A DNA stretch of 64,000 nucleotides from Eledone cirrhosa (Eukaryota). Positions 1 through 64,000 of this stretch are shown in pieces. The stretch lies in NCBI GenBank assembly GCA_964016885.1, contig OZ024741.1, positions 111,352,001 to 111,416,000 on the forward strand, written 5' to 3'. The number at the start of each line of letters is the position of its first letter. Position 1 is the stretch's first letter. The position numbers were made by a program, and so were the translations under genes. A model generated the notes under the pieces. The model saw nothing but the letters and a program-made list of their open reading frames with translations. It made no database searches and was not told the origin of the DNA.

Positions 1-873
1 GTGAGAAATTAGGAATAAGAGGGATCAGATGCTGTTTACTTGAGAGAAGACTACGTTGGTATGGCCACGTGATGTGCATGAAAGACGACAGCTGTATAAA
101 AAAATTGCAGGGTGATCAAAATTGATGGCAGTTACGGAGTAGGTAGACCCAGAAACACCTGGGATGATCTCATAAATTCTGACCTTACACACTCACTCCT
201 CTCTAAGACAATGTCATGGGACCGAGATATTTGGTGCTACGCAGTAATACAGAAGACCCGCCTTGCCTATGTATAAAAGCGAAACCTACAGTCAGTAGGC
301 ACTTCTTAACCAAATATACACCCCCCAATCCACTACTCCTACTCTATCCTCCCACTCCCACCAACACCACTCTCTCTGTAAAGTTTGTACCACAACATCC
401 AGTCCAAATAAATGAGATAATTGTTTCTACTTTAGGCACAAGGCCAGCAATTATCCAGTGCATTACTGGTACTTTATTTTATCGACCCCGTAAGGATGAA
501 AGGCAAAGTTAACCTCGGCGGGATTTGAACTCAGATCGTAAAGGGACGTAACTATGCTGGAAAGCATGGCGTCCAACCCTCTACCGATACTGCCAATCCA
601 CCGGAGATAATGAGATCGAGATCGTGTAGGTGTTACGACAAAAAACACACACACGCTGTAATGTGGCCGTGTAGGTAACATGATAAAAAGTTCCCAGTTC
701 CACACTGAAAATGTGGTTGATGATAGGAAGGGCATCCAGCTGTAGAAAACCTGCCAGATAGTCCTATATGAGCGAGACATGGTCACCCGACCAACCTTGC
801 CTCAAGTAGACTCCCGTCTAACCCATGCTAGCGTGGAAGATGGTCGTTAAACGCAGATGATGATGATGATGAT
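1..873 (+). mobile_element. RTE-clade LINE 3' fragment with 3' tail, interrupted by a SINE
   Basis: Degenerate RTE C-terminal coding (EKLGIRGIRCCLLERRLRWYGHVMCMKDD..GRPRNTW), then the tail '..aggaagggcatccagctgtagaaa..cccatgctagcgtggaa..(GAT)n' that recurs elsewhere in the window. Confidence 0.85.
419..604 (-). mobile_element. tRNA-derived SINE (family 1) nested in the RTE tail
   Basis: Minus strand has an A-box-like 'tggcagtatcggtagag', a B-box 'gagttcaaatccc' and the body 'ctttgcctttcatccttacggggtcgataaaataaagtaccag'. Flanked by the duplicated 8-mer aatgagat (411-418, 609-616); the uninterrupted host sequence is visible at ~4711-4730. Confidence 0.85.
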
Positions 874-900
874 GTATATATGTATGTATATATATGTATA

Positions 901-938
<38 letters not shown>

Positions 939-952
939 TATATATGTATATA

Positions 953-1347
953 TCATCATCATCATCATCATTTCATTTTACGTCCGCTTTTCCCTGCTTG
1001 CAAGGGTGGGACGGGAACTCATTCTGGCTTGATTTCTACAGCTGGATGTCCTTCCTAACACCAACCTCATTTACAGTGAGTGCTGGGTGCTTTTTTTCCG
1101 TGGTGCCTACACGTCCACTTTACAGTGTGGGCTGGGTGCTTTTTTGCCGTGGCACCTCCACGACCACTTTGCAATGGAATGATAGCGACCCCAGTCCCTA
1201 TCATGTCATTTCTACAGCTGAGTAAACTGGAGCAATGTGAAATAAAGTCTCTTTCTCAAGGAAACAACACATCACCCGGTCTGAGAATAGAATTCACAAC
1301 CTTTCCATTGCAAGGTCAATGCTCTAACCACTAAGCCATGTGCCTCC
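953..1347 (-). mobile_element. tRNA-derived CORE-like SINE (family 2) with RTE-type tail
   Basis: Minus strand reads ggaggcacatggcttagtggttagagc (tRNA head), a CORE-like 'gtttccttgagaaagagacttta', then an RTE-type tail and (GAT)n. Confidence 0.8.
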
Positions 1348-3351
<2,004 letters not shown>

Positions 3352-3354
<3 letters not shown>

Positions 3355-4348
3355 ATTAAGAATGTAGGATTCACATGCAGCAGCTGTGCTGAAACAGCAA
3401 GCAAACAGCCACAGGAAACAAGTACCACCAATCTCTGGGAGGGCCCTGTAGAAACAGTAGACAGCTTCTGCTACCTAGGTGACCGAATTAGCAACGGAGG
3501 TGGGTGCTCAGAAAGTACAATAACTAGGGTAAGAACGGGATGGAAGAAGTTTAGGGAACTACTACCACTGCTAGCTGCAAAGGCTTCTCCCTCAGAATGA
3601 ATGGCAGACTGTATGATGCGTGTATCCGAACAGCGATGTTGCATGGTAGTGAGACCTGGGCGCTGAAGGTGGAAGACTTACGTAGATTAGAGAGAAACGA
3701 AGCCTGCATGCTCCGATGGATGTGTAACAGTAATATACGTGAACGACAAAGCATAAAGGAATTGAGAGAGAGACTGAGCATAAGAGGAATCAAATGCTGC
3801 GTGCAGGAGAGGCGGTTACGCTGGTATGGACATGTGATGCGTATGAAGGATGACAGCTGCATAAAAAGGTGCAGAGCACTAGAAGTTGATGGAAACCGCG
3901 GAGTGGGGAGACCCAAGATGACTTGGGATGAGGTGATAAAAGCCGACCTTACCCAACTACACCTCTCAAAGTCAATGACACACGACCGTGACTTCTGGCG
4001 TCACGCAGTAATACAGGGTACCCGACCTCCCATGGGTACATGCTGAAGCATATAAACAATATGCCCCCCCCCCCCCCCCCCACCGCAAGGTGGTCGTGGA
4101 GGTGCCACGGCAAAAAAGCACCCAGCCCACACTGTAGAGTGGACGTGTAGGCGCCACGGAAAAGCACCCAGCACTCACTGTAAATGAGGTTGGTGTTAGG
4201 AAGGGCATCCAGCTGTAGAAATCAAGCCAGATCAGTTCCTGTATGAGCAAGGCATGGTCAGCCGACCAGACACTGCCCACAACAGGACAACCCGTCTAAC
4301 CCATGCTAGCGTGGAAGAACGGACGTAAAACGGTGATGATGATGATGA
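3352..4348 (+). mobile_element. 5'-truncated RTE LINE (subfamily A) with extended 3' tail
   Basis: ORF 3597-4046 has RTE C-terminal motifs (MLHGSETW, RRLRWYGHVMR, GRPKMTW); frameshifted upstream; (GAT)n tail. Confidence 0.9.
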
Positions 4349-4354
4349 TATACA

Positions 4355-4423
<69 letters not shown>

Positions 4424-4433
4424 ATACATATAC

Positions 4434-4464
<31 letters not shown>

Positions 4465-4975
4465 CCTGGGACGAGCTGATAAACTCCGACATCACACACT
4501 TACACCTCTCCAAGACAATGTCACTGGACCGAGACCTTTGGCGGTACTCAGTAACAGAGAAGACCCGCCTTACCTAAATATATAGTAAAACCTACTCCAG
4601 CCAGTAGGCATCTCTAACAAAATACACCCCGTCCCACCCCCACCACCCCCACCCCATCCACACCACCCCGTTCTATGTAAAGTTATGTTGGTGCCGCGCC
4701 ATCGAGGCCGAAACAAATGAGATCGTGTAGGTGTCACGACAAAAAAACACACAGTCCACGCTGTAATGTGGCCGTGTAGGCAACACGGTAAAAACCTCCC
4801 AGACCCACACTGTAAATGTGGTTGGTGTTAGGAAGGGCATCCAACTGTAGAAAACCTGCCAGACAGTCCTATGCGAGCAAGACAATCACTCTTGCCTCAA
4901 GTGGGACTACCCCCGTCCAAACCCATACAAGCGTGGAACACGGACGTTAAACGTTGATGATGATGATGATGATGA
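4465..4975 (+). mobile_element. Short RTE-derived 3' fragment with tail
   Basis: Homologous to 158-873 and 13449-14065; ends in (GAT)n. Confidence 0.8.
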
Positions 4976-4980
4976 TATAC

Positions 4981-5129
<149 letters not shown>

Positions 5130-5198
5130 CATGGAGGCATATATATATATATGGAGGCATATATATATACATGGAGGCATATATATATACATGGAGGC

Positions 5199-5229
<31 letters not shown>

Positions 5230-5232
5230 CAT

Positions 5233-5569
5233 GGAGGCACATGGCTTAGTAGTTAGAGCATTGGCCTTGCAATCGAAAGGTTGTGAGTTCAATTCTCAGA
5301 CCGAGTGATGTGTTGTGTCCTTGAGCAAGACACTTTATTTCACATTGCTCCAGTTTACTCAGCTGTAGAAATGAGATGGTAGGGACTGGGGTCCCTATCA
5401 TTCCACTGTAAAGTGGTCGTGGAGGTGCCACGGCAAAAAAGCACCCAGCACTCACTGTAAATGAGGTTGGTGTTAGGAAGGGCATCCAGCTGTAGAAATC
5501 AAGCCAGAATCAGTTCCCATCCCACCCTTGCAAGCAGGGAAAAAGCGGACGTAAAATGAAAATGAAATG
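5233..5569 (+). mobile_element. tRNA-derived CORE-like SINE (family 2)
   Basis: tRNA head (tggcttagtagttagagc, gagttcaattctc), CORE-like gtgtccttgagcaagacacttta, RTE-type tail. Confidence 0.85.
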
Positions 5570-7651
<2,082 letters not shown>

Positions 7652-7654
<3 letters not shown>

Positions 7655-8643
7655 ATTAAGAATGTAGGATTCACATGCAGCAGCTGTGCTGAAACAGCAA
7701 GCAAACAGCCACAGGAAACAAGTACCACCAATCTCTGGGAGGGCCCTGTAGAAACAGTAGACAGCTTCTGCTACCTAGGTGACCGAATTAGCAACGGAGG
7801 TGGGTGCTCAGAAAGTACAATAACTAGGGTAAGAACGGGATGGAAGAAGTTTAGGGAACTACTACCACTGCTAGCTGCAAAGGCTTCTCCCTCAGAATGA
7901 ATGGCAGACTGTATGATGCGTGTATCCGAACAGCGATGTTGCATGGTAGTGAGACCTGGGCGCTGAAGGTGGAAGACTTACGTAGATTAGAGAGAAACGA
8001 AGCCTGCATGCTCCGATGGATGTGTAACAGTAATATACGTGAACGACAAAGCATAAAGGAATTGAGAGAGAGACTGAGCATAAGAGGAATCAAATGCTGC
8101 GTGCAGGAGAGGCGGTTACGCTGGTATGGACATGTGATGCGTATGAAGGATGACAGCTGCATAAAAAGGTGCAGAGCACTAGAAGTTGATGGAAACCGCG
8201 GAGTGGGGAGACCCAAGATGACTTGGGATGAGGTGATAAAAGCCGACCTTACCCAACTACACCTCTCAAAGTCAATGACACACGACCGTGACTTCTGGCG
8301 TCACGCAGTAATACAGGGTACCCGACCTCCCATGGGTACATGCTGAAGCATATAAACAATATGCCCCCCCCCCCCCACCGCAAGGTGGTCGTGGAGGTGC
8401 CACGGCAAAAAAGCACCCAGCCCACACTGTAGAGTGGACGTGTAGGCGCCACGGAAAAGCACCCAGCACTCACTGTAAATGAGGTTGGTGTTAGGAAGGG
8501 CATCCAGCTGTAGAAATCAAGCCAGATCAGTTCCTGTATGAGCAAGGCATGGTCAGCCGACCAGACACTGCCCACAACAGGACAACCCGTCTAACCCATG
8601 CTAGCGTGGAAGAACGGACGTAAAACGGTGATGATGATGATGA
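7652..8643 (+). mobile_element. RTE LINE subfamily A (duplicate of 3352-4348)
   Basis: ORF 7897-8346 is identical in translation to 3597-4046. Confidence 0.9.
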
Positions 8644-8649
8644 TATACA

Positions 8650-8718
<69 letters not shown>

Positions 8719-8728
8719 ATACATATAC

Positions 8729-8759
<31 letters not shown>

Positions 8760-9270
8760 CCTGGGACGAGCTGATAAACTCCGACATCACACACTTACAC
8801 CTCTCCAAGACAATGTCACTGGACCGAGACCTTTGGCGGTACTCAGTAACAGAGAAGACCCGCCTTACCTAAATATATAGTAAAACCTACTCCAGCCAGT
8901 AGGCATCTCTAACAAAATACACCCCGTCCCACCCCCACCACCCCCACCCCATCCACACCACCCCGTTCTATGTAAAGTTATGTTGGTGCCGCGCCATCGA
9001 GGCCGAAACAAATGAGATCGTGTAGGTGTCACGACAAAAAAACACACAGTCCACGCTGTAATGTGGCCGTGTAGGCAACACGGTAAAAACCTCCCAGACC
9101 CACACTGTAAATGTGGTTGGTGTTAGGAAGGGCATCCAACTGTAGAAAACCTGCCAGACAGTCCTATGCGAGCAAGACAATCACTCTTGCCTCAAGTGGG
9201 ACTACCCCCGTCCAAACCCATACAAGCGTGGAACACGGACGTTAAACGTTGATGATGATGATGATGATGA
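8760..9270 (+). mobile_element. Short RTE-derived 3' fragment (duplicate of 4465-4975)
   Basis: Same sequence at offset 4295. Confidence 0.8.
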
Positions 9271-9275
9271 TATAC

Positions 9276-9424
<149 letters not shown>

Positions 9425-9493
9425 CATGGAGGCATATATATATATATGGAGGCATATATATATACATGGAGGCATATATATATACATGGAGGC

Positions 9494-9524
<31 letters not shown>

Positions 9525-9527
9525 CAT

Positions 9528-9864
9528 GGAGGCACATGGCTTAGTAGTTAGAGCATTGGCCTTGCAATCGAAAGGTTGTGAGTTCAATTCTCAGACCGAG
9601 TGATGTGTTGTGTCCTTGAGCAAGACACTTTATTTCACATTGCTCCAGTTTACTCAGCTGTAGAAATGAGATGGTAGGGACTGGGGTCCCTATCATTCCA
9701 CTGTAAAGTGGTCGTGGAGGTGCCACGGCAAAAAAGCACCCAGCACTCACTGTAAATGAGGTTGGTGTTAGGAAGGGCATCCAGCTGTAGAAATCAAGCC
9801 AGAATCAGTTCCCATCCCACCCTTGCAAGCAGGGAAAAAGCGGACGTAAAATGAAAATGAAATG
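9528..9864 (+). mobile_element. CORE-like SINE family 2 (duplicate of 5233-5569)
   Basis: Same sequence at offset 4295. Confidence 0.85.
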
Positions 9865-11669
<1,805 letters not shown>

Positions 11670-12035
11670 GTTATACTTGGGGAGGGTCATATTGTTGTAG
11701 TATTGCCAGAAATAATAACAGAACACACTTACTGTTTGGTTGGTTTTCGCTTCTGTATTTTTTATATCTCCATTGTTAATTTATTTGGCAATCACTGTTT
11801 ATCATTGATTGACCAGCGGTTAAAAATACAGATATATATATATATGATATGATTATTTCTGAAGACAGCATATATATGTGTAGGTATGTATATTCCCTCT
11901 GATAGTTTGTAAACATTTTACATAGATCTATATGATATACATACCAACACAAACATTTATATCCTAGAAACGATCGTAAAACGATCGTAAAATGATGAAT
12001 TTTTTAATATAAGGAACTATTCATTATTTTTATTA

Positions 12036-12102
<67 letters not shown>

Positions 12103-12121
12103 ATCAATATACAAGATTATG

Positions 12122-13330
12122 TCAATTGTTGACTTTCGAAAGAGTTTGTATAATTGAAGCACAGTGTATCTCATCAGCCTTCTCGCTCCACCACTTATCC
12201 TTCATCTGAGAAAGACTCCGCTTAACACGTGATTTCACATCCTTGAGTTCCTTAGGCAACATATTCTTCTCCTGTGGTTTTGCTGTCAAGTAGCGTGACA
12301 GAGCACGCCTTTTATCAGCCAACAAGTCATCTATATGTTCATCATTCTCATTAAACCAGTCTTGATGTTTTCTCTGCACCAATCCCAGAACACGCCTGCC
12401 TACATCATAAACTGACTTTTTAAGGGTCGGCCAATCCTCACCAAGATCTGCAATATGCATCTCTTGTATGCAGTTGATTGCGATCTTGTAGCGCACACAG
12501 AGTGATATGCAGCACATTTTGAATGCATTTTCTTTATGCCTGTGAGACCTGGGTCATATATCGACGACACCACCTTAAACAATTGGAGCATTTCCATCAG
12601 ATGTGTCTCAGACGGATCCATGGCCTTCACTGGAGGGACCACATCAGTGATGTTGAGATTTTGGAAAGCTCTTGTGTGACAGTATAGAAGCTCTTGTGCT
12701 TAAGCAAAGACTCCGTTGGAGTGGTCACCTTCCCAGGATGAAGGATTGTAGAATACCAAAACAACTCTTTTATGGAGAGTTGGTTAAAGGAAAACGACCT
12801 CCACATAAACCAAAAAAGAGGTATACGGATTCATTGAAAGCCTCTTTGAAAGACGCTAACATCTCTGCTGATACATGGGAAAATGTTGCTGCTGATCGTA
12901 ATAAATGGAGAAAGACTGTATATGAAAGGAAAGTTGCCTTTGAGGCATCTCAAAGTGCATACGAGAAAGTAAAGAGGGATGTGAGGAAGGGCATTGCTGT
13001 TGCATTTCCAGACAGTGAAGGTCTTCCTATGGCGCTGACATGCAGCGTCTGTGCAAGACTCTGCCTCAGCAAAGCTGGACTCAAAAGTCATCTTCGCAGT
13101 CATAAAGTAAGACCAGTGGTTGACTATCAGGTTGTTGTTGCAGACGCTACTCATCATGCCTGCCAAGTATGTGGTAGAGAATGTAAATCAGCAGGAGGGC
13201 TCAAGCGACATGGAAAAGTACATGAACTCCAACCACAGCCGGCTATTCCCAGTGTATGTTTTGGTTGCCAACTCTGTGCAAGACATTTTAGATCATTGGC
13301 TGGGCTAAAAAGCCACATTCGATCACAACT
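12122..13330. mobile_element. RTE (BovB-like) LINE remnant: inverted internal segment (12122-~12510, -) joined to the 3' segment (~12520-13330, +)
   Basis: Minus strand: RKHQDWFNEND..KWWSEKADEI (RTE linker region). Plus strand: LYACETW..LEHFHQMCLRRI, LRWSGHLPRM..RIPKQLFYGEL..KKRYTDSLKASLK, then C2H2-type fingers. Confidence 0.85.
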
Positions 13331-13395
13331 CTGTTATTTGTTATCGTGTGTGTATATGTATATGTGTGTGTGTGTATAAAAAAAAAAAAAAAAAA

Positions 13396-14065
13396 GTGCA
13401 GGGCGATAAAAATAGACGGTAGCCACGGAGTAGGCAGACCCAGAAAAACCTGGGACGACTTGATAAATTCCGACCTCACACACTTACACCTCTCCAAGAC
13501 AATGTCACTGGACCGAGATCTTTCGCGCTACACAGTAATACAGAAGACTGCCTTGCCTAAGTACAAAGTGAAACCTCCAGTCAGTAGGCACCTCTAACAA
13601 AATACACCCGTCTCACTACCCTCACCCCATCCACACCACCCCCTTAAATGTGAAGTTATGTTGGTACCACAACATCCAGCCTGAAACAAATGAGGTTGTG
13701 TAGGTGTCACGACAAAAAAACACACAGTCCACGCTGTAATGTGGCCGTGTAGGTAACACGGTAAAAACCTCCCAGTACACACTGTAAACGTGGTTGGTGT
13801 TGGGAAGGGCACCCAGCCGTAGAAAACCCGCCAGACGTGTAGGTGTCACAACAATAAAACACACAGTCCACGCTCTAATGTGGCCGTGTAGGTAACACGG
13901 TAAAAACCTCCCAGTCCACACTGTAAACGTGGTTGGTGTTAGGAAGGGCATCCAGCCGTAGAAAACCCGCCAGACAGTCCTGAGCAAGACAACCAATCTT
14001 GCCTCAAGTGGGACAATTCCCGTCCAGACCCATGCTAGCGTGGAAAATGGACGTTAAACGATGAT
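13396..14065 (+). mobile_element. RTE-derived 3' fragment with internally duplicated tail module
   Basis: Homologous to 1-873; a ~140 bp module (gtgtaggtgtcac..gaaaacccgccagac) is present twice. Confidence 0.8.
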
Positions 14066-14611
14066 AAATCATTAACTTTATTAACCTGTTAAATCTTATT
14101 GAAAGCTCTTTTCCCTAATTTTTAATTTCTGAGTTTAGAACTTTAGTAGGGATTATCAAAACTTCGTAAATTTTCTGAAATTTTTTAACGTGATCTCTTA
14201 GAAAACATTTTTTTCTTTTGAAGGAATTTTTTAGGAAACTTTATATTTTTTTAGGAAACTTTATATTTTTATTTTTTTAGTCTCTTAATCTCTTCTGGTT
14301 TGTTAGGTTTATTGGGGCTTATAAGCTTTATGCACTTATTGAGGGATTTTCTAAGGTGCTTCTACGAGATCCCAAGTCTTTTACTTTTAATGCGTAAATT
14401 ATAAATTCTCTAATTTTATCCCTGACTCTTAGGCCCTTTTCAAATTCTCTTAACTCCCTATAACCCATCCCTTTTACAACTCCGACAACTAATATAAACC
14501 TTTAGAATATAGACCCCAAATATACAAGCGGAGCTGTTGATGTATACCACAATTTCAAACTGCTAATCTTGAGTGAAACGTTGATGTAAATAATGAACTT
14601 ACAATCACCTG

Positions 14612-14667
14612 TTATATGCCTTGAAAAGTCCCACCATATGGTCGGACGAAACGGCTGTCGGCAATAA
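14612..14667 (+). ncRNA. Putative type I minimal hammerhead ribozyme (U3-A8 core variant), of the kind associated with Penelope-like elements
   Basis: Stem I tgcc(14617-20)/ggca(14660-63); core TTGAAAA (14621-27); stem II gtcc..acca-ta-tggt..ggac; GAAA (14648-51); minimal stem III ac-ggct-gt; GTC cleavage triplet (14657-59). Confidence 0.65.
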
Positions 14668-14984
14668 ACTTGTTATAATGTCATAATAGTTCCTTTGTTC
14701 TTTTTCATTAATATTTCTGCTCTGCTTATACGCATAGAGCTTAACTAGCTACCGTCGCATATTTGGTAGGTTAGGCGTGATCATCGCGATTCACATACGA
14801 CCTACCATACATCTTGCTTATATATATATATATATATATTTATTATTATTCATATTTTGTATTTTCTTGTCGATAACGAAGCATAAGGTAACCACCTTGG
14901 TTCCAAAGAGGGGAAACCTCTCAATATTTGGGCTTTAAGCCCGAATATTCAGATTAATTTTTAAAAACTCAGAAAAAAAAAAAC

Positions 14985-16133
14985 ATGGAAAATTTCGACC
15001 TTGAAACAGTAAACAACGTACAGGTCAAAAGTTCAAAAACAGCCACTATAGATCTCACCACAGCTACAACTACTACTACTACAGACAAGCCTGTCGCCCA
15101 TCCTACTGAATACAAAAACAAAACACAAAAGTTACCATCACAACCTTTTGTGATAGTAGCAGTACCATCTCAAAATGGCATCACCATCACCACCACCACC
15201 GCCACCAACACAACAACTCAGAACAACAACGGCCATAACACCAACAGCCTCAATGTAAACAATGTAAACACTGATGGCGGAGGCAACAGCAACAAACAAA
15301 ACAACAACAACAAGAGCAACGGAGGCGCCACCTTTGCAGCGGCAGCTACGAAAACAAAGCGCTTTTTCAATGTAAATATTAGCGATAAGGAACAACAGTT
15401 GGCCCAGGCGTGGAGGTTAGTTAAACGAGAAAAGTCCTGGGCAAACCTGACCATCCCAGACGGGGAAATAGCGGCCATTCAAAGGAGGACGGTGTACTTT
15501 CGATGCATTTCAGTGCAGATACGCAAAGTAGAACTCGCCAGCCAAGCAGAGGTCGAGGCTGCTTTGAGGTGTATCGGAAGTGACATTGAGTACAAAGCAA
15601 GGGCCAAGCAGTTTGGTACCATCTCGGTACTGTTCAAAACTGAGGCCCTTGCTATTAAGCACTCGGTGACCCCTTGCAGAACGGAACGCATTATCATGCA
15701 CCCGTCCCACATGGGAAAAAGGACAGTAAAGGTCTGCATTCCCAGGATCCCACCAGGAATGAACATATGGTGGCTCCTGGGATGCGTAATTGAGGAGGGG
15801 ACAGACACTACCCTCCTAGATATCAAAAGGACAGAGAGAGAAGACTGGTCCGGAATGGATTTGGAGATTCTTCTCCAAATGAAACCAGAGGACATCAACA
15901 ACATCCCGGATTCTACCCGCCCGCAGGACGGGACAACAATCCAATTAATCACTGAGGGAAGAAGGCCGCACTGCTTTGTCTGCGGGGAAGCAACGCATCT
16001 GCAAGCCTTCTGCCCTCAGCTCAAAAATAAAAAAATGCAGGGGGTCGCAAACCTCCTTTGTTGCCAACGCCAGTGTCAGCACAGAAAGCTGTACCACCAC
16101 CACCAAAAACAACACCAACAAAGACACGGGTAA
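14985..16133 (+). pseudogene. Tx1-like ORF1 (gag-like, zinc knuckle), frameshifted C-terminus
   Basis: CFVCGEATHLQAFC fits Cx2Cx4Hx4C; T/N-rich N-terminus; the P/T/K-rich continuation runs in shifted frames to ~16899. Confidence 0.8.
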
Positions 16134-16928
16134 CCCCACCAACATCAAAAACAGCCGGACCACCACCAACACCGAAACCAATCCAAGGGGAAAACGAGGA
16201 AAGCTCTCCCACTCCCCTACCCCTCCAATTATACACATAGACAAAACAATAAATGCACACACAGACACAGATACACTCACAGCCACAGACCCTTTGTCTT
16301 CCAGCAGTGAAGATGAAGGAAAACCCAAAAGTGCCAAAAAACAAAAGAGAAAACTCAACCCCCCCAAAAAGCCCAACAAAACACAAATCATACACAACAA
16401 AAAATACAGACACCACTAACGCAAACACTTCCCCAATAACATCAGCACCAACATCAACACCACCCCCACAATCCCCGAAATGCAAACAACCTAAACAAAC
16501 ACAAGAACAAATAAACACACAGACATACCCGAAACAACACCACCAAAACCATCACAGTCACCAAAACGAAAACAAATAAAACCACACCAAGAAAATATTA
16601 AAAACTTCATGCTTGTCAGAAGGGCCAATGATAAACTGATGGCCCTCTTAGCACGAAGCGAGGACATTCAAACAGAGGGGGAAATCTTTGAAATGAGCAC
16701 ATTTTGCGTGTTAGAAGATTTGCTTTTGGTCCAAATGTCGCAAGATTCCTTCAAAGAAATTCGGGAGAGCTTTCCTCAAGACGTGGGAACCCCGAATGTG
16801 AAACCCACATCAAGACTTTTAAAGGGGTTCCCAAAAGAAACCCCACCAACCATGGAGATCGAACCGCCCGACCTTCACAAGACCCCGGGAGGTAAGTAAA
16901 CCTTCCCTCTCTCTTTTAGCTTGCCAAC

Positions 16929-19900
16929 ATGGCCATATTAAGAGTAGGAAGTTTAAATGTTCGTGACCTGGGGTCACCCTGGAAGCAGGGTTGCCTGCTC
17001 AACAACCTCAGGTCTCTTGAAACGGATGTGATTGCTGTCAGCGAGACCAGGATTTCCGACACGCGCGCACTAGCCCCCATTTCGATTATCAGATCTTCAC
17101 ATCTCTTAGCAGGCCGGGAATGGGAAGTGGGGTGGCAGTGCTGTTTAGGCCTGGATCTCGAGGTAAGGTCGATCTTCTGGGACCCAGATGGTAAGTTGGT
17201 GGTCCTGGATGTGAGCAGTAGCGAAGGTAGTGCCTTTAGACTGCTGGCCGTCTACACGCCTACTGGGGCTGAACAACTGGACTTCTTTAGGTGCCTGGAA
17301 ACCTTTCTGGGTACGCCTCGCCCTTTACTGTTAGCGGGGGACTGGAATGGCATCTTAGACGCATGCTGGGATTGTGTGGGAGTAGCTGACAGGAGCGGGG
17401 GATGTAAAAGCGTCAAGCACCTAATCAGCCAGTTCCAACTGTCTGACAGGTATCAACTAGATTTCCCCAATGCGCCAGTGTGGACGTGGACCAACCGCAT
17501 AGGGTCATCTAGATCATATATAGACAGGATCTTCATTAGGAAAATAGATAGAAATAGTGTAGGCTGCCCAATTTTTAAAACGGTCGCCTATTCAGATCAC
17601 AAATTTGTGATCTGTATGGTCGACCTAGATAAAACGTGTAGGTTGGAACCTGGTTACTGGAAGCTGAACATGTCATTTCCGGCACGTAAGGCTTACAGGG
17701 ACCGAGTCAACAATTTAGTTAAGCAAAAATTGACAGGGGATGATCATCAACAACAGATGGTGGGGGGCTCTCAAAAGAGAGATTAGAGTAACTTTGATAG
17801 AGTTCAGCAAAGAACTAGCATTAGAGAAAAATAGAAAGGAGGGGGAGCTGGTAGATAAGTTAGACGAGGCTATTTGTAGTGGCATTGCAACTGCCATGCT
17901 AGCGACGAGAATGGCATTAGACCATTTCTTCAATGCGAAACACGAAGGTTGCATTGTCAGAGATAAGGCGCGTGCAATGAGAAATGAGGGAACCAAAGCT
18001 GTTCGATGGGCCCGCGTGGCGGAGGCGCACCGTGGTAATAAAACCACAATTTGGTCTTTGGCGGACCGAGACGGACACGAGATAAGCGATTCCAAGCGGA
18101 TGTGTGAGGCCTTTTGCCAGCACTTTGCTCGGTTGTTCGAGGAGAGTGGCGGGTCAGAGAGAGTAGTGGATTTCAGTCCCTACCTTGACGGTTTGCCGTG
18201 CATCTCGATGGGCTGCGAAAGGCTGATTATTTCAGCCGAAATTCAGGACGCCCTTGTCGGCTGAATATGCCAGACTTGTTCTCTGATCTCCTCGAAGCGC
18301 TCTACTGCAACTGGCAGCAGAATGGGAGTATTCCCAGTTCTGTGAGCAGGGGAGTGGTGATGCTGATAAGGAAAGACGAGAATAAGAGGAATACATTAGA
18401 CAACTTCATAACTCTGCTCAACACAGAGTTTAAGATTTTGGTCAAGGTGTTAGCAAAGAGATTGGCGCTTGTCGTCGAGGATTTGGTTGGGGAGGCGCAA
18501 ACAAGCGCAATCCCAGCCAGATCCATACACGACAACCTCCACCTCATGCGATACATCATAGGGAGGGTAGTGTGTAAACCTGGATTCGGTGGGGTACTGA
18601 TCAATTTAGATCAATTGAAAGAATTTGATAGGGTCGACCATCAGTATCTGGAGGCTGTCCTCAAAGCAGCTGGCTTTAGCCCTGTCTTCAGAAGCTGGAT
18701 CGCTGCAATGCACAGCGGCACATGCTCGGTGGTCAAGGTTAATGGCCACCTCTCGGAACCATTTTGGCTCTCCTGATCTGTCTGCCAAGGGTGCCTTCTC
18801 TCTTTCCTTCTGTACGTATTGACTCTCGAGCCTTTACTGCGGAAGCTGGAGCTCTTGCAGGGCATCCCACTTGTACCGGGACATGGAAGGGTTGCATCGG
18901 CTTATGCAGATGACATCACCGTGATGGTGTTGGACACCTTAGAAATCGAGGTGGTTGGCAACTTATTGTAGGAATATGAAAGGTTGACGGGAGCAAAACT
19001 TAACTCGGAAAAGTCGGTGTGCTTGCAACTCGGCATCTGGAAAGGCAAGTCCATGCTATCCAACAGCATTGTTTGGCATTGGACGAACGGACCGGTAAAG
19101 TTGCTCGGGGTTTGGCTCCAGGTGGATAAGAATTGGGAAGGTAACGAGCAGGGTATCCAGTCTCATCCAAAAATGGGCTGCAAGGAAGCTGTCACTGAAA
19201 AGTCGCGCGGAGGTGACGAATGCATACATCGCGTCCGTCATCTACTAACGCCTGATGGTCATCCCTTGTCCCCCGTCCGTACCTCACCAAGTTGGAACGG
19301 CTCCCCTTCAAATTCTTGTGGGGGGGGGACAGGTTCCGTTGGTCAGTCGGTCTATCTGCTGCCAGCACTCTCTACTTGGAGAGCTGGGCATGCCATGGCT
19401 AATGATGCGAGGAAATGCGCTGAGGCTGCGACATCTCTAGATATTCTGCATAAACGTTGAATGGGTGTGGTCACTGTTTGTCAGACAGGCCTTTCCGCTC
19501 CGCAGCTCGTCTCTTTGACTAAGCTGCAGTCCTGGGTCACGAAGAGACCGAGACTGGGTGACTGGCAAATGGAATGTTGCCAGGCATTCACTGCCCTCTA
19601 ACAAGCAAGCAATGCGATCAGTGGAACTTCCACTCTCGAGTTCTATAGAGGATTAGTGGTGGGAAAGTGCAAGACACACTCAGAGAGGCTTTGGGCCTTG
19701 ACGAAGTCAAACTACCAGTCTGTTCCAGAGGACTTTCCAGAAATACCTCGCCTGGCAGTGTTACCGGGAGGGCACTGCCGGTTCGGGATAAACTCTACAG
19801 GCACGGAAGTGCCGTCAGACGGACCCACCCAAGATGCGCACAGAGCGACAAAACCATTCTGCACGCACTTGTCCAATGTCCGTGTATTACTGGCGTGTGG

Positions 19901-20085
19901 AGTTATGTCGAACAGCTACTGTCACGTGTAGAACGGATCTGGATATCGGCCGAAAGAGGTTATATGGTGGACCAGATTGAAAGGACTGAAGACACTTTTC
20001 TCTTCGGCCAATCCCTCATCAACTTCTTCAAGTTTCACCTGGAAAGGAAGGTGAGGGTGGAGAGAGAAGTACTGCCCCCCAGTAC
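16929..20085 (+). pseudogene. Tx1-like ORF2 (APE endonuclease, reverse transcriptase, zinc-binding domain), multiple frameshifts and stops
   Basis: SLNVR..SETR, GDWN, SYIDRIF, SDH, YWKLN; ITLLNTEFKILVKVLAKRL, DQLKEFDRVDH, AYADDIT (~18900); LPVRDKL..RCAQSDKTILHALVQC. Confidence 0.88.
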
Positions 20086-20614
20086 ATCTTTTCATACTCC
20101 TCTGTTTTGGCCTATTGGAGTAAATGTGAAAAAGAAAGTCACAGGTTAAGTTGGCAGAAGGTTCCAGTGCAATAGTAGTAAGGCGTAGGCTACTTACCTC
20201 AAAAGTTCATTCACACTCTTTCCACTAAGTTACTTTTTCTCTCGATCCCTGTCGGTGCAGTCCCTTGCGAATTTCTCGCGTAGGCCTGGTGTAGATTTGC
20301 ACCCGATCCATCTTCCCGATGCACATGTCCGCTTTGTACGGCCTTTGGAGGAAGGAGTGACCAGCAGTACATTGTTCGGTATTATTACGAAAAGGTGTAG
20401 CAGAGAATCCCGCGTGAACTAACAGCTCGGGAGGAAACTGCTTACCTTGAAGAATCATTTGCCATCGTTCTTGTCAACACTCCGTTTACTTGCTATTTGT
20501 TGGTCTACAGTTAGATGAATGGCACACAAAGGGTTAATGTTTATTGGCAAGAAGTTTTTTGAATAATAAAAGATGGGTTAAAGCGACCTAGAATGTATCT
20601 GTGTCATCATCATC

Positions 20615-21292
20615 ATCATCATCATCGTTTAACGTCCATTTTCCACGCTAGCATTGTCCCATTTGAGGCAAGATTGGTTGTCTTGCTCAGGACTGTCTGG
20701 CGAGTTTTCTACGGCTGGATGCCCTTCCTAACACCAACCACGTTTACAGTGTGGACTGGGAGGTTTTTACCGTGTTACCTACACGGCCACATTACAGTGT
20801 GGACTGTGTTTTTTGTCGTGACACCTACACGACCTCATTTATTTAGGACTGGATGTTGTGGTACCAACATAGTTTTATATCGAAAGCGGTGGTGTAGATG
20901 GCGGTGGGGGTAGGGTTGGGACGGGGGTGTATTAAGGTTAAGAGGTGCCTACTGACTGTAGGTTTCGTTTTGTACTTAGGCAAGGCGGGTCTTCTGTATT
21001 ACTACGTAGTGCCAAAGATCTCGGTCCAATGAGAGGTGTAAGTGTGTGAGGTCGGATTTTATCAAGTTGTCCCAGGTTTTTCTCGGTCTACCTACTCCGT
21101 AGCTACCGTCTATTTTGATCGCCCTGCACTTTTTTATACAGCTGTCATCTTTCATGCGCATCACGTGACCATACCAACGTAGTCTTCTCTTGAGTAAACA
21201 GCATCTGATCCCTCTTATTCCTAATTTCTCACTTAGTTCATTTATGCTTTGCCGTTTGCGTATTACACATCCAACGGAGCATGCAGGCTTCG
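20615..21292 (-). mobile_element. RTE-derived 3' fragment with tail
   Basis: Minus ORF 20976-21344 (KRRLRWYGHVMRMKDD..GRPRKTW); same family as 1-873. Confidence 0.85.
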
Positions 21293-21319
21293 TTATATAT
21301 ATATATATATATATATATA

Positions 21320-21583
21320 TCATCATCATCATCATCATCATCATTTCATTTTACGTCTGCTTTTTCCCTGCTTGCAAGGGTGGGACGGGAACTGATTCTG
21401 GCTTGATTTCTACAGCTGGATGCCCTTCCTAACACCAACCTCATTTACAGTGAGTGTTGGGTGCTTTTTTGTCGTGGCACCTCCACGACCACTTTGCAGT
21501 GGTATGATAGGGACCCCAGTCATTATCATCTCATTTCTACAGCTGAGTAAACTGGAGCAATGTGAAATAAAGTGTCTTGCTCA
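21320..21583 (-). mobile_element. 5'-truncated CORE-like SINE family 2
   Basis: Reverse complement of the 5320-5569 portion. Confidence 0.8.
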
Positions 21584-21664
21584 ATGGGTACATAATGGGT
21601 ACACAATGGGTACATAAAAATGAATGAATGAATGAATGTGTGTATGTATGCATATATATATGTG

Positions 21665-21704
<40 letters not shown>

Positions 21705-21707
<3 letters not shown>

Positions 21708-24657
21708 CATTTCATTTCATTTCATTTGAGTTTGAGTCCAGGCTCAGGCCAAGTCGAAGACTCCACCCTCAGAGTCTGGTGTGGTTGCCAGGTTGGATTC
21801 TCTGTTTAATTTTGACATGTGTAGGAGCGAGTTTGAGTCAGTTTGTGCTCGTTGTGTATATCCTGGGAGATGGGGTTCATCTCTAATGGTGCTTAAGTAT
21901 CTATCCAGCTGCAATTTGAATCATTCCACACTGGATCCTGATAGATTTCTGACATGTACCGGAATGGAGTTGAATAGTTGTGCCCCTCGAACCAACAGAC
22001 TTGACTCTCGCAGGGTTTTTGCTGCCTGGCCAGCCTTTTTGTTGATTGGTGGTAGCTGGCAGCGTCTTCCGTGGCGCAGTGAGTGGTAGGTTTTGATACC
22101 AAAGTTTGGCACCTTTTGCTCTATCATTTTCCAAATGTATATAATTCGGTATCGCTCAAATCTTCTTTCTATTGAGTATATCTTCAAGGTTTTGAGTCTT
22201 TGCCAATAGTCCAGGTCCCTCGTTTCTGAGAAGTATGAGGTAAAATTTCTTTGGAGCGATTCCATCTTAGATAGTTGGCCCTTTGTTGTTAGTGACCACA
22301 ACTGAGAACAGTAGTCAATCCTCGGAAGTATCATACTGTTCCAGAGGGTTCTCATTGTTGAGGTATCTCTTGATTTGAAGGTGCGCAAGATCCACCCGCT
22401 GTACTTTCTTGCAGTAAGACAGACTGAGTCAAGGTGTTCTCTGAATTTTAGGCTGGTTCCCATGTGGATGCCTAAATCTTTCACACACTGTTTTTCCATT
22501 ATTTGTTGTCCTGATGGGTTTCTGTAGTTTGTTGTATTTTTCAGATCTTGATCTGTTCTGTAGTGAATTAGTTCAAACTTCTTATCATTGAACAACATGT
22601 TGTTTGTTTCCTGCCATTTGTATATGGTGGTTAGGTCCTTTTGTAAGGCCTCTGTATCCACCTCATCTTTGATTTGTCTCATGACCCTGGTGTCATCAGC
22701 AAAGGATGAGACGTTGCTGGTTGTATCTTCATCTATGTCAGAGTACTGTACCCTGAGGAACACTGCTGGTCACAGGTGATGGTGTTGAATGGTTCCATTC
22801 ACAGTGACTGTTTGAGTTCTATTTGTAAGGAACTCATGTATCCATGTACCAACTTTTCCTCCTACTCCTAGCTTTCGAAGTTTGTGTCCCAGGATGCCAT
22901 GATCTACCTTGTCAAATGCCTTGGCAAAGTCGAGGTAAATAACATCTGTGTTGTATCCATTCTCTAGATTTTCTAGGATTTGGTCATGGTGTACCAGTAG
23001 TTGGGAAAGACATGATCTACCTAACCTGAATCCATGCTGATTGCAATTCATCAGATTGTTGGATTCCAGGAACTCAACCAGTTTTCCACGAACTATTCTT
23101 TCGAAGACCTTGATAATGTGTGATGTCAGTGAGATTGGTCGGTAGTTCTTTGGTTTTGATTTGCTGTCCCCTTTATGTATTGGAGTTATGTGTGCTTCTT
23201 TATATGTATTTGGTATTTTGCCATTCTCCATAGATTCCTTCCATATCATGTAAAGGGGTTTCAACAATTGTACCTTGCAGTTTTTAAGTATCATGGCATT
23301 GAAACCATCAGGCCCCGCAGCCGAGTGCATGGAGAGCTTGTCTATGGCTCTTTCTATGTCTTCTGGGTTGAAATCAATGTCGGATAGGGTAGGTTTAGTA
23401 TGGTCGATATCCTTGAAGAATTCTCCAGGGTCATGGATCTTCATGGTTTTAGATGGCTCACTGAAGACACTTTCATACTGTTGACCCAACATTTCTGCCA
23501 TTTCAATAGGGTTATTCACTACATCCCCATTTTGTCTCTGGAGAGGTCCTATTGTTGACTTGGTATTCGAGTATTTCTTTACAAAACTGTAGAAACATTT
23601 TGGATTTTTCTTGACGTTTTCTATGGCTCTCTTTTCTGCATTGTTACGTTCTTCATCATAGTGTTGTTTTAGATTGTCTTCTAATCTGTATATTTGGTCA
23701 AGGACTTTCTGTAGTTCATGTTTTGATGTCAGCTTAGATGTTTTGTTTCTTAGTCTTGACCTTTTGCGCATCAGGATCTTTCGCTCCCGTGGTACAGGTT
23801 TTTTTGTGGATTTGGTTTTCTTAAGAGGAATATTTTTTGCACATATTTCTTCGATCTTGTTTAAGAATTTCTTGTGTTTATCTGGCCCAGTAAGGTAGAG
23901 ATTCCAGTCAATGATTTGTAACTGGTTGTTAATAGTTTCCCAATTTGCCTGGTGATAATCATACCTGCATAGCTTTGGCATGTCCTTTTGTTTAAGAGTT
24001 GTGGCATTGGGCTCATTACCAATGTGTAAATGCATTTCAATAATATTGTGATCTGAAAGGATCGTTGGGGTTGAGTGAAGGTCAAATAGCGTGTCCTCAT
24101 TGTTGGTGAAAACCAAGTCGATCGTATTATTATTTCTAGTTGCTTCTGTCATCATTTGTTTGAGGTATAATTTCTCTGTGACTTCCAACAGTTTGGCTGC
24201 CTGTATTTGTTCAGCTTTTGTCCCCAGTTTTAGTATGTGTCCATGTGGCCAGATGATGTTAGGGAAGTTGAAGTCACCAAGGAGGATAATGTCTGGCATT
24301 GGACTCGCCATGTTTCCCAGAATTTGTTGGAGCTTTGTCAGTGGCTCAGTGATGGATAATGTTGGGCTGTTTGGCGGTCTGTACATTATTGTTACAACTG
24401 TATTAAGTTGGATGATTTTTATGCACAGCAGGTTGCAGTTGGCATTTGATTCATTGACAAGTTCTATGCATGCATAGGTATCATGGATATACATGATAAC
24501 GCCCCCATGGGATCTGCCTTGTCTATCATATCTGAAGATGTTGAATCCATTGATTGAGATTTCGCTGTTGCGGATGTTTTCGTTGAGATGACTTTCAGTA
24601 ATTCCAATTATTTTGGAGTTGTTTTCTGTTGCTAATTCTTCCAAGAAAGGGACTTTA
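21705..24657 (-). mobile_element. CR1/L2-group LINE, 5'-truncated at the start of ORF2, with (AATGA)n tail
   Basis: ORFs 22770-24644 (GITESHL, YRPP, GDFN, SDH, NYRPISLTS, QHGFR, YLDFAKAFDKVDH) and 21921-22763 (FADDT, KDLGI, DYCSQLWS); frameshift and deletion in the VPQGTVL motif near 22740-22790. Confidence 0.9.
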
Positions 24658-24730
24658 CATATATATATATATATTCTTTATGTGTATATTTATGTATATG
24701 TGTATATATATATATGTGTGTATATGTGTT

Positions 24731-24775
<45 letters not shown>

Positions 24776-24821
24776 ATGTGTATATATGTGTATGTATATA
24801 TATGTATATGCGTGTGTGAAT

Positions 24822-25106
24822 GTAGCAAAGATAATACGTCAGCAATGACGTGTTCGTCAGAATGTCGTAATGCAGACAGTCAGACATACAGACAGATATT
24901 ATAAGGGTGCGATGGAGATCGATAACCGGCGCCTAACACCCCTTTAACAACAGAACATTGAAAAATAAAAGCTGCAGTTAATATCTTTAGACTGCAAGGT
25001 ATATAAATGCAAGTTTGAAGTCAATCAGAGTAGAAATGTGGATTTGTATAGACTTTGCAAGAATGAGAACACACACACATACAACAACAGTTTTATATCT
25101 ATAGAT
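24822..25106. mobile_element. Short non-autonomous Helitron/Helentron-like element
   Basis: Starts tagc.. with a subterminal hairpin acgtca-gcaa-tgacgt; ends (CA)n..ttttatatctatagat, like the elements at 29338 and 39093. Confidence 0.45.
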
Positions 25107-25169
25107 ACATAGTTTATTTTATATTTGTATATCTTCATTGTTAAATTAGTCTAGGCATTGTGCACTTTT

Positions 25170-25262
25170 ACTCGACCTTATTGTAAACCCCCACTGTCCC
25201 TGTCTTTGTATTGTACCCTAGATGTCGGCCCTTGTGGCCAATAAATGAAGTCATTATTATTA
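25170..25262 (+). mobile_element. Tx1-like 3' terminal fragment
   Basis: ggcccttgtggccaataaatgaa(ATT)n matches the 3' end of the Tx1 copy at 59708-59800 (-) and 59355-59435 (+). Confidence 0.6.
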
Positions 25263-25349
25263 TTGTTGTTATTATTATTGTCGTTATTATGTTTTTTTTT
25301 TTTCGTGCAATGGCCATACTTGATAACGTGGGGGCAGCATTCATATATG

Positions 25350-25420
<71 letters not shown>

Positions 25421-25639
25421 AGAGTATTGAAGTTTGCTTGAAGCATTGTGGAATAATAAGGTAAATTTTTTAAAGTCATTTGGAAGCCTCGACAATGCAA
25501 ATGGGTAAATCTCCGGGTAACAAGATCCGGTGGTGGAGAGAGAGATGTAAGTGGGTGTACGTTGAGATGCGTGGTGTGTATAAGACGTGTAGAGGAATGA
25601 AGGAAAGAGCATAAAGGATAAAATAAAAATAACAACAAA

Positions 25640-26676
25640 TGCAAACAATGGGTACACAAGAGATGTAGCGGGATCTCAGGAAGCTTAATTAAGAATGTAG
25701 GCTTCACATGTAGAGCTGTGCTGGGACAGCAAGCAGCAAACAGCAACAGGAAACAAGTACCACCAAATGCTGGGAGAGCTCTGTGGGAAACAGTAGACAG
25801 CTTCTGCTACCTAGGTGACCGAATTAGAAGCGGAGGTGGATGTTCAGAAAGTACAATAACTAGGGTAAGAACGGGATGGAAGAAGTTTAGGGAACTACTA
25901 CCACTGTTAGCTGCAAAAGGCTTCTCCCTCAAAATGAAAGGCAGACTATGATGTGTGTATCCGAACAGCAATGTTACATGGTAGTGAGACCTGGGCGCTG
26001 AAGGTGGAAGACTTACGTAGATTAGAAAGAAACGAAGCCTGCATGCTCCGATGGATGTGTAATAGTAATATACGTGAACGGCAAAGCATAAATGAATTGA
26101 GAGAGAGACTGAGTATAAGAGGAATCAAATGCTGTGTGCAGGAGAGGTGGTTGCGTTGGTATGGATATGTGATGCATATGAAGGATTACAGCTGCATAAA
26201 AAGGTGCAGAGCACTAGAAGTCAATGGAAACCGTGGAGTGGGGAGACCCAAGAAGACCTGGGATGAGGTGATAAAAGCCGACTTTACCCAATTACGCCTC
26301 TCAAAGGCGATGACACACGACCGTAACCTCTGGCGTCACGCAGTAATAAAGAAGACCCGACCCCCCACAGGTACAAGCCAAAGCTGAAGCATATAGACAA
26401 TATGCCTCTACACCCTCCCACTGCAAGGTGGTCGTGGAAGCACCACGGCAAAAAAGCACCCAGCCCACACTGTAAAGTGGACGTGTAGGCGCCACGGAGA
26501 AAAGCACCCAGCACTCACTGTAAATGAGGTTGGTGTTAGGAAGGGCATCCAGCTGTAGAAATCATGCCAGAATCATATGAACAAGGCATGGTCAGCCGAC
26601 CGGACACTGCCCACAACAGGACAACCCATCTAACCCATGCCAGCGTGGAAGACCGGACGTAAAACGGTGATGATGA

Positions 26677-26680
<4 letters not shown>
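25640..26680 (+). mobile_element. RTE LINE subfamily A, 5'-truncated
   Basis: ORFs 25718-25951 and 25953-26387 closely match 3352-4348. Confidence 0.88.
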
Positions 26681-26708
<28 letters not shown>

Positions 26709-26710
<2 letters not shown>

Positions 26711-28952
26711 TCATCATCATTTTACGTCTGCTTTTCCCTACTTGCAAGGGTGGGACGGGTCCTATTCAACACAGCATCTCTCCACTTGTCACGGTCCTTC
26801 GTCATCTCCACCGTGAGCTTCAGCGATCTGAGGTCTGCTCTCACCACCTCCGCCCATGTTTTTCGTGGTCTTCCTCTACTGCGTCTTCCTTCAACTGGAA
26901 TTTCTTGGCACTTCTTTACCCAGCGGTCATCCTCCATGCGCATCACATGTCCATACCATCACAGTCTTCTCTCCCACACACTAAACTTATCCCTCTTAAA
27001 TACAGTTTCTCTCTCAACACATCCATGCTCGGTCGTTTACGTACATTGACATTGCACATCCAATGGAGCATGCTTGCTTCATTTCTCTCCAGCCATTGCA
27101 TATCCTCTGCAGTTGCTGTCCATGTTTCACTATCATGCAGCATCGCGCACCACACACAGGCATCATATAACCGGCCTTTCGTATGTAGGGAGAAACCCTT
27201 CTTCATCAGCAGAGGAAGCAGCTCCCTAAACTTCTTCTAACCTGTCCTTATTCTAGATACTATGGCCTTGGAGCAACCCTCCTCCCATGCTAATCTGATC
27301 AACTAGGTACCGGAAGCTATCAACCACTTCTATAGAACCTATCTGCATTTGAAAAATGTGTCTATCAATGCGACTTCTACTGTCAACTTTCCCTGTACAT
27401 CTACTGCATACGTAGTTTTCCCTACCTGTTAGTTTGCCTGCTATCCCACTACACCTCTTGTGTATCCAAGATCTGCACAGTGTATATTTTATAGAATTTA
27501 TGCCAGTTCCTTTTCTGCATATCGAACATGGTCATTTTCCTAATGGAATCGGAGTATTGTCCTCTTTTTCTACTCATCAACACTTTTGTCTTAGCTAGGT
27601 TCACTCTCAATCCTCTTAATTCCAACTGCTGTTTCTATAGCCAGAATTTCTTCTCTAGTTCCTCTACTGATTCTGCTATAAGAACCAGATCGTCAGCATA
27701 GAGAAGTTCCCATGGGCAGCCAGTCTTAAACTCCTCTGTTATGGCTTGGAAGACTATAATGAACAAGAGCAGGCTGAGGACTGATCACTTATGTTCTCCT
27801 ACTTGTATCTGGAATTCCTCACTAAACTCCATTCCTACCCTCACTTTACTGACAGCACCTCTGTACAAAGCTTGCACTGTCCTCACAAGCCATTCCTCAA
27901 CACCTAGTTTCCTTAGGGACCACCAGATGACAATCGGGGTACCCTATCAAAGGCCTTCTCTAGGTCAACAAAAGCTAAGTATAGTGGCTCACTAAGAAGA
28001 GAGCATCTGTTGTACTTTTCCATAGCACAAAACCAAACAGCATCTCATCTAGTTTGACCCTTTCTCTAATTAGTTGAGCTAATATCCTTTCTGCCACTTT
28101 CATAACCTGATCCATCAGTTTTATGCCCCTATAATTGCTCCTCTCCAGAGCATCCCCTTTACCTTTGTAGCAATTTATGAGAATACTGCTGCACCAGTCT
28201 TTGGGTATGACACCGCCATATATAGCCTGATTGATGATGCGTGCAACCAGTTTAGTGTCTACGTCCCCTGATGCCTTCAGCATCTCAGCTGCTATCCCCA
28301 ACACTGCAGCAGCCTTACCATTTTTCATTTCCTTAATCACCTCTTGGACCTTATATAATCACCTCTTGGACCAATCTCAATAGCTGGTCTCTCTGTTGGA
28401 TCTACTGGGGGTAATTTCTCTCTCTCCCATTTGTTCTCCACATTCATTAGTCTCTCATAATGACATTTCCAGGCCTCCTTTTTCTTATCATTAGTGACAC
28501 TAAGTACACCAGTATCATTCTGGACACATTTATCTCCAACAACATCCTGATTTACCCTGACACACTGCCTTGCAATGCGGAACACCGCACATCTCTGATC
28601 TTCCCATTGCAGAACATTGGCAAACCTCCTACTCTCAGCCTCCCTGTGTGCTAAGTACACCTGACGTCTAGCTTCTCTCTTAGCAGCTGTGTATTGGTCT
28701 CTACTCCCACCATTTTTCCAAGTGTTCCATGCTAGTCTTTTGTTTCTAATGCCCTATCTACCGTGCTGTTCCACCACCAGGTCACTCTCTGCTCCAGCCA
28801 CAAGTTTCTTCAGTAGCCTGCAGTAAGTTGTCTCGTAAGAAATTCCCGTTATCATCTATGTCATACGACTCTAAATCATCTTCTTTTTCATCATACACAT
28901 CTTGAAGGGCTTTCCTAAATTTATATTTTAATGAAAGGTACAAAGGACAAAG
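26709..28952 (-). mobile_element. RTE LINE subfamily B, decayed RT region and 3' end
   Basis: NYRGIKLMDQVMKVAERI, GCPWELLYADDLVL (~27680-27722), GRPRKTWAEVV, (GAT)n tail. Confidence 0.88.
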
Positions 28953-28979
28953 ATGTATATATATATATATATATATACT

Positions 28980-29337
28980 GGAGGCACATGGAGGCACATG
29001 GCTTAGTGGTTAGAGCATTGGCCTTGCAATCGAAAGGTTGAGTTCAATTCTCAGACCGAGTGATGTGTTGTTTCCTTGAGCAAGGCACTTTATTTCCCAT
29101 TGCTCCAGTTTACTCAGCTGTAGAAATGAGATGATAGGGACTGGGATCCCTATCATTCCACTGCAAAGTGGTCATGGAGGTGCCACGGCAAAAAAGCACC
29201 CAGCACTCACTGTAAATGAGGTTGGTGTTAGGAAGGGCATCCAGCTGTAGAAATGAAGCCAGAATCAGTTCCCGTCCCACCCTTGCAAGCAGGGAAAAAT
29301 GGACGTAAAATGAAATGATGATGATGATGAATGATGA
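28980..29337 (+). mobile_element. CORE-like SINE family 2
   Basis: Homologous to 5233-5569; the 10-nt head ggaggcacat is duplicated. Confidence 0.85.
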
Positions 29338-30768
29338 TACTAGCAGTTTAGCCTGGCGTTGCTCGGGTTTGTTCATTTGCTATGAAAAGTTACATACAGG
29401 TAAACATGGCTTGAAAACGAATAAGCTTATCAATTAAGTGCATAAAACAGTTGAACCGGTTATTAAAAGTTACGAACCAATTAGCATTTTGGACAATCAA
29501 TGATGGGTTAATAATCTTCCAATAGCGAATTTAGCAGACCAAAGTTGCAAGATGGTGGCCCTGATGCCACTGGGTGTCAGATCTGTCCGCCATGGGTAAC
29601 CCTACCAGGAAATAGTTTTCCAGACGGCATAGCTCCAACACCTCCAACACCTGCACCAACATCTATAACACCTCTTTGTAGACGATATTGCGTGTCATCC
29701 CTTGCGGAGTGTAAGCAAAAAGTCCATTCCTGCTCCCTACGCGGGAACAGGCAACATAAAGTTGGCCATGGGAGAAGCATGGCTCCCCCAAATGGATGCC
29801 CACCACTGACAATGTTTGCCTTTGTGACTTGTTAATGGACATGGTCCCACCGGGAATTGGGATCACCGGAAATCGAACGAGATATCTGACGCCGAGGGGA
29901 AAAGGTTCATCCTTTGCAGTGTATTCGGCAGAATCGCCAGAAGTACAAAACTATGGGTGTTGTCATATTAATATTTAACCAATGAAAGTCGTAAACAATA
30001 AATAATTCATATGTCTATAGCATTAATCTGTTATATGAAGTGTTATTTTGCAGGTTGTTATTTGCAATAAGCTGATTTAAAATACCCCAGAAAAGCCGTA
30101 TGTCAATACGGAACTCCAATGACTCCCCCAGCAGTTAAATTATAGAGAGGGGGAATTATCTATTATAGAGAGAGGGAAGAGTGATGGAGAGAGTAAAGCT
30201 AAGAAACTACAGGGAGGTGTGTAAAACAGTGTTGTCATATAGAGAGTGAAGAGCGACAGAGAGAGTAAAGCAGTTAAATTATAGAGAGGAGGAATAATCT
30301 ATTATAGAGAGAGGGAAGAGTGACGGAGAGAGTAAAGCTAAGAAACTATAGGGAGGTGTGTTAAACCTCAAAGCATGAAGAGAGTAAAGCAGTTCAATTA
30401 TAGAGAGGAAGAATGATCTATTATAGAGAGAGGGAAGAGTGACGGAGAGAGTGTTATGACTATGTTTGTTGTTGTATAAAATGTGTTGCTTAGTTTTCAA
30501 AGTTTATGTCGCGTTCCTGAATGAAGTTTTGTCGCTGTTGGGTAGTAGATAAGCGTGTAAGAGAGAGGGTTACAGCATGTATTTAGTTTTATCGATTTTT
30601 TTCATAGAAGCAGGAAGTTTTTAGCAAAGTTTATTACGTGTTGACCATCATTGGTAAATTTGGAGCACATTGGAAAAGAAATCATCAAAATTGGTAGAGA
30701 AATGTGAAAATGCATAAAAATCATACACACACACAGACAGACATCTTCCATTATATATATATATATAT
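29338..30768. mobile_element. Non-autonomous Helitron-like element carrying a Pif1-type helicase remnant
   Basis: Terminus tactagc..cctggcgttgctcggg; minus-strand MSINKSQRQTLSVVGIHLGEPCFSHGQLYVACSRV (29663-29845), the C-terminal motif of Helitron Pif1 helicases; internal GA-rich tandem repeats 30130-30450; ends (CA)n..ttatatata. Confidence 0.75.
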
Positions 30769-30797
30769 GAATAATACATTTTCTCCTTTTCTCCTAG

Positions 30798-30934
30798 ATC
30801 ATAAATGGGGATATTTCAGCCTTTTACCAAACCTAGTTAAGGACTATGGCTGGAATCCTGGCACAAAAATTCAAGAATGGTTTAGAGGTGTATTTTTGGA
30901 TAAAACTGGAAATCCAAACATTACATTCTGGGAA
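30798..30934 (+). CDS. Patatin-like phospholipase with EF-hand insert, first visible (internal) exon
   Basis: ctcctag|AT..GAA|gtatgt; HKWGYFSLLPNLVKDYGWNPGTKIQEWFRGVFLDKTGNPNITFWE; 5' end in phase 1, so upstream exons are required. Confidence 0.85.
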
Positions 30935-31079
30935 GTATGTATTTTCTAACTTCCTGATTGATTATTAGTGAGAAAAATATGTTATTATCCATTTGTCATC
31001 GTTAGCACCATTGTCATCATAGCTTCTGCTGCTGATATCATTGTTGAAAATGTACTCATTTGTCATGGATCTTGATCTT

Positions 31080-31530
31080 GTGTCATTTCATCTGTGATAT
31101 CTAGTTGTAGATTTCCTCTGTGAGATGTCATTGTTTCTGGTGTCATTTCATCTGTGAGATGTCATTGTTTCTGGAGTCATTTCATCTGTGAGATGTCATT
31201 GTTTCTGGAGTCATTTCATGTGAGATGTCATTGTTTCTGGTGTCATTTCTTCTGTGTGATGTCATTGTTTCTGGTGTCATTTCATGTGAGATGTCATTGT
31301 TTCTGGTGTCAATTCATCTGTGAGATGTCATTGTTTCTGGTGTCATTTCATGTGTGATGTCATTGTTTCTGGTGTCATTTCCTCTGTGAGATGTCATTGT
31401 TTCTGGTATCATTTCCTCTGTGACATGTCATTGTTTCTAGTGTCATTTCATCTGTGAGATGTCATTGTTTCTGGGGTCATTTCATCTGTGAGATGTCATT
31501 GTTTCTGGGGTCATTTCATCTGTGAGATCT
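31080..31530. repeat. Minisatellite, ~34 bp unit (tgtcatttcatctgtgagatgtcattgtttctgg) with 30 bp variants, about 13 copies
   Basis: Seen directly; intronic. Confidence 0.92.
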
Positions 31531-32205
31531 AGTTAGCTCAACTAATAGGAAGTAGTAATGATAGTTATTTTCTTTTTCTGTTAGATAAATTGAAGTAGAA
31601 CATCATTTTATAAACAAAGTTTTATCTTCAAAGACAGTATATACTGTTCATACATAGACAAGAAGATGTGAAAAAAATAGAAAAAAGTGTACAATTGTAT
31701 CAGTAGTAGTACATCCTGAATGTACTGTTCTGATATTCTCCAGTAAATAGTGTTATTCAGTTAACTCTTGTTCTAATGTACTGAACCAATTGAAAATGCT
31801 ATTTGAAGTTCTCTTCATGAGGATTGAGAAACCTGGTAAAAATCAAGTTCAATATCAAATTTGAATATGTATTTTATAAAGTAGTATGTTTTTCGAAGGC
31901 TACAAGAATGCAAAACGGACGGTAGATTTTGGAATAACTTGAAGTCTACGAAATTGTTAAAGACTCTAATGAGAAGCAGTTTCCCATAGTTTTCTGGCAA
32001 AGGATTTTTAGACTCAAAATATTAGAACACGTAAATAAAATAACAGGTGACACCAATATTTTCGTTGCCTTCAATTTATTCCAAAATTTACCATCCATTT
32101 TGCATTGTCATAGCATTCAAATAACATACTACTTTATACACGAACACAATGCTTCAAGCAAACTACAATACCCTCTTATATATTTTATTTTATTTTTTCT
32201 CCAAG

Positions 32206-32440
32206 CTATACACAGATTATAGTCGTGAATTATGTGTTGTTGTAACAAACGTTGATGACATGACTGTTGAGTATTGCCACCCAAAGACCACTCCACATAT
32301 GCCAGTACGCCTGGCTGTACGTATGTCAATGTCCATCCCTGGAATATTCAGTCCACCATGCTATTTCACTGATAATGGAGCAAAGAAGCATTATGTAGAT
32401 GGAGGACTGCTATGTAATTACCCAATCCATTCTTTTGATG
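32206..32440 (+). CDS. Patatin-like phospholipase exon with the catalytic Asp (DGG) motif
   Basis: ccaag|CTA..GATG|gtaagt; ELCVVVTNV..TTPHMPVRLAVRMSMSIPGIFSP..YVDGGLLCNYPI. Confidence 0.92.
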
Positions 32441-34641
32441 GTAAGTTCCATATTTGAATATGTTGATGAAAATCACTACAATTTTACAGTAAAATGATAT
32501 TACTTATTCTTTTCTTGTCATTAGAACCATAGCCATTGTATAGACAAACTAATTCACCAGAGGTTAAACAAATACAGTAGCCAGTCTGTTCCTTTGGAAT
32601 TTATCAATCTTCTTTTACTTCCTTCAGCTGACCTGCATTCAGAGGTATTGAGAACTAGTTTTAAACTCCATGAGTGCTAGTTTTAAACTCCTCAGTGATG
32701 GCCTGGAGGACAATGATAAACGGAAGTGAATTGAGGACTGGTCCCTGCTGGACCCCCACCTGCACTTCAAATTCATCACTATACTCATTGCCAATTCTTA
32801 CTTTACTGGTTGCCCCTTTATACATGGCCATTCGTCTACACCTAGTGCCCTGGAGCACCAGATTGCAGAGTGTGGGATTCTGTTGAAAACCTCCAGATCT
32901 CCAAATGCCAGTTGTCTTGCCAGAGAGAGTGCATAAATCCAAAGTGGTGTTTGTTTTACTCAATATATGGCCCAAGTATCATAAACATGATACACTCCTT
33001 AGGAGATGGATGTAGTGAGCCACTGCTGCCTCCACTGCAGCATCTAGTATGTTAGAGGGAGTGAAAGAGTTGCTAATAGTGGTGTTCCATATGGAGCAGC
33101 AACCTCTAACCCAAGGTAAGTCCACCAGGCTTCTTCCCATTGAACCTGGACAACTCAGCTGGCTTCAGAAGTGAGGGGATAATGTCTAGTGTTGTTTGTT
33201 TTCTGATTAGATTTAATTTGATGTGGTGAGTGAAGTGACCTGCATTTAGTCAACATAACAATCCATGAAGAACCCCAGGATCATGAGATGTGCCATATTG
33301 ACACCTTACTATCTCACAGATATTGGCCCCTGATTTTGAATGAGACCCTGTTGTCACAGGCAAAGCATCAACCCAATCCCTTACAAATTTGGCACTCATA
33401 GTAAGTAAACAACACCATCAATATTGATCAACTTGATCAAAAAGAGAGCAAAAAATATAGATTTATAACTGTAAATTGTACCAACTCAACTGAGTTTATT
33501 TATCCTGCTCTGGAGCTGACAAACTCAGCTCCTTCCACCATAGTAGCATTTCATCCACCTCCCTATTGGAACTAATCTATATTAGAAAGAGGAGCAATCA
33601 TGAATAACTACAGTCTGTTTATTGTTTGTGAGCCTAATGTTTAAAATGTTGATTTCATTGGTACTGAAACAGGAAAAGAAAATGATTTTAAAATGTTTAA
33701 AATGTTTAATTATACAGTACTCCAGTTTTGTCAGAAATGACACAATTGTAAATTTGTTCATTTATGTTGATTTATAAGTGCATATTTCAAGGTATATAAC
33801 TTTATTTCAGAGTTGTAATTTGCTTGGCTTCTTCTTATATTCTTTTACAGCATTCACCTCTACTTTCAACCTATATTTTAATCTTCTCCCACCTCTCTCT
33901 CTTTTGTTCATGACAAGCAGACCAATACACAGTGCATACTGCATGTGTAGATTGTGCATTTGCTGCTATGTTCTATTGTCGACATCACAGTTTCACTTTA
34001 CTATATTATATACTCTGCACAATTTATATCAATTTATAGTGATTAGCATAGTCATAAGAACATGGGTTAGAATACTTTGTGGTATTTGTTCTGGCTTATG
34101 GCACTCTCAGTTCAAAATCCATTCAGGCCAACTTTGCCTTTCCGGTCTAGAACTGGGGTCAATTCTACCATTATATCTCTTTCTCACTTCCTATCCATCA
34201 CTTTCTCTATCCTTCTCTGGAAGAAATTAGGTGTGTTCAGACTTGGGAAAGGGATGGCTCTGTCATGTTTAAAATACTTAAGACATGCTGTATGTCACTG
34301 CAGCCCCCTTTCAACTCCTTCAGTAGTTACGGATTTATGCAAAAAAAAAACAATATATATTCAAGACGATAGGAAGTGCATCAAGCTGTAGAAAACTTGC
34401 TAAAGAAAGAGTTGGGTGGACCCTTCAGTTGTATCAAAGGCATGACAACCTCTCCTGTGCACTCCATAATACGTAAGACTGTAAGTAAGTAAAATGCAGA
34501 AGCCTCAGCTTGTCTGTGAGGTCAGTAATTCCATTTTAGTACTGACTTAATTTTTGTAGACTCGTCCAAACCTTGCTAGCAGAGAGAGTGGACATTAAAC
34601 AATGACGATGATGATTCTTCATTTAAAATTACCTTTTTCAG

Positions 34642-34772
34642 GCTGGTGGCTCTCAATGGCACCAGAAGATACATTCCTTAATCGACTCCGTCCTCTTAAT
34701 AATTTGCATACATTTTTTGACAAATCAGTCAGGTTTGGAAGCTTTAATGAAAAAACTATTGGATTTCTCTTG
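34642..34772 (+). CDS. Patatin-like phospholipase exon
   Basis: tttcag|GC..TTG|gtatgt; GWWLSMAPEDTFLNRL..NEKTIGFLL; phase matches the previous exon. Confidence 0.85.
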
Positions 34773-35325
34773 GTATGTTACTATTTTTATATATATGTAT
34801 AATTCTCTTTTATTCATTGTTTCTGAGAATGAAATACATGCTATTCTCATTCTTCTATAAATGTTTTACTTTCTCTTATAAATTATATATGATATGATAA
34901 ATTAATATATAATGGACACATCATGGTCAAATGGTTAAGTGGTTCACTTCACAACTATTAGGTCCTTATTTTGATGCCAGTGCATGGTATCTTGGGCAGG
35001 TCTCATTTACCACAGTCTCAGGTTGACCCATATCTTAAGAGTGAAAGTGGTTTGACATTAAACCCTTCAGATGAACGATACCTGTAATTCAAATGGTCAA
35101 TATCCTTGAGAATGACGTTAAGAGTATGTGAAAGTCTTTCATTTGGTACCGACAGTTGCTGTACCAAGAATGTTTTTTATCCATGCTAATGTGTTGAAAT
35201 ATTTAAGGGAGCCAATAATAATGATAATGAGAGAGAAAGAGGGAGAATGTGTGTGAGAGAGAACAAGTACCAGTTCATATGAAATATTTACTTCAATTAA
35301 CTAATCAATGTTTTAACCCAATCAG

Positions 35326-35429
35326 TTTTCAAATGATGAGCCAGAGATTATGCGGAACCATTTGGAAGCAAGACTTAGAAAGAATGGCTCTTGCGCACTG
35401 CTTGCATACCCAGATACCAAACTATCCAA
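35326..35429 (+). CDS. Patatin-like phospholipase exon
   Basis: atcag|TTT..AA|gtaagg; FSNDEPEIMRNHLEARL..YPDTKLS; 3' end in phase 2, matching the next exon. Confidence 0.78.
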
Positions 35430-35496
35430 GTAAGGTGTTATTTATACATAGATATATCTATATTTCATTAGTATATATATATATATATACATAGTT

Positions 35497-36290
35497 GGCA
35501 GAAATTCTATAAAATATGCACAATGCAGATCTTGGGTACACAAGAGATGTAGTGGGATAGCAGGCAAGCTAACAAGTAGGGAAAACTATATACACAGTAG
35601 ATGTACAGGGAAATTTGATAGTAGAAGTCGCAGTGATAGACAAATTTTTCAAATGCGGGTAGGACTTATAGAGGTGGTTGATAGCTTCCAATACCTAGGT
35701 GATCAGATTAGTAAGGGAAGAGGTTGCTCCAAGGCCATAGTTTCCAGAATAAGGATGGGTTGGAGGAAGTTTAGGGAGTTGCTTCCTCTGTTGACAAAGA
35801 AGGGTTTCTCCCTATGAACGAAAGGCCAGTTATATGATGCCTGTGTGAGATGCGCGATGCTGCATGGTAGTGAGACATGGGGAGCAACTGTGGAAGAAAT
35901 GTGACGGCTGGAGAGAAATGAAGCAAGCATGCTCCATTGGATGTGCAATGTCAATGTGCGTGAACGACCAAGCATAGACGAGTTGAGAGAGAAACTGTGT
36001 ATAAGAGGGATAGGCTGTAGTGTGTGCGAGAGAAGACTGCGTTGGTATGGACATGTGATGTGCATGGAGGATGACCCCTGGGTGAAGAAGTGGCAAGAAA
36101 TCCCAGTAGAAGGAAGACGCAGTCAAAGAAAACATGGGCGGAAGTGGTGAGAGTAGACCTCAGATGGTTGAAGCTCACGGAGTTGATGACATGGGACCGT
36201 AATGAATGGAGAGATACCGTGCTTAATAAGACCCGTCCCATCCTTGCAAGCAAGGAAAAGCGGACGTAAAATGATGATGATGATGATGAT
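35497..36290 (+). mobile_element. RTE LINE subfamily B 3' fragment
   Basis: Reverse-complement homolog of 26709-27510, with in-frame stops. Confidence 0.85.
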
Positions 36291-38216
36291 ATATATATAT
36301 GTACTTTATTTTCTAAACATATAGAATGCATGTGTACTCTACCGAGTGCATTTTATCGTGGTGCCATGATAAAATGCACAGCTGACAAGGAGGTCAGAGG
36401 CTCCACATGAATACTGAGTGGTCTGTGATGACATAGACTCTTGCTAGCAGAGAAAATGGGCATTAAACAATGATTATGATGATAATGATGGAATATAGAT
36501 ATATATGTATAAATAATATAAATCTATACTCCATCTTCTAAACATATATAATATGTGTGTGTGTTATCATCATCATCACCGTTTAATGCCTATTTGTCTA
36601 CGCTAGCATGGGTTAGACGAGTTATCCTGTTGTGAGCAATGCCAGATCAGGTGACCATGTCTTGCTCATACAGAACTGATTTTGGCTTGGTTTCCACAGC
36701 TGGATGCCCAACCTCATTTACAGTGAGTACTGGGTGCTTTTTTGTTGTGATGCTTACACACCATTTTACAGTGTGGACTGGGTGCTTTTCGTCATGACAC
36801 TTATGCAACCACTTTACAGTGTGGGATGGGCACTTTTTGTTGTCACCATCATGATTGTGTGTGTGTATAAATAACATACAGGGTTTCTTCTTCAAATTCA
36901 TAATTTTCAACCTTAACCATATCAGTGTCAATCTCAGTCTCATTATCATCATCATCATCATCATTGTTCCTCACTTCCCTATCCATCAGCACTTCCCACT
37001 TTATCCTGTAGGTTGAGCTAGATCTGCCAGTTTTGTGGACTTCTTTGGCTTTAGGTAGTCTCATGTTGCAGATAACTAGATGGTGATCAGCTCAGCCCCT
37101 CTCTTAACATGAACATTCAGCACAGAATCAAAGAGATCAGAGACAATAACAAAATCAATTATTGATGATGATTGCCCCCACCGCCTCCGTCGTGGATGTG
37201 CCACAGAAAAAGAGCGCCCAGCACGCTGTAAATGAGGTTAGTGTTAGGAAGGGCATCCGGCTGTAGAAATCAAGCCAGAATCAGTTCCCATATGAGCAAG
37301 ACAAGGTCAGCCGACTGGGCACTGCCCACAACAGAACAACCCGTCTAACCCTTGCTAGCATGGAAGAATGGACATAAAACGGTTATGATGATGATGATGT
37401 CTCCAAGTCTTCTTATACCATGTGATTATTGATGAGTTTGTGCTCAAAGAAAGTGTTCATAACACAGAGTTCATTACTAGAGGAGAAGTCTAATAAGGCC
37501 TTTAATAAGGCCATTTAGATTGGGATCACCGTTCTTTCCAATCACTCCTTTCCATGTCAGGTGGTCAGTGTCAACATGTGCATTGAATCTTCCATTAGGA
37601 TATATGACTCAGTCTTAACTACATCAAATGCTGCAGTGACATCATCAAGGAAGGATCTATATTCAAACTCTCTGTTTGGAACGTAAAATTGCATCACCCT
37701 TCCATCATAATGAAAAATTTTGTTATGTTATATTCTAAACATCAGCTTATTCATGGAAAATGTTAGTTATTACTCACAAGTCCCAAATAATAGGAGGGGA
37801 CTTGGAATAATTTGGGGAGTTGGAGTAAGTGGGGAGAGGAAATCTAATTTTTCTAGGTTGTCTCCATTGATTTTTTACAAACCAGAATTAATAATTTAGT
37901 TGACATATTGTGATCCCAATCCACCCTATTTATTTCATAACATATGTGATTTCTAGTAATGTACCTTTTTGGTCATGTATTATGTTTTTAATGTCTAAAG
38001 AAAATTAATTGTCACAGGAATGCTACCACTTAAAATAAAATTTCGCCAGAGATAGAGTAGCAAAATTTAATAAGCGGGGTGGGGTATTTGAGACCTGAGA
38101 GTATATTAAAGTTTTGATTATATTCAAAATAAATAAATAAATTGAAATGCATAGGCAGTGGATGTTTTGGGAAATATAGTAATGAGAAGATTAAGTAATT
38201 ATCATTTATTTTACAG

Positions 38217-38301
38217 GGAAAGAGAAGAAAACACCAAGAAAAAAATCCAAGAATGCTCAAAACATGATAAGATCTGTAATGCCTTTGATAAATTACTGGT
38301 G
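38217..38301 (+). CDS. Patatin-like phospholipase exon
   Basis: ttacag|G GAA..GTG|gtttgt; EREENTKKKIQECSKHDKICNAFDKLLV (the donor could instead be 38298). Confidence 0.72.
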
Positions 38302-38927
38302 GTTTGTATTTTTAAGCACATGTGTAAGAAGTATAACAGTTTTAGACTATTGAAAATGTTTGTATTAATTTTGTGGTTGAAAATAGGTAAATGGTAAATG
38401 TGTAGAAACCAGTTGGATGCATTGTATCTGTAATTCAAAGGGCTAGCTTTATTACCAGTGCCATGCTGATTCTACCAGAGAGTATGTTAAGGGTACAAGT
38501 TGTTGTGGGATACTCAGCCACTTATATGTTAATTCTATTAGTGTGTAGTTCATTTAATAACACAACAGGAGTGTTCTTTCACTTGCATATGTCTATGTAC
38601 ATAGATATGTGTACACATATGTATGTACACACACATTCTATTTACACACTGTTGTTTTTCATATAAAATATTGTGTGATTTACATATAAAACATTCTATG
38701 TACAAACTGTTGTTTTACATATAAAACAACAAGAATGCTCATCATCAAAACAGACTATATTTTTTACATTGCCATGCATGCTCATACATATGTATGTATT
38801 CACATGATTAAGACTAGTAACATTTCTCATTCAGTTTAGTCTTCGTGCTGTCTCTTTCGAGAGCAGAAACTACAAAAACCTAGCTGTACATAAAACTAAA
38901 AAACTGAATTTATCCCATTTTACTGTA

Positions 38928-40062
38928 CAGTAAGTCTCCAACTTACAAACGAGTTACATACCAAGAGGCTGTTTGTTACTGGATTTATTTGTAAGTTGAT
39001 CGTCTAACATAGTACATACCAGTAAGCCCATATATGTTACATTGATTCTGTAGGTTTCCACATGAATGATATATATACAGTATATAGAGGTATACTAGCT
39101 GGCGCCCGGCTACCATTGGCGTGTTCTACAGCATCCATATATATAGCTGACGTACCTAGCTTCGTTTGGATAAACAGATGATAAGCCGTCTGTGTTGTAC
39201 AGTATTACTGTTGAAAATATATGGTATAGTATTACTGTTGAAAATATATAGTACAGTATTACTGTTGAAAATATGTACACGAATATATAATTAATTAAAA
39301 GTTGGTTAGAAGCGAAGTCAATGCTGACAGGCAGACAGATATTATAAGCACGCGACGTTATAGCTCTGTATCTATTTAAAAAGACAGAGTAAAAAAGAGA
39401 GAGGAATGTCGTACTATATATATTATATATAATAAAGTACCAATAATGTAGTCAGCTTTATTGATATAGATAAAGATTGACGATATACACAGAAATTTAA
39501 TCCATGATACATTAAAAAAAAAGATGATATTATATATAAACTGCAAAATATATGAATGTTTATTTAAGCGATCGTTAACCGGAAGTGTTGACATTTGAAA
39601 ATTTTAAAGAAGTGAATCTTTAGATAAACAAAATATCTTTAATCAATAATAACGTAATTTAGTAGACAAAAATATTCTTACTTTCTTCCTTGGAAAAAGT
39701 TACATCTATGGTGCAAATTTGGTGCTGTTTGGTCCAGCCGTTTTGCCAAAAGTTTGTTACATACATACGGCCGTCAGCTTTATTAATATAGATATAACAT
39801 GTAATAATGAATTTAAATACTGTAAAGCTAATGACAATAAATTGTCAAAGAAAAAAGTACTTTTTCAATTCTGCGAAAGCAAAATGGTATCCCATACTGT
39901 AGGTACGATTTCAGCTTGTTTTTATGCTGCAAAAGAAGGAACCCAGGGCCCAAAAAAGACCAAAGAAACAAACCCACCCCAGAAGAAAATTTTCTTTTCT
40001 TTGTGAGACTTCATATCTGTAGAAGTTCGTAAGTAAGATGTTCATAAGGTGGGGACTTACTG
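38928..40062. mobile_element. Tigger/pogo-like (Tc1-mariner) non-autonomous DNA transposon
   Basis: TIRs cagtaagtctccaacttacaaac and gttcataaggtggggacttactg, flanked by TA on both sides. Confidence 0.75.
39093..39793. mobile_element. Helitron-like non-autonomous element nested in the Tigger-like element
   Basis: Starts tactagctggcgcccggc; ends catacatacgg..tttattaatatagat; short internal tandem repeat (gtattactgttgaaaatat x3). Confidence 0.55.
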
Positions 40063-40564
40063 TAATTCTGTTGAGTCTGATCCTTTAACTTTCAACATTC
40101 TATAATGATTTGACAGAAAATATCTAAAATCAGGTTTGTTTGTTTGAATGTTTGTAGTATCATTACTAGTTGACAGATTGTTGTGAAGATTTACAGTAAA
40201 CTAAAGATTTTAATTCTTAATGTGATTCCATCAGAGTGCTGTTTTGTACCTTTCTTCCAGAATGTCTTACTAATGTGGCTTCATGTAGTTACAAGATGTT
40301 AAGAGTTAAATTAAATTAATGTAATATCTTTATAAAATAAATGTTATGTAGCAATTACATCATCTTATTCTTTCAGTCCAGAGTTAAAATAAATTAATGT
40401 AATATTCACATTTTCCTTCACCCCACCCCCAGAGTTGTTGGGTGTACTGCTTATGCAGTGTATCTTAAGCAAACACAGCCCAGTGGAGCCCATCCCTCAC
40501 CAGGCCAACATAAATATGTTTATGAAAATATATGTTATGTAGCATTTATATTTTATCATTTCAG

Positions 40565-40633
40565 GCCATTGCTAAACACAACCCACATTACCAAGAGTCC
40601 ATTGATATAAAAATGTTAACTGCTGCTTTACTT
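40565..40633 (+). CDS. Patatin-like phospholipase exon (degenerate EF-hand-like segment)
   Basis: atttcag|GCC..CTT|gtgagt; AIAKHNPHYQESIDIKMLTAALL; phase 0/0. Confidence 0.7.
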
Positions 40634-42741
40634 GTGAGTACACAGTATTATGAGATGATAGTAGTCTGAAATACATAGAATGTCTTTTAATTGACTAGAA
40701 TATTACACTTTATTTCATTGTTTTTATCCTTCACATCAGTTTTTAGTGTTTGAGTCACAAGATCTTGTATTTGATTCCCAGTGGCAGGCTGTGTCATTGA
40801 GCAAGACACTTTATTTCACATTGTAATTCACAGAGCCAGCCTTGTCACACATTGTCTTATGCCAAATTTCTCCAAGAAGTATGTGAAAGGTATAGCTGTC
40901 TGTAGAATCCTCAGCCACTCACATGTTAATTTCCTGGGCAGGCTGTTTGGTTGTTTGAACAACTGGAGACACTTTTCATTGGAACTGATGGAGGTCCATC
41001 ATATATTTTGTGTGTAGTAAAAATATGTAATATATAAAATTAGCACAATACTCATCAAAATAATAATTTCTTGATTACAACATTCGTTGAATTTTCCTGA
41101 ACCACTACTACCATCCCCTCTGATACCACTGTTTATATATCAGTCCCCACTGCTGTATGATGAGAGACCATTGATAGAAATTTGGGAATATGTCAGCTGT
41201 AAAAAGGTCCAGATCATTTTCATTTTTTCTCTGCCTTTCTCCTAAGAAAGTTTGATTTTCAGTCTGTAACCACTATAATTGCCACCTCCATCACAACTGC
41301 CATCATCATCATCTTCATCCCTATTACCAATACTACCTGGCTTTCACATATCTACATTCAATTGTCTTACAACTGCTTACCTCAATTGTGGTTGAGGTGG
41401 AATAAATAGTAGTAGTAGCAGTAGTAGGACCAGTTTTTTTTTTTTTTTCAGAAAGGAGAAAACATATATATACGTGTGTGTCTGAACTGTTCCAGTATTT
41501 TAGACTCATTCTCTCTTATATACACATATATACACCAGGTCCAAACACAAAAGAATGAAATTCCCACTGCCATTGCCTGCATCTCTCCTGCTCTCCCCAT
41601 CTCACTATTGTGAGTAAATGGGGACCCATGCACCAGCTTCCCCATGGCCCTGACAGACAGAATAGAGAAGGCATTTCCCTGGAGGATGGTGAAGGAGAAG
41701 TGCTGGAAGAGCCATTCCAGTTCGCGAGGCTCACACCTGCGGGTAACTCTGTGCCAATGGTGGTGAGTAGAGAGGAGGCCCTAGGGCCAAGAACACCAGA
41801 AGTCTCCACTATCTAACATCTCAGATGCACAATGTCTTGTGTTTTATTATATAGATAAATGTATATATTGGGGTCAATATAACATTAATTTTCTTTTTAA
41901 TTTTGGTTATAGTTTTGATGATGTTATTGGATTTATATCAAATTTTATGAAGAATGATGTTTACAAGTCCATTCTATAAAGATTTTGTGGTGGACATGAA
42001 CGACACTGACTTGGGAATGATTCAGGGTATCAATGAGAATAGTGTCTTCTGAGGGACTTTCAGATCAGCAGTTATGAACAATTCCCAAAATTCATTGGTC
42101 TGGCAGTGCTACAGAATTAGGTGGGAGCATTACCTGTCTGAAATAAGCACTACAGGCATGCCTGTGCTGGAGATCTATGCTTTACTCACATAGAAATCCT
42201 TCAACATTTTTGTAATTTGTTTTTAATATTCTTCATTGTTATTTCATTGAAGTTTATGGATTTTACTTTTTTTTTATAGCTGTAAAGTTGTAATTTGCCA
42301 TTTATCCTTCTGGGGTTGATAAAATAAAGTACTACTTCAAATCCTGTCATGGTCAGCTTTGCTTTTCATCCTTTCAAGGTTGATAAAATGTAGTACCAGT
42401 CCAGTACTGTGGTGAATTTAATCACCCCCACTCCAAATTACTGGTCTTGTGTCTAAAGTAAGAATCATTATTATTATTAACTTTGAGGGTGGTGGTGGAG
42501 AATTGGATAAAATACTTTGTGGAATTTAGTTATGGCTTTTTCCATTCTAAGTTTAATCCTACTAAACTAAGTTTAATCCCACTAAACTTTACCTTTCATC
42601 CTTCCAGAGTCGATAAAATAAAGTATCAGTCAAATAGTACTATAATTGATTTCCCTCACCCCTACAAAATGATAGCTTTGTGCCTAAATTATAAATCACT
42701 ATTATTATTACTAATTCTACCAATGGTTCTTATTGCTACAG

Positions 42742-42852
42742 GATCCTGAACTAAATCCCCAAGACCATATCATACTGTTTGACAAAGTAGTTAGAAGTGA
42801 ACAAGACATTGAACATGTCTTTGAAAATTTGAACACTAACAAGGACAGCAAG
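42742..42852 (+). CDS. Patatin-like phospholipase exon (start of the EF-hand loop)
   Basis: ctacag|GAT..AAG|gtaaag; DPELNPQDHIILFDKVVRSEQDIEHVFENLNTNKDSK. Confidence 0.8.
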
Positions 42853-42929
42853 GTAAAGTTTCTTCAATCACATCAGAAGTAAATATAAAATAACTACTAC
42901 TACTAGATTATAAATAAACTTAAGACCAT

Positions 42930-43995
42930 ACATGTACACAAACACAACCTACTACAAGCTATTGATGACATTTGTGGTTGAAGTAAAGCACCTGCCAAAC
43001 AGAGTGTGACCTGGTGGTAGAACAACACTGTGAATAGAGCTGTGAAAGCCAAGAGACAGAAATGGAAAGACTGGAATAAATGGCAGCAGCAAAGGTAAGT
43101 ACTAGATAACTAAAAGAGAAGCTAAACAACAGATATACTCAGCATGCAGAGAAGCTGAAACTGGAGGTTTGCCAATATCTTGACATGAGGATCTGAGATG
43201 TGAAGTGTTCCGCATTGCAAAGCAGTGTATTAGAGAAAACCAGGATGTTGTTGGAAAAAAGTGTTTTAAATGACACCAGTACACTTAGCATCACTGAAAG
43301 AGGCATGGATATACTATTATGAGAGGTTGACGAATATGGACAATGAGTGGGAAAAAGCGAGACTATCCCCTCTGCTGACTCAACAAGGGGACCATCAGTT
43401 AAAATTGACAGATATAGGATCAAAGAAGCAATCAAGGAGATGAAAAATAGTAAAGCCACTGGCCCATCAGAGATAGTTGTGGAGATGCTAAAATCTTCTG
43501 AGGAAATAGTAGTTGACTTAGTCATCCACATAATCAACCAGGTAATATATAATAATGTCATACATTATGACAAGCATTGCATGAGAAAAGAGAAACAATA
43601 GGGTTTAAAACTATAGGATCAACTAATGAAAGTGACATAAAGAGTTTTAGCACAACTTATTAGGGAAAGAATCAAATTAGATGAAATGCTGTTTGGTTTT
43701 ATGTCAGAGAAGAGCACCACAGATGTCCTCTTCTTAGTGTGAGAACTATAAGAGTGTACAAAAGTGACGACTAAGCTGTTATGGGCTTGTGATACATATG
43801 AAGGACGACAGCTGCATAAAAAAATGCAGAATCTCAAAGTTAATGGAAATTGCAGAAGAGGTAGAGCAAGAAAAACTTGGGATAATGTGGTAAAGGCTGA
43901 CCTCACAAAGCTGAACATTACAAAGGGGATGACACAGGGTAAAGTTGATTGGAAATATGTTGTCCTACAAAAGACTTGCCTTCCCACATGAGCAG
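42930..43995 (+). mobile_element. Old, internally deleted RTE LINE
   Basis: EAIKEMKNSKATGPSEIVVEMLK; GRARKTWDNVVKADL; many stops. Confidence 0.7.
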
Positions 43996-44551
43996 GGTGA
44001 AAGGAGTATGGAGAGGATGGTGGTAAAAGCAGAGAGGTGTGACAGTATTTAGGTCCACATCTCCTTACCTCATTATATAACCTCCCTCTCCCACTTATAT
44101 ATATAATCCTCCTCTATTCCTCTCCATCACTTTAGTCTTCCTGCTCATTCACATCACTGATTCCTCCTTTTTTGTTCAACTCATGTCAGCATGGAAAGAT
44201 GGATGCACCCATACAGTGTATTGCCAGATGTTAGTTCACCTTCTCATGCAATGTCGAAAATATTAGTGCTGGTGCCACAATAAAATGCACTTAGTCTACA
44301 CTGTAAAGTGGTAGTGCTAGTGCCACAATAAAATGTACTCAGTCAACATTGTAAACTGGTAGTACTGGTGCCATTCCTTCTTTACAGTGTTGGCTGAATT
44401 TCATTTTATTGTGGTATCAGACACAAACACACACATATCTGTAATTTAGAGATCTTAATTGTTAACAAGTTAAGAAATAATCTACAATCTTACTAAACCA
44501 TATTCTTTACAATATCTCAATTTATAATAATCATATTTCTTTTCATTGCAG

Positions 44552-44710
44552 ATAGACTATCAAGAATTGATTAATTTTCTAGAAACCAAAGGAATTAATG
44601 TTCAATCTCGCTTCCTTGGATATTTTGGCAAACCAATCAATGATTTACAATCATATTTGACAGCAATAACTGAGACAGTATTGAACCATACTAAAAGATC
44701 TTTTGTAGAG
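44552..44710 (+). CDS. Patatin-like phospholipase exon
   Basis: ttgcag|ATA..GAG|gtattt; IDYQELINFLETKGINVQSRFLGY..RSFVE; completes the EF-hand-like loop NTNKDSKIDYQE. Confidence 0.85.
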
Positions 44711-44862
44711 GTATTTCTAGTAATTTATCAAAATGTATCATCACTATTGTTGCTGTAATCATTGATGTCACTACACACCACTCCTATCATTATTATTACC
44801 ATGTAATAAATCATTAATATTTCTACTACTACTTCTCATTGCTATATTTTCTGACATTGTAG

Positions 44863-44958
44863 GAACGAGATAAAGATCGTACAATTGGTATCAATACAGG
44901 ATATATCGGCACAACAGACTTTAGTTTGGAAGATGAAGACAAACAGTTCCTGATTAGG
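44863..44958 (+). CDS. Patatin-like phospholipase exon
   Basis: ttgtag|GAA..AGG|gtatta; ERDKDRTIGINTGYIGTTDFSLEDEDKQFLIR, the RTI.I....TTDF.L pattern typical of patatin C-termini. Confidence 0.87.
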
Positions 44959-46797
44959 GTATTAAAATCTATATATTGTAATGTCTCTCTGGTAAAAGGC
45001 GGCCAGTCCACCATGTAAAGGTGGTAGCACTGGTTCCACGACAAAATACATCCAGTCCACCCTGTAGGGTGGTAGTGCTGGTGCCACAATAAAAAGTACC
45101 TAGACCACTCGGTAAGGTGGGAGTGCCAGAGTCACTGTAAGATTCCTCCAGTACATGCTGTAAATTGGTTGGCATTAAAAAGGGCAACCAGCTGTAGAAA
45201 TGATGCCATAACAGCATATGAGCAAGACATGGTCACCTGACCTGTCTAGCCTCAGTATGATAATGATGACTCACCTCTTCTGACAATATAAAAATAAAAA
45301 AGTTCTCTTAGATACCCTAAGGCTCATAAAGCCAGCTGTAGAACCTTCTGTAAGGAAAACAAACAGTAGGGTTGGTGCTAACATACTTAATGTAGAGAGT
45401 CAAGAAATATCAATTGAATTAACATGTGTAGTGAGGAGGAAATAGTATGGGCTTTGGCAGTATAGTGACAATTCTGGACATGTTTTGGTCATATTATACC
45501 TCATCAGCAAAGCATGTTATCAGAACAGCTAAAGCTAAGATGGTTCACTACATTATGTTAACACTGATTCAATTCAATTCACTTAACACATATAATCATC
45601 ATTCTTTTTCAGTCTGTCTCACTATTAACTGGCCATAGCTAACCTCTACATATTATTTTCTCTGAATAGTTTTAATCTATTGCACAGTATAACCCTTCTG
45701 ATCTCAACCCACCTATTTTAAAGAGTTCCTACTTAAATTAAAATCTTCCAACATAATCTTGTATAAGAACATTTTGTTTTGTTACAATCTTAATGACATT
45801 ATAATTTTAGTAAGTCCTTAATCTATAAAGTATTTCATTAGAAATATGGTAATGAAAGAGTTAACACAACCTAACTCTTTGTGTTTAGCAAACTGAACTC
45901 TTTTGCAAACATTCAGAACCAGTGTCTGATGTGGGGATAACTTCCTCCCACCTGTCACAGAGACCCCCCAAAAGGCTCACGAGGGCTGCTATTATTCCCC
46001 TGATTGAGCTATCAAAAAGAAGGAAAGAAAGAATAAGCTTTTAAATATGATTTCCATATTGAGCTGGGATGAATTTCCAGAGGGCTGCAGTTCTGTGAAG
46101 AAATGACAATCTCCCTAGTGTTGGTGTCATGATAAATGCACTTGGTAGAGCATGGAATCATATGTTGGGCCCCTGGCTCTGCTTGACTACTGACTGATCT
46201 GTGATAACATGTATAACCCTTGCTAGCAAGGATGTTAAATGATGATAATGATGTCTATTAGTTAGATTACATTTGTTATGTAATCGGGCATATTTATCTG
46301 TATGGTTACTGCATATCTTAGAAATGTAAGCAGTATTTTATGTGATCTATATTTATGCTTTAACTCTTAACAACCTGTAATGATTTAGCAGAAAATATAT
46401 AAACAGGTTTGTTCATTTAAATGATTATAGTTTCTTTACTTGAGTACAGGTCCTTGTGAAAATTTGCAGTAAACAAAATTAAAGACTTTAGTTTTTTTAT
46501 GTGATGCACTAATAGTGCTATTTTATACTTTTCAAGAATGTCTTATTAATGTGGTTTGTTAACTCAAATGTTTACGGTGGACAGACTCTTGTGAAAATTT
46601 GCAGTAAACTAAAAACTTTAGTGATGCAGTAATAGTGCAATTTTGTACTTTTCACGAACAACTTGTTAATGTGGTTATATATAGTACAGGCCATTAAGAA
46701 TTAAACGATAATGTGTGTGCATACTTCTGTCTCTAGACATCAAATCTATTATTTAACATTGAATGTTTTTAAAGATTTTGTTTATTTTGTTTTTCAG

Positions 46798-46920
46798 CAA
46801 GGATGGAACAGTACTGTGGCCTTCTTTCGAGAATACCTCAATTATCACCGTGGCTATTTGAATAAATATTCTCACAAGAATCACACACTAACATCTACAA
46901 CAAGTTCAGAAATCTTATAG
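46798..46920 (+). CDS. Patatin-like phospholipase terminal exon
   Basis: ttttcag|CAA; QGWNSTVAFFREYL..SEIL, stop TAG at 46918-46920. Confidence 0.83.
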   Translation, partial: QGWNSTVAFFREYLNYHRGYLNKYSHKNHTLTSTTSSEIL

Positions 46921-46987
46921 CAACAATCAAAGGCCTTGAAACATTTTCAAAGAATCTCAATGCAGAGGGTAGCTGTGAACAGCTGAT

Positions 46988-47717
46988 TGCTATGTGCATA
47001 GTAAAAAATCAGGTTAAAATATAACCTCATATTGAGTGGAAGAATGGAGAGAGGGTGAGAGCTAAAGAAAGAGAGTCTAAGGTATGAGATGAGAAATGAG
47101 AGGAGATAGAAAAAGAGAAAGAAGAGAAAAAAGTGGAAATAAGAACAATAGGGCAAAAAATATACTCATTGCTTCAATCCTTTTCAATGTTTACATACAT
47201 AATTTGAGTCATTTTGGCTTTCTAAATTAAACGGATAACTGTGCCAGAGACAGGTAACTCCTTACATCTTTATTTTTGTCTCTACCATGCTACTACTTCT
47301 GCTAACTTCTCGCCTACTGCTGCTCCTGTCAGAATAACAGACAGCCTCTTTTCCGATTGACCACAATTCAATACAGATGTGTCCCTCTGCTCTCGTCTTG
47401 TATGTTTCCCACATACCAGTTTCATACCAACAAACATTTTTATTCTGTTGCGAGGGTTTGACTTATATACATAATACTTCCTTTTCCATTTGAAATATGT
47501 GAATCTAGAAGGAAGCTGATGAAGTGATTATGACACTATAGTTCTTTAGTTTACATTCTTCATCCTTTCTCCATTGTTTTTTATCTTCCATAATTCTCCA
47601 AAGAAAAAAAAAAATTTTCTGTTCCATCATTCTCCTCTCTTCTCATGCTTTAGACTCTCTTTCTTCTACTGAATATGAGGTTATATTTTAACCTGACCTT
47701 TTGCTATGCACATAGCA
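46988..47717. repeat. Inverted repeat pair (arms ~46988-47107 and ~47631-47717) downstream of the stop codon
   Basis: tgctatgtgcatag..tcaggttaaaatataacctcatatt..aagaaagagagtctaa is reverse-complemented in the second arm. Confidence 0.8.
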
Positions 47718-48759
47718 GTATTTTTATAGAAATTGTTCATCTTACATTATTTCTTTTTCCCTCAAACTCTTACATTTCATCAAATTTATATCATAAATTA
47801 ACTTAAAATATCTGTCTGCCTGCCTGTTCAGGTGTCCTAAAAATTCTTACGAATCTGACAAATCAAAAATATATTTATATTTTTTTTTAACCTCTTCAGT
47901 CAGTTGTCTCCAAGTGATATTATTCTATGCTAGAATTGAACATGGAAATTTAACATCTATTTTCCTTGCAAGGGCCGGACAAGTTGTCACAGACTGAGTT
48001 AGTACTCAAGTTGAGCTACTGACCTCTCAGATGGGTAGGGTCCTGTATCTCACACTCTACCAAGTGCTCTGACAGGCTGGGGGCCCTGCACCTCAAATAC
48101 ACTGCTGTGCTTTACTGAGTACATGTTACTATTGTTTCAGTCCGTTTAAGGATATCCAGACAGTACAATATTCGATGTGACTGGTATTCCTAATATGACA
48201 AGTGACCATATTGAGTATATGTTCCTGTTTAGTCCCTTCACAGGTTAACACTTATGATCAAAGATATTCAAACTATGTCTATCAAGTCATTGTTCTAGTC
48301 TTCTCCATGTCTTTCCACTGGGACCATGAGGCAGACTACCCTTAACTTTCATTTATGGCAGTGGCATGTGAAATAAAGTTCCCTCGCTAAACTAAACTGA
48401 GGGCAATTTGTAACAAGTAAACCCTTAGAACCTTATTGACATGCCTTAGGATTTGTTTCTTGAGAGACTTTGGATGCTAATTCCTGCAGCATGAGTGACC
48501 ACAAAGATAAGTGGTTCCTGAAGTTTTTTTTTTTTACACTAGGTACATTTTTGAATGAGTAATGTTGCTAAATTCGAAATTTAAAAAAAAAAAAAATATA
48601 TATATATATACATTTGTATTTCCTTCTTCAGTCAATAAATGTAACAAAGTTATCAATTAGAAATGTTTTGTGTTTCTTTTGGTCATGCTTTCATTTTTAG
48701 TTTGGAAATGAGTGACAGAGACATCCTTGTTAGCAGCAACAAGAGTTCGTGGGCTGTGA

Positions 48760-48927
48760 TAATAATTGTTTCTACTTTTGGCACAAGGCCAGCAAATACT
48801 CAGTACATTACTGGTACTTTATTTTATCGACTCTGTAAGGATGAAAGGCAAAATTAACCTCGGACCGTAAAGAGACGTAACTATGCTGGAAAGCATGGTG
48901 TCCGACGCTCTACCGATACTGCCAATT
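48760..48927 (-). mobile_element. tRNA-derived SINE family 1 (internally deleted)
   Basis: Matches 419-604 but lacks the B-box segment. Confidence 0.75.
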
Positions 48928-50456
48928 CAGAAAATAGATGTTAACAGAAAAACCCCTCAGATTTTGAAAATGTTTTTTTTTGTTTACAATAATTAAAAAA
49001 ATCAAATCAAAGCTATTTGGGGAATGGTGGGTGGATGGACGGGGAGTGTATAGAAAATAATTCCTAAACGTTCCAATTTAAAATGTAGATTTTAGGAGAG
49101 ATAATTTACATGGGATGCTTATTATGAAACACAAAATGAAGTTGGAGGAAGAGACTGGTTGATATCTTGGAATATACATAGGCACAGGTATAGTAGAAAA
49201 GGAGATCAAAGAGTCACTCCAGGTAGAGCTGCTACATCTCTGAATTGAGAGATCACAGCTCCGATACTATGGGCAATGTGAGTAGAATGTCTCAGGAAAG
49301 AATCACTTGACAGATTTTAGGGACAAAACCAACAGGTAGGAGACCCAGAGCTAGATGATTGGATAACATCCATGAGCTTGGCTGGTTACGCTTGGGGATC
49401 CAACCGGATCAGTCGCTTCTGACAGGGCCTGCTAGAGAGAGTGTTTGAGAGAGTGTTTGGCTAAATTAAGACGGCGCCAAAGCATGGCAGCAGTCTACTA
49501 ACTGTAACAAGTAAAATATACGCAGACAACTTTACGGTATTTAAAACCTGTAATAATGTAAATAGGCTCTTCAAGCAAGTAAGAAAGAAGAAAAATAAGA
49601 GACAAGAAGAATGAGAACAGTTTTATTCAATAACACTTTGAGAATGTCAGCATACACAGGCAAATATGAATGAACAAGCTTATGAATGAGTGTCGGATAA
49701 AATGCCTTGCGGCATATAGTTACAGCCCTTTACGTTCCAAGTTCGAATGCCACCGAGAATGGCTTTGACTTACGGGGTCGATTTAATAGACCCCCCCCCC
49801 CCATTCAAATTGCTGGCCATGTGCCAAAAGTAGAAACAATTCAGCTTTGCATAGCAAGGGAAACAACCATCTTGGTTTATTTTTAATTGAAAATGTTGTC
49901 TCCCCTGCTGTACGAAACTAAATAAACACCTTCCAGAAAATTCGATAAGTTCTACATGCAAGATAATTTATTACATTAACTTAAAAACCAGCAAAAATAT
50001 TCATTTCTTTATCTTTTGTTTTTGTTAGTTAACATTAACAGTCTTTAAGTAAACCACTCATTACATTTCAACCAATCTGAGCAAATGGCGCCACTTAAAA
50101 TTCAGCAAGAATCATTCTACGTTGTATATTTCTCTCACTGCCTTGGTTCATATATAAATTATTTTAATCGAGAATACTTTGACACGGTGAAATAACTTGG
50201 AATATCCTAACTGGAAATAGATAACACACGCGGCAAAGAATTCTCTTCTTGAATAATAACAAAATTAGTTTTAACTTCCCAATAAAACTAAGCTTTTCTT
50301 CGACCTTAACTAATCAGAAAATATTTTCTATATATTTATATATAAATAATCCATTAATTACATTTCAAATTACTAAACTTTGAACATGGGTTATCAGAAC
50401 ATTTAACAGGGCTATTTTATCTTAAATACTTGGAAATAGTATTTAAAAGAAGTCTC

Positions 50457-51686
50457 TCAAGAATTAATCTCGATCTTTTCCACGGCTTCTTCTAATTTAT
50501 CGCTATCTTTGTCGGTTCCTACCTGTTTTTCTCGGTCTTTCTCTTTAGCCAGCTTCTCCTCTTTTTCTTTCTCAGCCTTTTTCTCCATTTCTAGCTCTTC
50601 AAACTGCTTTCGAAGACTTGCACAGAATTTCTTATGTGAAGGATAGCGTAGTTTCTGGCAACGTTGGTCACAATAGTAGACCATTTTACAAGCGGAACAT
50701 TTCTTGGTAGCTTCTATTTCTCCACAAGAGTCACAATTGAAATTGTCATTCTTAAACTGCTGTCCGTGAACACAGTTAGTGAGGACTGAAAAAGCAGTAG
50801 GATAATTTCCGATTGCTACAGGAGACACAGTTCGCACAAACTGTACAAATAGATCAGACTCTATGTAAGGGAATTCTTTCATCGACTGACGTATAAGCTT
50901 TTCAGGTTTTTCGGCAAACCCATCACTGTCTCTACCTTTCACTAAACTCTTAATCCAAGTATGAAGTGACTTTTCTTTTTCATTGTATGATTTGGCGACA
51001 TTTCGGATCATAAACGAATAATAGTTTACCTTAATAGCCATCACATCATTTGTGTCAGCACTCTTCATGCTTTTCTCACACATGATCTCCAAAACTTTGC
51101 GCACCTTTTCAGAATCTTCTAGAAGACTTGAGTTTGCTTCTAAATAAAAAGAAATTTTCACTGGATGAAGGTATGACTTGTTAAGCAGTTCCAGTAGTGG
51201 TTTAACTAAATGTTTTGGAAGTTTCGGTTCCGTTTCCAAACCTTGTGGTTGTGAGTAATATTCCACTTCACCCAGGCTGACAAAATTGTTGATAGCAGAC
51301 ACACATTTGTGATATCCAACAAAGGCTGCCATTTGAGCAGCTGTTCGATTGACACGATTCAATGGGCTAGTCTTTGATCCAGCATTTAATAACAGCCTAA
51401 CAAGATCGGGTTTACCAGAAAGACCTGCAAACATTAGTGCAGTGTAACCATCAATGTGATAGTTTGAGTTAACATCAGCCCCATGTTGTAAGAACAGCTC
51501 ACATAAATCTTTTCGTCCTTTGAATGCAGCATGTTGTAATGGTGTAGTTCCTTGGTCATCCAGACAATCTATACGCACTCCAGGTTGGCTTAGTAAATTC
51601 TTAATTTCTTCCAGTGAAGCTGTAGGTATTTTATCTACGAGTTCCTTTTCAGCTTCGTTTAAATGATCTAAGACATTCGACGCCAT
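50457..51686 (-). CDS. ANKMY2: Ankyrin repeat and MYND domain-containing protein 2-like, intronless, 409 aa
   Basis: Uninterrupted ORF from aaacATGG (51686); three ankyrin repeats (GTTPLQHAAFKG, GYTALMFAGLSG, NRTAAQMAAFVG), LHPVKI motif, MYND finger CDSC..CSAC..YYCDQRCQK..HKKFC, charged C-terminal tail. Confidence 0.93.
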   Translation of the reverse strand: MASNVLDHLNEAEKELVDKIPTASLEEIKNLLSQPGVRIDCLDDQGTTPLQHAAFKGRKDLCELFLQHGADVNSNYHIDGYTALMFAGLSGKPDLVRLLLNAGSKTSPLNRVNRTAAQMAAFVGYHKCVSAINNFVSLGEVEYYSQPQGLETEPKLPKHLVKPLLELLNKSYLHPVKISFYLEANSSLLEDSEKVRKVLEIMCEKSMKSADTNDVMAIKVNYYSFMIRNVAKSYNEKEKSLHTWIKSLVKGRDSDGFAEKPEKLIRQSMKEFPYIESDLFVQFVRTVSPVAIGNYPTAFSVLTNCVHGQQFKNDNFNCDSCGEIEATKKCSACKMVYYCDQRCQKLRYPSHKKFCASLRKQFEELEMEKKAEKEKEEKLAKEKDREKQVGTDKDSDKLEEAVEKIEINS

Positions 51687-52184
51687 GTTTAAACTAATAC
51701 TATTTATTCTAAGTCGAAGCTTCGTATTCATATCAACTATATGTTGAATGTTTATTAACAATTTTAATTTATTATACGAATACAATATTAAATTCTTCTA
51801 AATATCTTCAATACAATTTACTGAAATTTATCGTCGTATAAATTTGTTGTTTTATTGGATGATAGTATAATATACAAAAAATACCAAAATAACATTCAAT
51901 GACAAATTTTTTTTCCTCCAGTTTTTTTAATGATTTCAAAATTTACTGAAAAACACAGGCATTGTATTTCATTAAAAATACAGTAAAGAAAAAAGGTTAA
52001 AAGTATTTCTTTCATAAAAAAAATGAATTTTAATTAGAAACTGATTCGGGTTAGGAGACAGCAGGATTATTATTTTTTTTGTACATAAAAACAAATATAT
52101 ATTTATTAGTTGTATAAATTTACAGTAGAATAACGTTGCAACACAATAATATAAATTCAGTGAACAAAAATATATTTCCCTTTC

Positions 52185-52800
52185 AATTCTTCTTGCGCTT
52201 GCTCGATGGGACTGGGATCATCCTAGGTCAGCAATCCCAGAAGCGTCACCGTGCGCTGAGCCGACCAGACCGACAAGTGCCCTTGATCGTTGGCGGTCCA
52301 GTGTCAGCCCCTCTGCAAGGTGACGTCAAGCCACTGGATATCTTCCTTAATCAAAACCAGCCATCTAGTCCACAGCTGCTGCGTCGAACAAGAGTAAGAC
52401 CCTGGTAGAATGGTTTGGCAGGAGGCGGAGGTCATGTCCATACCAGCACTGGCAACAGATGGCTATGAGGCTGGAGACTGATATGTGCACGCATGCAGCT
52501 CTTCGTTGGAAACATGGTGGTACCATTTGATGGTCCTCAGGTCTCTGTTATCAAAGCCTTTGATCCTATTTGCAAGGTTCTTCGTGGAGGGAAGGGGGCA
52601 CGTTTCTGGCGAAGAATGGAGAAACCTGATGCATTGTAGATACGGCGCATTGTAGATAGAGCAATGATGCCAAAGAGGCTTCCACAGAGTGCATGATCCC
52701 AATGGCCAGGCCACATCTGCAGTTGATCTCTGGGGTCAAGTCTCCATTGTTGGTGACTATGGAGCCTAGGTAAATGAAGGAGCTGTAAACTCCATGATGT
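52185..52800 (-). mobile_element. Old RTE-clade LINE 3' fragment
   Basis: FIYLGSIVTNNGDLTPEIN..; KWYHHVSNEEL; decayed. Confidence 0.65.
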
Positions 52801-53387
52801 TGGGGCCAATATGAAGTGAGGGAGGATTCAGGCCATTGCCGACATGCATCAGCTGGCCTTGCAGTGGCGAATTCATTGCAGGAGACCACTGCCTCAAGGA
52901 CTGGACAGGCCTCTGTGGTGTACCAAATTAATATTGACTGTTCTGTCATTGTTGAGCTGATTTAGACGGTATTTTGCTGCTAGTTCTAGCGTCAATATAA
53001 GCCTGTTGTATTGTCCTAAGTAGAAAATATTCATACAGTAATTCAATGTTGCATCATGTTGCTTCACCATGTGGTCTACTAATGGTATGGTATATATGAT
53101 ATGTCCCTTTGGGTAGAATATATTCATATAGTAATTCAACAATACAGCACCTTGTTCACCATATGATCTAGTAGCAAAATGGTATGTATAATATATTTTC
53201 AATTTGTCCCCTTAATTCTATGAAGAATCCACATCCCAATGAAGGAACTTAAGTTCTTCCAATATTGGTTATTCCAATGTCTTGGAATTCCTGATGTATC
53301 TTGAGTTCCAGAAACCATATTTAGGGTAGTATATTAGTTAAAATTGACATTTTTTTAGCCAATTTGACTTGTACCCCCCTTAAATTT

Positions 53388-53439
<52 letters not shown>

Positions 53440-53520
53440 CAGTATGGAATCAATTTAAAACTGGTTGGACCATTACTCAACAGAGTACTTGATACTTGGG
53501 GTAGTAGAATATGGTTACAA

Positions 53521-53635
53521 TATAAAGAATTAGGACTCGACGGCTGAGCTCTTGCCATTTCAAAAGCTAGTTCCAGACTCTGAAACTAGCTGTTGAAACA
53601 GCAAGAGCTCAGCCATCAGGTCTCGACTCTTTATA
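53521..53635. repeat. ~115 bp imperfect palindrome (long hairpin)
   Basis: ggctgagctcttgc..ttcaaaagctagtt pairs with aactagctgttgaa..gcaagagctcagcc; outer tataaaga pairs with tctttata. Confidence 0.85.
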
Positions 53636-53954
53636 ATATATATTTAATAGAATGTTGCAGTTTGCTTGAAGCTTTGTGTATAGTATATAATGTAGAAAAT
53701 GATGTTTAAGAAGGCTAAGATAATGTGAAATGGCCGGTAAAATGAAGGCAATGAAAAAGTTTGTTACTTGGTATTTATTGTTATTGTTTTATTTTTTCCT
53801 AATTTATTGGGACTTTAAAAATCATACAGTCGTCCTTTTGTACATAAGGAGACACCTTTTATGGTCAACAGTAGGAGTAACTCTCAGAATTTTTTCCATC
53901 CTACCTTTATGCTCTCAGAGCACCCCCCTTCCTCCATTGTTAATTACATTGACT

Positions 53955-56560
53955 AGATAGCAGAAGCTACCAACCACTTCTATGGGTCCTTCTTGTGACT
54001 GGAATAGGTTTACATCACTGGCTCTCTTCCCCTCAGCAACCCCTGAGCATCTACATATAAAGTCTTCCCTTGCTCTTAGCCTACTTGTTATCCCACTACA
54101 TCTCTTGTGTACTCAAGATTTACATTGTGTACATCGTATGGAGTTTATGCTTACTCCATTTCTAGATATTGAGCAGGGTCACTTCCCTGAAGGAATCAAT
54201 TTTGGCTAAGTTTTTTCTCAGGTCTTTTGATTCTAAATTCTGTATCCATAGTCAAAATTTATTTTATAGATCTTTAATGTATTTGGCTATAAGGACCAGA
54301 TCATCTGCTTAGAGAAATTCCCATGGGGAACAGGTCGTAAACTCCTCTGTTATAGCCTGGTAAACTATAATGAATAGTAGTGGACTAAAAATCGATCTTC
54401 AATGAATTCCTAGTTGTACCTTGAATTTCTCACTAAACTCATTTCCTACTCTCACTTTGTTGACAGCTCTTCTGTACATGGCTTGCACTGCTCTCACCAA
54501 CCATTCTTCTATGCCTAATTTCCTTAACCCTTTAGCATTTAAAACGGCTGTATCTGGCCAGAATTCTCTTACCTCTTTCTGTTCAAACCAGCCATAACTG
54601 GCTGTTCATATTTATGTTAAGGTATTCTTCTCAACATAAATAACATCAAAATCTCAAAGATTCAATATTATGTGAAGTAAAGCCTTTACTGTGAAAATAC
54701 AATAGTATACATAGAGTAATGTAAATGCTAAATGGTTAAGGACCACCAGATAATGGATCGAAGTACTCTGTCAAACGCTTTTTGTAGATCAACAAAAGCT
54801 AAATATAGTGGGTTATTTTTGGCTAGGAACTTCTCTTGTAGTTGCCTCACTAAAAAGAGGACATCTGTAGTAGTTTTCCTGGGCATGAAACCAAACCGTA
54901 TCTCTTCTAATTAGTTGCACTATATCTCTTTCCATCACTTTCATAACTTGATCCATTAATTGTATTCCTCTATATTTGCTCCTTTCTAAGACATGACCTT
55001 TGCCCTTGTAGCAATTTACAATTGTACTACGAGACCAGTCATTGGGTATGGCACCGCCATGTATTACCGGGTTACTAGTTTGAGTCCTACTTCTCCTGAT
55101 GCTTTTAGTGTCTCATCAGCTATCTCTGCTTCTCATCAGCTATCTCGCTTTACCATTTTTCATCTCTTTGATTGCTTCTTTAAGCCTATAACTGTCAAAC
55201 CAACGGCTTAACTTTCTGTTGGGTGGGTTGGGGGTTGTTCTCTTCCTCCCATTTATTCCCTACAATTCATCAGTCTCTCATAGTAACATTTCCAGGCCTC
55301 TTTCTTTTGAGCATCAGTGGTGCTAAATACACCAATGTCATTTCTAACACTTTTCCTCAACATCATGATTCACGCTGACACTCTGCCTTGCAATGTGGAA
55401 CATTTGGTGTCTCTGATCCTCATGTCTCAGGACTTTAGCAAACTTTCTTTCTTCAGCCTATGTATACTTGTCGCCTAGCTTCTCGCTTAGCTACCTGAAA
55501 CTGGTCTCTACTACCCTCATTTTTCCAGTCTTTCGAAGCCTGTCTCTTGGCTTTGATGGCTCTATCCACTGAGTTATTCCACCACCAAGTCACCCTCTAT
55601 CTAGCTGGTGCTCTACTCAAGCCATTAGTCTCATCAGTAATTTGCAAAAGGTTGTCACGTAAGAATTTCCAGTTGTCCTCTACATCATAGGCATCTAGCC
55701 CATCCCTTCTTTCATCAAAGGACTCCTGTAGGGCCTTTCTAAAAATGATATTTAACTGAAAGGTACTTTAGCTTCCAGACCCTCTGTCTCCATATTTTCC
55801 TGCATATCTTGTTCTGCCTTGCGCTTATTTTGATTTTACTAGTAGCTAACTTGTGCTGAGCAGTGAATTCTTCCCCAGGGAATGCCTTAGTATTTACTAT
55901 AGTCCATTTGTCTTGTTGTCTAACAAGTAAATAATCAATTTGGCTTTTGTGTTCACCTGATTGATAAGAGATCGGGTGGCTGGCTGGTTTCTTGAAATTT
56001 GTGATGCAAATGGTTCATTAGCATCATAGAATTCCAGGTGTTTGTCTCAATCCATCTTCATTTCTTTAGCCATAACCATAGCCACTGTGACTCCACTAAA
56101 TCCATTCTGGTACTGCCCCACATGTCCATTGAAGTCGCCTGCCAAGATGATGAGGTCACTTTTATCAGTACCTGAAGTCATCTGTAAAAGTTCTTTCATA
56201 GAACCTGTCTTTTTGTTCTTTACTCAGTCTGGTCTGTGGGGCATAGGTAGATGTAATTGACACCATTCTATTTCCTACTGCTAATCTAAGCTTGATAATC
56301 CTGTCGCTTACTCTAACTACTTCTATTACTTTATCCATTTCTCAGCTAGTAAGATGCCTACACCTCCTACCCTATCATCATATCCTATCCAGTAAAGCTT
56401 GTGTCTATCTTGTTTGCCTGTCAGTAGTCATGATGAGGCACCCCTCCATCTTATCTCTTGTCCACAGTAAATGTCCACTTCTCTCCTCTCTAGCAGCTTC
56501 ACAATTTCACTTGATTTACCTTTCAGGGTGCCAACGTTGAGGGTGGCATTATTGAGTTTT
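53955..56560 (-). mobile_element. Old RTE LINE covering endonuclease through RT
   Basis: Minus-strand ILAGDFNGHVG, SQIDYLLVR, AFVDLQKAFDRV and PWEFL*ADDL fragments; homologous to 26709-28952. Confidence 0.8.
54528..54735. mobile_element. piggyBac-like MITE inserted in the RTE
   Basis: TTAA duplicated (54524-27, 54736-39); TIRs ccctttagcattta and taaatgctaaatgg; removing it restores ttccttaaggaccaccag, matching the related RTE at ~27910. Confidence 0.8.
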
Positions 56561-56846
56561 GTACCTTGCTAGTTGTTATTTACTTGGGTAGAAGTTTTAT
56601 GTATCTGAAAGGGAAAAATATATATATAAATATATTTTTTTTTCAATTAAAAAAATATTTATCGTTGTAAACAACTATACACTAGAAGGTAGAGCTCCAG
56701 AATGGCCACAGTACAATGGCTGAAACTGGTAAAAAACTATAAGGATGTCTCTTCTTGAGGATAGTGGCATGAACAAAAAGAAAGCATCACTATCAGAAAC
56801 TGAAATCTGAAGGTAATCTTTCTTTATTTAGAACTTACCTGTATCT

Positions 56847-57311
56847 TATTCCACTTACTATATATTTGCTTCAACTTTAATCTTTATTATCATATTCCAC
56901 TTGCTATATATTTGCTTCAACTTTAATCTTTATTATCATATTCCACTTGCTATATATTTGCTTCAACTTTAATCTTTATTATCATATTCCACTTGCTATA
57001 TATTTGCTTCAACTTTAATCTTTATTATCATATTCCACTTGCTATATATTTGCTTCAACTTTAATCTTTATTATCATATTCCACTTGCTATATATTTGCT
57101 TCAACTTTAATCTTTATTATCATATTCCACTTGCTATATATTTGCTTCAACTTTAATCTTTATTATCATATTCCACTTGTTATATATTTGCTTCAACTTT
57201 AATCTTTATTATCATATTACACTTGCTATATATTTGCTTCAACTTTAATCTTTATTATCATATTCCACTTGCTATATATTTGCTTCAACTTTAATCTTTA
57301 TTATCATATTA
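56847..57311. repeat. Minisatellite, 46 bp unit (atattccacttgctatatatttgcttcaactttaatctttattatc), about 10 copies
   Basis: Seen directly; copies are nearly identical. Confidence 0.95.
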
Positions 57312-57314
57312 CAA

Positions 57315-57550
57315 AGGATGATTGTGGATTAACAAAATTGTTAGAACGTTGTACAAAATGCTTTGTGGCATTTAGTTATGGCTCTTTACGTTCTGAGTTC
57401 AAACCCCACTGAGGTCAACTTTGCCTTTCATCTTTACAGGTTCGATAAAATAAAGTACCAATCAAGTACTGGGGTTGTTACAATCAACTTACCCATCTCT
57501 CCAAAGATTGCTGGCCTTGTGCCAAAATTAGAAATCATTATTATATTACA
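57315..57550 (+). mobile_element. tRNA-derived SINE family 1 (older copy)
   Basis: ctttacgttctgagttcaaacccc..ctttgcctttcatc..gataaaataaagtacca..ctggccttgtgccaaaattagaaa. Confidence 0.75.
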
Positions 57551-59429
57551 ATAGAAGATCAATATATTGGTAAACATTGTAGGATATTTTACTTAGTTAC
57601 ATTCTGAGTTCAAATTTTGCCAGGATCAACTTTCTATTCTATCTTTCCACCCAAGAACTGGAATCAATGAAGTTGAATATACCATCCCTGCCCAAATGAC
57701 CTGGTTCTTAGCTTAAAAATCATATCACAAAAGTTATATTTATTGATTAAATGATTCATGACACTTAGAGGGTTAATTTGCTTTCAACAACTTATTAAAG
57801 GAATAAATAAAATCAGTCAGGTGCATTTATAATTGAGTTGAAGGAATTAAAGGGAGAAATATGTAGAGTGTACTTTTCAGGTTACGTCTTTAATAACAAG
57901 GTTTTCTAATACAGACAGAATAATTTAAATATAAAGATCCATTTATAATACCACAATGACAAAATTAGAGAAAAAAAGGAAGCAAAAATGGGAAGGAATA
58001 AATGGGGAGGGGGAAAACCTATACCTTTGGTTGGAGGGTATATCTTATCTACACCTCATGGACAAAATGACAAAAGCATTGCTGCATAGAACGGAAAGTG
58101 ATACTCACTATATCAGCCATTCCAATTTTCAAAGTAATGATCACCTAAGGCATGTTGTCTTCCTTGTCTCAATGGTAATTTAATTCTGAATGAAGTTTTA
58201 TTCAGTATTTTTGCTAGTAGATTTGTTACATAAAACTCTTCCTCCTTCTCTCTCCTCCTCCTACTTACTCCTGACTGGGTCATTGGTTTTTTTTTTGAAG
58301 CAACTATCTCTAAATGATCTGGCTGGATCCTCAAGCAAGACCAACTGAGCTTATGCATGGGGGGAGGTGGAAATGATCAACAAGATCCTAGACTTCATTC
58401 GTTTACTGATTGGGGTGGAACTCATTAAATCGGACCAGGGAGACAATGTTTTCATTGGGGATACTATCTACTGGTTGCAATACCTGGCAGAAAGAGCAAC
58501 ATGAAATAAAGTGTTTTGCTCCAGAACATAACACATCGCCTTGTTCGTGAACTGATCTCAAATCCAATTCTCTAACCACTAAGCCAATTTAATAATAGAA
58601 TAATTAATAATTTTAGTAAATACCTCCAAATTCTTCAGCAATTCATTCAGATACAATGTATTTACTTTAAAAATATGGTATTAAAGGGTTAATCCTTTCT
58701 CTCTAGCTTTAACATTTTGATGTCAACATCAAAAACTATTTTATAATAGTGGTAGTATATCCCTATTCTTATATTAGCTGTTTATTTTCAAACGATCCTG
58801 TCACCAACTTTAACACCAACTTTGGAATATAATTCACATGCAAAAGACAATTATTTTAATGATAAGTCAAGTAAGTAGAGAAATCTATGTATTTACAGAT
58901 ACGGAACTCCTGGTGGAATTGCAGGGGCACTGTACTGACATACATTGGGCATTTTAAACCTGGCAAAGCCCATCTGATTTGTGGGACAATTTCTTCCAGA
59001 GAAGGAGAAAGAGGAAGCGCGACTAATATAAAAGAAGAATTGATCCCAGTATTGGAATAGTGTTTTATTTTATTGACCTGAAATTATGAAACGCAAAGCT
59101 GATCTCGGTGAGATTTGAACTCAGAAAGCAGAGAGCCAGAAAAAATAAAATTATCTTTTCCCATGTATAAAATTATACCCAATTATACTGGTTGTTTCGA
59201 TTTAGATATATAAAATTGCAGACAATAAAATGAAAGAGAATTAAAGTGAAAAGATCTTTCGGATTATTAAGTTATCCCTGGATCGTACTCCCTCTATAGG
59301 GAATTTTATTGTTATCAATTTGTTGTTAATTGTTACATGTTACCTTTTTTAACTATTTGTAAATTCTCACTGTCACTGATTTTTGTATTGCCCTCTATGA
59401 TTCGGCCCTAGTGGCAAATAAAGAAATAA

Positions 59430-59640
59430 TAATAATTGTTTTTACGTTTGGTACAAAGCCAGCAATTAAGGGAAGAGGAAACTCAATTAAATCGAACCCA
59501 GTCCATTACTGGTACTTTATTTTATCAACCCCATAAGGATGGAAGGTAAAGCTAACCTTGGCGGGATTTGAACTCAGAACGTAAAGGCGCGTAACTATTT
59601 GCATATTGTCCGGCTCTCTACAGATACTGCCAACCCTTTT
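59430..59640 (-). mobile_element. tRNA-derived SINE family 1
   Basis: Homologous to 419-604. Confidence 0.75.
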
Positions 59641-59707
59641 AAAGGAAAGGGAAAGTAGTAGTAGTAATAATAGTTTATGATTTAGGCACAAGGCCAGTAG
59701 TAGTAGT

Positions 59708-61085
59708 AATAATAATAATAATTCTTTCTCTATTGGCCACAAGGGCCTACATATAGGAGACAATGCAATAGACAGGGACAGTGAGGGGGTTTACAAAAAC
59801 ATCGGTAAAAAATATTAAAAAATCAATAACAATAAACAATAAAATTATAACAAAATGAATTCCCCAATAGTGGGGAGAACCACTCAGGTACCCCACCAAT
59901 CATGAACCACTCGACGCTTCACGAGTACCCGAGAAGGACATTCCTCTCCTCTTCAGATCAACCAGCCTACGAGCGCTTGCACAGAGTAGGCCCATTCACA
60001 CAGGCCCCATTTACCCGCCCTTTAGCAAATGCACTAGGGGGGGGGGGGGGGCACTTCCCTCATCTTCTTTTTCAAGTGAAACTTGAAAAATTTGAGGGAT
60101 TGGCCGAAGAGAAAAGTGTCTGTCTTCAGTCAGTCCTTTCAACCTTTTCCACCACACAACTTCTTTCGCTACGGCCACCAAACAGGAAAATTGTCTGCCT
60201 TTCCCTGCCAAAAGAAGGTGGCAGGGCGATCTTAAATATGGGCTCTGTCGATAGCCAGATCCGTCCCACACGCGATAACAGCTGTTCGACATAACTTCAC
60301 AAGTGAGTAATGCACGGACACTGGACGAGTGCATGCAGAACAGGTCCGTCTGACCGCACTTCTGTGCTTTTAGAGTTTATCTTGAATCCGCAGTGCCCCC
60401 CGGTAGTACTGCTATGCGAGGGATTTCTGGAAATTATTCATAGTCCTCCGAAACAGACTGGTCACTTCGATTTTTCGATTTCATCAACGCCTAGACCTTC
60501 TCCGAGTGTGTCTTCACACTTACCCATCATTAATCTGCTATAGAACTCAAGAGCGGAATTTCCACTGACCGCATTGCCCGCCTGGTGGAGAGCAATGAGC
60601 GCCTAACATTTCAGATGACAAGCGCCCAGTTTCGGTCTCTTCTTAACCCAAGATTGCAGCTCAGTCAAAGAGACAAGCTGTGGAAAAATATGTCTTACAA
60701 ACGGCGACCACACCTGTTCACCGTTTAAGAATATCTGAAGATATCCTAGCCTCAGCGTATGTTTGTGTATCATCAGCCACGGCAGCACTCAGCTTCGCCT
60801 GGAGAGTGTCGCAGGAGGCCGTCGAGGTAGGAACCGCCACCGTCACCGACCCCACCCTCCCCGAACAGTCGAGCAAAGTGCTGGTGAAAGGTCACATATT
60901 TGTGCCTGGAATAATTCAGCACGCGTTCGTCTCGGTCCGTTAAATACCGAATCGTGGTTTTGTTACTACGCTGCACCTCTCCCACATGGGCCCATCGAAC
61001 AGCTTTTGTTCCCTCATTTCTTAGAGCACGCGTCTTAGCTTTGACAATGCAAGCTTCTTGTTTCGCATTGAAGAAATTGTCTATA
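59708..61085 (-). mobile_element. Tx1-like LINE 3' part with the RT domain deleted; retains 3' UTR and (ATT)n tail
   Basis: FFNAKQEACIVKAKTRALRNEGTKAVRWA (cf. 17740-18264) is joined directly to LPWLMIHKHTLRL (cf. 19390-19440). Confidence 0.82.
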
Positions 61086-61710
61086 ATAATAATTGTTTCT
61101 ACTTTTGGCACAAGGCCAGCAATTACCCAGTGTATTACTGATACTTTATTTTATCGACCCCATAAGGATGAAAGGCGAAGTTAACCTCGGCGGGATTTGA
61201 ACTCAGAATGGCAAGGGCCGTAATTCTATGCGTCAAAGCGTGGCATCCGACCCTCTACCGATACAGCCAATCCACCGCCTTTGTCTATAATTGTTTCTAT
61301 TTTAGGCACAAGGCTAGTAATTACCCAGTACATTACTGGTACTTTATTTTATCGACCCCGTAAGGATGAAAGGCAAAGTTAACCACGGCCGGATTTGAAC
61401 TCAGACCGTAAAGGGATGTAACTATGCGATCTGAGTTCAAATCCGGCCGAGGTTAACTTTGCCTTTCATCTATAATAATGCCTTTGGCTATAATAATAAT
61501 TGTTTCTACTTTTGGCACAAGGCCACAATTACCCAGTACATTACTGGTACTTGTCTATAATAATAATGGTTTCTGATTTAGGCACAAGGCCAACAATTTC
61601 TGGGGCGGGTAAAGTCGATTAAATCGACCCCAGTGAATACCAGTAACTCACTAAGGTCGATTTAATCGTCATCCCCGGCATTGCTGGCCTTGTGCTTAAA
61701 TCAGAAATGA
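61086..61710. mobile_element. Cluster of SINE family 1 copies and fragments, including two fold-backs
   Basis: Repeated ..ttgtttctacttttggcacaaggcc starts; palindromes at 61365-61470 and 61570-61708. Confidence 0.8.
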
Positions 61711-62435
61711 ATAACAACAACAACAACAACAACAACAATAATAAAAAAATAAAATAATTTTCTAATTTGAAATAGTTTATAAACAAACATACAAAATCTA
61801 TTTAAGCGGTTTTGATGTTCAATCTAACATCAAAAGTGCAGTTTAAGTGGAATATAATTAATGGTAGCGAACAGAGTAAACATAGTCTGCGATGATTAGA
61901 TTTCGATTCACTTACTTTACGCTGTCCTTTGAAGCGGGGGCATGGATATCAACAGCATTTCCTGTTGATTCTCATAAAATTAAGAGCATTTATGTCTACC
62001 TCAAAATTCCTTGGAATAATAAATGAGGTCCAGCGGATGTCCTGTGATAGAGTGGTACTGTTTAGTACTTTTTTTTTTGGTCTGCAAGTGGTGCATGGTT
62101 CGCACTCTCACAAGGAGTCTGTCTCTAAAAAAAAACAAAAAATCGGTGGTATGGTAAGAACGGCAGATAATCAGATGAAATACGTTAGAATTTATTTTTA
62201 AGTTTTGTTACTGACAAACTATGTGTGACTGCGACATGGTTTTGATTTTCGACTGCAATTGACTGATTTCAGTTGTGTTGTTAAAGGTCTTGAGAAAATC
62301 ATGATGTCAAAACATTTAACTTATTCCGCTTGGAAATTTGAATTATTGAAAGACATCAATGTCATTCACAGACCTGCCAACCTCTAAAAACCTAGCCTCA
62401 AAACGGAAAGAAATGAGGCAAATTTCTTATATATA

Positions 62436-62482
<47 letters not shown>

Positions 62483-63659
62483 TATTATATTTATAGACTT
62501 CAAAAGGATGAAAATCAAAGTTGACTTCAGTGCAATTTGGATTCAGAGGACAGGGAGCCAAAACGAACCATGCAAAGAATTCTATCTAACGTTTTAACAA
62601 ATCTGTCAATTCGCTGCCTTATCAATATCATACAACCTCTAAAAACCCAAGCAAGGAGGACCATGAAAAAAAGTGCGCCAAAAGGGGGAGAAATGAGGCA
62701 AAATGGGGAGATTTTACATAATGAAAGCTATACCCATTTTCACAAGAGAAGACATCTCTCACCCACCCCAAAGTGAGTTAAAGATCTCCCCGTCGGACGG
62801 TGAGAGTTGACAGGTCGGTCATACGTTTAGGGCAATGCAGATGAAAAATACTATAGATCATCGGAATACATTATGTAATATTCCCCTCTCTACATTCTGA
62901 GTTCTTATACTCAGGAGGCCGATATTAACCATTCTTCAGTAAAAAAACATACTAGCAATACACTGGTACTAATTCAATCGGCTTTATTTCATCCCTATCA
63001 CCACAACAATTAGATTTGTACCACATATAGGAAATCAGTTCCTTGTTACTGCCGCATTCAGTGGGTTTATACAATTAGTTACGTATTTCTCTGTGGGTTG
63101 TGAGGGAGGTGCTCATCCTCTGAAGATAGTTCCAACTAGAACCAAAACTACAGCCATCGGAAAAAACACACACAAAAACAAAACAAAAACCCCCCCAAAA
63201 CAAACAAACAAAACAAAACAAAACTACATTCCACCGGTTATTCCAGTAGGAAGCATTACATTAAGATACCAAGTCTTCCTGAAACCGGAGACTTGGCCAA
63301 TATTCTTGCAACATAGTAAACTCTATTAAAGATGCACCAGGGCCATGTGGTGGTGTTGAACTAGGGGACAGATTACGTCTACCACCCAAGAACAGAAACG
63401 GTGCAACTGATAGACTTCCATGCAGTTTTTGTTTATCAAATTTCACTCACAAGGCTATGGTCAATCCGAGGTTATGCAGAAGACATTCTCCCAAATCAGA
63501 CCGTAGAATGATCCAACCTGGAGTTATGTGATTGCAACGCAAACTTCATTGTACTAGTTCACATATCGAAAAATATATAGCAGTCTCCATTTCATACTGC
63601 AAAAACTGGGACGGGCCTGATACCTGTCCTGAGAGGCGTGGGATGGACGCATAAAGATT

Positions 63660-64000
63660 GCGTATCCCGTGACCCCAAAGAGGGTCCGGAAGAAAGCAAA
63701 TCTTGACAGTTGGAACCTGGAACATCACAACCCTTACAGGTAAGGAGCAGGAACTAGCGAAGGAGGCTAGATGCTACAGGATGGATATAGTCGGGATTTC
63801 CTCAACAAAATTCCGTGGTTCTGATATTGTAGATTTGTATGAAGGATGGAAACTCCACTAGTTAGATGGCGCCAGAAATGACTGCACATGTGGGAGTGGG
63901 GATACGCACAAGCCTCTGGCTGTCAGAATGTGTTATGGACTGGATCACATTAGGAGGGAGGATTTGCCTCTAGAAGCTTAGGCTGAAAGATAGGTCTCAG
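63660..64000 (+). mobile_element. 5' end of an RTE-clade ORF (APE endonuclease), decayed, running out of the window
   Basis: ILTVGTWNITTLTGKEQELAKEARCYRMDIVGISSTK..GWKLH* followed by a GVGI motif. Confidence 0.75.

Follow-up and report, generated by a model that had tools for sequence, protein, structure and literature searches.

A type I hammerhead motif with a U3-A8 core in the pseudo-LTR of a putative Hydra-clade Penelope-like retroelement of Eledone cirrhosa

Hammerhead motifs are carried by several groups of Penelope-like elements (PLEs), and the closest described ones are those of Schistosoma and of the Hydra clade. Cervera and de la Peña (2014, PMC4209133) reported about 1,300 matches of hammerheads with a U3-A8 core in the Cercyon PLEs of Schistosoma, and they described minimal PLE hammerheads as having low activity, and as dimers only. 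Natural U3-A8 cores are also mentioned in PMC3088659, where earlier in vitro activity is stated. The Hydra clade was characterized by Craig et al. (2021, PMC8557442), who give RWK-like, DKT, CxCX5C, CxxC and CxH protein motifs and hammerheads that include one from an octopus element; in their File S2, 26/26 Hydra rows have C3-G8. Further work is related to these systems (bioRxiv 10.64898/2026.07.22.740005; PMC6155905; PMC2920678). We found no literature report of a Hydra-clade motif with U3-A8, and repeat libraries or the supplementary alignments of PMC4209133 may hold one.

The window analysed here is a stretch of 64,000 nucleotides of the Eledone cirrhosa genome (assembly GCA_964016885.1, contig OZ024741.1, positions 111,352,001 to 111,416,000, forward strand), and positions are given within it unless a locus is named. 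Its relevant features are as follows.

14066..14818, + strand: 5′-truncated Penelope-like copy, the end of a 3′ UTR plus a pseudo-LTR (82-93% to the 3′ end of full-length units)
14612..14667, + strand: possible distal helix I in two registers, overlapping the AATAAA at 14663-14668 (folding)
14617..14663, + strand: type I hammerhead motif with a very short helix III (sequence, Rfam RF00163, shuffles)
14617-14620 with 14660-14663, + strand: strands of stem I (sequence)
14621..14627, + strand: core U3-U-G-A-N7-A8-A9 (UUGAAAA), N7 being A in the window and U in one subfamily
14628..14647, + strand: helix II, with 4 bp from G10.1-C11.1, then a C.C mismatch, 3 bp and a 4-nt loop
14628-14631 with 14644-14647, + strand: outer arms of stem II, GUCC/GGAC
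14648-14651, + strand: GAAA
14651..14658, + strand: helix III palindrome ACGGCUGU, 2 bp in the monomer and an 8-bp self-complementary duplex in the dimer
14659..14660, + strand: predicted cleavage site after C17 of the GUC triplet, C17 being 14659 (hammerhead consensus)
14719..14740, + strand: another hairpin, which has a 3′ bulge of 2 nt and is retained by the sister family with different inner pairs
14819..14840, no strand: (TA)n target tract bordering the insertion on its 3′ side (sequence, other copies)
30798..30935, + strand: patatin-like exon closing the ~47-kb intron that holds the insertion (GT-AG junction)

An earlier note on this DNA had claimed that every hammerhead element lies in register at these positions, and the sequence agrees. 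U4, G5, A6, N7 and A9, G12, A13 and A14, and an NUH cleavage triplet are all present, together with a Watson-Crick pair between positions 3 and 8 (U3-A8 in the window family, C3-G8 in a sister family described below). A strict descriptor, defined as a C3-G8 or U3-A8 core with 4-bp stems I and II and a palindromic helix III, matched once in the real window and never in 100 block-shuffled windows. Additionally, when eight sequences were compared, helices I and II, G10.1-C11.1 and A15.1-U16.1 were paired in 88/88 cells, against 21-50% in slid controls; the stability of the 81-nt region is ordinary (z -0.83). The Infernal-type check proposed in the note had a mixed outcome, as Rfam Hammerhead_1 (RF00163) does match 14616-14665 (20.1 bits, E 0.2) but stays under the gathering score of 34. 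This low score is a matter of the library threshold and the expected effect of a variant core, with no biological meaning of its own. A sequence search of the PDB gave zero matches. Elsewhere in the window, a weak U3-A8-like match at 39211, seen with a relaxed descriptor only and within a local repeat, is probably due to chance.

Some details of the proposed fold have to be modified. The inner part of stem II is ACC-AUAU-GGU, so that its loop has 4 nt (with differences among subfamilies) and not the 2-nt 'ta' originally drawn. The suggested extension of stem I to about 8 bp is possible, in that a distal helix I with a bulge could form (a contact between loops I and II was considered here), but there is no single register: two are near-equal in computed energy (-12.1 and -11.4 kcal/mol), and the register is not the same between families, the sister family having CUUUA/UAAAG with a 2-nt bulge at the equivalent place. 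Likewise, AATAAA is found where it had been placed, overlapping stem I and its distal extension, but a role in polyadenylation is unsupported. Poly(A) is absent from this place in the copies examined; the sister family reads AGTAAA or ATTAAA at this site, so that the sequences speak neither for nor against such a role. The hairpin at 14719-14740, ~60 nt past the cut site, is a candidate RT-recognition element.

The block that contains the motif is the 3′ end of a high-copy element coding for a reverse transcriptase (RT) and a GIY-YIG endonuclease, which bears out the supposition of a Penelope-like terminus. The window copy corresponds to the last ~750 nt of the unit, with the motif in its 3′ pseudo-LTR (pLTR). 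The genome-wide copy search that had been recommended, with a 161-nt query against the 3.0-Gb genome, returned 1,100 candidates (nearly all of the 40 scored were 99-100% identical), and a motif pattern leaving positions 3, 7 and 8 free had at least 814 exact matches, with 0 for the reversed control. Most of the 30 loci fetched share a common 3′ end followed by (TA)n, with variable 5′ truncation and often an inverted truncated neighbour, and RT and/or GIY-YIG coding sequence was met upstream, on the same strand, in 4/10 10-kb extensions. Full units (L071, L073, L075 and L076) consist of a pLTR with hammerhead, an ORF, a 3′ UTR of ~2.7 kb and a second pLTR with hammerhead, the distance from motif to motif being 5.2-5.9 kb. 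This 3′ UTR, L071:4457-7170 in one of them, is long for the Hydra clade and has an internal direct repeat and AT-rich stretches.

The open frame is up to 877 codons long (in L071, 863 aa counted from the ATG), contains FDI/YRDD, and has its ATG 277 nt past the core start in 8/8 upstream copies examined. Its protein motifs are RWR, DKT, YRDD, CNCR(R/K)KDKC (CxCX5C), CSLC (CxxC; intact in L072, mutated in L071) and CPH (CxH), with a single Cys between the equivalents of GIY and YIG. GIY-YIG was found by Pfam below the cut-off (E 6e-4), and RT was undetected by direct Pfam search of the ORF protein; Atlas neighbours scored 0.94-0.98, some of them with RVT_1 on 16-48% of members. The element has the organization of an EN+ PLE, that is, a single ORF with RT followed by a C-terminal GIY-YIG, pLTRs, partial tandems, inverted 5′-truncated copies and a hammerhead in the pLTR. 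It also shows the protein motifs and (TA)n insertion of the Hydra clade, and its unit exceeds the length of 'generally <3 kb', which is printed as a tendency and not as diagnostic. Assignment to the Hydra clade is thus suggested by motifs and by a match, made by eye and not a tree, to the printed Hydra-1_Obim protein. The Naiad clade was ruled out, as the endonuclease is C-terminal. The L1/Tx1-like LINE that follows from ~14870 was inserted separately and is lacking in other copies. It adjoins the (TA)n tract (~14870-20150, +) and has an ORF1 with a zinc knuckle, an Exo_endo_phos endonuclease (Pfam E 2e-5) and a broken RT.

The insertion had been placed on the sense strand of a patatin intron, and this is upheld. 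Upstream of the window there are patatin-like exons with FEGGG and GASAG motifs, at distances of 19.8 and 16.0 kb, respectively, and a further one lies at ~32140; the GASAG exon joins the one at 30798 in frame through a GT-AG junction and, if the assembly is correct, the insertion therefore sits in sense within an intron of ~47 kb. The patatin-like gene is present as three tandem copies ~106-110 kb apart (30798-32440 in the window, and genomic coordinates 111168654 and 111278030). This location, together with the presence of retrozyme-like repeats in the genome, could suggest that the motif is part of a non-autonomous retrozyme, or is itself a host element with a regulatory effect on the patatin-like pre-mRNA. 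However, the copies derive from a 5-kb coding element, of which they are truncated ends, and are not the non-coding short tandem units, with a hammerhead in each, that define retrozymes; the stretches fetched from patatin paralogs gave no listed match to 14066-14818; and the window copy is identical to hundreds of dispersed ones. Both proposals, the first of which the earlier note had left as an alternative, are consequently largely refuted, and we regard them as very improbable. Since the window copy is a lone truncated one with no partner hammerhead nearby within the window, an effect on the host is unlikely, and within the patatin-like pre-mRNA the copy probably has next to no activity.

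PLE-type ribozymes abound in this genome. Three 483-nt tandem units at L085:7119-8518 (-) are retrozyme-like, and every unit contains a hammerhead that combines C3-G8 with a long helix II. More families of C3-G8 hammerheads were seen, among loci retrieved for other purposes, at L033, L035, L037-L039, L058, L073, L082, L085, L088 and L090.

Regarding the core, 99 of the first 100 matches listed (of the 814) have U3-A8, 71 of them with A7 and 28 with U7. A sister family, reached through the endonuclease (protein identity 62% there and 56% over the ORF), has instead the core CUGA(U/A)GA, located 251-255 nt ahead of its ATG. A pattern that covers both families has 2,192 matches genome-wide: by hand count, the first 100 listed comprise 43 U3-A8, 57 C3-G8 and 0 mixed cores, and mixed cores amount to 15 in the whole set (12 C3-A8 and 3 U3-G8). 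These numbers agree with the compensatory nature attributed to U3-A8 from the window alone. As 26/26 Hydra rows in File S2 of Craig et al. have C3-G8, U3-A8 would be the derived state here, and it is likely, judging from these sequences, that it replaced the usual C3-G8 in this family.

The stem covariation that had been called for is present, but it has limited weight. In an alignment of eight representatives, double changes occur at the 3-8 pair and at the helix I pair adjacent to the core; the count of two doubly changed pairs was equalled in 284/500 shuffles and, as the covariation rests on two families, it represents essentially one evolutionary event. Between families, identity is 69% in the motif region and 46% in the 100 nt upstream, the latter being at the level of shuffles. 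Among 53 segments of the family, which may include copies fetched twice, the only shared polymorphisms within the motif are at N7 and at two loop II positions. Invariance extends beyond the 3′ side of the motif, as far as ~+86, so this conservation is not specific to the ribozyme.

It could be argued that the fold is kept as a structure, either an RT-binding or a translation-initiation element before the ORF, and that cleavage is negligible or incidental. In both families the motif indeed keeps a fixed position, 251-277 nt ahead of the ATG; type I hammerheads before viral ORFs promote cap-independent initiation, according to PMC13725137, and PLE motifs are weakly active in vitro (PMC4209133). 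Nevertheless, the conserved positions are the catalytic ones (G5, A6, A9, G12, A13, A14 and NUH) plus the 3-8 pair, and the viral case required the catalytic G. We therefore find a purely structural role quite unlikely.

This genome also has another, short element whose type I hammerhead carries U3-A8 (L039:9105-9160 (-), L039:3630-3690 (-) and L091-L120; 2,788 candidates). It has a 4-bp helix II with a CAAC loop, a 5-bp palindromic helix III and a distal helix I, and inverted copies and (TA)n ends are frequent. Its core is U3-A8 in 39/40 pattern matches and C3-G8 in the other; it showed no BLAST similarity to the family under study and no common ORF within 1.5 kb. It is conceivable, albeit doubtful, that U3-A8 became fixed on at least two occasions within a single animal genome, in the Hydra-clade family and in this unrelated short element, as a tuned core of lower activity. 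If so, enough uncut RNA would be left for integration, and the C3-G8/U3-A8 pair would constitute a natural experiment on PLE hammerheads.

Folding computations favour an inactive monomer and a viable dimer. In the predicted monomer, the pairs of helix II have probabilities of 0.98-1.0 and helix III one of 0.02, and the minimum free energy structure is not a hammerhead (-14.5 against ~-12 kcal/mol), the palindrome being sequestered by the 5′ strand of helix I. The octamer pairs with itself across 8 bp at -9.7 kcal/mol, in line with the self-complementarity previously noticed, and a double hammerhead of two strands is computed at -38.7, compared to -29.0 for two monomers; a competing intermolecular helix II duplex reaches -40.8. 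The low, dimer-only activity of minimal PLE hammerheads, as given in PMC4209133, fits this computed folding.

On the basis of sequence and modelling, we consider it probable that the motif is a Hydra-clade PLE pLTR hammerhead, likely changed from C3-G8 to U3-A8, whose likely weak, dimer-only cleavage trims tandem precursor RNAs. In this scheme, transcripts of pLTR-ORF-pLTR copies would carry two motifs, and a double hammerhead would form through the pairing of their palindromes. If a part of this RNA were cleaved after C17, a 5′ end ~240 nt ahead of the ATG would result, and integration would proceed via RNA with an uncut 3′ motif, with priming on (TA)n DNA through TA-like microhomology ~160 nt past C17. 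The copies examined keep the predicted cut site intact and run ~160 nt (some ~55 nt) past it to TA-like sequence. A search for genomic 5′ ends at the cut site yielded one pattern match, which is a 1-nt deletion, and hence none that is genuine; a control site, looser by one position, gave six matches, 4/6 of which pass the strict form. The genome thus bears no mark of cut RNA, which counts against the proposed cleavage. Contigs from three sequencing runs of a single sample contained no joints either, although RNA ends would not be visible in such contigs. Because copies keep the site and none starts at the cut, the integration template would be either uncut at its 3′ motif or religated.

Religation is central to the model of Cervera and de la Peña, in which both tandem motifs would cleave and RT would proceed round a ligated circle, here of 5.2-5.9 kb, to produce the pLTR and tandems. 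This would be consistent with the head-to-tail junction, which is invariable among the upstream copies examined, with full tandems and intact motifs, and with the fact that no copy begins at the cut site. By contrast, one circle should give identical pLTRs, and in 4/5 upstream-downstream pairs the two pLTRs of an insertion disagree at one shared polymorphism or more, which argues against one circle copied twice; at L087, sites diagnostic of the subfamily differ both 5′ and 3′ of the cut. Some of these differences may stem from gene conversion or recurrent mutation, and we think the circle unlikely. The two pLTRs of the L087 insertion (L087:1403 and 6752) belong to different subfamilies, which suggests template switch or gene conversion. 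Finally, a 5′-UTR intron across the tandem junction was rejected, as the strong donor of L071 is a minority variant and the sister family is without it.

To sum up its standing, the motif is a genuine hammerhead, but its type and the retroelement clade that carries it are both known, and it represents neither a new ribozyme class nor a new core variant. The earlier note had implied that U3-A8 was novel; it had been printed before in PMC4209133 and PMC3088659 and, being already reported in Schistosoma PLEs and stated to be active in vitro, the core is not new. What deserves attention is the sister pair with C3-G8 and U3-A8 in one genome, the long 3′ UTR and the second, unrelated U3-A8 element. 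The pair offers matched young families with open ORFs that differ at the 3-8 pair and can be assayed side by side, which bears on the role of PLE hammerheads. The family also illustrates that searches with Rfam or CUGANGA descriptors overlook motifs by the hundreds to thousands in a single genome.

Compared with the systems mentioned at the outset, the present family resembles the Cercyon PLEs of S. mansoni in its type I motif in the pLTR, U3-A8 core, palindromic helix III, long helix II, short helix I and mostly single truncated copies. It differs from them in PLE family and host, in that there is no extra nucleotide between A9 and G10.1, in the great uniformity of its copies, and in having a C3-G8 sister family in the same genome. 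The metazoan non-LTR retrozymes (PMC7229834) also have type I motifs with a weak palindromic helix III that are thought to be dimeric, but retrozymes are made up of non-coding tandem units with lengths of a few hundred nt, whereas the element that ends in the motif studied here is coding and 5 kb long. With Hydra-1_Obim and other Hydra-clade PLEs, the present family shares RT followed by a C-terminal GIY-YIG, the protein motifs of the clade, (TA)n targets, and a sense hammerhead with a palindromic helix III located 100-200 nt from the 3′ end. In contrast to the described families of that clade, generally <3 kb and with C3-G8 in 26/26 rows of File S2, the Eledone family has units of 5.2-5.9 kb with a 2.7-kb 3′ UTR, a U3-A8 core, and a motif sequence different from that of Hydra-1_Obim.
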